From a virus, in UHGV virus genome UHGV-0322864: 40,716 bases of DNA. One strand, given 5' to 3'. The notes below the pieces were generated by a model. It worked only from the letters and a program-made list of their open reading frames with translations, was not told the DNA's origin and did no database searches. The number at the start of each line of letters is the position of its first letter. The stretch's first letter is position 1. This document shows, in pieces, positions 1 through 40,716 of the stretch. The position numbers and the translations under genes were made by a program.

Positions 1-247
1 CACCAATACCTTTAGCAAGGTTAGCAGAGATATTAGCACTGCCGGACTGAAGAGCATTTGACACACCTTGAGTAAACTCACCTATAGCACCACGTTCTTC
101 TTGTTGTGATTGTGCTACTGGCTGTTCCTCAGGAATAGAGCCACCTGCTGCCTTATATTGTTCTCTCATTCGAGCTTGTTGCTCCGGAGAGGCATTCAGA
201 TACGCAGGAGCTTTGGAAGCTTCTTCCCACGGTTTAATGTTAGCCAT
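1..247 (-). CDS. hypothetical virion protein, N-terminal part only (gene runs past window start)
   Basis: Minus-strand ATG near 245-247 preceded by AAAGGAG; frame open to position 1; begins MANIKPWEEASKAPAYLNASPEQQ; continues the structural operon. Confidence 0.45.
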   Translation of the reverse strand, partial: MANIKPWEEASKAPAYLNASPEQQARMREQYKAAGGSIPEEQPVAQSQQEERGAIGEFTQGVSNALQSGSANISANLAKGIG

Positions 248-260
248 AACGTCTCCTTTT

Positions 261-308
261 ATAAATAAAAATGTCCTACCCCCTATATACATTATAGAAG
301 GCAGGACT
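261..308 (-). terminator. terminator-like hairpin plus U-tract after the 549-aa gene
   Basis: Minus-strand stem GTCCTGCC/GGTAGGAC (one mismatch) followed by AUUUUUAUUUAU. Confidence 0.4.
285..293 (-). promoter_or_regulatory. TAATGTATA motif (candidate phage middle/late promoter element)
   Basis: Exact 9-mer on the minus strand ~38 nt upstream of the ATG at 247, inside the loop of a terminator-like hairpin. Confidence 0.4.
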
Positions 309-314
309 TAGGTC

Positions 315-1964
315 TTATTGAGTGAACCAGCTAGTGTCTTCGACAGCTGATAAAGCACCATTCAGTTTAGGATTGGTTGCTGCACCACCAACTGCTTCTT
401 CTGCTTGTTCAGAGAAAACACCTAGAGGGTCGTAGAAACCACCAGAAGGGATTGCACGGTTAACCAATGCAGTAGCTCTCTTCTTATCCATACCAGAACC
501 GATGTAAGCTTCAATCGTAGCTCTCTTAGCATCAGCAACACCTTTCATTGCAGAGGTGTGACCAACGTTAGCTTGCTTACGAGCATAAGCAAGAGCAGCA
601 TCAGTAGGACGCCATCCAGATTTCAGTGCAAACTTGTTGCCAACACGAACGAAGATTGATGGGTCTTCCGCAAAGTGCCCCAAGTCTTCTTCGGTAAGAG
701 AACGAGTAGCACCGATTTCAGCCCTTGCGGAGTTCATGATAGCCTGCATGTAAGCAGAACGAGCTGTCTGATAGTCTTTATCCTTAACAGCCTTATCAGC
801 CAAATCCAAGTCTTTGTTAGACTGGTTAAACAGGCCACCTTTCTCTGCCCACTGCTTAGCAACCGTACCTTCAGCTGTATTCTGAGCAAGACGAACTTCT
901 TTCGGGTTAAAGTTAAAACTCTGAGCAGCTTGTTCAGCACGTTCAGCCTTAACCTTATCACGATAGCCAATCAACTCTTTCTGACGTTCAAAGTTCATAT
1001 TAGCTCTTTCTTCAGCAGCACGACGAGTTTCATCAGCACGCTCACGCATAGTCTGCTCTTGAATCTGTTGACGTCTATCCCATTCAGCATTCTGTCGTTC
1101 TTCACGAGCAGCATACAGCGCTTCTTTCTGAGCAGGGTCTACAGCTCTCATCTTCAGTAGAGATGGGTCTCCGTTAGCAATAGCAGCTGCGATCGAGTCT
1201 TGAGAGAAGCCTTGTTCAATCAGAGCATCACGGTTAGCTTCCAGTTGCTTCTTAGTCTCATCTTGATTAGCCATTCCCTGACCAATCTGGAAAGCTTCAA
1301 TAGGAGACTTACCTGACATAATGGAAAGACCTACACCCATCAAACCTGTGTAGAAACTAGAGTTCTGATAGAATGGTTCTTTCTGTAGCTTGTTCCAAGC
1401 TTCCGAAGGGTCTTTAGCTTTCGCAACTTGCAAGATATCGTTGTTAACACGTTCCTGATCTTTAGCACGAGTAGCGGCAGTCATTCCATCACCAGCGTCT
1501 TGTCCTTGAGCAAGAGTATTAATCACACCTTGTGCCTGTTCCACCTGAGAAGGAGTAAACTCCATAGGACCAGCTTCTAACGGTTTAGTAGGAGGTGTTA
1601 CCGGAAGAGGTTCTGATTCTGGAGGAATAGAAGAAGGAGAAAGTCCAGCAGCTTGCATGGTTTCTTGATTCTCAAACTCAGGAAGAGTTACAGCCTGTTG
1701 TGCTTGAGGTTGTACATCATTTGGGATATCAGAAGGAAGACCATTACTCTGAACAGGATTCAACATATTCTGATAATCTACTGAAGTTTGACCTACAAGA
1801 GAGGAAAGCCCAGCAGGTATAGCAGGACGTTGATACATAGAAATATCTGCTGTCTGAGTTGGTCTAGCCATATAAGGAGAGGCCGAAGCCGCTCCCGGAT
1901 TAACACCATAGAAAGTATTTCTCGGGTCACGACTTCTGACCTGAGCGTAAGTTGTCTGTTGCAT
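315..1964 (-). CDS. hypothetical virion/internal protein (549 aa)
   Basis: Long ORF in the late operon; charged coiled-coil-like middle (ERQNAEWDRRQQIQEQTMRERADETRRAAEE); no recognisable catalytic motif. Confidence 0.6.
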   Translation of the reverse strand: MQQTTYAQVRSRDPRNTFYGVNPGAASASPYMARPTQTADISMYQRPAIPAGLSSLVGQTSVDYQNMLNPVQSNGLPSDIPNDVQPQAQQAVTLPEFENQETMQAAGLSPSSIPPESEPLPVTPPTKPLEAGPMEFTPSQVEQAQGVINTLAQGQDAGDGMTAATRAKDQERVNNDILQVAKAKDPSEAWNKLQKEPFYQNSSFYTGLMGVGLSIMSGKSPIEAFQIGQGMANQDETKKQLEANRDALIEQGFSQDSIAAAIANGDPSLLKMRAVDPAQKEALYAAREERQNAEWDRRQQIQEQTMRERADETRRAAEERANMNFERQKELIGYRDKVKAERAEQAAQSFNFNPKEVRLAQNTAEGTVAKQWAEKGGLFNQSNKDLDLADKAVKDKDYQTARSAYMQAIMNSARAEIGATRSLTEEDLGHFAEDPSIFVRVGNKFALKSGWRPTDAALAYARKQANVGHTSAMKGVADAKRATIEAYIGSGMDKKRATALVNRAIPSGGFYDPLGVFSEQAEEAVGGAATNPKLNGALSAVEDTSWFTQ

Positions 1965-1977
1965 ATTTGTCTCCTAA

Positions 1978-2946
1978 TTAAGTACTAGCCAACCCACCGA
2001 TTACACCCCCAGCTAATGCACCCCAAGGTCCAAAGGAAGAGCCTGCTGCTGCACCACTCATACCCCCTCCTAAGAAGCCACCCCTACCTCCAGATGTTTT
2101 AGTAGTTGTAGTTTGTCCGAGAGCACCGTTAAGTACACCTGCTGCACCGAGTTGGTTATTGATATCTTGCCATCCCCAATTAGCTGCGTTCTGAGCATTC
2201 TGGTAGGCATTATCATATTCATTCTGTTGTTGCTGTTGTTGCTGCAATCCTGCATTCCATTGATTCATTATTTGCTGTTGAGACAAATTAGCACCCTGCT
2301 GACCTAGGTTAGAAAGGTTAGAACCAATATTAGAAAGACCTGAGAGAGCAGCTGCTTGATTCTGTCTATTACCAGAGAGGATGCTTTCAGCTTGGCTAAT
2401 AGCCGAGTTATAGGCACTGTTGGTAATATCTGTTGCTTGGCCTTGCATCTGATTCAGAGCATCACCTTGGGCAAAAGATTTAGCCATACGAGCACCTGAA
2501 CCTTGCTGACCAGCAAACTGTTGAGCTAATTGAGGAAGAGCATTACGTGCCAAGTTCTGTTGAACCTGTTCATTATTAGCGGTAATGGCTGCTTGCACAG
2601 CATCATCGTCATACAGTTGACCAGCGAGAGCACCAATCTGTTCTCCAGTAATCCCACCTTGTCCAGAGAGGCTCTGGTAGCCTTTATAGGCATTATCCAG
2701 ATAACCCAACCCTTGACCTGCTGCATCCATATATTGCTGCGAGAGAGTCCCTAAAGCACCGGATTGAGCCAAATTATTAAGGGCTTCTGTCTGGTTGTTA
2801 TTAAATCCTACGTTGTCACGATAGACATAATCCCCTGAACTAGTATTACCAATCTGCTGGTTAAGCTGGTCAATATACTGTTGAATATATTCAGGGCGAA
2901 TCATTTGGGAAGTAGTTTTACTACCCCCTCCTCCGAAAAGTCCCAT
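1978..2946 (-). CDS. Q/N/G-rich low-complexity protein with glycine-zipper C-terminus (candidate ejection protein), paralog 1
   Basis: 322-aa ORF starting MGLFGGGGSKTT; Q/N/A/G-rich throughout; C-terminal GGFLGGGMSGAAAGSSFGPWGALAGGVIGGLAST. Confidence 0.6.
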   Translation of the reverse strand: MGLFGGGGSKTTSQMIRPEYIQQYIDQLNQQIGNTSSGDYVYRDNVGFNNNQTEALNNLAQSGALGTLSQQYMDAAGQGLGYLDNAYKGYQSLSGQGGITGEQIGALAGQLYDDDAVQAAITANNEQVQQNLARNALPQLAQQFAGQQGSGARMAKSFAQGDALNQMQGQATDITNSAYNSAISQAESILSGNRQNQAAALSGLSNIGSNLSNLGQQGANLSQQQIMNQWNAGLQQQQQQQNEYDNAYQNAQNAANWGWQDINNQLGAAGVLNGALGQTTTTKTSGGRGGFLGGGMSGAAAGSSFGPWGALAGGVIGGLAST

Positions 2947-2958
2947 ATCAAATCTCCT

Positions 2959-4011
2959 TTAGTTTGCTCCAAATGCCCCTAAGACACCACCTAAGATATT
3001 ACTACCTGCTGTGGATAACCAGTTAGACTGACCTCTCTGTTGAGAAAGATTAGAACCTCCAATCATAGGTCCAGCCATTCCAGATTGCCCACCTGAGTTG
3101 TTATAGGAACTCCAAGCATTCTGAGTCTGTTGGTTAGGAGAGAAAGCACCCATACGACCTGCAATACCTAAACCAGTGATACCAGCACCTAGGAGCTGTT
3201 GTCCAGTATTGACTCCCGGAGCAGCATTCTTAATCGTGTACCCAGCCATTGGACTTACACTGTTTAATACATTAAGCTGATTGTTAAGCTGATTCCACCC
3301 ATACTGCTGAGAGCCAATAGCGTTCTGCCAATTAATATCAGCTTGAGCTTGAGCTTGTTGCTGTTGAAGATTACCAGCCATCAGCTGATTCTGAATAGCT
3401 TGTTGAGTTGCCTGAACACCTTGAGCACCAAGATTGAGATTCTGTCCAGCCAATCCTGACTGAGCGCCAAGTAAGCCTCTCTGGAAGTTTTGATCTTGTT
3501 GAAGAGCGCTGATTCCCATATTCTTGCCACTGATAGTACGAGCTAAGTTTGTATTAGCACTGTTCAGAGCAGCACCTTGAGCAGCAGCTCTACGGAGAGA
3601 GCCTGAATCAGAACCATTTCCGAGAGATACATTGGAAGCTGCCTTACTAGTCGCTTGAGCAAGAGCTGAGTTATTCAAACCTTTACTAAAGTTATTAACC
3701 CCTTCAGCCGTTACTCCACCGCCATTAACAATATTCTGATACTGTTGAGCAAGGGAGTTGAGTTGGTCCAAACCTTGCTGTGTACGAGGTGTGTACATAT
3801 CAGCCAATTGCTTTTGAGTTGTAGAAGCTGCTAAGTTATTCAGAGCACCTTGTTGGTTGCCATTAAACCCAGCCAGCTGTTGGGAGATGAATCCCGGATC
3901 GTTGTTCTGCATATTCTGAGCATTAGCAACAATCTGCTTCAGCAGGGCATCAACCTGAGAGGAAGGGGCCACTGTGGTTTTGCTAGAAGCTGATTTTCCA
4001 AATAAAGACAT
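2959..4011 (-). CDS. Q/N/G-rich low-complexity protein with glycine-zipper C-terminus, paralog 2
   Basis: 350-aa ORF starting MSLFGKSASSKTT; same composition and C-terminal glycine-rich hydrophobic tail (ILGGVLGAFGAN) as the neighbouring ORF. Confidence 0.6.
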   Translation of the reverse strand: MSLFGKSASSKTTVAPSSQVDALLKQIVANAQNMQNNDPGFISQQLAGFNGNQQGALNNLAASTTQKQLADMYTPRTQQGLDQLNSLAQQYQNIVNGGGVTAEGVNNFSKGLNNSALAQATSKAASNVSLGNGSDSGSLRRAAAQGAALNSANTNLARTISGKNMGISALQQDQNFQRGLLGAQSGLAGQNLNLGAQGVQATQQAIQNQLMAGNLQQQQAQAQADINWQNAIGSQQYGWNQLNNQLNVLNSVSPMAGYTIKNAAPGVNTGQQLLGAGITGLGIAGRMGAFSPNQQTQNAWSSYNNSGGQSGMAGPMIGGSNLSQQRGQSNWLSTAGSNILGGVLGAFGAN

Positions 4012-4030
4012 AAGTCCTCCTTAAAGATTA

Positions 4031-4813
4031 TTACTTTACACCAATGCTAGCTAAACGTCTGAGCACTGCTTGTGTTTGTGGACTGTACTGAGAACCTGCT
4101 GCATGTGGTGCACTTGCCCTCTGAACTGTTTGAGAAGTAGGAGGTTTACCGGCAAGCATAGCAGCTACCCCTAATACTGCATTACCAAAGTTCTGTTGAG
4201 GCTTCTGGTTTTTACCTTCCTGCACTTCATCAGAGTAAAACTCTACTGGATTTCCGCCTAAAGCACCTGTCTTAGAAGCAGCAATCTCTGCCTGAGTTGG
4301 CGCTTGTGCGGCCTTCTCTCTATCTAACAAGTCAGGACTAAACTGATTGACTGGTTGAACAGCTTGCAAAGCTCCAACAGGGTTCGCAATCTGAGAAGCT
4401 GCATCACCATAGAAAGGAAGAAAGTGTTTATTGTTCATGGAGTCAAGAGCTTGTGGAGTAAACCCCTTTTTACCAGCGAACATTTGCTTAGCACCACCGA
4501 TACCCTCTGAGTAACCAACCATTGCTTTCTTGACATCACCATTAAAAGCCTTTAAGTTATCTCTAATATAACGAGCACCCATATCAATATTCTTTGCTGG
4601 GTCAAGTCTGTCTTCTAGTTTGTAACCGTAGTCTTTAGCCAATCCTTTACTGATCTGCATTAAACCTACAGGACCAGTTCCAGAAGCCGCTGTAGGACGA
4701 CCACTAGACTCTCTTTGGATTACAGCATGAATCAAAGCAGCAGGAATCCTATACTTCTTTGAAGCCTGTTGAACCATTGGGTCTAGTTCTTCAATACCCA
4801 TTTTAATTGCCAT
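4031..4813 (-). CDS. soluble lytic transglycosylase (SLT) domain protein, likely virion-associated
   Basis: N-terminal motif AALIHAVIQRESSGRPTAASGTGPVGLMQISKGLAKDYGY matches the SLT catalytic-Glu signature (ExxxQRESS...GLMQ); sits among structural genes. Confidence 0.8.
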   Translation of the reverse strand: MAIKMGIEELDPMVQQASKKYRIPAALIHAVIQRESSGRPTAASGTGPVGLMQISKGLAKDYGYKLEDRLDPAKNIDMGARYIRDNLKAFNGDVKKAMVGYSEGIGGAKQMFAGKKGFTPQALDSMNNKHFLPFYGDAASQIANPVGALQAVQPVNQFSPDLLDREKAAQAPTQAEIAASKTGALGGNPVEFYSDEVQEGKNQKPQQNFGNAVLGVAAMLAGKPPTSQTVQRASAPHAAGSQYSPQTQAVLRRLASIGVK

Positions 4814-4825
4814 AATATCTCCTTG

Positions 4826-5857
4826 TTATAGTCCAGCAAAAACTTTAGCTGCATTAATTACAGGCATAGATAAATTGACCACAGTATCAGATCCCAAGTC
4901 GTAATTCTGATCCCATTGGAAAAGATATCTCCCATAACCAGTCCCTACACTAGAACCAGCCATTGTGTGAGATCTCATCTGTTGATATCTCCAACCACTT
5001 CCTCGACCTTTTATAGCCCCTATACCAGAGGACAGAGGTATCATAGGGTAAGCCATTCCTGTGTTACCTCCACCCGAACCTATAAAGTTATCAATAGTAA
5101 AAGGTGTTCTATTTGTTGAGAATACACATTGTGTAGTTCCCGGTGAGTAGATATTCAAACCACCATTGTGCTCAGGAACTCCAGCACCATTGCAAAATAC
5201 TGCAACCCTAGCAAATACGGAACCACCTTCGTTGGTGTTTCCATTAACGTATGGACGGTTTTGATAAACCCGTATAACCCTGTCACCAGAAGTATAAGAT
5301 AACCCTAAACCTCCATCAGACCAGTTAGCAAAAACTACAGCATTGGGCATATAGAATCCACCTATATCTGGAATCTGTAGAGCATTATTTATTGTTCCTT
5401 GCCAAGCCCAAATACACTGACCAACAACCCCAGCATCTGATATAGAGAAATAATCAGCTGTATTAGAAAAAGTTATGCCGTAGTTCCTATCAGCTCTAGG
5501 CCAGATTTGATAAACATTAAAACCACAATCAAAAAGAGGATTACTTCCGGGGTTCTGATTTAGGTTGACACGGAAAGATGTGTTATTTTCTACATAAATA
5601 CTACTTACACAATAAACATCTGGAACGAGGTTTGGTGGAACCTCCCATTGCCAACAAAGAGATCCTGTTGGGACAATAACAATCTGACCAGAACCATCCC
5701 ACCCACTAATAGGGAAGGATCTTCCACCACCGTTGAAGTTGAAACTACCGCTTATGGTGTTCTTTATCTGAGGGAAGGTGCTCCCACTATCAATAAAAAG
5801 AGGAGCAGGGGAAGCTGGCCCCGGCCCTACTGGTTGTGCCCAAATTCCATATGCCAT
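4826..5857 (-). CDS. hypothetical structural protein (possible receptor-binding tip protein)
   Basis: 343-aa G/S/N-rich ORF, predicted beta-rich, translationally coupled to the upstream fibre-like gene. Confidence 0.5.
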   Translation of the reverse strand: MAYGIWAQPVGPGPASPAPLFIDSGSTFPQIKNTISGSFNFNGGGRSFPISGWDGSGQIVIVPTGSLCWQWEVPPNLVPDVYCVSSIYVENNTSFRVNLNQNPGSNPLFDCGFNVYQIWPRADRNYGITFSNTADYFSISDAGVVGQCIWAWQGTINNALQIPDIGGFYMPNAVVFANWSDGGLGLSYTSGDRVIRVYQNRPYVNGNTNEGGSVFARVAVFCNGAGVPEHNGGLNIYSPGTTQCVFSTNRTPFTIDNFIGSGGGNTGMAYPMIPLSSGIGAIKGRGSGWRYQQMRSHTMAGSSVGTGYGRYLFQWDQNYDLGSDTVVNLSMPVINAAKVFAGL

Positions 5858-5858
5858 A

Positions 5859-6830
5859 TTACCAACTCCCTATTCTGATTCTCAAAGCACCGCTTCCATC
5901 ATAGAAATCAATCCTGTTTCCATTCATCCAGAGTTGTGCCCCACCTGTACCGCCCATAACAAAGTCACCACCAACAGTGAGCCTCCAGTTAGAACCCCAC
6001 ATAGAACCAGCAGTGATTTTATCCGCTGACAAGTTCTGAATCTGGGCGTTGGAGATGGATACGTTATCAATCTGTGCCCATTGAATTCTAGCGTTAGCAA
6101 TCTGAGCTGTTGTGATATTGACGTTCTTTATATCAGCGAATTCCATCCTAGCTCGCCCACCTTCAAACACGAAGGGAGTGTTACCAGAGTTGCCATCACC
6201 AACAATAAATTTGTTAGCTGTTACTTGGAATTGACTGTTTGTTCCGTTGTTAGTTAATTTGACCCCAGCATATCTTCCGTTGACTGTTGAGTTGACTCCC
6301 CATGTAGCTTCATATTCAGAAAGCTTCATATACTGAGAGAGGCTTCCATTAATATTTTGAATCTCTGTCTGAACTAAAGCAATCTCTTGACCTTGGTCGT
6401 TAACAATCCCTTCTACCGTTTGAATCTTAGTTGTATTGCCTTCAATACTTGTTTTAAAGCCAGATACAGTACTTTCTAATTTTACAGGAGGTTGAACAGA
6501 ATTATCCCAAATATCTTCAGTGGAGAGATTCCCCATCTGTGTTTGGATATCGGCAATAGCTGTCTCTATCTCTGTAGTAATTCTATTCTCAAGCTCATCG
6601 AATTGTAAGTTCATCGCATGAAGAGCTTTGATACGAACATCAATCTCGTCGTGAATCTCGTCAATAGCTTGGAACATTTGGTTAGTAGCTGTACTGACTT
6701 TTTGTAATTCATCATACACGGCTACGTTATATGTTTCTGTGTCCTGTACATTATTGAGAAACCCAACGTTGTACGGGAGTGTGGTGTTGTTACGACCTGT
6801 ATTCTTTCTAAATCCTCCAGCACCCATTCC
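5859..6830 (-). CDS. tail fibre-like protein
   Basis: ORF track gives 5859..6875; the first Met preceded by an SD (AAGGAGG, 9 nt spacing) is MGAGGFRKNTGR near 6830; coiled-coil segment then repetitive NITTAQIANARIQWAQIDNVSISNAQIQNLSADKI typical of fibre shafts. Confidence 0.55.
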   Translation of the reverse strand, partial: GMGAGGFRKNTGRNNTTLPYNVGFLNNVQDTETYNVAVYDELQKVSTATNQMFQAIDEIHDEIDVRIKALHAMNLQFDELENRITTEIETAIADIQTQMGNLSTEDIWDNSVQPPVKLESTVSGFKTSIEGNTTKIQTVEGIVNDQGQEIALVQTEIQNINGSLSQYMKLSEYEATWGVNSTVNGRYAGVKLTNNGTNSQFQVTANKFIVGDGNSGNTPFVFEGGRARMEFADIKNVNITTAQIANARIQWAQIDNVSISNAQIQNLSADKITAGSMWGSNWRLTVGGDFVMGGTGGAQLWMNGNRIDFYDGSGALRIRIGSW

Positions 6831-6855
6831 ATAATCCCTCCTTGCTAGATAATCT

Positions 6856-6885
6856 AAAAACAATAAAAGGGGCACGAAGCCCCTT
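6856..6885 (-). terminator. intrinsic terminator after the 1005-aa gene
   Basis: Minus-strand GGGGC-UUCGU-GCCCC followed by UUUUAUUGUUUUU. Confidence 0.6.
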
Positions 6886-6889
6886 GTTA

Positions 6890-9800
6890 TTATCTTCGTC
6901 CGCCAACAGCAAACTCTATCGTTAACCCATTGATAGCAGCATTACTGTTAACATCATTATCTATAACATTATAGAAAAGGTATGGATGGTTCAGTCTCAC
7001 AGAGACATGCCTGTCAACACCGATCGTGTATGTCTTAGATGTGTGTGGGTGTCCATATTCATTTGAGAATTGACTACCACCAGCTTCAAATATGTAAGTA
7101 CCTGAACCAGTTGTCTGAGGTCTGAACCTGTTGATATGTTTCTGATTCCATTCGTTAGTGATGTTATCAAAATCCATACCAGTTCTTTCTAACCTCATCT
7201 CCAGTGGTTTTTCTATAACCTTATCATTAAGCCTATCATAGAAGTAATCCAAAGCACCAACATCCACTTGATAGAATCCCCTCAAGAATGAACCTACTAT
7301 CGTAACCCTCTGTCTAAAGTTTGTTGCATCCTTTCTCCAAACAAGTTCTTTGATAGATGGGTCATCCCAAGTGATCTCTTGGAAGTCAGACCAGATTGGA
7401 CCTCTCTCTAAAACAGGAGGGTCAACCAGACCGATACACTGAGCATAAGGGATAGTACGGAAAGACCAAGTATCAAACTCATAATTCCATACAGCAGCTT
7501 TAGTGCAAGCGAAGCTTTCTTTCGGCTCTCCCGGACCTACATAGAGAACCCAAACTTCTTTCTTATCCTGATGCAAGTGTACTCGAGTAGCTAGAGGGTT
7601 AACCAGACAAACCTCGTTAATCAGCATGTTCTTAACACGGTTAGATGCAATTGACTTCTTGGTTGCACCATTGTGTAAGATCACATCGTTCTGAGTAACT
7701 ACGAAATGACTACCTTCTACTTCAACCACACACTCAGGAGCAAGGATACCAGAGTCATTAAAGAGTTTCTTGAACATCAGAGGTTGGTATGTGTTATTAG
7801 TTGGAGAACCAATATACGTTTCAAACTCTGTATAAACGAACAAGTAGTCTTTAAGAGGCAGGATATCAATCAAGCTACCATTAGAATCGGCTAGGTCAAT
7901 GTAACCAGCATACCCATTCTCTAGAGCCTGAGTCTGCCCTACGATGTTAGAAGCTAAGTCCGAAGACACAACTCGATCATAGGCAAAGTCATCCCACAGT
8001 GTAGGAGCCTTGTTCTCATTGGCAAAGTTAGACCAACGAAGACGAAGCGGATAGTTAGTGGTAACACCAGAAGCATTAGCCTCTCTCATATTCAGAGCAA
8101 AAAGACGGTTGTTAAAAGATCTCACTCTCTCACATTTCCAGTTAAACTTCTTGACTGAAGGGTTTCCATCATTATCAACAACTGTTTGCTCACCCCACCC
8201 CGGGAGGTCTACAAAGTATTCTGATTCGAATTCTTTTACCTGAGGAGTTTCATAGTGAGTTGTAGCAACTGCACAGTTAGAGATAACAGCGTGATACCAA
8301 GGGTAGTCATCAAAAGCATCATAATCTTTCTGAGTCATCTGGCTGACAGTACATGTTACGTTAATCTCTCCTTTACGAAGAGCAACCAGTTTGATAGATT
8401 TACCAGTAACTGAAGTTGTAGAAACATAACCAGTTTTATCAACAGACCACTGATAAGAGTACTCACCTTCTGGAGAAGCTGTGGCTGTAATGACAATCTC
8501 TTCACCAACATCAAGGGAGGCGCTGACAATATCTAAGGTTACAGACGACAAAGGGGTTGCCAGTAAAGAAGCTCTTGCAAAACCTTCAATGTCATTCACG
8601 TTAGAGTAGTCGTAGAAGTTGTTACCTTCATACATCCCTGACGTATCAATACCGGATGTAGGCTCAGCAAAATAAACCGTCTCTTCACTTTCAGGAGGAG
8701 TTACTACTTCTTCCTCTTGAGTTTCTACTGACTCTGACACAGGAGCGGCAAATGCCATAGCACTTGTTCTCATTGTCCTTCCAGCTAAATCCACACGTAC
8801 AGTACAGACAGCAACTCTGTTACCTTCTTCAGTGGTAGCTGTAATCTCAGTAAAACCAGCAAGCAGAGCGTTGATCGTCCCTTGTGTGCTAGTCCCTGAT
8901 ACTGTTGCAATATTTGGGTTAGAAGAGGTCCAAGTAATATTTTGATTAGGGGCGTTAGCAGGAGAAAGGGTGGCAGTTAAAATATACTGAGAACCTCTAC
9001 TCACAGTAACATCTGACTGGCTTAAAGAGATACTATCAATCTGAGGGATAGAAACAATCTCACAAGAAGCAGTCTTAGTCCCGTTATCAGCAGTGATTGT
9101 TACATTACCTTCTCCATTCGCTGTAATGACAGCAGTTAAAGAGTTGGCGTTAGGGGTTACAGATACAATAGAAGCGTTATTGCTGGACCAAGTTACAGGG
9201 GTTTTGCCAGTAACAGCCGTGAGGGTAGTAGTCCCTCCTTTACGAATTGTAACAGTATCTTGACTCAAGAAGATGCCTGAATCACCATCGATGATATTAA
9301 CAGCAATCTGAGCCACTACGGATTCATTGGCAGTAGAGATAGTTACTACAAGATTACCCTCTTTCTCAAAAGATGTTAGAGTAGCAAGTTTAGAGTCACT
9401 AGGGTCTACCGTAATACTTCCATAGGATGAGTTACTAACCTCCCAAATAAGATCGGTATTGTTAGCATCAGCAGGGAGAAGAGAAACCTCTAGATTCTTG
9501 GTCTGATTGAAGTTCATTGAGATAGTTGATTCTTTAGGAACGATCTGAGAAACAACTGGATAAATCTTAATTGAGGCAGAAGCCTTCTTAGTGACTGTAG
9601 CAACCTTACGGCTAATATCAGTCAAGCTTTCATCTGTCAGTTTATATAACTTCTTATCAGTACCTACAACAAGAAAGCTATTACCTGCGCTATAATAATC
9701 GAAAGGCATAGAAACGAAAGACAGAGGGGTTAAATCCTTATCTTCATCTACATAAGAAAGAGGGGCATTGCCCCCCGTCTTAAATACTCTCTGCTCAACA

Positions 9801-9907
9801 AATCGAGCATTTATAGCATTAGTGAAAGCATTAGGAGCTAAGTCTGTCGGAGCCTGATCAGCGATAACGCCTACAGCACCTAGTGACTTTATTGGATACA
9901 GCGCCAT
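6890..9907 (-). CDS. large virion structural protein with tandem Ig-like (Big_2-type) domains
   Basis: 1005-aa ORF; three consecutive ~90-aa segments with Big_2-like pattern (e.g. VTVSRGSQYILTATLSPANAPNQNITWTSSNPNIATV...TATTEEGNRVAVCTVRV). Confidence 0.7.
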   Translation of the reverse strand: MALYPIKSLGAVGVIADQAPTDLAPNAFTNAINARFVEQRVFKTGGNAPLSYVDEDKDLTPLSFVSMPFDYYSAGNSFLVVGTDKKLYKLTDESLTDISRKVATVTKKASASIKIYPVVSQIVPKESTISMNFNQTKNLEVSLLPADANNTDLIWEVSNSSYGSITVDPSDSKLATLTSFEKEGNLVVTISTANESVVAQIAVNIIDGDSGIFLSQDTVTIRKGGTTTLTAVTGKTPVTWSSNNASIVSVTPNANSLTAVITANGEGNVTITADNGTKTASCEIVSIPQIDSISLSQSDVTVSRGSQYILTATLSPANAPNQNITWTSSNPNIATVSGTSTQGTINALLAGFTEITATTEEGNRVAVCTVRVDLAGRTMRTSAMAFAAPVSESVETQEEEVVTPPESEETVYFAEPTSGIDTSGMYEGNNFYDYSNVNDIEGFARASLLATPLSSVTLDIVSASLDVGEEIVITATASPEGEYSYQWSVDKTGYVSTTSVTGKSIKLVALRKGEINVTCTVSQMTQKDYDAFDDYPWYHAVISNCAVATTHYETPQVKEFESEYFVDLPGWGEQTVVDNDGNPSVKKFNWKCERVRSFNNRLFALNMREANASGVTTNYPLRLRWSNFANENKAPTLWDDFAYDRVVSSDLASNIVGQTQALENGYAGYIDLADSNGSLIDILPLKDYLFVYTEFETYIGSPTNNTYQPLMFKKLFNDSGILAPECVVEVEGSHFVVTQNDVILHNGATKKSIASNRVKNMLINEVCLVNPLATRVHLHQDKKEVWVLYVGPGEPKESFACTKAAVWNYEFDTWSFRTIPYAQCIGLVDPPVLERGPIWSDFQEITWDDPSIKELVWRKDATNFRQRVTIVGSFLRGFYQVDVGALDYFYDRLNDKVIEKPLEMRLERTGMDFDNITNEWNQKHINRFRPQTTGSGTYIFEAGGSQFSNEYGHPHTSKTYTIGVDRHVSVRLNHPYLFYNVIDNDVNSNAAINGLTIEFAVGGRR

Positions 9908-9916
9908 AATTCCTCC

Positions 9917-10720
9917 TTAGCTAATACGTCTCCAAATGTGAGCTGCTCTGAATGGTGGCAAAGTGTTAATAGGTTGACGAGAGATATCATCACGACCAAG
10001 ACTTACACTACCAGAGATTGTATGAGTATGTGTGTCATTATCAGTTCTCTGACTATAACCACCACCCGGACTATACCAGTTTGGCGAGCTGTTATGACCA
10101 CTAGCATCTCCACGACCAAATACCATATTGTGGCTGTGAGTATTACTGGATAGAGAGAAGCTGGAGCCATTAACTGTCATCAAAGGTACGTTCTCAGTTC
10201 GAATAGTATTGAAGACACGACCACCAGTACCACCTGCTTGGAACTCAACTCTCTGAGCATTAGGAACAGAGCCATCAGGGTTTACTACACCAGTACCCAT
10301 AATGACACCAGTCACTTTAGCCCAAGAACCAAACCCTAAGGAGATTGAATCACCGGGGTTAATGTCTTCTTCAGTGATGTAGTAAGAACCAATTCGATAG
10401 AGCTTATTCTCCATCCAGTTCTTCATGAACGCTTCCATCTGGCCTTTAGTAACAACATCCTTGTCACCAGTTCCCGGAGTAACGTTCTTAATCATTAGAC
10501 CGCCAACATCCATTGCATCACCAGTAAACTTAAGCTTCTCTGACATAATCTTAAAAGTGTCAGAATCAATATCAACTGGTTCTGTGACATTGGGGAATGT
10601 GTTCTGTAGTGTTTGTTTAATGAGGCGGATTTGAGCCGCCCCTTCGTAAATGTAATCCCTGTCTCTAGGATAGAGTGGGTTTAAGTCGGTAATAACTACC
10701 GCATTAGTTTCGATAGCCAA
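9917..10720 (-). CDS. tail fibre/receptor-binding-like protein
   Basis: 267-aa ORF; G/S/T/N-rich beta-type sequence; translationally coupled to the 1005-aa gene. Confidence 0.5.
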   Translation of the reverse strand: MAIETNAVVITDLNPLYPRDRDYIYEGAAQIRLIKQTLQNTFPNVTEPVDIDSDTFKIMSEKLKFTGDAMDVGGLMIKNVTPGTGDKDVVTKGQMEAFMKNWMENKLYRIGSYYITEEDINPGDSISLGFGSWAKVTGVIMGTGVVNPDGSVPNAQRVEFQAGGTGGRVFNTIRTENVPLMTVNGSSFSLSSNTHSHNMVFGRGDASGHNSSPNWYSPGGGYSQRTDNDTHTHTISGSVSLGRDDISRQPINTLPPFRAAHIWRRIS

Positions 10721-10732
10721 AAGGCACCTCCA

Positions 10733-11224
10733 TTAATATTTACCTTCGGTGTAAAGATTAGCTTCTGCAACTCTTCTATTATGAAGACCCTGACTTCTCT
10801 GCTTCTCTCCCTTGACCGTTATTTTATCCCAACGAAGAAATTCGGAATAAACATCCCCCTTAACATCTCCATTGATAACCTTCCTTAACTTAGATGTGCT
10901 CAAAGCACCACTGCCAACATTGAAGTTGAAAGAAGTGAGTGCATCAAACTCATGAACTAGTAAAGGAACCTTTATGTTCTTCTGAGTAGCACGAACAGAG
11001 TCTTGTGTGTCTCTATCTAGCAGAGCTAGACAATCCTCTATAGAATACGTTAATCCTTGTCTAACCGGATAACCATTCATATCGCGCGTAGCCCCTACAC
11101 ATATAGTCCATATACCTGCGGAATCTTTATAAGCCTTGGTTCTCATACCCTCATGCTTCATGATGAATTCCATTCCAGCTGGGCTTAAGTTTAATTGTAC
11201 AGGTGGCAATGCGACGTTATCCAT
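10733..11224 (-). CDS. GH24 (T4-type) lysozyme
   Basis: KHEGMRTKAYKDSAGIWTICVG carries the T4-lysozyme catalytic spacing E-(9)-D-(6)-T; 163 aa. Confidence 0.85.
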   Translation of the reverse strand: MDNVALPPVQLNLSPAGMEFIMKHEGMRTKAYKDSAGIWTICVGATRDMNGYPVRQGLTYSIEDCLALLDRDTQDSVRATQKNIKVPLLVHEFDALTSFNFNVGSGALSTSKLRKVINGDVKGDVYSEFLRWDKITVKGEKQRSQGLHNRRVAEANLYTEGKY

Positions 11225-11253
11225 TTCTAACCTCCTTTTGTAGTCCCTTTAAA

Positions 11254-11472
11254 TTAAGGTAGTATCTTTCTCAGAGCGTTAGATTCAGCATCAGGGCAAA
11301 TAACAACTAAGTTATTTTGAATTGTTCTCTGCTTACATTGAGAGCTGAGTTTCTCTACTGGAGCAGGATCAGTTACTAATGGATGAACTGCGCCTACAGG
11401 GACTGCGGTCGATACCACAACACCTGCACCTAAACAGATTAAACCATATGCAGCTTGTTTCATCATTTTCAT
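11254..11472 (-). CDS. small secreted/membrane protein next to the lysozyme (lysis-associated candidate)
   Basis: 72 aa; N-terminal hydrophobic segment MKMMKQAAYGLICLGAGVVVSTAVPVGA, two Cys in the remainder; SD AGGAGA before the ATG. Confidence 0.45.
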   Translation of the reverse strand: MKMMKQAAYGLICLGAGVVVSTAVPVGAVHPLVTDPAPVEKLSSQCKQRTIQNNLVVICPDAESNALRKILP

Positions 11473-11564
11473 TTGAGTGTCTCCTATATATTAACCTCTT
11501 GGGATATATTAGTTTCATTACTTACTAAGGGTACTTACTACTAAAGCCCCCGAAGGGGCTTATC

Positions 11565-13673
11565 TCACTTGTTAGATTTGAGTTCAGCAATCTCTGCTTT
11601 AAGGGTGTCGATTTGTTCCATCAAAGCCAGAATAGCTTCGTGGTGAAGACCAATCGCAATACCAGTAGAATCTGGAGATAGGACACCTTTGACAACTGTT
11701 CCATCAGGGAGGGTTCTGTCTGGGCCTGTATAGACCAACTCTGGATAGATATCCTGAACTTCTTGAGCAATGAACCCAATACCAAACTGGCCCCCGTCTA
11801 AGCGTCGCCAAGTGTACCCATGTAGTTTCTTCATCTTCTCAAGAGGTTCTTCTATCTTAGCAATATCCTTTTTAATTCGGATATCCGAATTACTCACCCA
11901 GTTAGCAGGAGCTATGGCACTACCAAACTGGTTAAACAGCCAGTCCACATTCACCCCTGCTCCTGAGAATCTAAGTATGCCAAAGCTATCAACACCCACG
12001 TTCTCCGCCATAGACATGGAGAAAACAGCACCCGGTGTTCCGGGATTACCCACTCTGCCTGTTAGCTCACAAATAAACGCCGGGGATGTTGTAGGCCACT
12101 GACCATCAGACCCTAACTTAGAAGCTGCAATGAAACCTGACCCCACACCTCTAGTGTATGTTGGGATTGTTAGCTCCCCACCAAGGTCGAATCGAATCTC
12201 GGAACTTTTACCTTGATAGTCTTCAATTCTCCATACACCACCTCCACGTTGACCATAATTACCATCAGCACGCATAGAAGATCTTATGTGCATAGAGTCT
12301 CCAATATTATAGTCAGAGCGAACCTCACCACCCTTTATAGCCGTCCCTGTTCCAGGAGCAGCGGAATCTCCATTAATAACAGACCAAGAAGTATTAGCTG
12401 CAATAAATGCTCCGTTGGCACGAACTACCCATACGCCAGATACTTTGTTTGGAACGATCTCTGCTGAGTTGTTGCGTCCGTAGACGGCGCTGGAACGGGA
12501 GGCATCGAAGGTGATTCGCCCGTATGCGTCCCCAGAAGCTGCCAACGCGGTGAGGTTCGTGGCTGGCGTAACAGTTCCCCCAGCAAACGCCCCGCTGGGA
12601 CTGAAGTATATCCCACGTGTTCCGGCGTATGTGTTGTCTAAAGAGGCTGTGATATTAGGAGCGCTATTCAACGCGACAGTCATATCAGAAGCAGAAGTTT
12701 TTCCACCTCGGAAAAACAAACCTTCTATAGAGCCATCCTGAACACCGTTCCAATCTGGTACACGGAAAGTAGTTGTACCATTACCTAAAGAATATTTGCC
12801 ACGCTGAGATGGGTCTGCTAACCAATCAGAATCGTCAATAGGGGTTAGCATTTGAGCAAACACCCATAGTTCTGGATATTTAGCTCGTTCTAATAGCTGC
12901 CCATCTAAAGTCACGTCATATGGGTGTATAAGTGCTCGGCTTGCAGCCATATGAGGAGTACCAATTCCGTAGTTCATAATACCGTTCATTGTGGCTCCAC
13001 CTGAACCGCCACTATTTCGGAGCTGTCTCAAAGTAACCGCATCATAATCACCTACAGCATCAGGTACAGTTACCGGTTGAGTAAAAGTAACTTTCTGTGT
13101 GAGCTGTTTGATATCAGAGTTAATCCCTGTACGAGTAACACCAATAGTCCGACCTTTGGAATCTTTAACATAAGAACCAATCGCAGCGAAAGGTAAATCC
13201 TCGATCTCAGGGCGGTATCGTTTAGAATAAACAGGGTACTTAGTTTCTACCCCAGAGTCATTCTGGTCAACAACCTGAAGACGACCAGCAGAGTGAATTT
13301 CTACACCTTGAACTGAGGAAGCATAACTACCAATCTTAATTGAGTTATCAGTGGTGACTTTCATCATATCCACAGACTCTACACCATTAGCCCCAGCAGA
13401 ACGGAAAGGGATGTTATTATCTACAAAAGGGTCTGCTTTGAACAAAGCACCTTCCATGATAGGTTGAATTGAATCTAATACATAATCTTTAGATGCACCT
13501 TCTGTTTTAGTTTGATAAATATCAGCTGCATCTGTTTTCTGTAGATATTTACCTGTTAAATCTACTGCACCAGCTACTCCGTCTACAGTAGAAACCCCAA
13601 CAACTGCTGCATCTCTATTGATTACAACATGTGGCATCATTATCCCAGATTTGGGCATTAATTCTCTAGCCAT
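11565..13673 (-). CDS. tail fibre with phage tail-collar-like module and C-terminal intramolecular chaperone (peptidase S74-like) domain
   Basis: Collar-like DGQLLERAKYPELW...GKYSLGNGTTTFRVPDWNGVQ; C-terminal SDIRIKKDIAKIEEPLEKMKKLHGYTWRRL...GLHHEAILALMEQIDTLKAEIAELK matches the auto-cleaving chaperone pattern. Confidence 0.8.
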   Translation of the reverse strand: MARELMPKSGIMMPHVVINRDAAVVGVSTVDGVAGAVDLTGKYLQKTDAADIYQTKTEGASKDYVLDSIQPIMEGALFKADPFVDNNIPFRSAGANGVESVDMMKVTTDNSIKIGSYASSVQGVEIHSAGRLQVVDQNDSGVETKYPVYSKRYRPEIEDLPFAAIGSYVKDSKGRTIGVTRTGINSDIKQLTQKVTFTQPVTVPDAVGDYDAVTLRQLRNSGGSGGATMNGIMNYGIGTPHMAASRALIHPYDVTLDGQLLERAKYPELWVFAQMLTPIDDSDWLADPSQRGKYSLGNGTTTFRVPDWNGVQDGSIEGLFFRGGKTSASDMTVALNSAPNITASLDNTYAGTRGIYFSPSGAFAGGTVTPATNLTALAASGDAYGRITFDASRSSAVYGRNNSAEIVPNKVSGVWVVRANGAFIAANTSWSVINGDSAAPGTGTAIKGGEVRSDYNIGDSMHIRSSMRADGNYGQRGGGVWRIEDYQGKSSEIRFDLGGELTIPTYTRGVGSGFIAASKLGSDGQWPTTSPAFICELTGRVGNPGTPGAVFSMSMAENVGVDSFGILRFSGAGVNVDWLFNQFGSAIAPANWVSNSDIRIKKDIAKIEEPLEKMKKLHGYTWRRLDGGQFGIGFIAQEVQDIYPELVYTGPDRTLPDGTVVKGVLSPDSTGIAIGLHHEAILALMEQIDTLKAEIAELKSNK

Positions 13674-13685
13674 TAAATCCTCCTA

Positions 13686-13708
13686 AAAAGCTCCCCGAAG
13701 GGAGCTGT
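13686..13708 (-). terminator. intrinsic terminator between the two tail-fibre genes
   Basis: Minus-strand AGCUCCC-UUCG-GGGAGCU followed by UUUUU, then the SD of the next gene. Confidence 0.6.
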
Positions 13709-13713
13709 GTTAA

Positions 13714-16700
13714 TTAACGAGCTTTCAGTACAGCTACTTCATTCTCCAGAGCTTCAATCTTGTCCAAGAGAACAAGAAGGGCTTCATGATGAAGAGCGGC
13801 TGCTACACCATAGGTGTCAACAGATTTAACATCCTTCACAATTGTTCCATCTTTCAACTCCGTGTCAGAGAATTTAGTAACTTTGACGGCATCCGGAAAA
13901 ACCTTCTCAACATCTTGAGCTAAGAAACCAATACCATTAGGTTTAGAGAGTTTATCCAACCGCTCCCATGTTACACCCTTAATAGCTTTAAGTTTCTCTA
14001 TAGGGTTTTCAATCCGTTTGATATTTGTCTTAAGTCTCTCATCGGAAGTGCTTGCCCAATTCCCTGCTTGTGCCGTTCCATCAGGAAAGAACTTGAAGTC
14101 AGCAGCTGTTCCAGTACCACCATTCACAGAAATCTGAGCGTGCATCAACTCTGTTCCACCACCACGAACACCACCAAAAGTGTAACTGCCATCATACCAG
14201 TCACCAGAGAAATAGGAAACATACCCCGGAGTACTTTGGTTGAAATTGATCATCCTGATAGCGTTCTTCTCACTTGGTGCTACACCAACAGAATTGTTAG
14301 CCCTGACCAGCACGTCAGTAGGTCTTAAGTATGCATCAATTGTTAGTGCCCCGTCAGCCCTCTCTGTTCCAATCTGGGTGATAGCATTGGGAAATACCAG
14401 AGTACCAGCATTATTGAATTTCCATTCCTGGTTTCCATTAAGAATCTTAGCACCAGACTTATTAGAAGCCCCATCTATCTCTCCATAAGCAGACATAGTT
14501 GCTGAGTAGGTTAAATCTGTTCCTATCTTATATTCTGAACGAACCAGACCACCAGATACAGTAAACCCAGCCGATGGTTTAACATCATCGCTATTAATAA
14601 CACTCCAAGAAGTATTAGCAGCAGTAAAGCCACCATTAGCACGAATCACCCAGACACCTATGAAGCTGTTGGTGCGGACTTCGGTCGTGTTGTCGCGACC
14701 ATAAGAGGCGTTTGATAGGCCCGCTCGAAAGCCGACGGAAAGCGCTGGTGTGGTTCCTGCGCCTAACGGAATATTAAGTGCTGGATCAGCCGCAAACATC
14801 GCCCCCGTAGGATCTCCATATACGCTCCATATGTTCGCACCAACGGAGCCTGTAATATCAGGCGCGGCGTTCTGCTGAACAGTACCGTCGTTGGCGCTGT
14901 TACCACCGTCACCGCGAGCATACAGACCAGAGATAGAACCGGTTTGAACGCCATTTCTATCAGGAACGCGGAAAGTAGTAGAACCATCACCTAAAGAGTA
15001 TTTACCTCTTTTCTGAGGATCAGCCAGCCAGTCAGCATCTGTGATAGGGCTTAAGGCTTGAGCATAAGCCCATAAATCTGGATATGAAGTACGAGACAAA
15101 AGTTGTCCATCAGAAGGTACATCATTAGAGTGAATTAAAGCACGACTATCAATTAAACGGAAATCACCTATGTTGAAGTTGGACACTCCGTTTAAGCTTG
15201 CACCACTTCCACCACCTCCTTGGTTGCGTAATTGACGAAGGGTAACTGCATCTGAATCACTAACCGCATCACCACCTAAACGAGTGGGACCAATCAATCC
15301 TTCCAGTTTCGTAATATCTGAGTTAACCCCAGAAGAGTTGATAGCAGCAGCACCAATAGCAGCAGGAGTAGGTTTGTTACCTTCAGTGTAAAACTTATTC
15401 TCACCGCTAGGACCAACATGCACAGGAACCGAAGCAGACAGCACTTTTGTGTTACTTGTATCGTTGCCAACCAAGACAGTACCGTCAGAACCAGAGGTGA
15501 TCAAATTAACAGCAACACCATTACTAGAAGTGCCTGTTAATACAATACCTGTTCCTAGATTTAAGTGTCCTGTCATTTTACCACCAGAAGTAGGAAGAGC
15601 ACCTAAATCAGAAGAGGTCAAAGCAACATTACCTGTTACCTCGTCAGGAACTTTTCCATTAACTGCAACAACATATGGAACTTGAGCAAGAGGCTTACCA
15701 TCATACTGAGCATCACTGGTAAGATTTGGAGATCGAATTGCTTCCCCTCCTGTCCAATCAGGCAGACGGATGTTGATGTAGTTTGTAGAATCCGCATCAG
15801 TGATACCGTCAGCAAGTTTACCCCAAGAATAGTATTGCTTTGAACCAGCCTGCCACTCTGTCTCAGAAACTACCGGAAGCTGACCGTTGACCAAAGAAGC
15901 TCCTAAATCTGATGCAGTGTCTTTGGAAACCAAACGACCATCAGCAGGCAAAATACCCGGGTAAGAAACAGGACGAGATGGGTCATATGGAAACATCAAC
16001 AATTCACCAAGATACAGAGATGGGTTCCCTGTCGGGATGGTGATATCAATATTACCAGTTGAGTCAGGAATACGAGAGTTTACTGTTATTACCCTATTCT
16101 CTGTCTTAACTGGGGTTAATGTTTTGTTCGAAGCTACAGTATAAAATTCATATTTGTAATCTTCCCAAACCAGAACGTTCTCACCAGTTTTTCTGTTAAC
16201 AGCATCGGCATCAGCCGCAGCTTTTGTTCTGTATGTTTTAACATAACCATCCACTTTCCCATCAACCTGAGATGTACTGTAAGATGCAACGTTTACGACA
16301 TTATTTAAACCAACTGAAGTTTTATCTAAGACTAGATTAACATCACCGGTAGCTGGAGATCCTCCGTTCACTGCAACTGAACGAACAGATGGGATTAAGT
16401 TAGCGATATCCTCTAAGGTTGTTTTATGTACGGTATTATCGTCCTTATCAACATAGAATCCTAAATCACCAAGCTCAGGAATACCTGTAGGTGCTGTATC
16501 CAAGTCTTTAACAGAACCATCTTTTCCGGGTTCGCCTTCTGGGATACCTAAAGAGATTACACCAGTGTTAGGGTTAAAAGAACCAGTAGCTTGACTCCCC
16601 GGAGGAAGGGTAGTTACATCAACAGACATTCCCAACAGGATATCAAGCTGTCTCTGAACTTCGATTAGTTTCTGGTTAATGAGAGCAACGGCATTATTAG

Positions 16701-17001
16701 CATCCGACACTGCTGCGTTAGTCTGAGCAATAAGTGTCATCAAACGAGCATCTTGATCTTTAAAGTCCTGTTTAAGATCTTCGATATCTTGCTTCATTAA
16801 AACACCTTGTTGATACAGACGTTCTACTTCAGTGATCAAGTCATCAATTGTACCAAACTTAGACTCCGCTAGCAGTGCCCAATATTTGGAGTCAGCTGCA
16901 TATTCTGCTGCTTGCTTGTAAGCTCCGATAGAGCCTTCCTTAGCACCAAACTGCCCAACATCATTCACTGCATCAGGTGCTTGGCTATTATAAACGATCA
17001 T
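13714..17001 (-). CDS. long tail fibre with collar-like module and C-terminal intramolecular chaperone domain
   Basis: 1095 aa; N-terminal coiled coil; shares a ~200-aa module with the 702-aa fibre (DAVTLRQLRN...GKYSLGDGSTTFRVPDRNGVQ...TSWSVIN); C-terminal SDERLKTNIKRIENPIEKLK...ALHHEALLVLLDKIEALENEVAVLK. Confidence 0.8.
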   Translation of the reverse strand: MIVYNSQAPDAVNDVGQFGAKEGSIGAYKQAAEYAADSKYWALLAESKFGTIDDLITEVERLYQQGVLMKQDIEDLKQDFKDQDARLMTLIAQTNAAVSDANNAVALINQKLIEVQRQLDILLGMSVDVTTLPPGSQATGSFNPNTGVISLGIPEGEPGKDGSVKDLDTAPTGIPELGDLGFYVDKDDNTVHKTTLEDIANLIPSVRSVAVNGGSPATGDVNLVLDKTSVGLNNVVNVASYSTSQVDGKVDGYVKTYRTKAAADADAVNRKTGENVLVWEDYKYEFYTVASNKTLTPVKTENRVITVNSRIPDSTGNIDITIPTGNPSLYLGELLMFPYDPSRPVSYPGILPADGRLVSKDTASDLGASLVNGQLPVVSETEWQAGSKQYYSWGKLADGITDADSTNYINIRLPDWTGGEAIRSPNLTSDAQYDGKPLAQVPYVVAVNGKVPDEVTGNVALTSSDLGALPTSGGKMTGHLNLGTGIVLTGTSSNGVAVNLITSGSDGTVLVGNDTSNTKVLSASVPVHVGPSGENKFYTEGNKPTPAAIGAAAINSSGVNSDITKLEGLIGPTRLGGDAVSDSDAVTLRQLRNQGGGGSGASLNGVSNFNIGDFRLIDSRALIHSNDVPSDGQLLSRTSYPDLWAYAQALSPITDADWLADPQKRGKYSLGDGSTTFRVPDRNGVQTGSISGLYARGDGGNSANDGTVQQNAAPDITGSVGANIWSVYGDPTGAMFAADPALNIPLGAGTTPALSVGFRAGLSNASYGRDNTTEVRTNSFIGVWVIRANGGFTAANTSWSVINSDDVKPSAGFTVSGGLVRSEYKIGTDLTYSATMSAYGEIDGASNKSGAKILNGNQEWKFNNAGTLVFPNAITQIGTERADGALTIDAYLRPTDVLVRANNSVGVAPSEKNAIRMINFNQSTPGYVSYFSGDWYDGSYTFGGVRGGGTELMHAQISVNGGTGTAADFKFFPDGTAQAGNWASTSDERLKTNIKRIENPIEKLKAIKGVTWERLDKLSKPNGIGFLAQDVEKVFPDAVKVTKFSDTELKDGTIVKDVKSVDTYGVAAALHHEALLVLLDKIEALENEVAVLKAR

Positions 17002-17010
17002 ATTATCTCC

Positions 17011-17763
17011 TTATACACGAGAAGTACGAATACCATAAATATCAGGCAAGCTGCTCTGAAGTCGAGTCATGTTATTCGGAATTGCGATAGGTGAACCTGA
17101 GTACTCTTGTTTCTTATGCTGCTCTACTATTTCATCAAGGATAGCTTTTCCTAATGCAGACCATTTCTGAACTCCATTATCATCTTGAACAAATAAGCAA
17201 GCGTGACGTAGAGTGAAATACAGAAGAAGCTCTGGTGCAATAGTGAGGATAGCACTGGTATCTGTATCTTCATGGAATTCCGGTGGGTCCGCATAATAGC
17301 TAAGAATCACTGAGTTTTCTGCTGGAATCAAAGGGCTTCCATCATCAGGATAAACAGGAGTATCTGCTTCAATACTAGGATAGAAAATGAAACGACTCCC
17401 GAAACGAGCAAAGTTAACAGGCTGGTTGTTCCAGTGGGATGGGTTAATTGTTCCATGCTGTCTACGATAGCTAATCTCTTCCGGAGATGTTACTTGGAAG
17501 ATTGTACCATCTTTGGCTCTCATCATCCATTGAGCTTCTAAGTAATCAGGAGGAATATAAGCTACTCCATCTTTAATATCTAAATAGACTTCTTTTTCCA
17601 GAGGAGGAATACGTAAGTTACGATAGATCTCTTTCTCTGCAAAGTTAATAAAGTTTGGAATTTGATTAACAAATTCATCATCGTCTCGATCGGCCCACAA
17701 GGCAACAGCTTTCTTAAGCCAGCCATACGTGTTAATCGGGTTTTGCACTTCAGGCATCGCCAT
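17011..17763 (-). CDS. virion structural protein (head-tail adaptor/connector candidate)
   Basis: 250-aa ORF between the capsid and tail-fibre genes; SD AAGGAGG; coupled to the downstream fibre gene. Confidence 0.5.
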   Translation of the reverse strand: MAMPEVQNPINTYGWLKKAVALWADRDDDEFVNQIPNFINFAEKEIYRNLRIPPLEKEVYLDIKDGVAYIPPDYLEAQWMMRAKDGTIFQVTSPEEISYRRQHGTINPSHWNNQPVNFARFGSRFIFYPSIEADTPVYPDDGSPLIPAENSVILSYYADPPEFHEDTDTSAILTIAPELLLYFTLRHACLFVQDDNGVQKWSALGKAILDEIVEQHKKQEYSGSPIAIPNNMTRLQSSLPDIYGIRTSRV

Positions 17764-17796
17764 AGGTTGTCCTCCTTGTTATATGTAGACAAAGAA

Positions 17797-17805
17797 TATA
17801 CATTA
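17797..17805 (-). promoter_or_regulatory. TAATGTATA motif (candidate phage middle/late promoter element)
   Basis: Exact 9-mer on the minus strand ~33 nt upstream of the ATG at 17763, just downstream of a terminator. Confidence 0.4.
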
Positions 17806-17826
17806 CACACTAGCTTGTATAGGTCT

Positions 17827-17856
17827 TAAAACAAGAAAAGCCACCCGAAGGCGGCT
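17827..17856 (-). terminator. intrinsic terminator after the capsid/Ig-like genes
   Basis: Minus-strand AGCCGCC-UUCG-GGUGGCU (one G.U pair) followed by UUUUCUUGUUUU. Confidence 0.65.
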
Positions 17857-17892
17857 TTATTCTTATGCAATCTCTTTACTAGTTACTGTACC

Positions 17893-18849
17893 TTATACTG
17901 CTTTAGGAGTAGCAGGAATAGAACAAGTAGCTGTAACTGTAGTTTGAGATTTATGTGTTGCCTTAGCTGTAACAGTTTCAACACCCGGATCATCTGCAAG
18001 AGTGAGATTACCAGAGCTATCTACTGTACCAGCAGCAGTTGGGGTTACTTCATAGTTGAAGTTAGTTGCAGCAGTATTACTCGTAAACATATCAGCAAAA
18101 GGTATTACATCGCCACCAACTTTAGCCTCTACAGTTTTAGCTGTGATGGCAGCTTTAGGAACCACACCACTGATAGTCCCTGTAGCAGTAACACTTGTCT
18201 GCGTCTTGTGGGTAGCAGTAATAGTGATATCGCCTGTAGCATTATTCGCTAAAGTAACAAGACCAGTATCAGGGTTGATAGAGGTAGTCATTCCAGAAGG
18301 AGTAGCTACTAGGTTATAATTGGTTGCTGAAGAGTTAGTTGCTGTGAATAAGTTAGCAAACGTAACAGTATCACCACCAATTTTACCAGTGACAGTTTTT
18401 CCAGTAATAGCTGCTTTAGCAACAACACCTGTAAAGGTTACAGTGGCTTCCACACCTGACTGAGTTTTATGGGTAGCTTTAACAGTGACTGTACCTGTTG
18501 CATTGTTGCTTAGAGTTAAAACTCCTGCTGCGCTAACAGTTCCTGTTGATGATGGAGCTACGACAAAAGTATAATCTTCTGCTGAAGAGTTGGTTGCTGT
18601 GAACATTGTAGTAAAGGCTGTAGTGCTTCCACCCACTTTACCAGTAATGTTAGCTTTGGCTTCGATAGTAGCAGGTTCAAAAACAGATTGAACCGTAGCA
18701 GTGCCTTTCTTACCACCTTTAGTAGCCGTAATAGTTGCTGAGGTTTCTTGCGACGCACTCGGTGCAGTATATAGCCCAGAAACAGAAACAGCCCCACCGC
18801 CCTCAACGGACCAACTAAATCCGGTTGTGCTTGTGGAGCCGTCGCTCAT
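17893..18849 (-). CDS. Ig-like (three Big_2-type repeats) capsid decoration module, probably made as a -1 frameshift extension of the major capsid protein
   Basis: Three ~95-aa repeats each ending ...TVTAKATHK(S/T)QT...; no SD before the annotated ATG; frame open upstream into the capsid gene (see findings). Confidence 0.7.
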   Translation of the reverse strand: MSDGSTSTTGFSWSVEGGGAVSVSGLYTAPSASQETSATITATKGGKKGTATVQSVFEPATIEAKANITGKVGGSTTAFTTMFTATNSSAEDYTFVVAPSSTGTVSAAGVLTLSNNATGTVTVKATHKTQSGVEATVTFTGVVAKAAITGKTVTGKIGGDTVTFANLFTATNSSATNYNLVATPSGMTTSINPDTGLVTLANNATGDITITATHKTQTSVTATGTISGVVPKAAITAKTVEAKVGGDVIPFADMFTSNTAATNFNYEVTPTAAGTVDSSGNLTLADDPGVETVTAKATHKSQTTVTATCSIPATPKAV

Positions 18850-18932
18850 TTCTGCTGTAGCTGTAAACTGCTGAGTAGCCCCCGTCGGAAGGCTTGCAAC
18901 CGACGAAGGACTAACAGTTACGGAATCTACTG

Positions 18933-19994
18933 TTACGCCGCCGCTACCTTTCCCGCAGCAGTGAACAGAACGCCGGAAGCATACGGGTTGCGGTGACGCA
19001 GACCAACTTCCATTTCAATCATCCACTTCTCGTAAGAACCGTCTTTAGCCAGTTCAGTACGTTTCGGAGCACGCAGAACCATCTGGGTCCAGTCAGCGCT
19101 ACGGAAGAAGTAAACTGCATCGGTAGGCATCCAACGGTTAACGATGATTTTGTAGCTCTGGCCCAGCGGGTCAGTGATGCTGTTAACTTCGTAGATGAAC
19201 TGCTTGGTGTTCTCAAAGATACGCTTACGTGAACCCTGAGTATTTTCTTGCAGACCAGCGAAGATCTTAGCATGAGCCGGGTTAATCATGATGATGTCTG
19301 CTTCAGAACCAGCGGTGTACAGTTGCAGGGTCATATCAAAGATATCAGCTTCATCAAAACCAATGTTAGTGGTCGGGTTAGAAGCATTCTGTGCAACTTT
19401 AACAGTTACTGCACCAGTATCCGGGTCAGCAGGACCATTCTTGGTCTTGTCAACAACGCCACCAGCCAGACCACCGTGAGCACACAGGAACTGGAATGCA
19501 CCAGTCTTACGAGCTGCATGGGTGTCATTCAGACCAGCAACAGCAGGATCAGCTGCGGAGTTAGTCAGATACTGGTCAGCCAGAACATCGGTACGAGCCT
19601 GACCGGACAGAAGGATTTTCTCGAGGTCACGCTTGATCTCTTTACCTTTCTTCTCCAGCTGATACATCAGTTCACGACCACGACCGTAGTTAGCGGTGGT
19701 GTTAGCAGTATCAGAAACACGAACAACCTTACGCAGAATCTGAGTAACGTTAGATTTGATAACAGTCGGTTTCATTTCACCGTCTTCAGCACGAGAGCCT
19801 TCGACGTGTGCGTTATTACCGTCAACGCTTGCCAGTGCATCGGTCTGCCAGCTAAAGATAGTCTGGTTGATAGACTCTTTACCGGTCATAGATACGAACG
19901 GGGTATCCTGAGGGGACAGAACAGAAATCCAGTTAGCAAAAGAAAGTTTTTTACCATTCTGGTCATACGATACAAATAAAGTTGGATTAGCCAT
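18933..19994 (-). CDS. major capsid protein
   Basis: 353-aa ORF directly after the scaffold gene; strong SD (TAGGAGC); ends FTAAGKVAAA with a G_GGA_AAG slippery heptamer. Confidence 0.75.
   Translation of the reverse strand: MANPTLFVSYDQNGKKLSFANWISVLSPQDTPFVSMTGKESINQTIFSWQTDALASVDGNNAHVEGSRAEDGEMKPTVIKSNVTQILRKVVRVSDTANTTANYGRGRELMYQLEKKGKEIKRDLEKILLSGQARTDVLADQYLTNSAADPAVAGLNDTHAARKTGAFQFLCAHGGLAGGVVDKTKNGPADPDTGAVTVKVAQNASNPTTNIGFDEADIFDMTLQLYTAGSEADIIMINPAHAKIFAGLQENTQGSRKRIFENTKQFIYEVNSITDPLGQSYKIIVNRWMPTDAVYFFRSADWTQMVLRAPKRTELAKDGSYEKWMIEMEVGLRHRNPYASGVLFTAAGKVAAA
18948..18954 (-). other. candidate -1 ribosomal slippery heptamer G_GGA_AAG near the capsid gene 3' end
   Basis: Capsid frame reads GCG GGA AAG GTA GCG GCG GCG TAA; X_XXY_YYZ pattern; the -1 frame is open from here into the Ig-like ORF; hairpin TAACAGT/ACTGTTA 12 nt downstream. 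Confidence 0.6.
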
Positions 19995-20034
19995 GTTATG
20001 TTAGCTCCTATACTATTAATAATTAATTTGTCGA

Positions 20035-21111
20035 TTAATCTACGAGGAATTTGAATGCGTCTTCGTGACTAACGCGACCCTCTGCGAATGCCTTGGCAAC
20101 CTTAGCGTTGTCGGGCTTATTGGAAGTACGAGACTTTGCAGCATCAGACTTCACAACCTTGCGTGGAGCACCGGGACGTTTAATCTTAGCCATCACCTGT
20201 TGCTTACCTTTATCAAATTGGTATGCTTTATGGAGAGCTAGGAAAATAGACGGACGGTTTTCCTTCAATACTTCTTCTTCAGTAGCACCTAAGTCAATTG
20301 CGTATTGCATTAAGTTTTGATATAAGTTTTCATCCCAATTTGGAATCTCACGTTTCAGAATATTAACACATTCAATGCTCTTGGCTTGGAAAGCTTCCTG
20401 CTCTTTAGCTGCTGCTTCCTGCTTAATACGGACCTGAGCCTGTTCAAGCTGTTGACGGCGAGCTGTGTACTTCTCTAGGAAACGTTTGTTTTCAACATAT
20501 GCTTGAGGATCTTCTACTGCAAGCTTGTCCCAATCAAAACCGTTATAATCTTCAATTACTCGGTCTGCTTCTAAAGACGCCAGTTCTAATACATCCTTCA
20601 AACCTACTACACGTTCCTCAAATGCTTCCATATGACGCTGAAGAGTAGTTTCTCGTTCTGTCATATCAGCACCAGTAAGATAGCCATTAGAAAGTTCTTC
20701 AATAGTCATCTCACGTCCATCAGGAAGGGTGATAACGGTTTCGTAGTCTACATCAAAGACCTCACCTTCACCGTCAACAGAATCATCTTCATATTCTGCA
20801 TCGCTTGAATCTTCTTCCTCTTGTTCTTCTGCTTCAGAGGATTCATCTTCATCTTCTTCGACTTCGCCTTCCTCTTCACGATCTTCCCAACCATCTTCAT
20901 CTTCGAACTTAAGCTCATCGCTTTCACCGAGAAGGTCGGTATCAAAGTCGAAATCGTCACCGTCTTTTTCCGGGAACTCATCGTCAATGTCCACTTCTGG
21001 TTCTTGTTCAGATTCTAATCGACCGAGTTCTTCTTTGAAAGAACCTTTCAGGTCATCCAGTTGGAGGAAAGATTTAAAATCGTTCGGGTCAATATAATTA
21101 TCTTGTGGCAT
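20035..21111 (-). CDS. scaffolding protein
   Basis: Between portal and capsid genes; extremely acidic D/E tract (EDEDGWEDREEEGEVEEDEDESSEAEEQEEEDSSDAEYEDD), helical C-terminal half. Confidence 0.6.
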   Translation of the reverse strand: MPQDNYIDPNDFKSFLQLDDLKGSFKEELGRLESEQEPEVDIDDEFPEKDGDDFDFDTDLLGESDELKFEDEDGWEDREEEGEVEEDEDESSEAEEQEEEDSSDAEYEDDSVDGEGEVFDVDYETVITLPDGREMTIEELSNGYLTGADMTERETTLQRHMEAFEERVVGLKDVLELASLEADRVIEDYNGFDWDKLAVEDPQAYVENKRFLEKYTARRQQLEQAQVRIKQEAAAKEQEAFQAKSIECVNILKREIPNWDENLYQNLMQYAIDLGATEEEVLKENRPSIFLALHKAYQFDKGKQQVMAKIKRPGAPRKVVKSDAAKSRTSNKPDNAKVAKAFAEGRVSHEDAFKFLVD

Positions 21112-21347
21112 TATGAAACATCTCCTGCACTATTGATAGCAGCTTTTATGACCTCTTTTAAGCTACCAACCATTTTATACTTTTGATAACAATCTTCGCG
21201 TTTCTTATTCTCATGAGGTTCTGTTTGAACTATCTCTGTCATGAGTCTTTCTTTCAATGCCTCTAATGCTGCGTCAAGACTGCCGTTAAGATTGAGAGCC
21301 GCCAAAGCGGCGGCGTGCTCTTTATTGAATTGATGCCTAATGTTCAT
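21111..21347 (-). CDS. hypothetical small protein
   Basis: 78-aa ORF in the portal-scaffold gap, overlapping stop/start with the scaffold gene. Confidence 0.4.
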   Translation of the reverse strand: MNIRHQFNKEHAAALAALNLNGSLDAALEALKERLMTEIVQTEPHENKKREDCYQKYKMVGSLKEVIKAAINSAGDVS

Positions 21348-21356
21348 TCGACGTCC

Positions 21357-23600
21357 TTACTTTTTACTTCCAAGACGTTTGCCTGGAATCCGTGAATCTT
21401 TGAGAGAAGCTTGTTGCTCTTTCTTAGTTACATTAGCTTCTTTCTTTTGGAGTTCCAAAGTTTTGTCCTGAACACGAGCTTGCTGAACAATCTTCTCTTG
21501 GTCTACCTGATGAGACATAACCATCTGCAATTCTTTCAGTACAGATTCATACTGACGGACCTGCTGTTGCATAAGAGCTAACTTGTGCTTAGCTTGTTCC
21601 AGAGTAGCATTGTTATCTTCTTTACGGTTTTCCAGAGTCATTGCATCTGCTGCATTTTCTTGCTTGAATTGCAACTCTTCCTGACGCAGACTTAATTCAT
21701 CCGCAGCTTTCTGCTGTTCGAATGTAGTACGTTCACGTTGGTCGAATGCATCAGCAATCATCTTCTGAGAAGAAGCCTGTACGTTCTCAACCTGAGCTTT
21801 AGTCATCTCGAGCTGAAGGATTTCCATCGGAGAAGGTTCTGGAGGCTGATACTGTTCCAGAGGCAGAAGGTATTTATGTGTATCTTTAATACCCATCAAC
21901 TCAAAGATCTGTGCAGTCATGTAACGGTCTTGCTCCAAACCAAAGAGAGGTGCTAACTGTGCATCTGCTGCAATCAGCTGTTTCAAGCTAATCAGTTTCT
22001 GTGCACGTTCTGCTTTCTCATTAGGAGAGATAGCTACAACAACTTGAAGATTGTGACGAGCTGGTAGTTGTTTTGGATTTACCTGAATCATACCACGAGG
22101 GGTTTGTACCTCGATAGGAACTTCACCATTTTCTCTGATAAGATTGTAAATACCACGCATCAATTCAACCATACCATTATGAGCAATGTTACGACATACC
22201 ATACGGAGACGGTTCTGTGCAGCATTCATCATCAAGCCTACGGTTGCATAAGCATTATCGTTCTTAAACACATCAGGGTTGATACCCATGCCTAGTTTAG
22301 TTACACCCGTACGTGTCTCTTTAAGCTCCTCAGACATGCCTAGGAGGCCATCAATACCTTGAGGTAGGTTATGGTATGGGAACAGGTCAATAGCGTCCTG
22401 ACGTTCCATTTCAACCACTCCACCGGGACGGTTATCAAGCAGAGAGCGACGATCGTATGCACCAACAAGAGCTTTGTATCGACCATAGTTAGCATTGTTG
22501 ACGTTATCAATGTAACCACGAACTAGCGCGGTACGTAAATCTTGAATATCTTTCGTAATGTCATAGACCGATTGACCATAGAAGGAACCCGGAATCGGAT
22601 ACGGGCAGAAGGTTACAAACGGAATGTGAGTTACTTCTTCAGTGTGAAGGATATGCTCACCAGCTTGAATAACCTGATAGAGTTTAGACTCTTTATTCTT
22701 ATCTAGAACACCAGTACGAATGTAGTGCTCATAAACCCAAACCATAGAAGCAATATCTTCGGTATCTGTACCAATGTCAGCATCAATATCCTGACGCCAG
22801 TCAGTACGAGACCAAGCAACTGTAGATTGAGTGGTATCCATCGTGTCTGTCCAGTCGTTGAATGCTTCAATCTCATCTTTAGGGAAGCCCATAGCAACCA
22901 GATCTTCTTTAGAACGACGTACACGATGACAGAAATATTGTGCATCTGCAAAAGAGGTAGCATGTTCATCAACAAAGATTTGCTCTGAAGGAACATATTC
23001 AACTTTCACACGTTTAACAGTTTGTTCGTAAGTAACTTTAACATCGACTGTACCGTCTTCATTTTCTTCAGTGAAGACTTCCAGATTCTTGAGTCCACCA
23101 GCTTCTAATCCCTGAACATATGCAGCCAATGCTTCCGGTGGTACACCTTCAGCTTCTTCAGTTTGAGTAGAAGTTTGTTCATCCCAATAATACTTGATAA
23201 AAGAGTTACGAGTAACCAGACATTCTTGTGCAGCAGAAGAGATAATATTGTATCCCGGATTATCACGCAGAAGAATTTGGTTGACTAATTTAGTTGCTAC
23301 ATCAGCAGCATCAGAATCCTGTTGGTTGTCAGCTACGAAAGTAACTGCTTCATCACCAGAACAGAATACGTTAATAATATCTTGCAATGTACCGTTAACA
23401 GATTCCCAAACAGTACGATCTACCCAACTAGAGCTGCCAGCAGTTACTGGTGCAGGTAAGTTACCATAGAAATATTCCCAAGCTTCACGAGCATAGCCCT
23501 TAACAGCCATGTCAACGTAACCTTGAGCGTAATTAAAACGACGTTGAAGGTCAACACGTAACTCGTCCAACACCTCTTCACTATATTTTTGCTTAGCCAT
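21357..23600 (-). CDS. portal protein with long C-terminal coiled-coil extension
   Basis: 747 aa immediately downstream of TerL; size and position typical of a portal; C-terminal ~200 aa strongly helical/charged. Confidence 0.75.
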   Translation of the reverse strand: MAKQKYSEEVLDELRVDLQRRFNYAQGYVDMAVKGYAREAWEYFYGNLPAPVTAGSSSWVDRTVWESVNGTLQDIINVFCSGDEAVTFVADNQQDSDAADVATKLVNQILLRDNPGYNIISSAAQECLVTRNSFIKYYWDEQTSTQTEEAEGVPPEALAAYVQGLEAGGLKNLEVFTEENEDGTVDVKVTYEQTVKRVKVEYVPSEQIFVDEHATSFADAQYFCHRVRRSKEDLVAMGFPKDEIEAFNDWTDTMDTTQSTVAWSRTDWRQDIDADIGTDTEDIASMVWVYEHYIRTGVLDKNKESKLYQVIQAGEHILHTEEVTHIPFVTFCPYPIPGSFYGQSVYDITKDIQDLRTALVRGYIDNVNNANYGRYKALVGAYDRRSLLDNRPGGVVEMERQDAIDLFPYHNLPQGIDGLLGMSEELKETRTGVTKLGMGINPDVFKNDNAYATVGLMMNAAQNRLRMVCRNIAHNGMVELMRGIYNLIRENGEVPIEVQTPRGMIQVNPKQLPARHNLQVVVAISPNEKAERAQKLISLKQLIAADAQLAPLFGLEQDRYMTAQIFELMGIKDTHKYLLPLEQYQPPEPSPMEILQLEMTKAQVENVQASSQKMIADAFDQRERTTFEQQKAADELSLRQEELQFKQENAADAMTLENRKEDNNATLEQAKHKLALMQQQVRQYESVLKELQMVMSHQVDQEKIVQQARVQDKTLELQKKEANVTKKEQQASLKDSRIPGKRLGSKK

Positions 23601-23626
23601 CTATTCTCTCCCTCGGTTGATAGCTT

Positions 23627-23655
23627 AAATAAAAGAAGGGAGGACAAACCTCCCC
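23627..23655 (-). terminator. terminator-like hairpin between TerL and portal
   Basis: Minus-strand GGGGAGG-UUUGU-CCUCCC followed by UUCUUUUAUUU. Confidence 0.45.
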
Positions 23656-23660
23656 TTACT

Positions 23661-25202
23661 TTAGTAGCTCTGATTCCATCTGCTTACGTTTGCCTCATAC
23701 AAAGAAGCGCTTCCGAAGCTAACATCATGCTTAGAGCGACCACGATGTGTAACAGAGCACGCTGAATAGCGCATTGCATCCATTAAGTCATCATGTTCTT
23801 TAATAATCTTACCAACCTTACGGTGATATCTAGCTTTCTCTTCGAATAGCTTAGCGTTAGCGGCTGTGTTAAAGACTTTAAAGCGTCCACTCATCATTCT
23901 TTCTCGGATATCTGTGATTCCCGGTTCTACAAAGAAGTTCTTTTTACCATCCATTCCAATTTTGTTGTAGAAGGTCTCACTCTGTACGTTAACTCCTGCA
24001 TTCTTATAGAATTGAGCAACAGATGAACCACTACCTTTCTCAATATTGTCCGCATCGTGCGGTAGGATGACAGGAATCCACTGACCACGACCATTAATAG
24101 CTGGAGCATGATACACTGGAGTAAAGCCACCTTCTTTATATGAGTCGTAAACATAGATAGTATCCGTGTTTGCGTCATAAGCTGTCCAAACAGCAGCAGT
24201 TGGGTGATCAATACCAATATCAATTGCACAGACACGTTTCCACGTATCAGGGATTTCGAATGGTTCACATTTAATTGTGTCATCCGATACATCATAAATC
24301 AAACCACTTCCTAACAATGGCATACCTTTCGAACGCATCTCTAACTGCCACGCTGGAATACCTTCAGTCATATCTTTTATATCTTGGTCAGTGATGTGTC
24401 CACCTAGGTCTGCATGAGCATCCCACCAAGAAGCATTCTGGAAATATAGAGAACCTGTGTTCTCATCTCCTTCACCTTTCATAAATTTATCTACCAGTTC
24501 AGTTAAACCGTTCTCTGGTGTAGCTGTAATTGTAACTAGACCTTTAGTTGTGAGTGTACGTGTGACGCACTGTGCGAATATAGCCATAGACTCATATGGA
24601 TCTTCTTCGTCTAACCAAATGTAGTCAACTGTTGCACCCATCAATGTGTGTTCACCCTGTTGGGTTGAACGAAATTCTAATGTACTTAAACCGTCAAACT
24701 CTCCTCTTTCATTTTGATGTTTGATTTGTACGATTTGAAGTTTGTTACCATCTCGTTCTATCGTATCAATGACGATAGCATCACGAGGAATGACACCTGT
24801 CCCTAATAAGTTTGTATCCTTTCCGATAGGTGTACCAAACAACTCCTTTTGCAATACCTTCCTTGTGGAATCCCCTGTAATACCAACTGCCCATGCTAAG
24901 ATAGGTCTTTTAAATTTATATCCTGTCCACCAAGTTGGGTAGCGACCTGTGACATGACAAGCAAACTCGTATGCCTCGCTATAAGATTTACCAACACGGT
25001 TCGCTGCACACAAGAACCTAAAGCGATGCTTCAATCCTGCTGCATAAAATTTCTTTTGGAAGTCATACGCCTTGAAAGACAAAATCCTATTATACTTCCT
25101 CCATTGGTCACGCTCTTTCAACATATTCAATAGTGCTTTCTTCTCGTCTACACTAAGGTTGTTACCAGTTAGAGCTTCATAAATTTGTTTATCTAATGAC
25201 AT
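23661..25202 (-). CDS. terminase large subunit
   Basis: Walker A LCAANRVGKS, Walker B VDYIWLDEE, RNase-H-like nuclease motifs CAIDIGIDHPTAAVW and DDLMDAMRY; 513 aa. Confidence 0.9.
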   Translation of the reverse strand: MSLDKQIYEALTGNNLSVDEKKALLNMLKERDQWRKYNRILSFKAYDFQKKFYAAGLKHRFRFLCAANRVGKSYSEAYEFACHVTGRYPTWWTGYKFKRPILAWAVGITGDSTRKVLQKELFGTPIGKDTNLLGTGVIPRDAIVIDTIERDGNKLQIVQIKHQNERGEFDGLSTLEFRSTQQGEHTLMGATVDYIWLDEEDPYESMAIFAQCVTRTLTTKGLVTITATPENGLTELVDKFMKGEGDENTGSLYFQNASWWDAHADLGGHITDQDIKDMTEGIPAWQLEMRSKGMPLLGSGLIYDVSDDTIKCEPFEIPDTWKRVCAIDIGIDHPTAAVWTAYDANTDTIYVYDSYKEGGFTPVYHAPAINGRGQWIPVILPHDADNIEKGSGSSVAQFYKNAGVNVQSETFYNKIGMDGKKNFFVEPGITDIRERMMSGRFKVFNTAANAKLFEEKARYHRKVGKIIKEHDDLMDAMRYSACSVTHRGRSKHDVSFGSASLYEANVSRWNQSY

Positions 25203-25271
25203 ACTTCCTCCAGTTTAAAAATAGAAAAGGGAAAGTCCCTTCGTCAAAGAACCTCCCCTTCTTTCCTTTAC

Positions 25272-25745
25272 TTAACTCTCGTCCGCTTCCTCCCCCTTTT
25301 CAGCGTCCTCAGAGTTGTCTTCTTCTGGAGGCATAACATCGATACCAAGTGCTCCAGTCAAGAAGTCCTTGATTTGTGCATTCAATGATTCTTCGTTGAT
25401 TACATTCTCTTCCTCAATCTTAACTTCAACAGAGGCCGCCTTAGGATATACCAGATCTGCAACTTTTGATGCAGCCTTGAATCTAAGATCAGGTGGAATA
25501 TTAGGATCTTCGTAAATTTGAATTAACACTTCATCAGGAGACAAATGACTTGCAGCAACACGGTCCAACATTAATTGTGTCAGTTTACCTCTACTACCTC
25601 TGGGTCGTCCGAATTTATTTCCCTTTTGAAACTTCCCATTGCTTGGGTTCATACCACGGCCTTCAAGTTCTTCCGTTACTCCGGGTAATCTTCCTGTAAT
25701 CTCAGCTACCTGTGCAGGCGTGAGTTCTCCGTTTTCTCCAAACAT
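25272..25745 (-). CDS. putative terminase small subunit
   Basis: 157-aa ORF immediately upstream of TerL; basic N-terminal motif KGNKFGRPRGSRGK and acidic C-terminus. Confidence 0.5.
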   Translation of the reverse strand: MFGENGELTPAQVAEITGRLPGVTEELEGRGMNPSNGKFQKGNKFGRPRGSRGKLTQLMLDRVAASHLSPDEVLIQIYEDPNIPPDLRFKAASKVADLVYPKAASVEVKIEEENVINEESLNAQIKDFLTGALGIDVMPPEEDNSEDAEKGEEADES

Positions 25746-25774
25746 TTTATACTCCTTCTACATTATCAACAACA

Positions 25775-25795
25775 CAAAAAGCCTCCCAAGGGAGG
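25775..25795 (-). terminator. terminator-like hairpin upstream of the TerS gene
   Basis: Minus-strand GCCUCCC-UUG-GGAGGC followed by UUUUUGUGUUGUUG. Confidence 0.5.
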
Positions 25796-25801
25796 CAAAT
25801 A

Positions 25802-26437
25802 TTACTTACAATCACCAACGGACAGGTTAAACATCTTACCTAGAGCAATCGTCTCACCTTCCCACGGAAGTTCTGCACCCTTCTCTTCCTCTAAAAGAAT
25901 AGAGCCGTCGACCAAAAATTTTTCGTAGTCTCGCAGTGCGTCGTCTACTAGCTCACTCTTGTGAATCCACGTAATTGTTTCTGTACCATCCTCTTCGATT
26001 CGAACATCACGATGCCATTCATCTTTGGAGGTAATGTAATCATGGAGCATTTCATATTCAGCTTCTTCAATCATCTCAATCATTACACGAGCATAGTCAG
26101 GGAGGTGATCATGTTTGGTAGATTCATATTCAACTACTTCCAGAGTAGATGGTTGTGTTTTAGTTTTAGAATCAGGGCGAGTAGTATGAATCAAATCTAA
26201 CATGTTTTTGTTCTCCGTAATAGTTGGTTTAAGAATACTTCCACTATATAAATCTTGTACAGCTAGTCCTGAAATATTTCCCATAGTTTCTAAATGTTGC
26301 AAGCTACAACCAGAACGGCATAGCTGTGAATTATAATCGTTAAGGTCCATTGCTTTAATGTGGAAAGGAGAACCAGAAGGGAAACTACCTCCATCTCCAT
26401 AAACACCTTCCATGTTACGTGCGATTAAACTATTCAT
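25802..26437 (-). CDS. hypothetical protein (211 aa)
   Basis: ORF at the head of the late operon; no recognisable motif. Confidence 0.5.
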   Translation of the reverse strand: MNSLIARNMEGVYGDGGSFPSGSPFHIKAMDLNDYNSQLCRSGCSLQHLETMGNISGLAVQDLYSGSILKPTITENKNMLDLIHTTRPDSKTKTQPSTLEVVEYESTKHDHLPDYARVMIEMIEEAEYEMLHDYITSKDEWHRDVRIEEDGTETITWIHKSELVDDALRDYEKFLVDGSILLEEEKGAELPWEGETIALGKMFNLSVGDCK

Positions 26438-26684
26438 CTGTCTCTCCCTTACTGTAATCTTTATACGTTTCTACTTTGTAAGTGCGGAATGCTCTGAAGA
26501 AGAGCCAACCTAAGCTACTCACATCAATTGTAATATCGAAATCTGTTTCATCATCTAAATCAACAAGACGACCTAAGCATGTAGCTTCCATCCCTTCTTC
26601 AGAGTCACTATTGATTACGAAAGCGTATGTCTCTGTTCTAAACCGAGGCACCATCTCTGATAAAAAGTCTAATACTAAATTCAT
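26430..26684 (-). CDS. hypothetical protein (84 aa), first gene of the minus-strand operon
   Basis: ORF overlapping the next gene by 8 nt; SD GAGGAG upstream of ATG. Confidence 0.45.
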   Translation of the reverse strand: MNLVLDFLSEMVPRFRTETYAFVINSDSEEGMEATCLGRLVDLDDETDFDITIDVSSLGWLFFRAFRTYKVETYKDYSKGETDE

Positions 26685-27149
26685 AATTCTTCTCCTCTGA
26701 ATAAGAGTATAAAGGGCACATCATAAGACCTACCCGTAAAGGCCACCTCATACCAACAACCCGTGTACGCTGATAAAGGGAAGAGGTTTAAAGGGGACTT
26801 CATGTTAAGGCACCTTCATAAAGACCATGTCACGTTAAGGCCTATCCATCCATGTGCTGTGTTTAAGCTTACCACATTTACTACATCTCCAAGTGGACTT
26901 ATAAAGGGTGTGAACTCTTTCATCCCCGTAAGCTTTGCGTATCCGATAGTACTCATGATCACATTTGAATTGCTTAATGATTAACTTAATTTTCCACATA
27001 AGTTCTCTTTCAACCTTATATATAAGAGTTTAAAATTCTGATTTGACCGAGTGTGCCTAGCCGCTTCCCGCGCGTTTCCTAAAAAGGGGGAGTCCTCATT
27101 TAAAAAAGGGTTATTGGCAATGCCTTTACACCTCTCCCCAACGTTCCAA

Positions 27150-27650
27150 CCTTCCCCGTGCCTACTCCCCGTTATTCTTTCCCCGTGTATACTACCCAAT
27201 ACATTACCTACCCGTTTATTTAGTTCCCCTTTAAAGAGTGAGAGAAAGGCTAGACTCTGATAAGGCGTAGTCATAGTGACAATAAGAGAGCTAATAATAC
27301 CCATAAGTAATAGCCCACATCCCCCATAGTTTGATTGTAAATAGTTTCAATAGTAATGATTATGAGTGCAATAATGATGTATGTATTAATTAAGTGGAAA
27401 GATTATGTTTGATGTTTATTATTCTTTTAAGAATGATTGTTTTTATTTCTTTTAATACTTTCTTTTTCAGCGTACATGAGCGTAGCGAATGGTCTTTGAT
27501 GTTTGAGTTATACAATTATTTAAGTGGTATATTACTACCGCACTATCTGGCAGTGTTTCCCCGTGGTCTGTCCTGCGGTTGTGTGTTCCCCGTTTGTCCT
27601 GGTCTGTTGGTCTGCTACCCGTAGCGCCAGCGTAACACCCGTAGCGATAG
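27150..27650. repeat. clusters of short direct repeats in the divergent intergenic region
   Basis: Three TCCCCGT copies at 27152-27186; TTCCCCGT(G/T)...GTCCTG twice at 27557-27606; ACCCGTAGCG twice at 27617-27647. Confidence 0.5.
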
Positions 27651-27700
27651 TGTTATAAAGTAACAATAGCTAGTAAGCTGATTCTCTGAGTATGGAAAGT

Positions 27701-27722
27701 TTAACAAATTAAATTCCTTTAG
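27701..27722 (+). repeat. copy 1 of 22-nt motif TTAACAAATTAAATTCCTTTAG
   Basis: About 40 nt upstream of the early promoter at 27760. Confidence 0.5.
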
Positions 27723-27759
27723 TTTTCAGTGAGTTATAGGAAAGTTAGAAAATAAATGT

Positions 27760-27788
27760 TTGACAGTCTTTTCCTTTATTATATAGTT
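27760..27788 (+). promoter_or_regulatory. sigma70-type promoter for the first early operon
   Basis: TTGACA - 16 nt - TATAGT; a second TTGACA lies 30 nt downstream (27790-27795) without a good -10. Confidence 0.6.
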
Positions 27789-27825
27789 GTTGACAGTTAA
27801 TTGAATCTATCTAAGGAATAACGAA

Positions 27826-28317
27826 ATGGCTAAAGCAATGCAGGTAGTTAATCTGGCAAGTTATGCACTGGTTGCAGCTATCGGGGTTAGTGCACTGGTA
27901 ACTACTCTTTCTGATAAGGCTGTTGCTAGTCCTGCTCCTGCAACTGATGCCGCTAGTGTTTTCGTTAGTTCCATCAATAAGGGTTGGATGATTTGCAACG
28001 GTGCGGATAGTGACGGCAATACCATTGTCTTAAAAATGAAGTTTAGCAACGTAACAAATGAAGGCGTTCTCTTTCAGTCTAAAACGCTAGACAATCAGCC
28101 TAACAATGATCTAGTTCTCAAGCGTACCGATAATGATGCGGATATGGTGACATATGGCACTGTACAACGTTATGAAGACGTTAAGGCTGTAACCAATCTA
28201 GTGAGTTATGGTCCGGTTAATGAATCGATGATCGCCACTACCGTTTATAATAACGCTGATAATGCTGTTTATACTGTTCACGTTAATTTAGCCAACTGCA
28301 TTAAGGCTAGTAAGTAA
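27826..28317 (+). CDS. early secreted or membrane-anchored protein
   Basis: 163 aa; N-terminal hydrophobic segment LASYALVAAIGVSALVTTLS; SD AAGGAA; consensus sigma70 promoter ~60 nt upstream. Confidence 0.6.
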   Translation: MAKAMQVVNLASYALVAAIGVSALVTTLSDKAVASPAPATDAASVFVSSINKGWMICNGADSDGNTIVLKMKFSNVTNEGVLFQSKTLDNQPNNDLVLKRTDNDADMVTYGTVQRYEDVKAVTNLVSYGPVNESMIATTVYNNADNAVYTVHVNLANCIKASK

Positions 28318-28342
28318 ATAACCTATTTTCAGGAGTGTAAAA

Positions 28343-28594
28343 ATGGCTATCAAAGAAGTTAAGTTGTCTAATGGCTTTTCTTGTTTTGTTGGTGGGCAAT
28401 CTATCGAGTTTAATATGCGCGATGGTCAGATTATAGTTCCCGTTGTTGCTTTTTGTTCCATGAGCTTTAATGAGGCCAAAAAATGGCTTCAATTGGTGCG
28501 TATTGATATCAACCGCGATGATTTTCGATCAATCTATATTGACGGTGATTTGTCGCTTTCTGGCTTGCTTGAGATTGATTTACCTAAATGGTGA
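28343..28594 (+). CDS. hypothetical early protein (83 aa)
   Basis: ORF with SD AGGAG 8 nt before the ATG. Confidence 0.5.
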   Translation: MAIKEVKLSNGFSCFVGGQSIEFNMRDGQIIVPVVAFCSMSFNEAKKWLQLVRIDINRDDFRSIYIDGDLSLSGLLEIDLPKW

Positions 28595-28613
28595 TAAGAG
28601 GATTGGAAACGTT

Positions 28614-28877
28614 ATGGGGAATGAAACTATTGCGTTAATTGATACGCACAATTACGGTGGCGTTACTTTATCCTTTGATGAATCAATCGACGTTGGCTAT
28701 TTGTCCTTTCTTTCCAAAGGTGAGATACAAAATATCCGCTTTCCCGTTGTTTGTCTGGTGCAGGATTATATAACAGTTGGGAAGTATTTGGCGCAACGTG
28801 GGATTCTTCTGTCGCTGGAAGAAGTGGAACAGATCAGCGTAGCATTTTTTGGCGAGGGTATCAATGAAGAAGAATGA
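28614..28877 (+). CDS. hypothetical early protein (87 aa)
   Basis: Track ORF 28470..28877; the internal ATG at 28614 has SD AAGAGGA and follows the upstream stop, so start is placed there. Confidence 0.5.
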   Translation: MGNETIALIDTHNYGGVTLSFDESIDVGYLSFLSKGEIQNIRFPVVCLVQDYITVGKYLAQRGILLSLEEVEQISVAFFGEGINEEE

Positions 28878-28953
28878 TTATTTTTGGCGTTGCTTGTTCG
28901 TTGTTACAGTGGCGTTATTCGTCGCTGATATACTTTATTCTTACATTCTCTAA
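28864..28953 (+). CDS. possible 29-aa hydrophobic peptide
   Basis: ATG overlapping the upstream stop; MKKNDYFWRCLFVVTVALFVADILYSYIL; below the track size cutoff. Confidence 0.25.
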   Translation: MKKNDYFWRCLFVVTVALFVADILYSYIL

Positions 28954-28969
28954 CTAAAGGTTTATTGCT

Positions 28970-29335
28970 ATGTGGTTTATTAAATTCATCGTTAAAATGG
29001 TTGTAGGCTTCTTTCTGGTCGTTCTTCTGTTAGGTGTCCTGTTATCGGCTATGGGTAGCGTTAAGGCTGCAACGTTTTCCCCTGCTACGGTTGACGGGTT
29101 GCAATGTACCTATCTCGTAGAGAATTACGAAACTGGTAAAAAGTCACCTAAAGTTATTATTTTGCATGTAAATGATTTCGATCATGTACAATCATACGAT
29201 AAAACTATTCAACTGGTAAACGAATCCAATGGTAAACAAATCACGGTCGATCACTTGATGCGCTCATCGTTGACGCTCTTTGATGAGTCCATGAATGAAA
29301 TGGCATCCGGTAACGGTCAATGTGTAAATCCATAG
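28970..29335 (+). CDS. membrane or secreted protein (121 aa)
   Basis: N-terminal TM/signal MWFIKFIVKMVVGFFLVVLLLGVLLSAMG; followed by an intrinsic terminator. Confidence 0.5.
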   Translation: MWFIKFIVKMVVGFFLVVLLLGVLLSAMGSVKAATFSPATVDGLQCTYLVENYETGKKSPKVIILHVNDFDHVQSYDKTIQLVNESNGKQITVDHLMRSSLTLFDESMNEMASGNGQCVNP

Positions 29336-29411
29336 GACTAATCTTTCTCCTGTATTGTGCCGTGGTCATGCCTATGGTCATAATCTATCTGATGCTTTAA
29401 ATCCTTCCTGT

Positions 29412-29439
29412 AAGCCTCCTAGTGAGGCTTTTCTATTTT
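29412..29439 (+). terminator. intrinsic terminator closing the first early operon
   Basis: AAGCCTC-CTAGT-GAGGCTT followed by TTCTATTTT. Confidence 0.6.
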
Positions 29440-29596
29440 CTAAGGTGATTGTATCCCTTACTCCCTTTTAGCTCGTTATAGTGCGTTCTAGGCCGCTAAA
29501 TATCGCTTTACAAGCCATTTTCTATGATGTATCACGCGCTCCCGCTCTTTTATCTTCCCTATAGTGAAAAAGTTTAAAATAATTTGCTTTACCCTA

Positions 29597-29624
29597 TTGC
29601 ATAGCCATAAAACTGGCGTATACT
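29597..29624 (+). promoter_or_regulatory. weaker sigma70-like promoter (P0) of the tandem cluster
   Basis: TTGCAT - 16 nt - TATACT. Confidence 0.35.
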
Positions 29625-29722
29625 GATTTCTATCGGGTACGATGTAAAACATACAAGGCAAGGAAACTTGCCCCGCTCTTTAAAAATCAGGCTAGAAAGT
29701 GAAAATATTCTTAAAAAGAGTA

Positions 29723-29751
29723 TTGACACCAGAAAAAGCCTGATATATAGT
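29723..29751 (+). promoter_or_regulatory. consensus sigma70 promoter P1
   Basis: A-rich UP-like TTAAAAAGAG, then TTGACA - 17 nt - TATAGT. Confidence 0.7.
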
Positions 29752-29867
29752 GAGCATAAGTCAGCGATGACGTGAAATATCCCGCTCTTTAAAAACTTAT
29801 CATCTTGCCCTTTCGCATAGATTCAAGCGAGATAAGGGAACGGAATAAAAGAAGATGATAAAAAGAG

Positions 29868-29895
29868 TTGACAAGCTAACACGGTGTGTTAAGCT
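29868..29895 (+). promoter_or_regulatory. sigma70 promoter P2
   Basis: ATAAAAAGAG then TTGACA - 16 nt - TAAGCT. Confidence 0.5.
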
Positions 29896-30024
29896 ACAAA
29901 TGCAGTAACCGCTCTTTAAAAATATGAATCATAAGTTAAGCCTCACCGCTTAATCTTCAATCAAATATAGCTGATTGATATATCCTCCCAATAAGGGGAG
30001 CGACGAAAAAGATTAAAAAAGTGG

Positions 30025-30053
30025 TTGACAGCTAAAACAGCATGATTCATAAT
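30025..30053 (+). promoter_or_regulatory. sigma70 promoter P3
   Basis: ATTAAAAAAGTGG then TTGACA - 17 nt - CATAAT. Confidence 0.65.
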
Positions 30054-30975
30054 GAGCACTCACTAAGCAAATCATCGCGAAGTGAACAGCGTAACAACGG
30101 CTAACAGTTGCATAGTGTGAGAAAGCACACTGATAGATTTACCGCTCTTTAATAATTTAAACATTCTCCTATATCGGTTGAATATGCTTGATGATAATAA
30201 CCATCGGAAAGCATACCAGATAAAACGGTGTAAGATTCTCTAAACTATCAGAGAAAACAATCTTACAATCCCTTGCTGGAAACGTCACCACTGATAAACG
30301 GATTCATTGAGTGTACGCAAAGACTTAAGCTAATCGCCCACGGTTAAGGGTAGCGGCGGTCATCGCTAACAAGGCGCTACAGTGAAAGAAGTTAATCAGG
30401 GTAGGCAAGCCCGAAGAATTAACGCTCAATTGAGAGCGGCGGGGAGTGGTTAAAAAGTGGCAAATTGCTATTTAACAATAAGGTTTAGTGTGAACGTTTA
30501 CGATGTGAACGGCTTGAGATTCATCACAAGATGAAAGTACATAGTCGGTTTATGTAGTAAACTTGCCGAAAGATATAAAACGTCAGAACATTAGACGGTC
30601 AATGACTCTTTCACAATAGCATCCCGTTGTGGGCGATGGCTAGTGATTGAGAGTTGATACAAAAGGATAGGCGAGAGCGAAAGCAAAGTAGACGATATTG
30701 CCGACGGTTACAATAAACGTAACTAATTAGAGTCGGACGCACTGCCTTATTGTGATGATTGATCATCGCTATCAGGTCGGCTTCGTTTATAGCGACTAAT
30801 TAAAGATACCAGATGAAACATCACGGATAAGGGGGCGGCAAGGTTAACTCCTGATAAGACCGCCCCGCTTACCTATAACTACTTAACAACGAGTGGTTAT
30901 AGTTAAGTTAATAGTGACTTAAACAAGCTCATAGAGAGCGGGGCATAGTGCCCTAACAATTGAAAGGTGAATATC

Positions 30976-31875
30976 ATGGCTAAAGTTTTTAATCTGGTAA
31001 AAGAATCTGGTTTTAACGCACTGGCTAACAACATTCGTAGCAATAACGCGGCGATTAAGCAAGATGTTTCTAACTTCCTGTTAGGCCATTTGCAGCACTT
31101 TCGTAGCAACGGCAAGAAGTTAGATGTATTGCAGTCGGCGGTTGATTTTCTGTTAACCGAACGTTTTCGTGATATGGATGTGATCGCCACTGCAATTACT
31201 TTCTTAACTCCTATCAAGTTTAACACCGATGCGGCAAATGGTCGTAAAAAGTGGATTAATCTGGAAGGTGAGGCGAAAGCGAAAGAAGATGCGAAAGAAG
31301 CGCAAATTAAGGCCAAAATGGAACAAAACCGCGCTCGCTGGTCAAACGCTTTCGAAAACTTTGCTTTAGGTCGTGAAATTGAAGTCGATAACCCTAACTT
31401 TTACAAGGGTTGTAATGACAACGTGGCGGCACACCTGCAAATACCGGCGAAAAACAAGGAAGATTTTAATCAGGATATTTACGCTTTAGTTGAACGCTTG
31501 AATGCAATCCGTATTGAAGCCAAATTACTGGCTGATGAGCGCAACGGCGCAACTAGCGATAACACTATCGCCCTGAGTGAAGAAGTTGGGAAGGTTAAAA
31601 AGTCCTTTGATTCACTCATCAAGAAAGTCACGGCCTCAATGGTAGCGATCTCGGATGATTATCTGATGAACGCATCAAGCAAGGAATTAGAATCACTCGA
31701 TTCATACGCTGATGAAATGGAAAAGACTGTTGCAGCTATGCAGGAGAAGTTAGAAAGTCTGCGCGGTCGTATCTCTTCAACGGTTGCTACCCGTACCGAA
31801 CAAGCGGCGAAAGCAGAAGAGGAAGAAGTGTTGCGTAAAGCGGCTGAAATTATGGCGGCACGTCAAGCGGCATAA
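30976..31875 (+). CDS. hypothetical helical protein (299 aa), first gene after the promoter cluster
   Basis: Track begins at GTG 30967; ATG 30976 with SD AAAGGTGA is preferred; coiled-coil-like C-terminal half; followed by a strong terminator. Confidence 0.6.
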   Translation: MAKVFNLVKESGFNALANNIRSNNAAIKQDVSNFLLGHLQHFRSNGKKLDVLQSAVDFLLTERFRDMDVIATAITFLTPIKFNTDAANGRKKWINLEGEAKAKEDAKEAQIKAKMEQNRARWSNAFENFALGREIEVDNPNFYKGCNDNVAAHLQIPAKNKEDFNQDIYALVERLNAIRIEAKLLADERNGATSDNTIALSEEVGKVKKSFDSLIKKVTASMVAISDDYLMNASSKELESLDSYADEMEKTVAAMQEKLESLRGRISSTVATRTEQAAKAEEEEVLRKAAEIMAARQAA

Positions 31876-31897
31876 GTAAGACAATTTAAATAAACAT

Positions 31898-31932
31898 AAG
31901 GCGCTATCTTAACGGGTAGCGCCTTTTCTTTT
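31898..31932 (+). terminator. intrinsic terminator after the 299-aa gene
   Basis: AAGGCGCTA-TCTTAACGG-TAGCGCCTT followed by TTCTTTT. Confidence 0.7.
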
Positions 31933-31986
31933 ATCAGTGCATTGATTCAGTGCATTAATCAAAGAATCTAATCAAAGGTGACGATC

Positions 31987-32205
31987 ATGTTAATTACACA
32001 TACCACGATCTATAGGAATCTTGTCAACGGTCAACATTACCGCCTATCTAAAAAGTATGGCGTTGAATGTAAATGTGTTATTACCGGTGAATGGTATCCG
32101 TCACCAATGAAGATTGAAACGTTGGAACGTGAAGCGATCAGCTATATTATCACGCAAGAAACAACGTTAGGCCGTATCTTAAGAAAGTTGGGATTAAGAA
32201 AATGA
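31987..32205 (+). CDS. hypothetical small protein (72 aa)
   Basis: ATG 31987 with the same AAAGGTGA-N5-ATG initiation region as the 30976 gene. Confidence 0.45.
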   Translation: MLITHTTIYRNLVNGQHYRLSKKYGVECKCVITGEWYPSPMKIETLEREAISYIITQETTLGRILRKLGLRK

Positions 32206-32426
32206 TATTCAGTAGCAATTTTGGCAAGTGTCCTATTTGTGAGAAACATCGCAGCACGGGAAACCATCGCAAATGTAGTAAGATATTACAGCGCCAACGT
32301 GATAACAATCATTGGGATACTGTACACACTAACCAGCGTAAAGAAGAAGTTAGGAAAATGGCTGTTAAAGCGTCATTTGCTCAATCCACCCGTATTGAAC
32401 ATATTCAAAGGTATCAAGCATTATGA
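32202..32426 (+). CDS. small basic Zn-finger-like protein
   Basis: ATGA overlap with the upstream stop; CPICEKHRSTGNHRKC motif; 74 aa. Confidence 0.45.
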   Translation: MIFSSNFGKCPICEKHRSTGNHRKCSKILQRQRDNNHWDTVHTNQRKEEVRKMAVKASFAQSTRIEHIQRYQAL

Positions 32427-32632
32427 TCACTAACATTTCAGAATTTAAGAAAGCACCTTCCCGCTTGTTAGGCCGTCGTGTTGTATATCTTTATAGCAAT
32501 AAAGGTAAATGTACAACCGGACGAATTACAACGGTGAGTAGTGCTAACAAGAAGCTGTTAAAGTTATGCGTGGCTATGGATGATGGTACAATCCTGCTAC
32601 GCAGTTGGAAGTCATTTAGTTTACTCGATTAA
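32423..32632 (+). CDS. hypothetical small protein (69 aa)
   Basis: ATGA overlap with the upstream gene. Confidence 0.45.
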   Translation: MITNISEFKKAPSRLLGRRVVYLYSNKGKCTTGRITTVSSANKKLLKLCVAMDDGTILLRSWKSFSLLD

Positions 32633-32649
32633 GTTATTTGTTCAAGCCT

Positions 32650-32678
32650 GTCGCCTTGATGGGCTTGCCCGATATAAT
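32650..32678 (+). promoter_or_regulatory. possible promoter with perfect -10 TATAAT
   Basis: TATAAT at 32673-32678, 24 nt upstream of the GTG start at 32702; weak -35. Confidence 0.3.
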
Positions 32679-32701
32679 TTATCACTGAAAGGAATAAGAT
32701 T

Positions 32702-33145
32702 GTGGCTAAATCTAAAATCAGCATGAAGGGCGGGCGTTGTTTTGCTATCTCTGAACTAGAGAAAGAGAAATCGAAGGCAACTAATCACGTTAGTAAGCGT
32801 AGTTTAAAACGTCGTGCTGCAAAGGCTGAGGCTGAATCCCATGTTCCTTCCAGTGTGGCAAAACGTGTAGGCCATCGTGTCCATCGTGCTGATGCGTTAT
32901 TATTAGCCGATCATAAACGTTCTTTATTAAAGAGCGGGGGAGCTAAAACAGAAGAAGAGAAGAAGTTAGAAATCTTCTGTAATGGTCGCACCCGTGGTAA
33001 ACAGAAGTTTAAAGGTAGCACGAAAGACCCGCAGGCTTTCCCTAAGACAAGTCAGTGTGCGCCTGATGTTTTCTACGCAGACAGTAAACACAAGTGGGGA
33101 GTTGAAAAATACATTGACCCCATCAAAGAGGCAAGGGTTAAGTAG
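32702..33145 (+). CDS. highly basic K/R-rich protein (nucleic-acid-binding candidate)
   Basis: GTG start with SD GAAAGGAA; 147 aa, about 25 percent K+R. Confidence 0.5.
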   Translation: MAKSKISMKGGRCFAISELEKEKSKATNHVSKRSLKRRAAKAEAESHVPSSVAKRVGHRVHRADALLLADHKRSLLKSGGAKTEEEKKLEIFCNGRTRGKQKFKGSTKDPQAFPKTSQCAPDVFYADSKHKWGVEKYIDPIKEARVK

Positions 33146-33162
33146 TAGGAATATAACCCCCT

Positions 33163-33182
33163 CTTTTAGTACTATGACGCTC
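33163..33182 (+). repeat. copy 1 of 20-nt motif CTCTTTTAGTACTATGACGC
   Basis: Lies 18 nt after the stop of the basic-protein gene; 19/20 identical to the copy at the window end. Confidence 0.6.
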
Positions 33183-33310
33183 TTTCTGTCGCGTCGTGCC
33201 CTCTCCCCATTTGAAGCTTCCGCATAGCCGCCTTTGAGCGGCTTTTGTCGTTGCCGTAAGCGCATTTACGAGTGTTTTTACTGCAATAGTCATGTATTGC
33301 TTTCAGGTTT

Positions 33311-33340
33311 GCCCCGGCTACGGCTGGGGCTTTTTTATGC
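33311..33340 (+). terminator. strong intrinsic terminator
   Basis: GCCCCGGC-TACG-GCTGGGGC followed by TTTTTTAT. Confidence 0.75.
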
Positions 33341-33385
33341 CCGTAAAACAGGAGGTATCAAGTTCTGATAACAACGGCACAGCTA

Positions 33386-33775
33386 ATGTTGACATTGACT
33401 ATTTATTATGAGGCAGGGAATCAGCCAACCGCATGTAAGGCGTTAGTTGCGGATACCGTGATAAATAGAATGGCCCAACGAAAACTGACCGCTGAACAGG
33501 TGATAAGACAAAAGAACCAGTTTGAGTGGATTCCGGTACTATTAAAACAGGAGAAACCTTATAAACGTTATGTAAAGCTGATTCGTGATAAAAATCCGAT
33601 GACTAAGCAAGCCATTGGAGAAAGCGAGCGGCTGGCTAAACGTGCCCTTAAGAAGAATTATGTTCCGCTGTATAGTGGGACTTACTTTCAGAGTAAGAGC
33701 GAAGGGGTGCCAAAATGGTATGCCAATCCTATGTATTGTGGTGATTTAGTGTTCGATAATAGCTCTAGGGAATAA
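33386..33775 (+). CDS. SleB/CwlJ-like cell-wall hydrolase (Hydrolase_2-like) domain protein
   Basis: N-terminal YYEAGNQPTACKALVADTVINRMA resembles the conserved (Y)AEARGE...VA.VI.NR signature; 129 aa; preceded by a strong terminator. Confidence 0.55.
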   Translation: MLTLTIYYEAGNQPTACKALVADTVINRMAQRKLTAEQVIRQKNQFEWIPVLLKQEKPYKRYVKLIRDKNPMTKQAIGESERLAKRALKKNYVPLYSGTYFQSKSEGVPKWYANPMYCGDLVFDNSSRE

Positions 33776-33789
33776 TCACTAGTGCCAGA

Positions 33790-33812
33790 TTTGACAAACT
33801 AAATTCCTTTAT
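33790..33812 (+). repeat. copy 2 of the 22-nt motif (TTGACAAACTAAATTCCTTTAT)
   Basis: Immediately after the SleB-like gene stop, at the 5' edge of the next intergenic region; 19/22 identical to copy 1. Confidence 0.5.
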
Positions 33813-33974
33813 AAACCAACCACTTAGTAAATTTATTGAAAAAGATGGTAGTATTCTGGGACTATAGGTAATGCTCTGTATATAGACCCTTTGAAAATTT
33901 CTTAGAAAATAAGTTTACTAAATATAACTTACTTAAATAATATTACTTTTAATCTCTGATAAAGGGTAAATAAT

Positions 33975-34271
33975 ATGACTTTAGAAGTATATAAATTCCT
34001 TTTTGTAAGCTGTTTAACTATCAGCGTTCTAGGATTTATTGTTCTCAGAAACAAAGCAGCAGGCTGGGAGAGAATGTATAAATCCCTAGTCCGAGTGGAT
34101 AAGATGTATAATGAGAAAGTTAAAGTAACACTCAACGATCTTATTATGCAAGTTGAAGACAGAAACAAACGTCTTCAGAATCTCAATCATGAAGTGTTGC
34201 GCCTTGCTCGTGCTAATGAAGACTTGCGAGTGGCTATTGCTAAGCAGCAGGGGATTAATAGTGAAAGTTAA
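33975..34271 (+). CDS. N-terminal TM plus coiled-coil protein (i-spanin-like or membrane effector)
   Basis: TM FLFVSCLTISVLGFIVL then helical heptad-like NEKVKVTLNDLIMQVEDRNKRLQNLNHEVLRLARANEDLRVAIAK. Confidence 0.5.
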   Translation: MTLEVYKFLFVSCLTISVLGFIVLRNKAAGWERMYKSLVRVDKMYNEKVKVTLNDLIMQVEDRNKRLQNLNHEVLRLARANEDLRVAIAKQQGINSES

Positions 34272-34494
34272 TATTAAGCCTGATCATACTACACTCCGTT
34301 TAAATAACATGAGGCCGGGCGCTCTCTTTCATTTTAAAGGTTCTCTCTATATCAGAACCGGATTAACAACTGACTATCACGTCAATTGTGTTAACGTGGT
34401 TTCTGGAGAGCTTATTGTTATCAGCAAAAACGAAGTCTGCCAAGTGCGCAATGATCTCCACATAACTAACATAGAGGATAAAGATGAAGATTGA
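34261..34494 (+). CDS. small early protein, paralog family member a
   Basis: Track ORF 34153..34494 overlaps the upstream gene; GTG 34261 with SD AGGGGA is in frame and gives a 77-aa product with the family motifs (PGALF...LYIR...CVNVVSGEL). Confidence 0.45.
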   Translation: MKVNIKPDHTTLRLNNMRPGALFHFKGSLYIRTGLTTDYHVNCVNVVSGELIVISKNEVCQVRNDLHITNIEDKDED

Positions 34495-34741
34495 TCTTAA
34501 GGTAAATGAACCGTCATTGTGTGTCGGCGATCTTGTTCTCGGGGATGTATTCCAAATCAGAGAAACACGATCAGATTTCTACATGGTTGTTCAGTTGTTT
34601 TCGTCACAAATCAAGGAAGTTAAACCCTCTGATGGTGGGTGTGTTGTCCTAAGTCTGGCAAATAAAAAAGTCATTAAGCTCAACTCAAAAAGTAAAGTTA
34701 TCCTCGTCCCTGATGTAGTAATTACTAATAAAGGCAAGTAA
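34484..34741 (+). CDS. small early protein, paralog family member b
   Basis: SD AGAGGA; motifs LGDVF, FYMVV. Confidence 0.55.
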   Translation: MKIDLKVNEPSLCVGDLVLGDVFQIRETRSDFYMVVQLFSSQIKEVKPSDGGCVVLSLANKKVIKLNSKSKVILVPDVVITNKGK

Positions 34742-34960
34742 ATGGAAATTAAAGTAGTTGATTATCCTAAATATGCGAATGCAGAAGATGTTAAAGGTGG
34801 TGATGTTTTCTCTTACGATAAACGTTTCTGGCTGATGCTAGAAGATAAAACCCCTGATGGTTTGTGTAAGGCTGCTAACTTGAGCAGTGGTTATGTTGAA
34901 GTCTTCGGCCTATCAACCACTGTTATGCCACGTCCTGATCTTCATGTAACTCAAAAGTAA
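34742..34960 (+). CDS. small early protein, paralog family member c
   Basis: Motifs GGDVF, RFWLML, AANLSSGYV; 72 aa. Confidence 0.55.
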   Translation: MEIKVVDYPKYANAEDVKGGDVFSYDKRFWLMLEDKTPDGLCKAANLSSGYVEVFGLSTTVMPRPDLHVTQK

Positions 34961-34971
34961 GGTAAGTGATT

Positions 34972-35277
34972 ATGTCTGTTTCTTCTTTTGTGATATGTAA
35001 ACCTACTGTAACGATTCGTGCTCAAATGAAACACTGTTCTGGTGTCACTTATCTGGAGTTTAATCACAGTGAGAGCCGATACAACCCCGGATTTACAGTA
35101 GAGATTAAATCTCCGTGGTTTAATATGACATTGTTGCCGGAAGAAGTAGAGTCAGCATGTCGTGGCATTAAGACGGGGAGTTTGAGTCTTCTATCTTCTA
35201 GTTTGGGTGATGAGTTCCTGCCTTTGATTCAGAAAGGTGTGGCTAACGTTCGTAAAATGATGGAATCAGTTAAGTAA
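34972..35277 (+). CDS. hypothetical protein (101 aa)
   Basis: Track starts at GTG 34966; ATG 34972 has better SD spacing (AAGG N9). Confidence 0.5.
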   Translation: MSVSSFVICKPTVTIRAQMKHCSGVTYLEFNHSESRYNPGFTVEIKSPWFNMTLLPEEVESACRGIKTGSLSLLSSSLGDEFLPLIQKGVANVRKMMESVK

Positions 35278-35635
35278 CATCGACTTATAGCCCTTGTGTT
35301 TATCAGAGGGCTATGTGAGGGTGTTCCTCATTAACTTATTAATTCAGGCATATGCCACACCGCTAGGGAGAGCTTGCTCGAACATCCGGTGTTAGACTAA
35401 AACCTGTTAATTTTCGAAAGACTTTCCGATATGTAGGGGTACGTATTGGTTTGGGATTCAGGAGACTTCCTAGGGGTAGGGAGTCTTCACCAGTTGGAAT
35501 AAGAGATAGCTCTAGAACCTGAACTCTTAGGCAGAGAGGGTCGTCAATGAGTACGCGGTCAGAATCAGTCTACTGACTAGGGCTATCCCTTATATCAACT
35601 GGCAATAATGCCTCCACTAACAAAGAGAGATAGGT

Positions 35636-35776
35636 ATGAAAGTATCAACCAAACGTATGAACCGCCCTGAACGTATGGATGCAGTAGCAAATGGTGCTCT
35701 GAAACTGGAAGGCTTCTGGGTTCATGCAATGTCAGCAATCCGTAACAAGCAAGGTAATTGGACCTATGCCGGTTAA
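35636..35776 (+). CDS. possible small protein (46 aa)
   Basis: ATG with SD-like GAGAGATAGG; overlaps the next start; below the track cutoff. Confidence 0.3.
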   Translation: MKVSTKRMNRPERMDAVANGALKLEGFWVHAMSAIRNKQGNWTYAG

Positions 35777-35975
35777 GACAACCCATGTGATAGGTATGCG
35801 AGAGATCATTCGCATTGCCTTGATGGAACACACTGATCGCAACATGCAACTAACTCAAATCTCTAAGTGTCTTAATTGCTCAAGAGATACGGCTAAGGAG
35901 TTAATGTTCGCATTCCTTTATAATGCAGAAGATGAGTTTTTACAAAACCGTCTGCTTGGTTTAAAACAGAAATGA
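35766..35975 (+). CDS. small helix-turn-helix-like protein
   Basis: Internal Met of track ORF 35724..35975; REIIRIALMEHTDRNMQLTQISKCLNCSRDTAKELMF resembles an HTH. Confidence 0.4.
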   Translation: MPVKTTHVIGMREIIRIALMEHTDRNMQLTQISKCLNCSRDTAKELMFAFLYNAEDEFLQNRLLGLKQK

Positions 35976-36055
35976 ATAAAAGGCTGCCCAATCGGGTGGC
36001 CTTTGTTGTTTTAATTAAGGGACAGCTCTTACTTAAACTAACAAGAGGTGCTTAT

Positions 36056-36400
36056 ATGAGACGCATGGTTAAAGATTGGGTAACTAAATCAGGTCTTCGT
36101 GCTGTGATTATGCACATGAACGACTCCCATTTTTGTGGATATGTAGAGCTACCAGACAGCTTAAAACATAAAAACTTCACCGGATATAACGGGAAGGAAG
36201 AAGTTTGTTATGTAAGTGTTCATGGTGGTGTCACATGGCAAGACACCCTTGAAGAGATGGGTGGTTTAAATACAATCGGATTTGATTGTGCCCATGCATG
36301 TGATAAGACACGGTTCAACCCTAACGGGATACCAAGAACAGAAGAGTTCTGCATCAACGAATGCGAACAAATGGCTGAACAACTGAGAGATCTTGAATAA
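36056..36400 (+). CDS. hypothetical protein with His/Cys motifs (114 aa)
   Basis: ATG 36056 with SD AAGAGGTG (track began upstream at 35972); motifs HMNDSHFCGY, VHGGVTW, GFDCAHACD; function not recognised. Confidence 0.5.
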   Translation: MRRMVKDWVTKSGLRAVIMHMNDSHFCGYVELPDSLKHKNFTGYNGKEEVCYVSVHGGVTWQDTLEEMGGLNTIGFDCAHACDKTRFNPNGIPRTEEFCINECEQMAEQLRDLE

Positions 36401-36401
36401 A

Positions 36402-36578
36402 ATGTCTAAGCAAACAATCAAGAATACGCAAGCTGGTTACTCTTATGTCAACTCTCCTTGCTGTGGTGCTCGTGTCAATCTGGTTAAGGAAGAGGTTCGT
36501 ATCGTTCAGCGTGGCGCTACTGTTGTTCGTTCATGCTGTGTCTGTGGTAATGATATTTTTATCAAAGGTAAAGTATGA
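36402..36578 (+). CDS. small Zn-ribbon protein
   Basis: SPCCGARVN ... RSCCVCGNDIF gives a four-Cys ribbon-like arrangement; 58 aa from ATG 36402. Confidence 0.45.
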   Translation: MSKQTIKNTQAGYSYVNSPCCGARVNLVKEEVRIVQRGATVVRSCCVCGNDIFIKGKV

Positions 36579-36826
36579 AAAACTTTCAAGCTGCACCAAT
36601 AACTAAAGTGATTGAAGTTGATGGTGTGATGATGACTGTTCCTCTGAACACTCGTTACATTGCAATTGACAAGATGGGTTATGTATGGGCTTGGAAGATT
36701 AAGCCTAGCTATAACGCACTGTTCGACGAGTTTGTTTGTACTGGTACGTATAGCCCTACATTCTTGGGTTTGTTTGGAGAGTTTGAAGGTAAGTATAAAA
36801 TCATCACTCTCCCTGCTTGTGCTTGA
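36575..36826 (+). CDS. hypothetical small protein (83 aa)
   Basis: ATGA overlap with the upstream gene. Confidence 0.5.
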   Translation: MKNFQAAPITKVIEVDGVMMTVPLNTRYIAIDKMGYVWAWKIKPSYNALFDEFVCTGTYSPTFLGLFGEFEGKYKIITLPACA

Positions 36827-36850
36827 GGTTAATGTGATTTAAACCAGCTT

Positions 36851-36958
36851 TAACGAGAACTCTTAATGAGGATGTATCTTCCCCGCCTTCTAAGCGGTCG
36901 TTAAAGAAGTAATTGGAGTATGCAGGTTCGAGGCCTGTCATCCTCGCTAAGAGTTCTT
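36851..36958 (+). repeat. long imperfect inverted repeat upstream of the HNH gene
   Basis: AACTCTTAATGAGGATG pairs with CATCCTCGCTAAGAGTT (15/17), about 60 nt apart. Confidence 0.5.
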
Positions 36959-36966
36959 GAGGTATT

Positions 36967-37506
36967 ATGAAGCTAGATTTAAGTAAAGCAGTTGTTGATA
37001 AAGGTGTTGGCTATTTGTATGTGTACCAACCAACACACCCTATGGCTAATAAAGCTGGAAAGGTGTATGTTCATAGGTATGTTGCTCAAAATTTCTATGG
37101 TGTCGAACTGAACTCTGACCTAGTGGTTCATCACAAGGATGAGAATAAGTTAAACAATGAGCCATCTAATTTAGAGATCATGACTTATGAGGAGCATAGC
37201 AGGCATCATCATGGGGCTGTTATGGAAGAAAGGTTATGTTCTTTTTGTGGAGAGATTTACCTTGTTTCAGAGAATAGCAACCAAAGGCTTTGCTCACAGG
37301 TTTGCGCCCAATTGGATAGTAGGAGATTTGAGATAACAAAAGAATCTCTTCAATCACTGATAGATACATACCCTGTATATGTAGTAGGACGTCTGTTAGG
37401 TGTTAGTGATGTAGCCATTCACAAAAGATGCAGAAGGCTTGGAGTTGTTAAAAAGCCCCAAGGATTCTGGTTAACCGGAGAAAGACTGAATGAAAAAATT
37501 AAGTGA
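36967..37506 (+). CDS. HNH homing-type endonuclease
   Basis: HNH signature VVHHKDENKLNNEPSNLEIMTYEEHSRHHH, then Cys pairs CSFCGE...CSQVC; 179 aa. Confidence 0.85.
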   Translation: MKLDLSKAVVDKGVGYLYVYQPTHPMANKAGKVYVHRYVAQNFYGVELNSDLVVHHKDENKLNNEPSNLEIMTYEEHSRHHHGAVMEERLCSFCGEIYLVSENSNQRLCSQVCAQLDSRRFEITKESLQSLIDTYPVYVVGRLLGVSDVAIHKRCRRLGVVKKPQGFWLTGERLNEKIK

Positions 37507-37816
37507 TGATGCCATTCAGATGTTAAATGATAGGGCAGAGGAAAGAAAAGATCTTGCTAAGGCTGTTCCGTATTTAGCACCTATTTTATTATTTGTATCC
37601 AGCTTTTACTTTCCAGTTCTTTGGTTTATCACTGGACCTTTGATACTATTTGCTGTGGTTTGGTGTACGTGCAAGTTCACCAAATTTTTATACACAAAAA
37701 GTGTAAAGGTCTATGCAAACGCTAAGAGAGATGGGGAGTTAGATACTCTTGTAGCTGTGATTCTGCTTCTTTCTTTTGTGGCATATCTACTACTAAGCAA
37801 GTGGGGTGTGTTATGA
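37490..37816 (+). CDS. two-TM membrane protein
   Basis: Hydrophobic segments LAPILLFVSSFYFPVLWFITGPLILFAVVWC and LVAVILLLSFVAYLLL; overlaps the upstream stop. Confidence 0.5.
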   Translation: MKKLSDDAIQMLNDRAEERKDLAKAVPYLAPILLFVSSFYFPVLWFITGPLILFAVVWCTCKFTKFLYTKSVKVYANAKRDGELDTLVAVILLLSFVAYLLLSKWGVL

Positions 37817-38109
37817 GTTGGGGTGGTGTAATATCCTTAATCTGTATCTTCATCGTCTGTGTGGCCCTTACAGGCTGCGTACAGAGCCGTCCTGATGGGT
37901 GGTGTGCAGTAGCAGTAAATGGTGCATGTCTATCTACCATTAAAAATGGTAAACCTGTAGCCTCTGGTGATGTTGATATGAGATATGCAGGTATTAAATG
38001 TGTGACTGGATGGAACAGTAAAGAGTGTTCTGGTTCAGTTGAAACTACGGTCAGAGAGTGGGATTATCCTTCAGAGGATAACTCTTCATCTAACGTGAGT
38101 ATTTACTGA
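37813..38109 (+). CDS. Cys-rich lipoprotein (superinfection-exclusion candidate)
   Basis: Signal peptide with lipobox ALTGC (MSWGGVISLICIFIVCVALTGC); five further Cys in the mature part; track start was GTG 37801. Confidence 0.55.
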   Translation: MSWGGVISLICIFIVCVALTGCVQSRPDGWCAVAVNGACLSTIKNGKPVASGDVDMRYAGIKCVTGWNSKECSGSVETTVREWDYPSEDNSSSNVSIY

Positions 38110-38118
38110 GGCGGTAGT

Positions 38119-38361
38119 ATGACAACTCACTACTGGAACACCAAGAAACTTCTGGAAGAAATGAACAGCCAGAGCCATAATCAAATGGTTTCTATGCTTC
38201 GAATGGATGCCAGAGCCTTGCGCTTTCGTATCAAGTGTAAGAAGTTTGACACTGGCGAGTATTACATTCTGAAAGAACGTGTACAGAAAACATTCTTCCT
38301 CCTTTATGGTAGGAAGTTAGGCGTTAATTACGAACATTGGAACACGGATTATGATTATTGA
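38119..38361 (+). CDS. hypothetical small protein (80 aa)
   Basis: SD GAGG upstream of ATG. Confidence 0.5.
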   Translation: MTTHYWNTKKLLEEMNSQSHNQMVSMLRMDARALRFRIKCKKFDTGEYYILKERVQKTFFLLYGRKLGVNYEHWNTDYDY

Positions 38362-38572
38362 TGCAAAAAATGGTGACACTACAGTTGAGATGTCCACCCT
38401 CAAAGATGGGTCTGTATTCAAATGGAACAACGGGTTTTGGGTAAAGACTTCCACTATCTCTTCTGGCTTTCACAAAGCAGTAAACCTACATAACGGTGAG
38501 ATGGATGGGTTTGGACCAACATCCCAAGTGGTCCATATGCCCGAAGCTACACTGACTGGTGTTAATTATTAA
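38351..38572 (+). CDS. small early protein, paralog family member d
   Basis: Motifs DGSVF, GFWVK, AVNLHNGEM; closest to member c. Confidence 0.55.
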   Translation: MIIDAKNGDTTVEMSTLKDGSVFKWNNGFWVKTSTISSGFHKAVNLHNGEMDGFGPTSQVVHMPEATLTGVNY

Positions 38573-38584
38573 TCAGAGGTTGTT

Positions 38585-38719
38585 ATGAAAGTCAAACGTA
38601 TGCTCTTTAGACAGGGGATGTACACCCTCAATGAATACCCAAAAGGTGACACAACCAAGTGGAGTGTTGGGGATTGGATTTCATACATAGACGAGCATGG
38701 TGTCTGGCTTGTGAGTTAA
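38585..38719 (+). CDS. possible small protein (44 aa)
   Basis: ATG with SD GAGG; tightly packed between neighbours; below the track cutoff. Confidence 0.3.
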   Translation: MKVKRMLFRQGMYTLNEYPKGDTTKWSVGDWISYIDEHGVWLVS

Positions 38720-38731
38720 CAAGGAGTTCAT

Positions 38732-38905
38732 ATGAGCTGTTATGGTGGTGGAGAAGTGTATGATGACGATGACATGGAATCCAATGGTACATGTCCTGAT
38801 TGTGGGTGTGAAACTTTTGATGGTGTGTCAGTATACCCTGCCTGTAGTTACTCACCAGTGATCTGTAAAACATGTGGTGATCAGCCATGTGACCAGTCTT
38901 GCTAA
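38732..38905 (+). CDS. possible Cys-rich metal-binding small protein (57 aa)
   Basis: SD AAGGAG; eleven Cys including CPDCGC and CKTCGDQPCDQSC. Confidence 0.35.
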   Translation: MSCYGGGEVYDDDDMESNGTCPDCGCETFDGVSVYPACSYSPVICKTCGDQPCDQSC

Positions 38906-38914
38906 GAGAATATT

Positions 38915-39046
38915 ATGACTGAAGAATTTTTAAAGTGGTTTGGTGATACCTTCAAAGAGTATCTATTCTCTCCAGAAGACCTTGAAGAACTGAAAACCTA
39001 CACTTGGTTGGCTTGGAGAGATAGCCGACGAGAGATGAATAAGTAA
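38915..39046 (+). CDS. possible small protein (43 aa)
   Basis: ATG 10 nt after the upstream stop. Confidence 0.3.
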   Translation: MTEEFLKWFGDTFKEYLFSPEDLEELKTYTWLAWRDSRREMNK

Positions 39047-39057
39047 GAGACGATTAA

Positions 39058-39315
39058 ATGGATTTACTTGATATTTTTATCTCAGTTTACTTTATTGGAG
39101 TATTCCTTTCTGTTTTAGTGCTGAAACTGCTATACAAGAAGGGTTTATTAAAAGGGGTCATTACAACAGGGTCTACCAGCTCTGAACCTGATGAGATGAT
39201 GGTTGTGCTCTTAATTGTGTTGTGGCCTATCTCAATACTGGCAGGAGTTTTTTATCCAATAGGTTGGCTTCTGTTTAAAGCATATGATGCAGTTATGCAT
39301 TTTATCTTTAAGTAA
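39058..39315 (+). CDS. two-TM small membrane protein
   Basis: LDIFISVYFIGVFLSVLVLKLL and MMVVLLIVLWPISILAGVFYPIGWLLF. Confidence 0.5.
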   Translation: MDLLDIFISVYFIGVFLSVLVLKLLYKKGLLKGVITTGSTSSEPDEMMVVLLIVLWPISILAGVFYPIGWLLFKAYDAVMHFIFK

Positions 39316-39733
39316 TATCGTGAAGGATTCTTACGAGAGTCCTTTGAGATAGGACTTCAGATCTCCTATCAAACTAACATTCATGTAACTAGCCCATAAG
39401 GGCGTTACCCTTTAATAACCCAGCCCACTAAGGGGGCGGGAGTTTAGTGCTGGATTAGCATAACGCTTATTCCTACAAAGGCAACCGATTGTTAGATCTT
39501 ACATGCAATATTAATTAATAGGATATGGGAGGGTTCGTCCCCTCCCCCTATTTATAAATTACAGGTATAGCTTATGAGGCTAATTAATGCAGAGCCTACG
39601 GTAAAGCAGTCGCCCGTGGTCGAATGACCGTATGCCCATTGGATGCATTCCTTTGGTGATGGCTAGGGAGTCCGAGCGTAGGTCCGAACCCTACACCTGT
39701 AACCAAATCGAATAACATCTAATTGGAGGATGT

Positions 39734-40045
39734 ATGAAAGCTCGAAGAACTATATGGACTCCGATACAGATTGAAAATCTTCGGAGATTAATCAAAGAGT
39801 ACTCTGTTCAAGAGGTTGCTAAGATTATGAATGTAACGGAGAATGCAGTTAATACAGCTTGCACTAAGTTCGGTATCTCTAGAGCTGTAATCCGAGTTAA
39901 GTGGTCTAAAGAAGAAGACCAGTTCCTTATCCGTAATGCTGGGTTCATGTCTATTCAGAGAATGGCTGACATGCTCGGTAGAAGTTATGCTGCTGTGCAG
40001 AATAGGGCATGTATGCACCTTAACATTAGCCTAAAACTTAAATAG
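39734..40045 (+). CDS. tandem HTH (Myb/SANT-like) DNA-binding protein, putative regulator
   Basis: Two ~45-aa repeats each starting with Trp and carrying an HTH-like core (WTPIQIENLRRLIKEYSVQEVAKIMNVTENAV; WSKEEDQFLIRNAGFMSIQRMADMLGRSYAAVQNR); SD GGAGGA. Confidence 0.55.
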   Translation: MKARRTIWTPIQIENLRRLIKEYSVQEVAKIMNVTENAVNTACTKFGISRAVIRVKWSKEEDQFLIRNAGFMSIQRMADMLGRSYAAVQNRACMHLNISLKLK

Positions 40046-40053
40046 GAATCAAT

Positions 40054-40299
40054 ATGAAGATCATCCCAAAGATTAAAGATAACACTGTTTCACTGGCTAC
40101 AATTATTCCCGGAAACCCTTTCGTAGTTCAGAGAGGAACAGCATCTCCTCAGTATTACATCCGTGTCAGTAACGTGTCCAACAAAATCTCTGTAGAAGAG
40201 GGTTGGATTACGACAGTAAATCTACTGACTGGTGTACTGGGTGTTATGAAAAGTGATGCCCCAGTTGAAGTGATTCGTATGTCTGTGGTTCAGGAGTAA
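40054..40299 (+). CDS. small early protein, paralog family member e
   Basis: Motifs PGNPF, QYYIRV, TVNLLTGVL. Confidence 0.5.
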   Translation: MKIIPKIKDNTVSLATIIPGNPFVVQRGTASPQYYIRVSNVSNKISVEEGWITTVNLLTGVLGVMKSDAPVEVIRMSVVQE

Positions 40300-40306
40300 C
40301 AAGTAG

Positions 40307-40555
40307 ATGAGCACCATTAATATTAAAGTTAAGCATAAGAAAGAGAACATCCTCAGGGTTATGGATTTATTCAGAGCCGACGTCTTTACTTTAAAACAGT
40401 GTCCAACTTCCCATACCTACATGCTAACGAACCCGAGCAATGGTCTTAAGCCCGCTGGGGCGGTTAATCTGGGAACTGGAGAACTTCGGACAATTGCTGG
40501 TGATATGGTTGTTGATGAGAAGTTTAGTAAAGTCGAAATGATCTTAACTCCTTAG
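40307..40555 (+). CDS. small early protein, paralog family member f
   Basis: Motifs ADVFTL, TYML, AVNLGTGEL. Confidence 0.5.
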   Translation: MSTINIKVKHKKENILRVMDLFRADVFTLKQCPTSHTYMLTNPSNGLKPAGAVNLGTGELRTIAGDMVVDEKFSKVEMILTP

Positions 40556-40563
40556 GAAAACAA

Positions 40564-40680
40564 ATGAGACTTAAAGCATATTCTTATGACGATATGATTA
40601 ACCAAAAAGGCTTCGGTCAACGACAGCCTGACGGTTCAATTATCTGGTTCGTAAACGGACAGAAAAAGGTAGCTAAATAA
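40564..40680 (+). CDS. possible small protein (38 aa)
   Basis: ATG 8 nt after the upstream stop; below the track cutoff. Confidence 0.25.
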   Translation: MRLKAYSYDDMINQKGFGQRQPDGSIIWFVNGQKKVAK

Positions 40681-40696
40681 GCCCTCTTCTCTCCTC

Positions 40697-40716
40697 CTTT
40701 TAGTACTATGACGCCT
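40697..40716 (+). repeat. copy 2 of 20-nt motif (TCCTTTTAGTACTATGACGC)
   Basis: Lies ~17 nt after the stop at 40680; preceded by a pyrimidine tract like copy 1. Confidence 0.6.

What the first reader, a model, noticed from the sequence alone, without database searches (positions are those of the whole stretch)
39316..40045. Tandem Myb/SANT-like HTH protein behind a 420-nt structured leader
Seen in sequence: the 39734-40045 product has two Trp-initiated HTH-like repeats. Its 418-nt upstream non-coding region has a UACG-loop hairpin (~39324-39343), a 7-bp hairpin (~39346-39370), a direct repeat AGCCCA(T/C)TAAGGG(G)GCG (~39392 and ~39422) and a GGGAGGG/CCCTCCC hairpin (~39526-39548). Inference: an autoregulated transcription factor or a phage-specific promoter region.
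Basis: partly seen in the sequence, partly recalled or inferred. Interest (0 to 1): 0.45.

Follow-up and report, generated by a model that had tools for sequence, protein, structure and literature searches.

The report
Small-RNA cassettes, not a gene leader
The 418 bases in front of this phage's small DNA-binding protein gene are not that gene's regulatory leader: they hold two unannotated, conserved structured-RNA cassettes, one of them a 146-base tRNA look-alike that sits inside a tRNA gene array in unrelated Klebsiella phages.

Summary
The window is a phiEco32-like coliphage (Kuravirus). The 103-aa product is a tandem three-helix HTH protein (PHROG 323, weak Myb similarity).

The 418-nt "leader" is modular.

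Module A (39316-39559) is a chain of hairpins, an invariant 19-mer and a long 3' hairpin. It occurs in 113 phage records. It also occurs in ECBP2, a Salmonella phage and N4-like Gamaleyaviruses, where no homologue of the Myb-like gene lies within 1.2-1.5 kb.

Module D (39560-39705) is a tRNA-like RNA: a 7-bp acceptor stem, a T arm, A73 and an encoded CCA, with five non-tRNA hairpins. It occurs in 13 records. In Klebsiella phages GADU21 and HS106 it fills a slot between tRNA-Tyr and tRNA-Ser.

Compensatory substitutions support helices in both modules. No sigma-70-like or gp36-type promoter motif lies on the coding strand.

The best reading is a pair of unannotated small-RNA genes, of the same kind as the T4 tRNA-cluster RNAs RNAC and RNAD. 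They are probably cut from the early transcript by tRNA-processing enzymes. Their function is unknown. The autoregulation and phage-promoter readings are not supported.

The parts
39316..39559 (+). Module A: a conserved structured non-coding element. It runs from the stop codon of the upstream ORF to the 5' end of module D.
   Evidence: It occurs in 113 phage records. Among the best places of each record, 77 are at least 95% identical, 3 are 80-90% and 33 are 60-80%. The modular boundaries come from alignment A1. G-U pairs fall on the + strand in hairpin 1.
39323..39344 (+). Hairpin 1: 9-bp stem with a UACG loop.
   Evidence: 98.5% of cells are paired across 8 distinct sequences, against 31-72% when the partners are slid. 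One pair is seen as A-U, G-U and G-C.
39348..39370 (+). Hairpin 2: 7-bp stem with the conserved loop CUUCAGAUC.
   Evidence: Two pairs switch G-C/A-U to A-U/G-C between Kuravirus and Gamaleyavirus.
39385..39408 (+). Hairpin 3: GUAAC-UA-GCCC-AUAA-GGGC-GUUAC.
   Evidence: It appears in the minimum-free-energy fold. In ECBP2 and Gamaleyavirus a different hairpin, GCUCAA/UUGAGC, occupies the same position.
39419..39440 (+). Hairpin 4: CCC-A-GCCC-ACUAAGG-GGGC-GGG. It contains copy 2 of the direct repeat.
   Evidence: It appears in the minimum-free-energy fold. It is conserved in PhAPEC5. ECBP2-type phages have AGCCC/GGGCU at this position.
39452..39473 (+). Hairpin 5: GGAUUAGC / GCUUAUUCC, an imperfect stem.
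   Evidence: This was read by eye from alignment A5. L009 and NAN33P5 have a perfect 7-bp GGAUAGC/GCUAUCU stem here. It has not been tested formally.
39490..39508 (+). Invariant 19-mer TGTTAGRTCTTACATGCAA, predicted to be mostly unpaired.
   Evidence: It occurs exactly once in each of 22 phage loci from Kuravirus, Suseptimavirus, a Salmonella phage and Gamaleyavirus. It occurs once in the window, against 0.04 expected.
39517..39552 (+). Bipartite 3' hairpin: AAUAGG / CCUAUU as the outer stem, GGGAGGG / CCCUCCC as the inner stem.
   Evidence: The inner stem has 2 compensatory pairs in the Salmonella phage and 100% of its cells paired. The scan calls it terminator-like, but the U-rich tail can pair into the outer stem.
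39560..39705 (+). Module D: a 146-nt tRNA-like RNA gene.
- Acceptor stem: 39560-39566 / 39695-39701.
- T arm: 39678-39694.
- Discriminator: A39702.
- CCA: 39703-39705.
- In between: five further hairpins and a 10-nt single strand.
   Evidence: - It occurs in 13 phage records at 93-97% identity.
- In GADU21 and HS106 it lies between tRNA-Tyr and tRNA-Ser.
- The consensus structure has 3 compensatory pairs in 3 helices. 98% of cells are paired, against 31-45% when the partners are slid.
- It is one of only two T-arm-pattern hits in the whole window.
39725..39729 (+). Shine-Dalgarno GGAGG, 4 nt before the ATG.
   Evidence: Read from the sequence. It is conserved in all relatives regardless of which modules precede it.
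39734..40045 (+). 103-aa tandem HTH (Myb-like) protein, PHROG 323.
   Evidence: The second repeat is almost invariant among homologues. The first repeat diverges.

Best explanation
The 418-nt region is a small-RNA locus made of two independent cassettes. They lie in the rightward early operon of a Kuravirus, immediately upstream of a separately translated HTH-protein gene.

**Cassette A (39316-39559).** This is a structured RNA: five short hairpins, then a 19-nt invariant and largely single-stranded motif, then an AU-rich stretch, then a long GC-rich 3' hairpin.

**Cassette D (39560-39705).** This is a tRNA mimic. An acceptor/T-arm minihelix with A73-CCA closes a body of five non-tRNA hairpins.

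**Shown:**
- The sequence features and their conservation.
- The covariation in helices of both cassettes.
- That the cassettes occur separately from each other and from the Myb-like gene.
- That D lies inside tRNA arrays in other phages.

**Inferred mechanism:**
- Both cassettes are transcribed as part of the long early transcript. Near-consensus sigma-70 promoters lie at 29723 and 30025.
- RNase P cuts at the 39559/39560 junction.
- The tRNA 3'-processing enzymes (RNase E plus exonucleases) trim just after CCA39705. This releases a stable RNA of about 146 nt.
- The same cuts leave cassette A with a hairpin-protected 3' end. They also leave the HTH mRNA with a 5' end about 28 nt before its AUG.

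The trans-acting role of the RNAs is unknown. By analogy with phage tRNAs, a decoy or mimic of tRNA-binding factors is the leading guess for D. A base-pairing or protein-binding sRNA is the leading guess for A.
For: **Modularity**
- The window has A+D. SU10 has A+B. XT32 and FH3 have A+B+C+D. The phiEco32 locus and contig L028 carry A with no match to D, and no B or C is visible by eye in their sequence.

**A is independent of the gene**
- A is present in ECBP2, PKM.Hi.22.6 and Gamaleyavirus with no Myb homologue nearby.
- In the Gamaleyavirus loci examined (PhAPEC5, Uz-1), A opens an ORF-poor stretch holding tRNAs and tRNA-like units.

**D is tRNA-like**
- It has a 7-bp acceptor stem, a 5-bp T stem and a 7-nt T loop. 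The loop is UUCGAAU or UUCGAAC in 8 of 10 copies. It also has A73 and CCA.
- It has the same AAU spacers as the genuine tRNAs of GADU21 and N4.

**Covariation**
- In D, G6:C67 becomes A:U, one pair in helix 2 changes from G:C to A:U, and one pair in helix 6 changes from A:U to G:C.
- In A, four pairs show compensatory changes.

**Related units elsewhere**
- A covariance model of D finds 124-nt units in five Gamaleyavirus-type loci at E of about 1e-5 to 1e-4. These units have the same ends (UAC...ACCA) and a T arm.

**Same kind as known RNAs**
- T4 RNAC folds into a T arm plus a closing stem with long inserted hairpins. It lies in the T4 tRNA cluster.

**Promoters**
- No promoter motif lies on the + strand of the leader.
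Against: - There is no expression or processing data for any Kuravirus.
- D alone is not unusually stable (z = -1.25).
- Divergence among D copies is only 3-7%, so the covariation rests on three pairs.
- The window's own copy has a non-canonical T loop (UCCGAAC, with C at position 55).
- Two metagenomic copies have TCA in place of CCA.
- In HS106 both sides of one possible pair (alignment A4 columns 47 and 78, not a pair of the consensus structure) changed to A and A. Column 47 is also unpaired with its consensus partner, column 64 (A-G).
- D is present in only 13 of about 113 relatives, so it is dispensable.
- No target was found for the invariant 19-mer.
Confidence: 0.7

Rival explanations
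1. One reading: the region is the 5' leader or operator of the HTH gene, and the protein autoregulates by binding the direct repeats.
For: - The region lies directly upstream of the gene.
- The protein is HTH-type.
- Two similar 14-17-nt motifs exist.
- The leader is conserved.
Against: - Module A occurs without the gene in ECBP2, PKM.Hi.22.6 and Gamaleyavirus.
- The gene occurs behind different module combinations, with only the last ~14 nt including the Shine-Dalgarno sequence kept.
- In phiEco32 another gene intervenes.
- Repeat copy 1 is replaced by an unrelated hairpin in ECBP2 and Gamaleyaviruses.
- Compensatory changes point to selection at the RNA level.
Confidence: 0.06
2. The region is a phage-specific (gp36 sigma) or host sigma-70 promoter region that starts a new transcription unit.
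For: The intergenic gap is long, and there is an AT-rich stretch at 39505-39526.
Against: - tAATGTAtA has no + strand match in the leader, and the window total (11) is below the shuffle mean of 13.9.
- The phiEco32 gp36 promoters precede genes 6, 13, 26, 40, 58 and 68, none of which is this locus (PMC8948821).
- No sigma-70-like site lies on the + strand in 38900-40100.
- N4-like phages share the element, and from general knowledge they transcribe this part of the genome with their own polymerase.
Confidence: 0.04
3. The cassettes are decaying remnants of tRNA genes or selfish mobile DNA. They look conserved only because of recent horizontal transfer and have no RNA function.
For: - The distribution is patchy: D occurs in 13 records.
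- Identity between unrelated phage families is 93-94%, which implies recent transfer.
- Some copies have a degenerate T loop or a degenerate CCA.
- Other degenerate tRNA-like units lie in the same islands.
Against: - Compensatory double substitutions occur in three D helices and in two helices of A.
- An exactly invariant 19-mer is shared by lineages that are otherwise 66-77% identical over the module.
- Hairpin 3 was replaced by a different hairpin rather than lost.
Confidence: 0.13
4. Module A is only an mRNA punctuation or stability element. It would act as a 3' stem-loop protector or weak terminator for the upstream genes, and D would be a 't-element' that makes RNase P and RNase E cut the polycistronic mRNA. 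Neither would have a trans-acting role.
For: - The hairpin at 39527-39546 is scored terminator-like.
- D ends 28 nt before the AUG.
- tRNA-like t-elements define mRNA ends in plant mitochondria (PMC1920247, listed).
Against: - D sits inside a pure tRNA array in GADU21 and HS106, with no mRNA adjacent to punctuate.
- The 19-nt sequence invariance is more than a stability hairpin needs.
- Many Kuraviruses express the same gene without D.
Confidence: 0.15

Closest known systems
Phage T4 RNAC and RNAD (species 1 and species 2 RNAs)
   Same: - They are small RNAs of about 120-140 nt encoded on the tRNA strand of a phage tRNA cluster.
- RNAC folds with a canonical T arm (CCGGG-UUCGAAU-CCCGG) next to a terminal closing stem, with long hairpins replacing the D and anticodon arms.
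- Their function is still unknown (PMC3014915, PMC9697503).
- Neither has an Rfam family.
   Different: - No sequence or covariance-model similarity to module D was found.
- D has a perfect 7-bp acceptor stem and an encoded ACCA.
- In this window D is not adjacent to any canonical tRNA.
- D is shared at 93-94% identity between unrelated phage families.
Canonical (class II-like) tRNA
   Same: D has an acceptor stem, a T arm, a discriminator, CCA and a variable-arm-like hairpin before the T arm. It occupies a tRNA slot in an array, with the same AAU spacers.
   Different: - There is no supported D arm.
- There is no 7-nt anticodon loop; the candidate loop is 5 nt and closed by a covarying pair.
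- It is 146 nt long.
- It falls below the ARAGORN and Rfam thresholds.
- The 'intron' model from relaxed ARAGORN is contradicted by substitutions. Relaxed ARAGORN also makes 19 calls in the window, most of them inside long ORFs that are probably genes.
tRNA-like processing signals (plant mitochondrial t-elements; the tRNA-like domain of tmRNA)
   Same: An acceptor/T-arm minihelix is used as a handle for RNase P and 3' processing enzymes outside a true tRNA.
   Different: There is no tag ORF and there are no pseudoknots, and ARAGORN's tmRNA search finds nothing. Unlike t-elements, D also occurs inside pure tRNA arrays.
Myb/SANT R2R3 DNA-binding domains and PHROG 323 'D5-like transcriptional regulator'
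   Same: - The protein has two tandem three-helix HTH repeats, each starting with Trp.
- Sequence hits are Cef1 and c-Myb.
- The Foldseek top hits are Reb1, Cef1/CDC5L and Myb3.
- PHROG 323 matches at E = 4.8e-28.
   Different: - Only the first of the three Myb tryptophans is kept in each repeat.
- Pfam Myb_DNA-binding scores 19.0, below the cut-off of 24.4. The only Pfam family above its cut-off is Sigma70_r4_2.
- Repeat 2 also weakly resembles the C-terminal HTH of the window's HNH endonuclease (E = 0.009).
- Some records annotate the same gene as 'endonuclease'.

Membership tests
Canonical tRNA (Rfam RF00005 / ARAGORN) | 7-bp acceptor stem joining the 5' and 3' ends, an unpaired discriminator and a 3' CCA | tested here: met
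   TACAGGT / ACCTGTA, then A, then CCA. One pair covaries (G:C to A:U).
Canonical tRNA (Rfam RF00005 / ARAGORN) | T arm: a 5-bp stem and a 7-nt UUCRANY loop, directly 5' of the acceptor 3' strand | tested here: met
   GTAGG-TTCGAAT/TTCGAAC-CCTAC in 8 of 10 copies. The window and XT32 copies have TCCGAAC.
Canonical tRNA (Rfam RF00005 / ARAGORN) | A D arm and an anticodon arm with a 7-nt loop | tested here: not met
   The consensus structure has five other hairpins. The candidate loop is 5 nt and closed by a covarying pair.
Canonical tRNA (Rfam RF00005 / ARAGORN) | A score above the detection thresholds | tested here: not met
   ARAGORN at default settings finds 0 genes. Rfam has no hit even at E <= 10 for RF00005 in 39200-39800.
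T4 RNAC/RNAD-type tRNA-cluster small RNAs | Encoded within a phage tRNA array on the tRNA strand | tested here: met
   This is met for the GADU21 and HS106 copies, which lie between tRNA-Tyr and tRNA-Ser. In the window itself the nearest tRNA-like gene is 2.6 kb upstream.
T4 RNAC/RNAD-type tRNA-cluster small RNAs | About 120-140 nt, with a T arm beside a terminal closing stem and non-tRNA hairpins inside | tested here: met
   Compare the T4 RNAC fold with the D consensus structure.
T4 RNAC/RNAD-type tRNA-cluster small RNAs | Sequence or covariance-model homology to T4 rnaC or rnaD | tested here: not met
   The alignment shows no similarity. Model R1 does not hit rnaC or rnaD in L020.
T4 RNAC/RNAD-type tRNA-cluster small RNAs | Accumulates as a stable processed RNA in infected cells | not testable with these tools
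   This needs a northern blot or small-RNA sequencing.
tmRNA | A tRNA-like domain plus a tag reading frame and pseudoknots | tested here: not met
   The ARAGORN tmRNA search finds nothing, even at the relaxed threshold.
Intrinsic terminator (39527-39546) | A GC-rich hairpin immediately followed by a U tract | tested here: inconclusive
   The consensus scan flags it. However, the tail is CCUAUUUAU, and it can pair with AAUAGG at 39517-39522.
phiEco32 gp36-dependent promoter | The single element tAATGTAtA 6-8 nt upstream of the transcription start | tested here: not met
   There is no + strand match in the leader, and matches across the window are at or below the shuffle expectation.
Myb/SANT domain (Pfam PF00249) | A score above the Pfam gathering threshold | tested here: not met
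   19.0 bits against a cut-off of 24.4. Myb_DNA-bind_6 scores 14.5 against 22.9.
Myb/SANT domain (Pfam PF00249) | Tandem three-helix repeats that resemble solved Myb domains | tested here: inconclusive
   The AF2 model has two three-helix units. phmmer gives Cef1 at 4.2e-4 and c-Myb at 1.8e-3. The Foldseek top hits are Myb-type, with probability 0.96-0.97 but E >= 0.085.
Myb/SANT domain (Pfam PF00249) | Three regularly spaced tryptophans per repeat | tested here: not met
   Only W8 and W57 are present. This was read from the translation.
PHROG 323 (transcriptional regulator, D5-like) | A significant profile match | tested here: met
   E = 4.8e-28. Residues 2-97 match profile positions 91-190 of 319.

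The most novel reading that the evidence does not exclude
Modules A and D, together with the related modules B and C and the 124-nt units seen in relatives, would belong to a previously undescribed pool of horizontally mobile structured-RNA cassettes. Under this reading the cassettes travel with phage tRNA islands across unrelated enterobacterial phage groups: Kuravirus and Suseptimavirus, N4-like Schitoviridae including N4 itself, some siphoviruses and jumbo phages. They would act in trans during infection, for example as tRNA mimics that titrate host tRNA-directed defence nucleases or tRNA-binding enzymes. Module A would be an sRNA whose invariant 19-nt motif is its binding face.
Probability: 0.3. 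Interest if true: 0.72.

Novelty: new member of a known kind. Interest (0 to 1): 0.48.

Why it matters
**An old open question.** Small stable RNAs encoded beside phage tRNA genes have been known in T4 for decades, and no function has been assigned (PMC3014915; the date is from general knowledge).

**What this locus adds.** Distinct RNAs of the same kind exist, unannotated and absent from Rfam, in phiEco32-like and N4-like phages. They are exchanged as discrete cassettes between unrelated phage families.

**Why that makes the question testable.** Natural presence/absence variants are available: A only, A+B, A+D and A+B+C+D. They sit in otherwise near-identical, easily grown coliphages, several of them in the BASEL collection. 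This is a ready-made genetic system for asking what such RNAs do.

**Annotation.**
- It corrects spurious ORF calls inside the RNAs in the XT32 and GADU21 records.
- It warns against reading long structured intergenic regions as gene leaders.

Tried and rejected
- **Rfam 15.** Searches at gathering and at permissive thresholds gave only chance-level hits: sroC at 23.7 bits against a gathering score of 45, CssrA and DdR16.
- **ARAGORN.** Default settings found nothing. Relaxed settings with introns called module D 'tRNA-Leu with a 58-nt intron'. The same settings make 19 calls in the window, most of them inside long ORFs that are probably genes. The proposed anticodon stem is also broken by the FH3 substitutions. 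This model is rejected.
- **Homology to T4 rnaC/rnaD.** None was found.
- **Host origin or target.** No E. coli genome matches the 397-nt region at E <= 1. The 19-mer in 185,579 species genomes gave one chance match inside a Chitinophagales coding region and one mis-binned Kuravirus contig. In the window, complementarity to the motif is 10 nt at most, which is chance level.
- **Metagenome scan for D.** Only 3 contigs were found, all Kuravirus-like.
- **Homing-endonuclease insertion hot spot.** I suspected this because 'endonuclease' was annotated under the match in XT18 and EcoN5. In XT18 that annotation is the same 103-aa HTH gene. In EcoN5 it is a small downstream ORF. The idea is dropped.
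- **Promoter readings of the invariant motif.** I tried sigma-70, extended -10, and CRP, LexA and CytR-like half-sites by eye. None was convincing, and the scan found no + strand site.
- **Literature.** Searches for Kuravirus or N4 small RNAs and tRNA-like RNAs found nothing on these elements.
Full report
**What the window is.** The region matches 110 phage records, almost all Escherichia phages of the genus Kuravirus (phiEco32, SU10 and relatives), at 85-96% identity. Late genes run leftward up to about 27.3 kb. The remaining ORFs run rightward. The finding lies deep in the rightward block.

**Check of the observation.**
- A 9-bp hairpin with a UACG loop: 39323-39331 / 39336-39344.
- A 7-bp hairpin: 39348-39354 / 39364-39370.
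- Two similar motifs at 39391-39404 and 39422-39438. Each is itself a GCCC/GGGC hairpin.
- A GGGAGGG/CCCTCCC hairpin: 39527-39533 / 39540-39546.

No + strand ORF of 30 aa or more lies in 39316-39733. The 418 nt fold better than 99 of 100 shuffles (z = -2.5).

**The protein.**
- It matches PHROG 323 'transcriptional regulator, D5-like' at E = 4.8e-28.
- The only Pfam family above its cut-off is Sigma70_r4_2. Myb_DNA-binding scores below threshold.
- Solved Myb domains match weakly: Cef1 at 4.2e-4 and c-Myb at 1.8e-3, spanning both repeats.
- An AlphaFold model (pLDDT 78) shows two three-helix units.
- The best Foldseek matches are Reb1, Cef1/CDC5L, Myb3 and the Tc3 bipartite HTH. Their probabilities are 0.8-0.97, but E is at least 0.085.

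'Tandem Myb-like HTH' is therefore a fair description. Only the first tryptophan of each repeat is kept.

**The leader is modular.** I aligned the intergenic region with three relatives.
- A first block (module A, 39316 to about 39559) is almost identical in all four.
- After it, SU10 carries an 88-nt block B.
- XT32 and FH3 carry B, a block C, and then a block D.
- The window carries D alone (39560-39705).
- The phiEco32 locus and contig L028 carry A with no match to D, and no B or C is visible by eye in their sequence.
- Only the last ~14 nt before the ATG, including the GGAGG Shine-Dalgarno sequence, are common to all arrangements.

**Module D is a tRNA look-alike.**

*Sequence features.*
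- It starts TACAGGT and ends ACCTGTA-A-CCA.
- Directly before the 3' strand lies GTAGG-TCCGAAC-CCTAC. In 8 of 10 copies this is the canonical TTCGAAT or TTCGAAC.
- A pattern scan for such T arms finds only two sites in the whole window. One is this site. The other is a degenerate tRNA-Arg-like gene.

*Distribution and context.*
- D occurs in only 13 phage records.
- Two of them are Klebsiella phages GADU21 and HS106 (Schitoviridae, Efbeekayvirus).
- In GADU21, ARAGORN places it in the slot between tRNA-Tyr and tRNA-Ser. It is separated from them by the same AAU spacers as the other tRNAs.

*Structure.*
- The consensus structure of ten copies has eight helices.
- They comprise the acceptor stem, the T arm, a variable-arm-like hairpin and five hairpins that are not found in tRNAs.
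- A 10-nt single strand follows the acceptor stem.

*Covariation.*
- Three pairs in three helices show double compensatory changes.
- 98% of cells are paired, against 31-45% when the partners are slid.
- Divergence is low (3-7%), so this evidence is real but thin.

*What it is not.* D is neither a canonical tRNA nor a tRNA with an intron.
- ARAGORN and Rfam do not reach threshold.
- The relaxed ARAGORN 'intron' model is non-specific and is contradicted by substitutions.

*Possible distant relatives.* A covariance model of D finds 124-nt units in five Gamaleyavirus-type loci at E of about 1e-5 to 1e-4. These units have the same ends and a T arm.

**Module A is a conserved structured element independent of the gene.**

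*Distribution.* It occurs in 113 records.
- 77 records match at 95% identity or more (the Kuravirus loci compared are 96-99%).
- A Salmonella phage is 88% identical.
- ECBP2-type Suseptimavirus is about 77% identical.
- The core (39412-39552), and separately hairpins 1 and 2, are also in N4-like Gamaleyaviruses. In the loci examined (PhAPEC5, Uz-1) they open an ORF-poor stretch holding tRNAs and tRNA-like units.

*No link to the HTH gene.*
- tblastn finds no homologue of the HTH protein in the ECBP2, Salmonella-phage or Gamaleyavirus flanks.
- In phiEco32 the protein is only 63% identical and sits behind another gene, while module A is 97% identical at the nucleotide level.

*Structure and sequence conservation.*
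- Hairpin 2 and the 3' hairpin carry four compensatory pairs. 99% of their cells are paired, against about 60% when the partners are slid.
- Hairpin 1 keeps pairing through A-U, G-U and G-C.
- In ECBP2 and Gamaleyaviruses hairpin 3 is replaced by an unrelated hairpin at the same place.
- A 19-mer, TGTTAGRTCTTACATGCAA, is invariant and occurs exactly once in each of 22 loci.
- G-U pairs place the RNA on the + strand.

**It is not a promoter.**
- The phiEco32 gp36 element tAATGTAtA has no + strand match in the leader. The motif and the mapped promoter positions come from PMC8948821.
- The sigma-70 scan finds nothing on the + strand in this region.
- Near-consensus sigma-70 promoters lie about 9.5 kb upstream, at 29723 and 30025. 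They are the likely source of transcription through this locus. This is an inference.

**Wider context.**
- Part of module C is absent from the window but lies between A and D in XT32. It is found in 155 phage records.
- Those records include phage N4 itself, in its unannotated tRNA region between gp47 and gp48. They also include siphoviruses such as DS8 and, for another part of C, jumbo phages.
- The T-arm-like stem of C covaries in DS8.
- The Kuravirus intergenic region therefore draws on a pool of small structured cassettes that travel with phage tRNA islands.

**Comparison with what is known.**
- The closest known kind is the pair of T4 tRNA-cluster RNAs, RNAC and RNAD. They are similar in size, and RNAC has a T arm beside a closing stem.
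- Their function is still unknown (PMC3014915, PMC9697503).
- There is no sequence or model-level homology to D. Rfam has no family for them either, so the negative Rfam result says little about novelty of kind.
- I file D as a new member of that kind, not as a tRNA.
- Module A has no known counterpart. Its layout, with a conserved single strand, then an AU-rich stretch, then a strong 3' hairpin, resembles processed sRNAs. No target was found.

**Most likely mechanism (inferred).**
- The cassettes are co-transcribed with the early genes.
- RNase P cuts at 39559/39560, and the tRNA 3'-end processing enzymes trim after CCA39705.
- This releases a stable tRNA mimic.
- It leaves module A with a hairpin-protected 3' end, and it leaves the HTH mRNA starting about 28 nt before its AUG.
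- What the RNAs do in trans is unknown.

**Verdict.** The protein call is reasonable. The autoregulatory-leader and promoter readings are not supported. The locus is a moderately interesting set of unannotated phage small-RNA genes.

Noticed in passing
window 36868-36946 (+): A tRNA-Arg(UCU)-like gene lacking a D arm and carrying a ~20-nt extra segment. It scores 25.5 bits against Rfam tRNA, below the gathering score of 29, and ARAGORN at default settings misses it. It occupies the place where SU10, XT32 and ECBP2 carry a canonical tRNA-Arg(UCU). It lies 20 nt upstream of an HNH endonuclease gene (36967-37506).
   Followed up: partly
window 29336-30966: A 1.6-kb stretch without ORFs of 60 aa or more. 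It holds two near-consensus sigma-70 promoters on the + strand (TTGACA-17-TATAGT at 29723-29751 and TTGACA-17-CATAAT at 30025-30053). It also holds four copies of CCGCTCTTTAAAAA-like repeats (29668, 29777, 29904, 30137). This is probably the early promoter region or genome terminus.
   Followed up: partly
L029 (phage N4, NC_008720 32113-33631): The reference N4 record annotates nothing between gp47 and gp48. ARAGORN finds tRNA-Asn, Ser, Thr and Pro there. The same stretch holds module C and a 66-nt degenerate tRNA-like unit ending in ACCA.
   Followed up: partly
L006 (PhAPEC5) 890-2760; also L016, L017, L008, L009: Gamaleyaviruses carry a stretch of about 1.9 kb with no long ORFs. It holds modules A, B and C, a 66-nt unit, a 124-nt tRNA-like unit (2235-2358) and other units with T arms. 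Some records annotate these as 'tRNA-Undet', 'tRNA-OTHER' or tiny hypothetical proteins.
   Followed up: partly
window 39058-39315: An 85-aa predicted membrane-protein ORF is present here but absent from SU10, XT32 and FH3. In those phages module A directly follows the homologue of the 38915-39046 ORF. AAGTAA is repeated at both junctions.
   Followed up: no
window 39587-39591 and 39643-39647 (module D): The loop of helix 2 (AAUGCAG) and the loop of helix 6 (UGCAU) both contain the palindrome UGCA. They could form a 5-bp kissing interaction or mediate dimerisation. Both are invariant, so there is no covariation to test this.
   Followed up: no
L002 1464-1634 (-) and L019 1504-1593 (-): The XT32 and GADU21 records annotate hypothetical proteins on the opposite strand inside modules B/C and D. 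These are probably spurious calls over RNA genes.
   Followed up: no
window 286-294 (-) and 17797-17805 (-): There are exact matches to the phiEco32 gp36 promoter element TAATGTATA on the late-gene strand, just upstream of leftward ORFs. These are candidate middle or late promoters.
   Followed up: no
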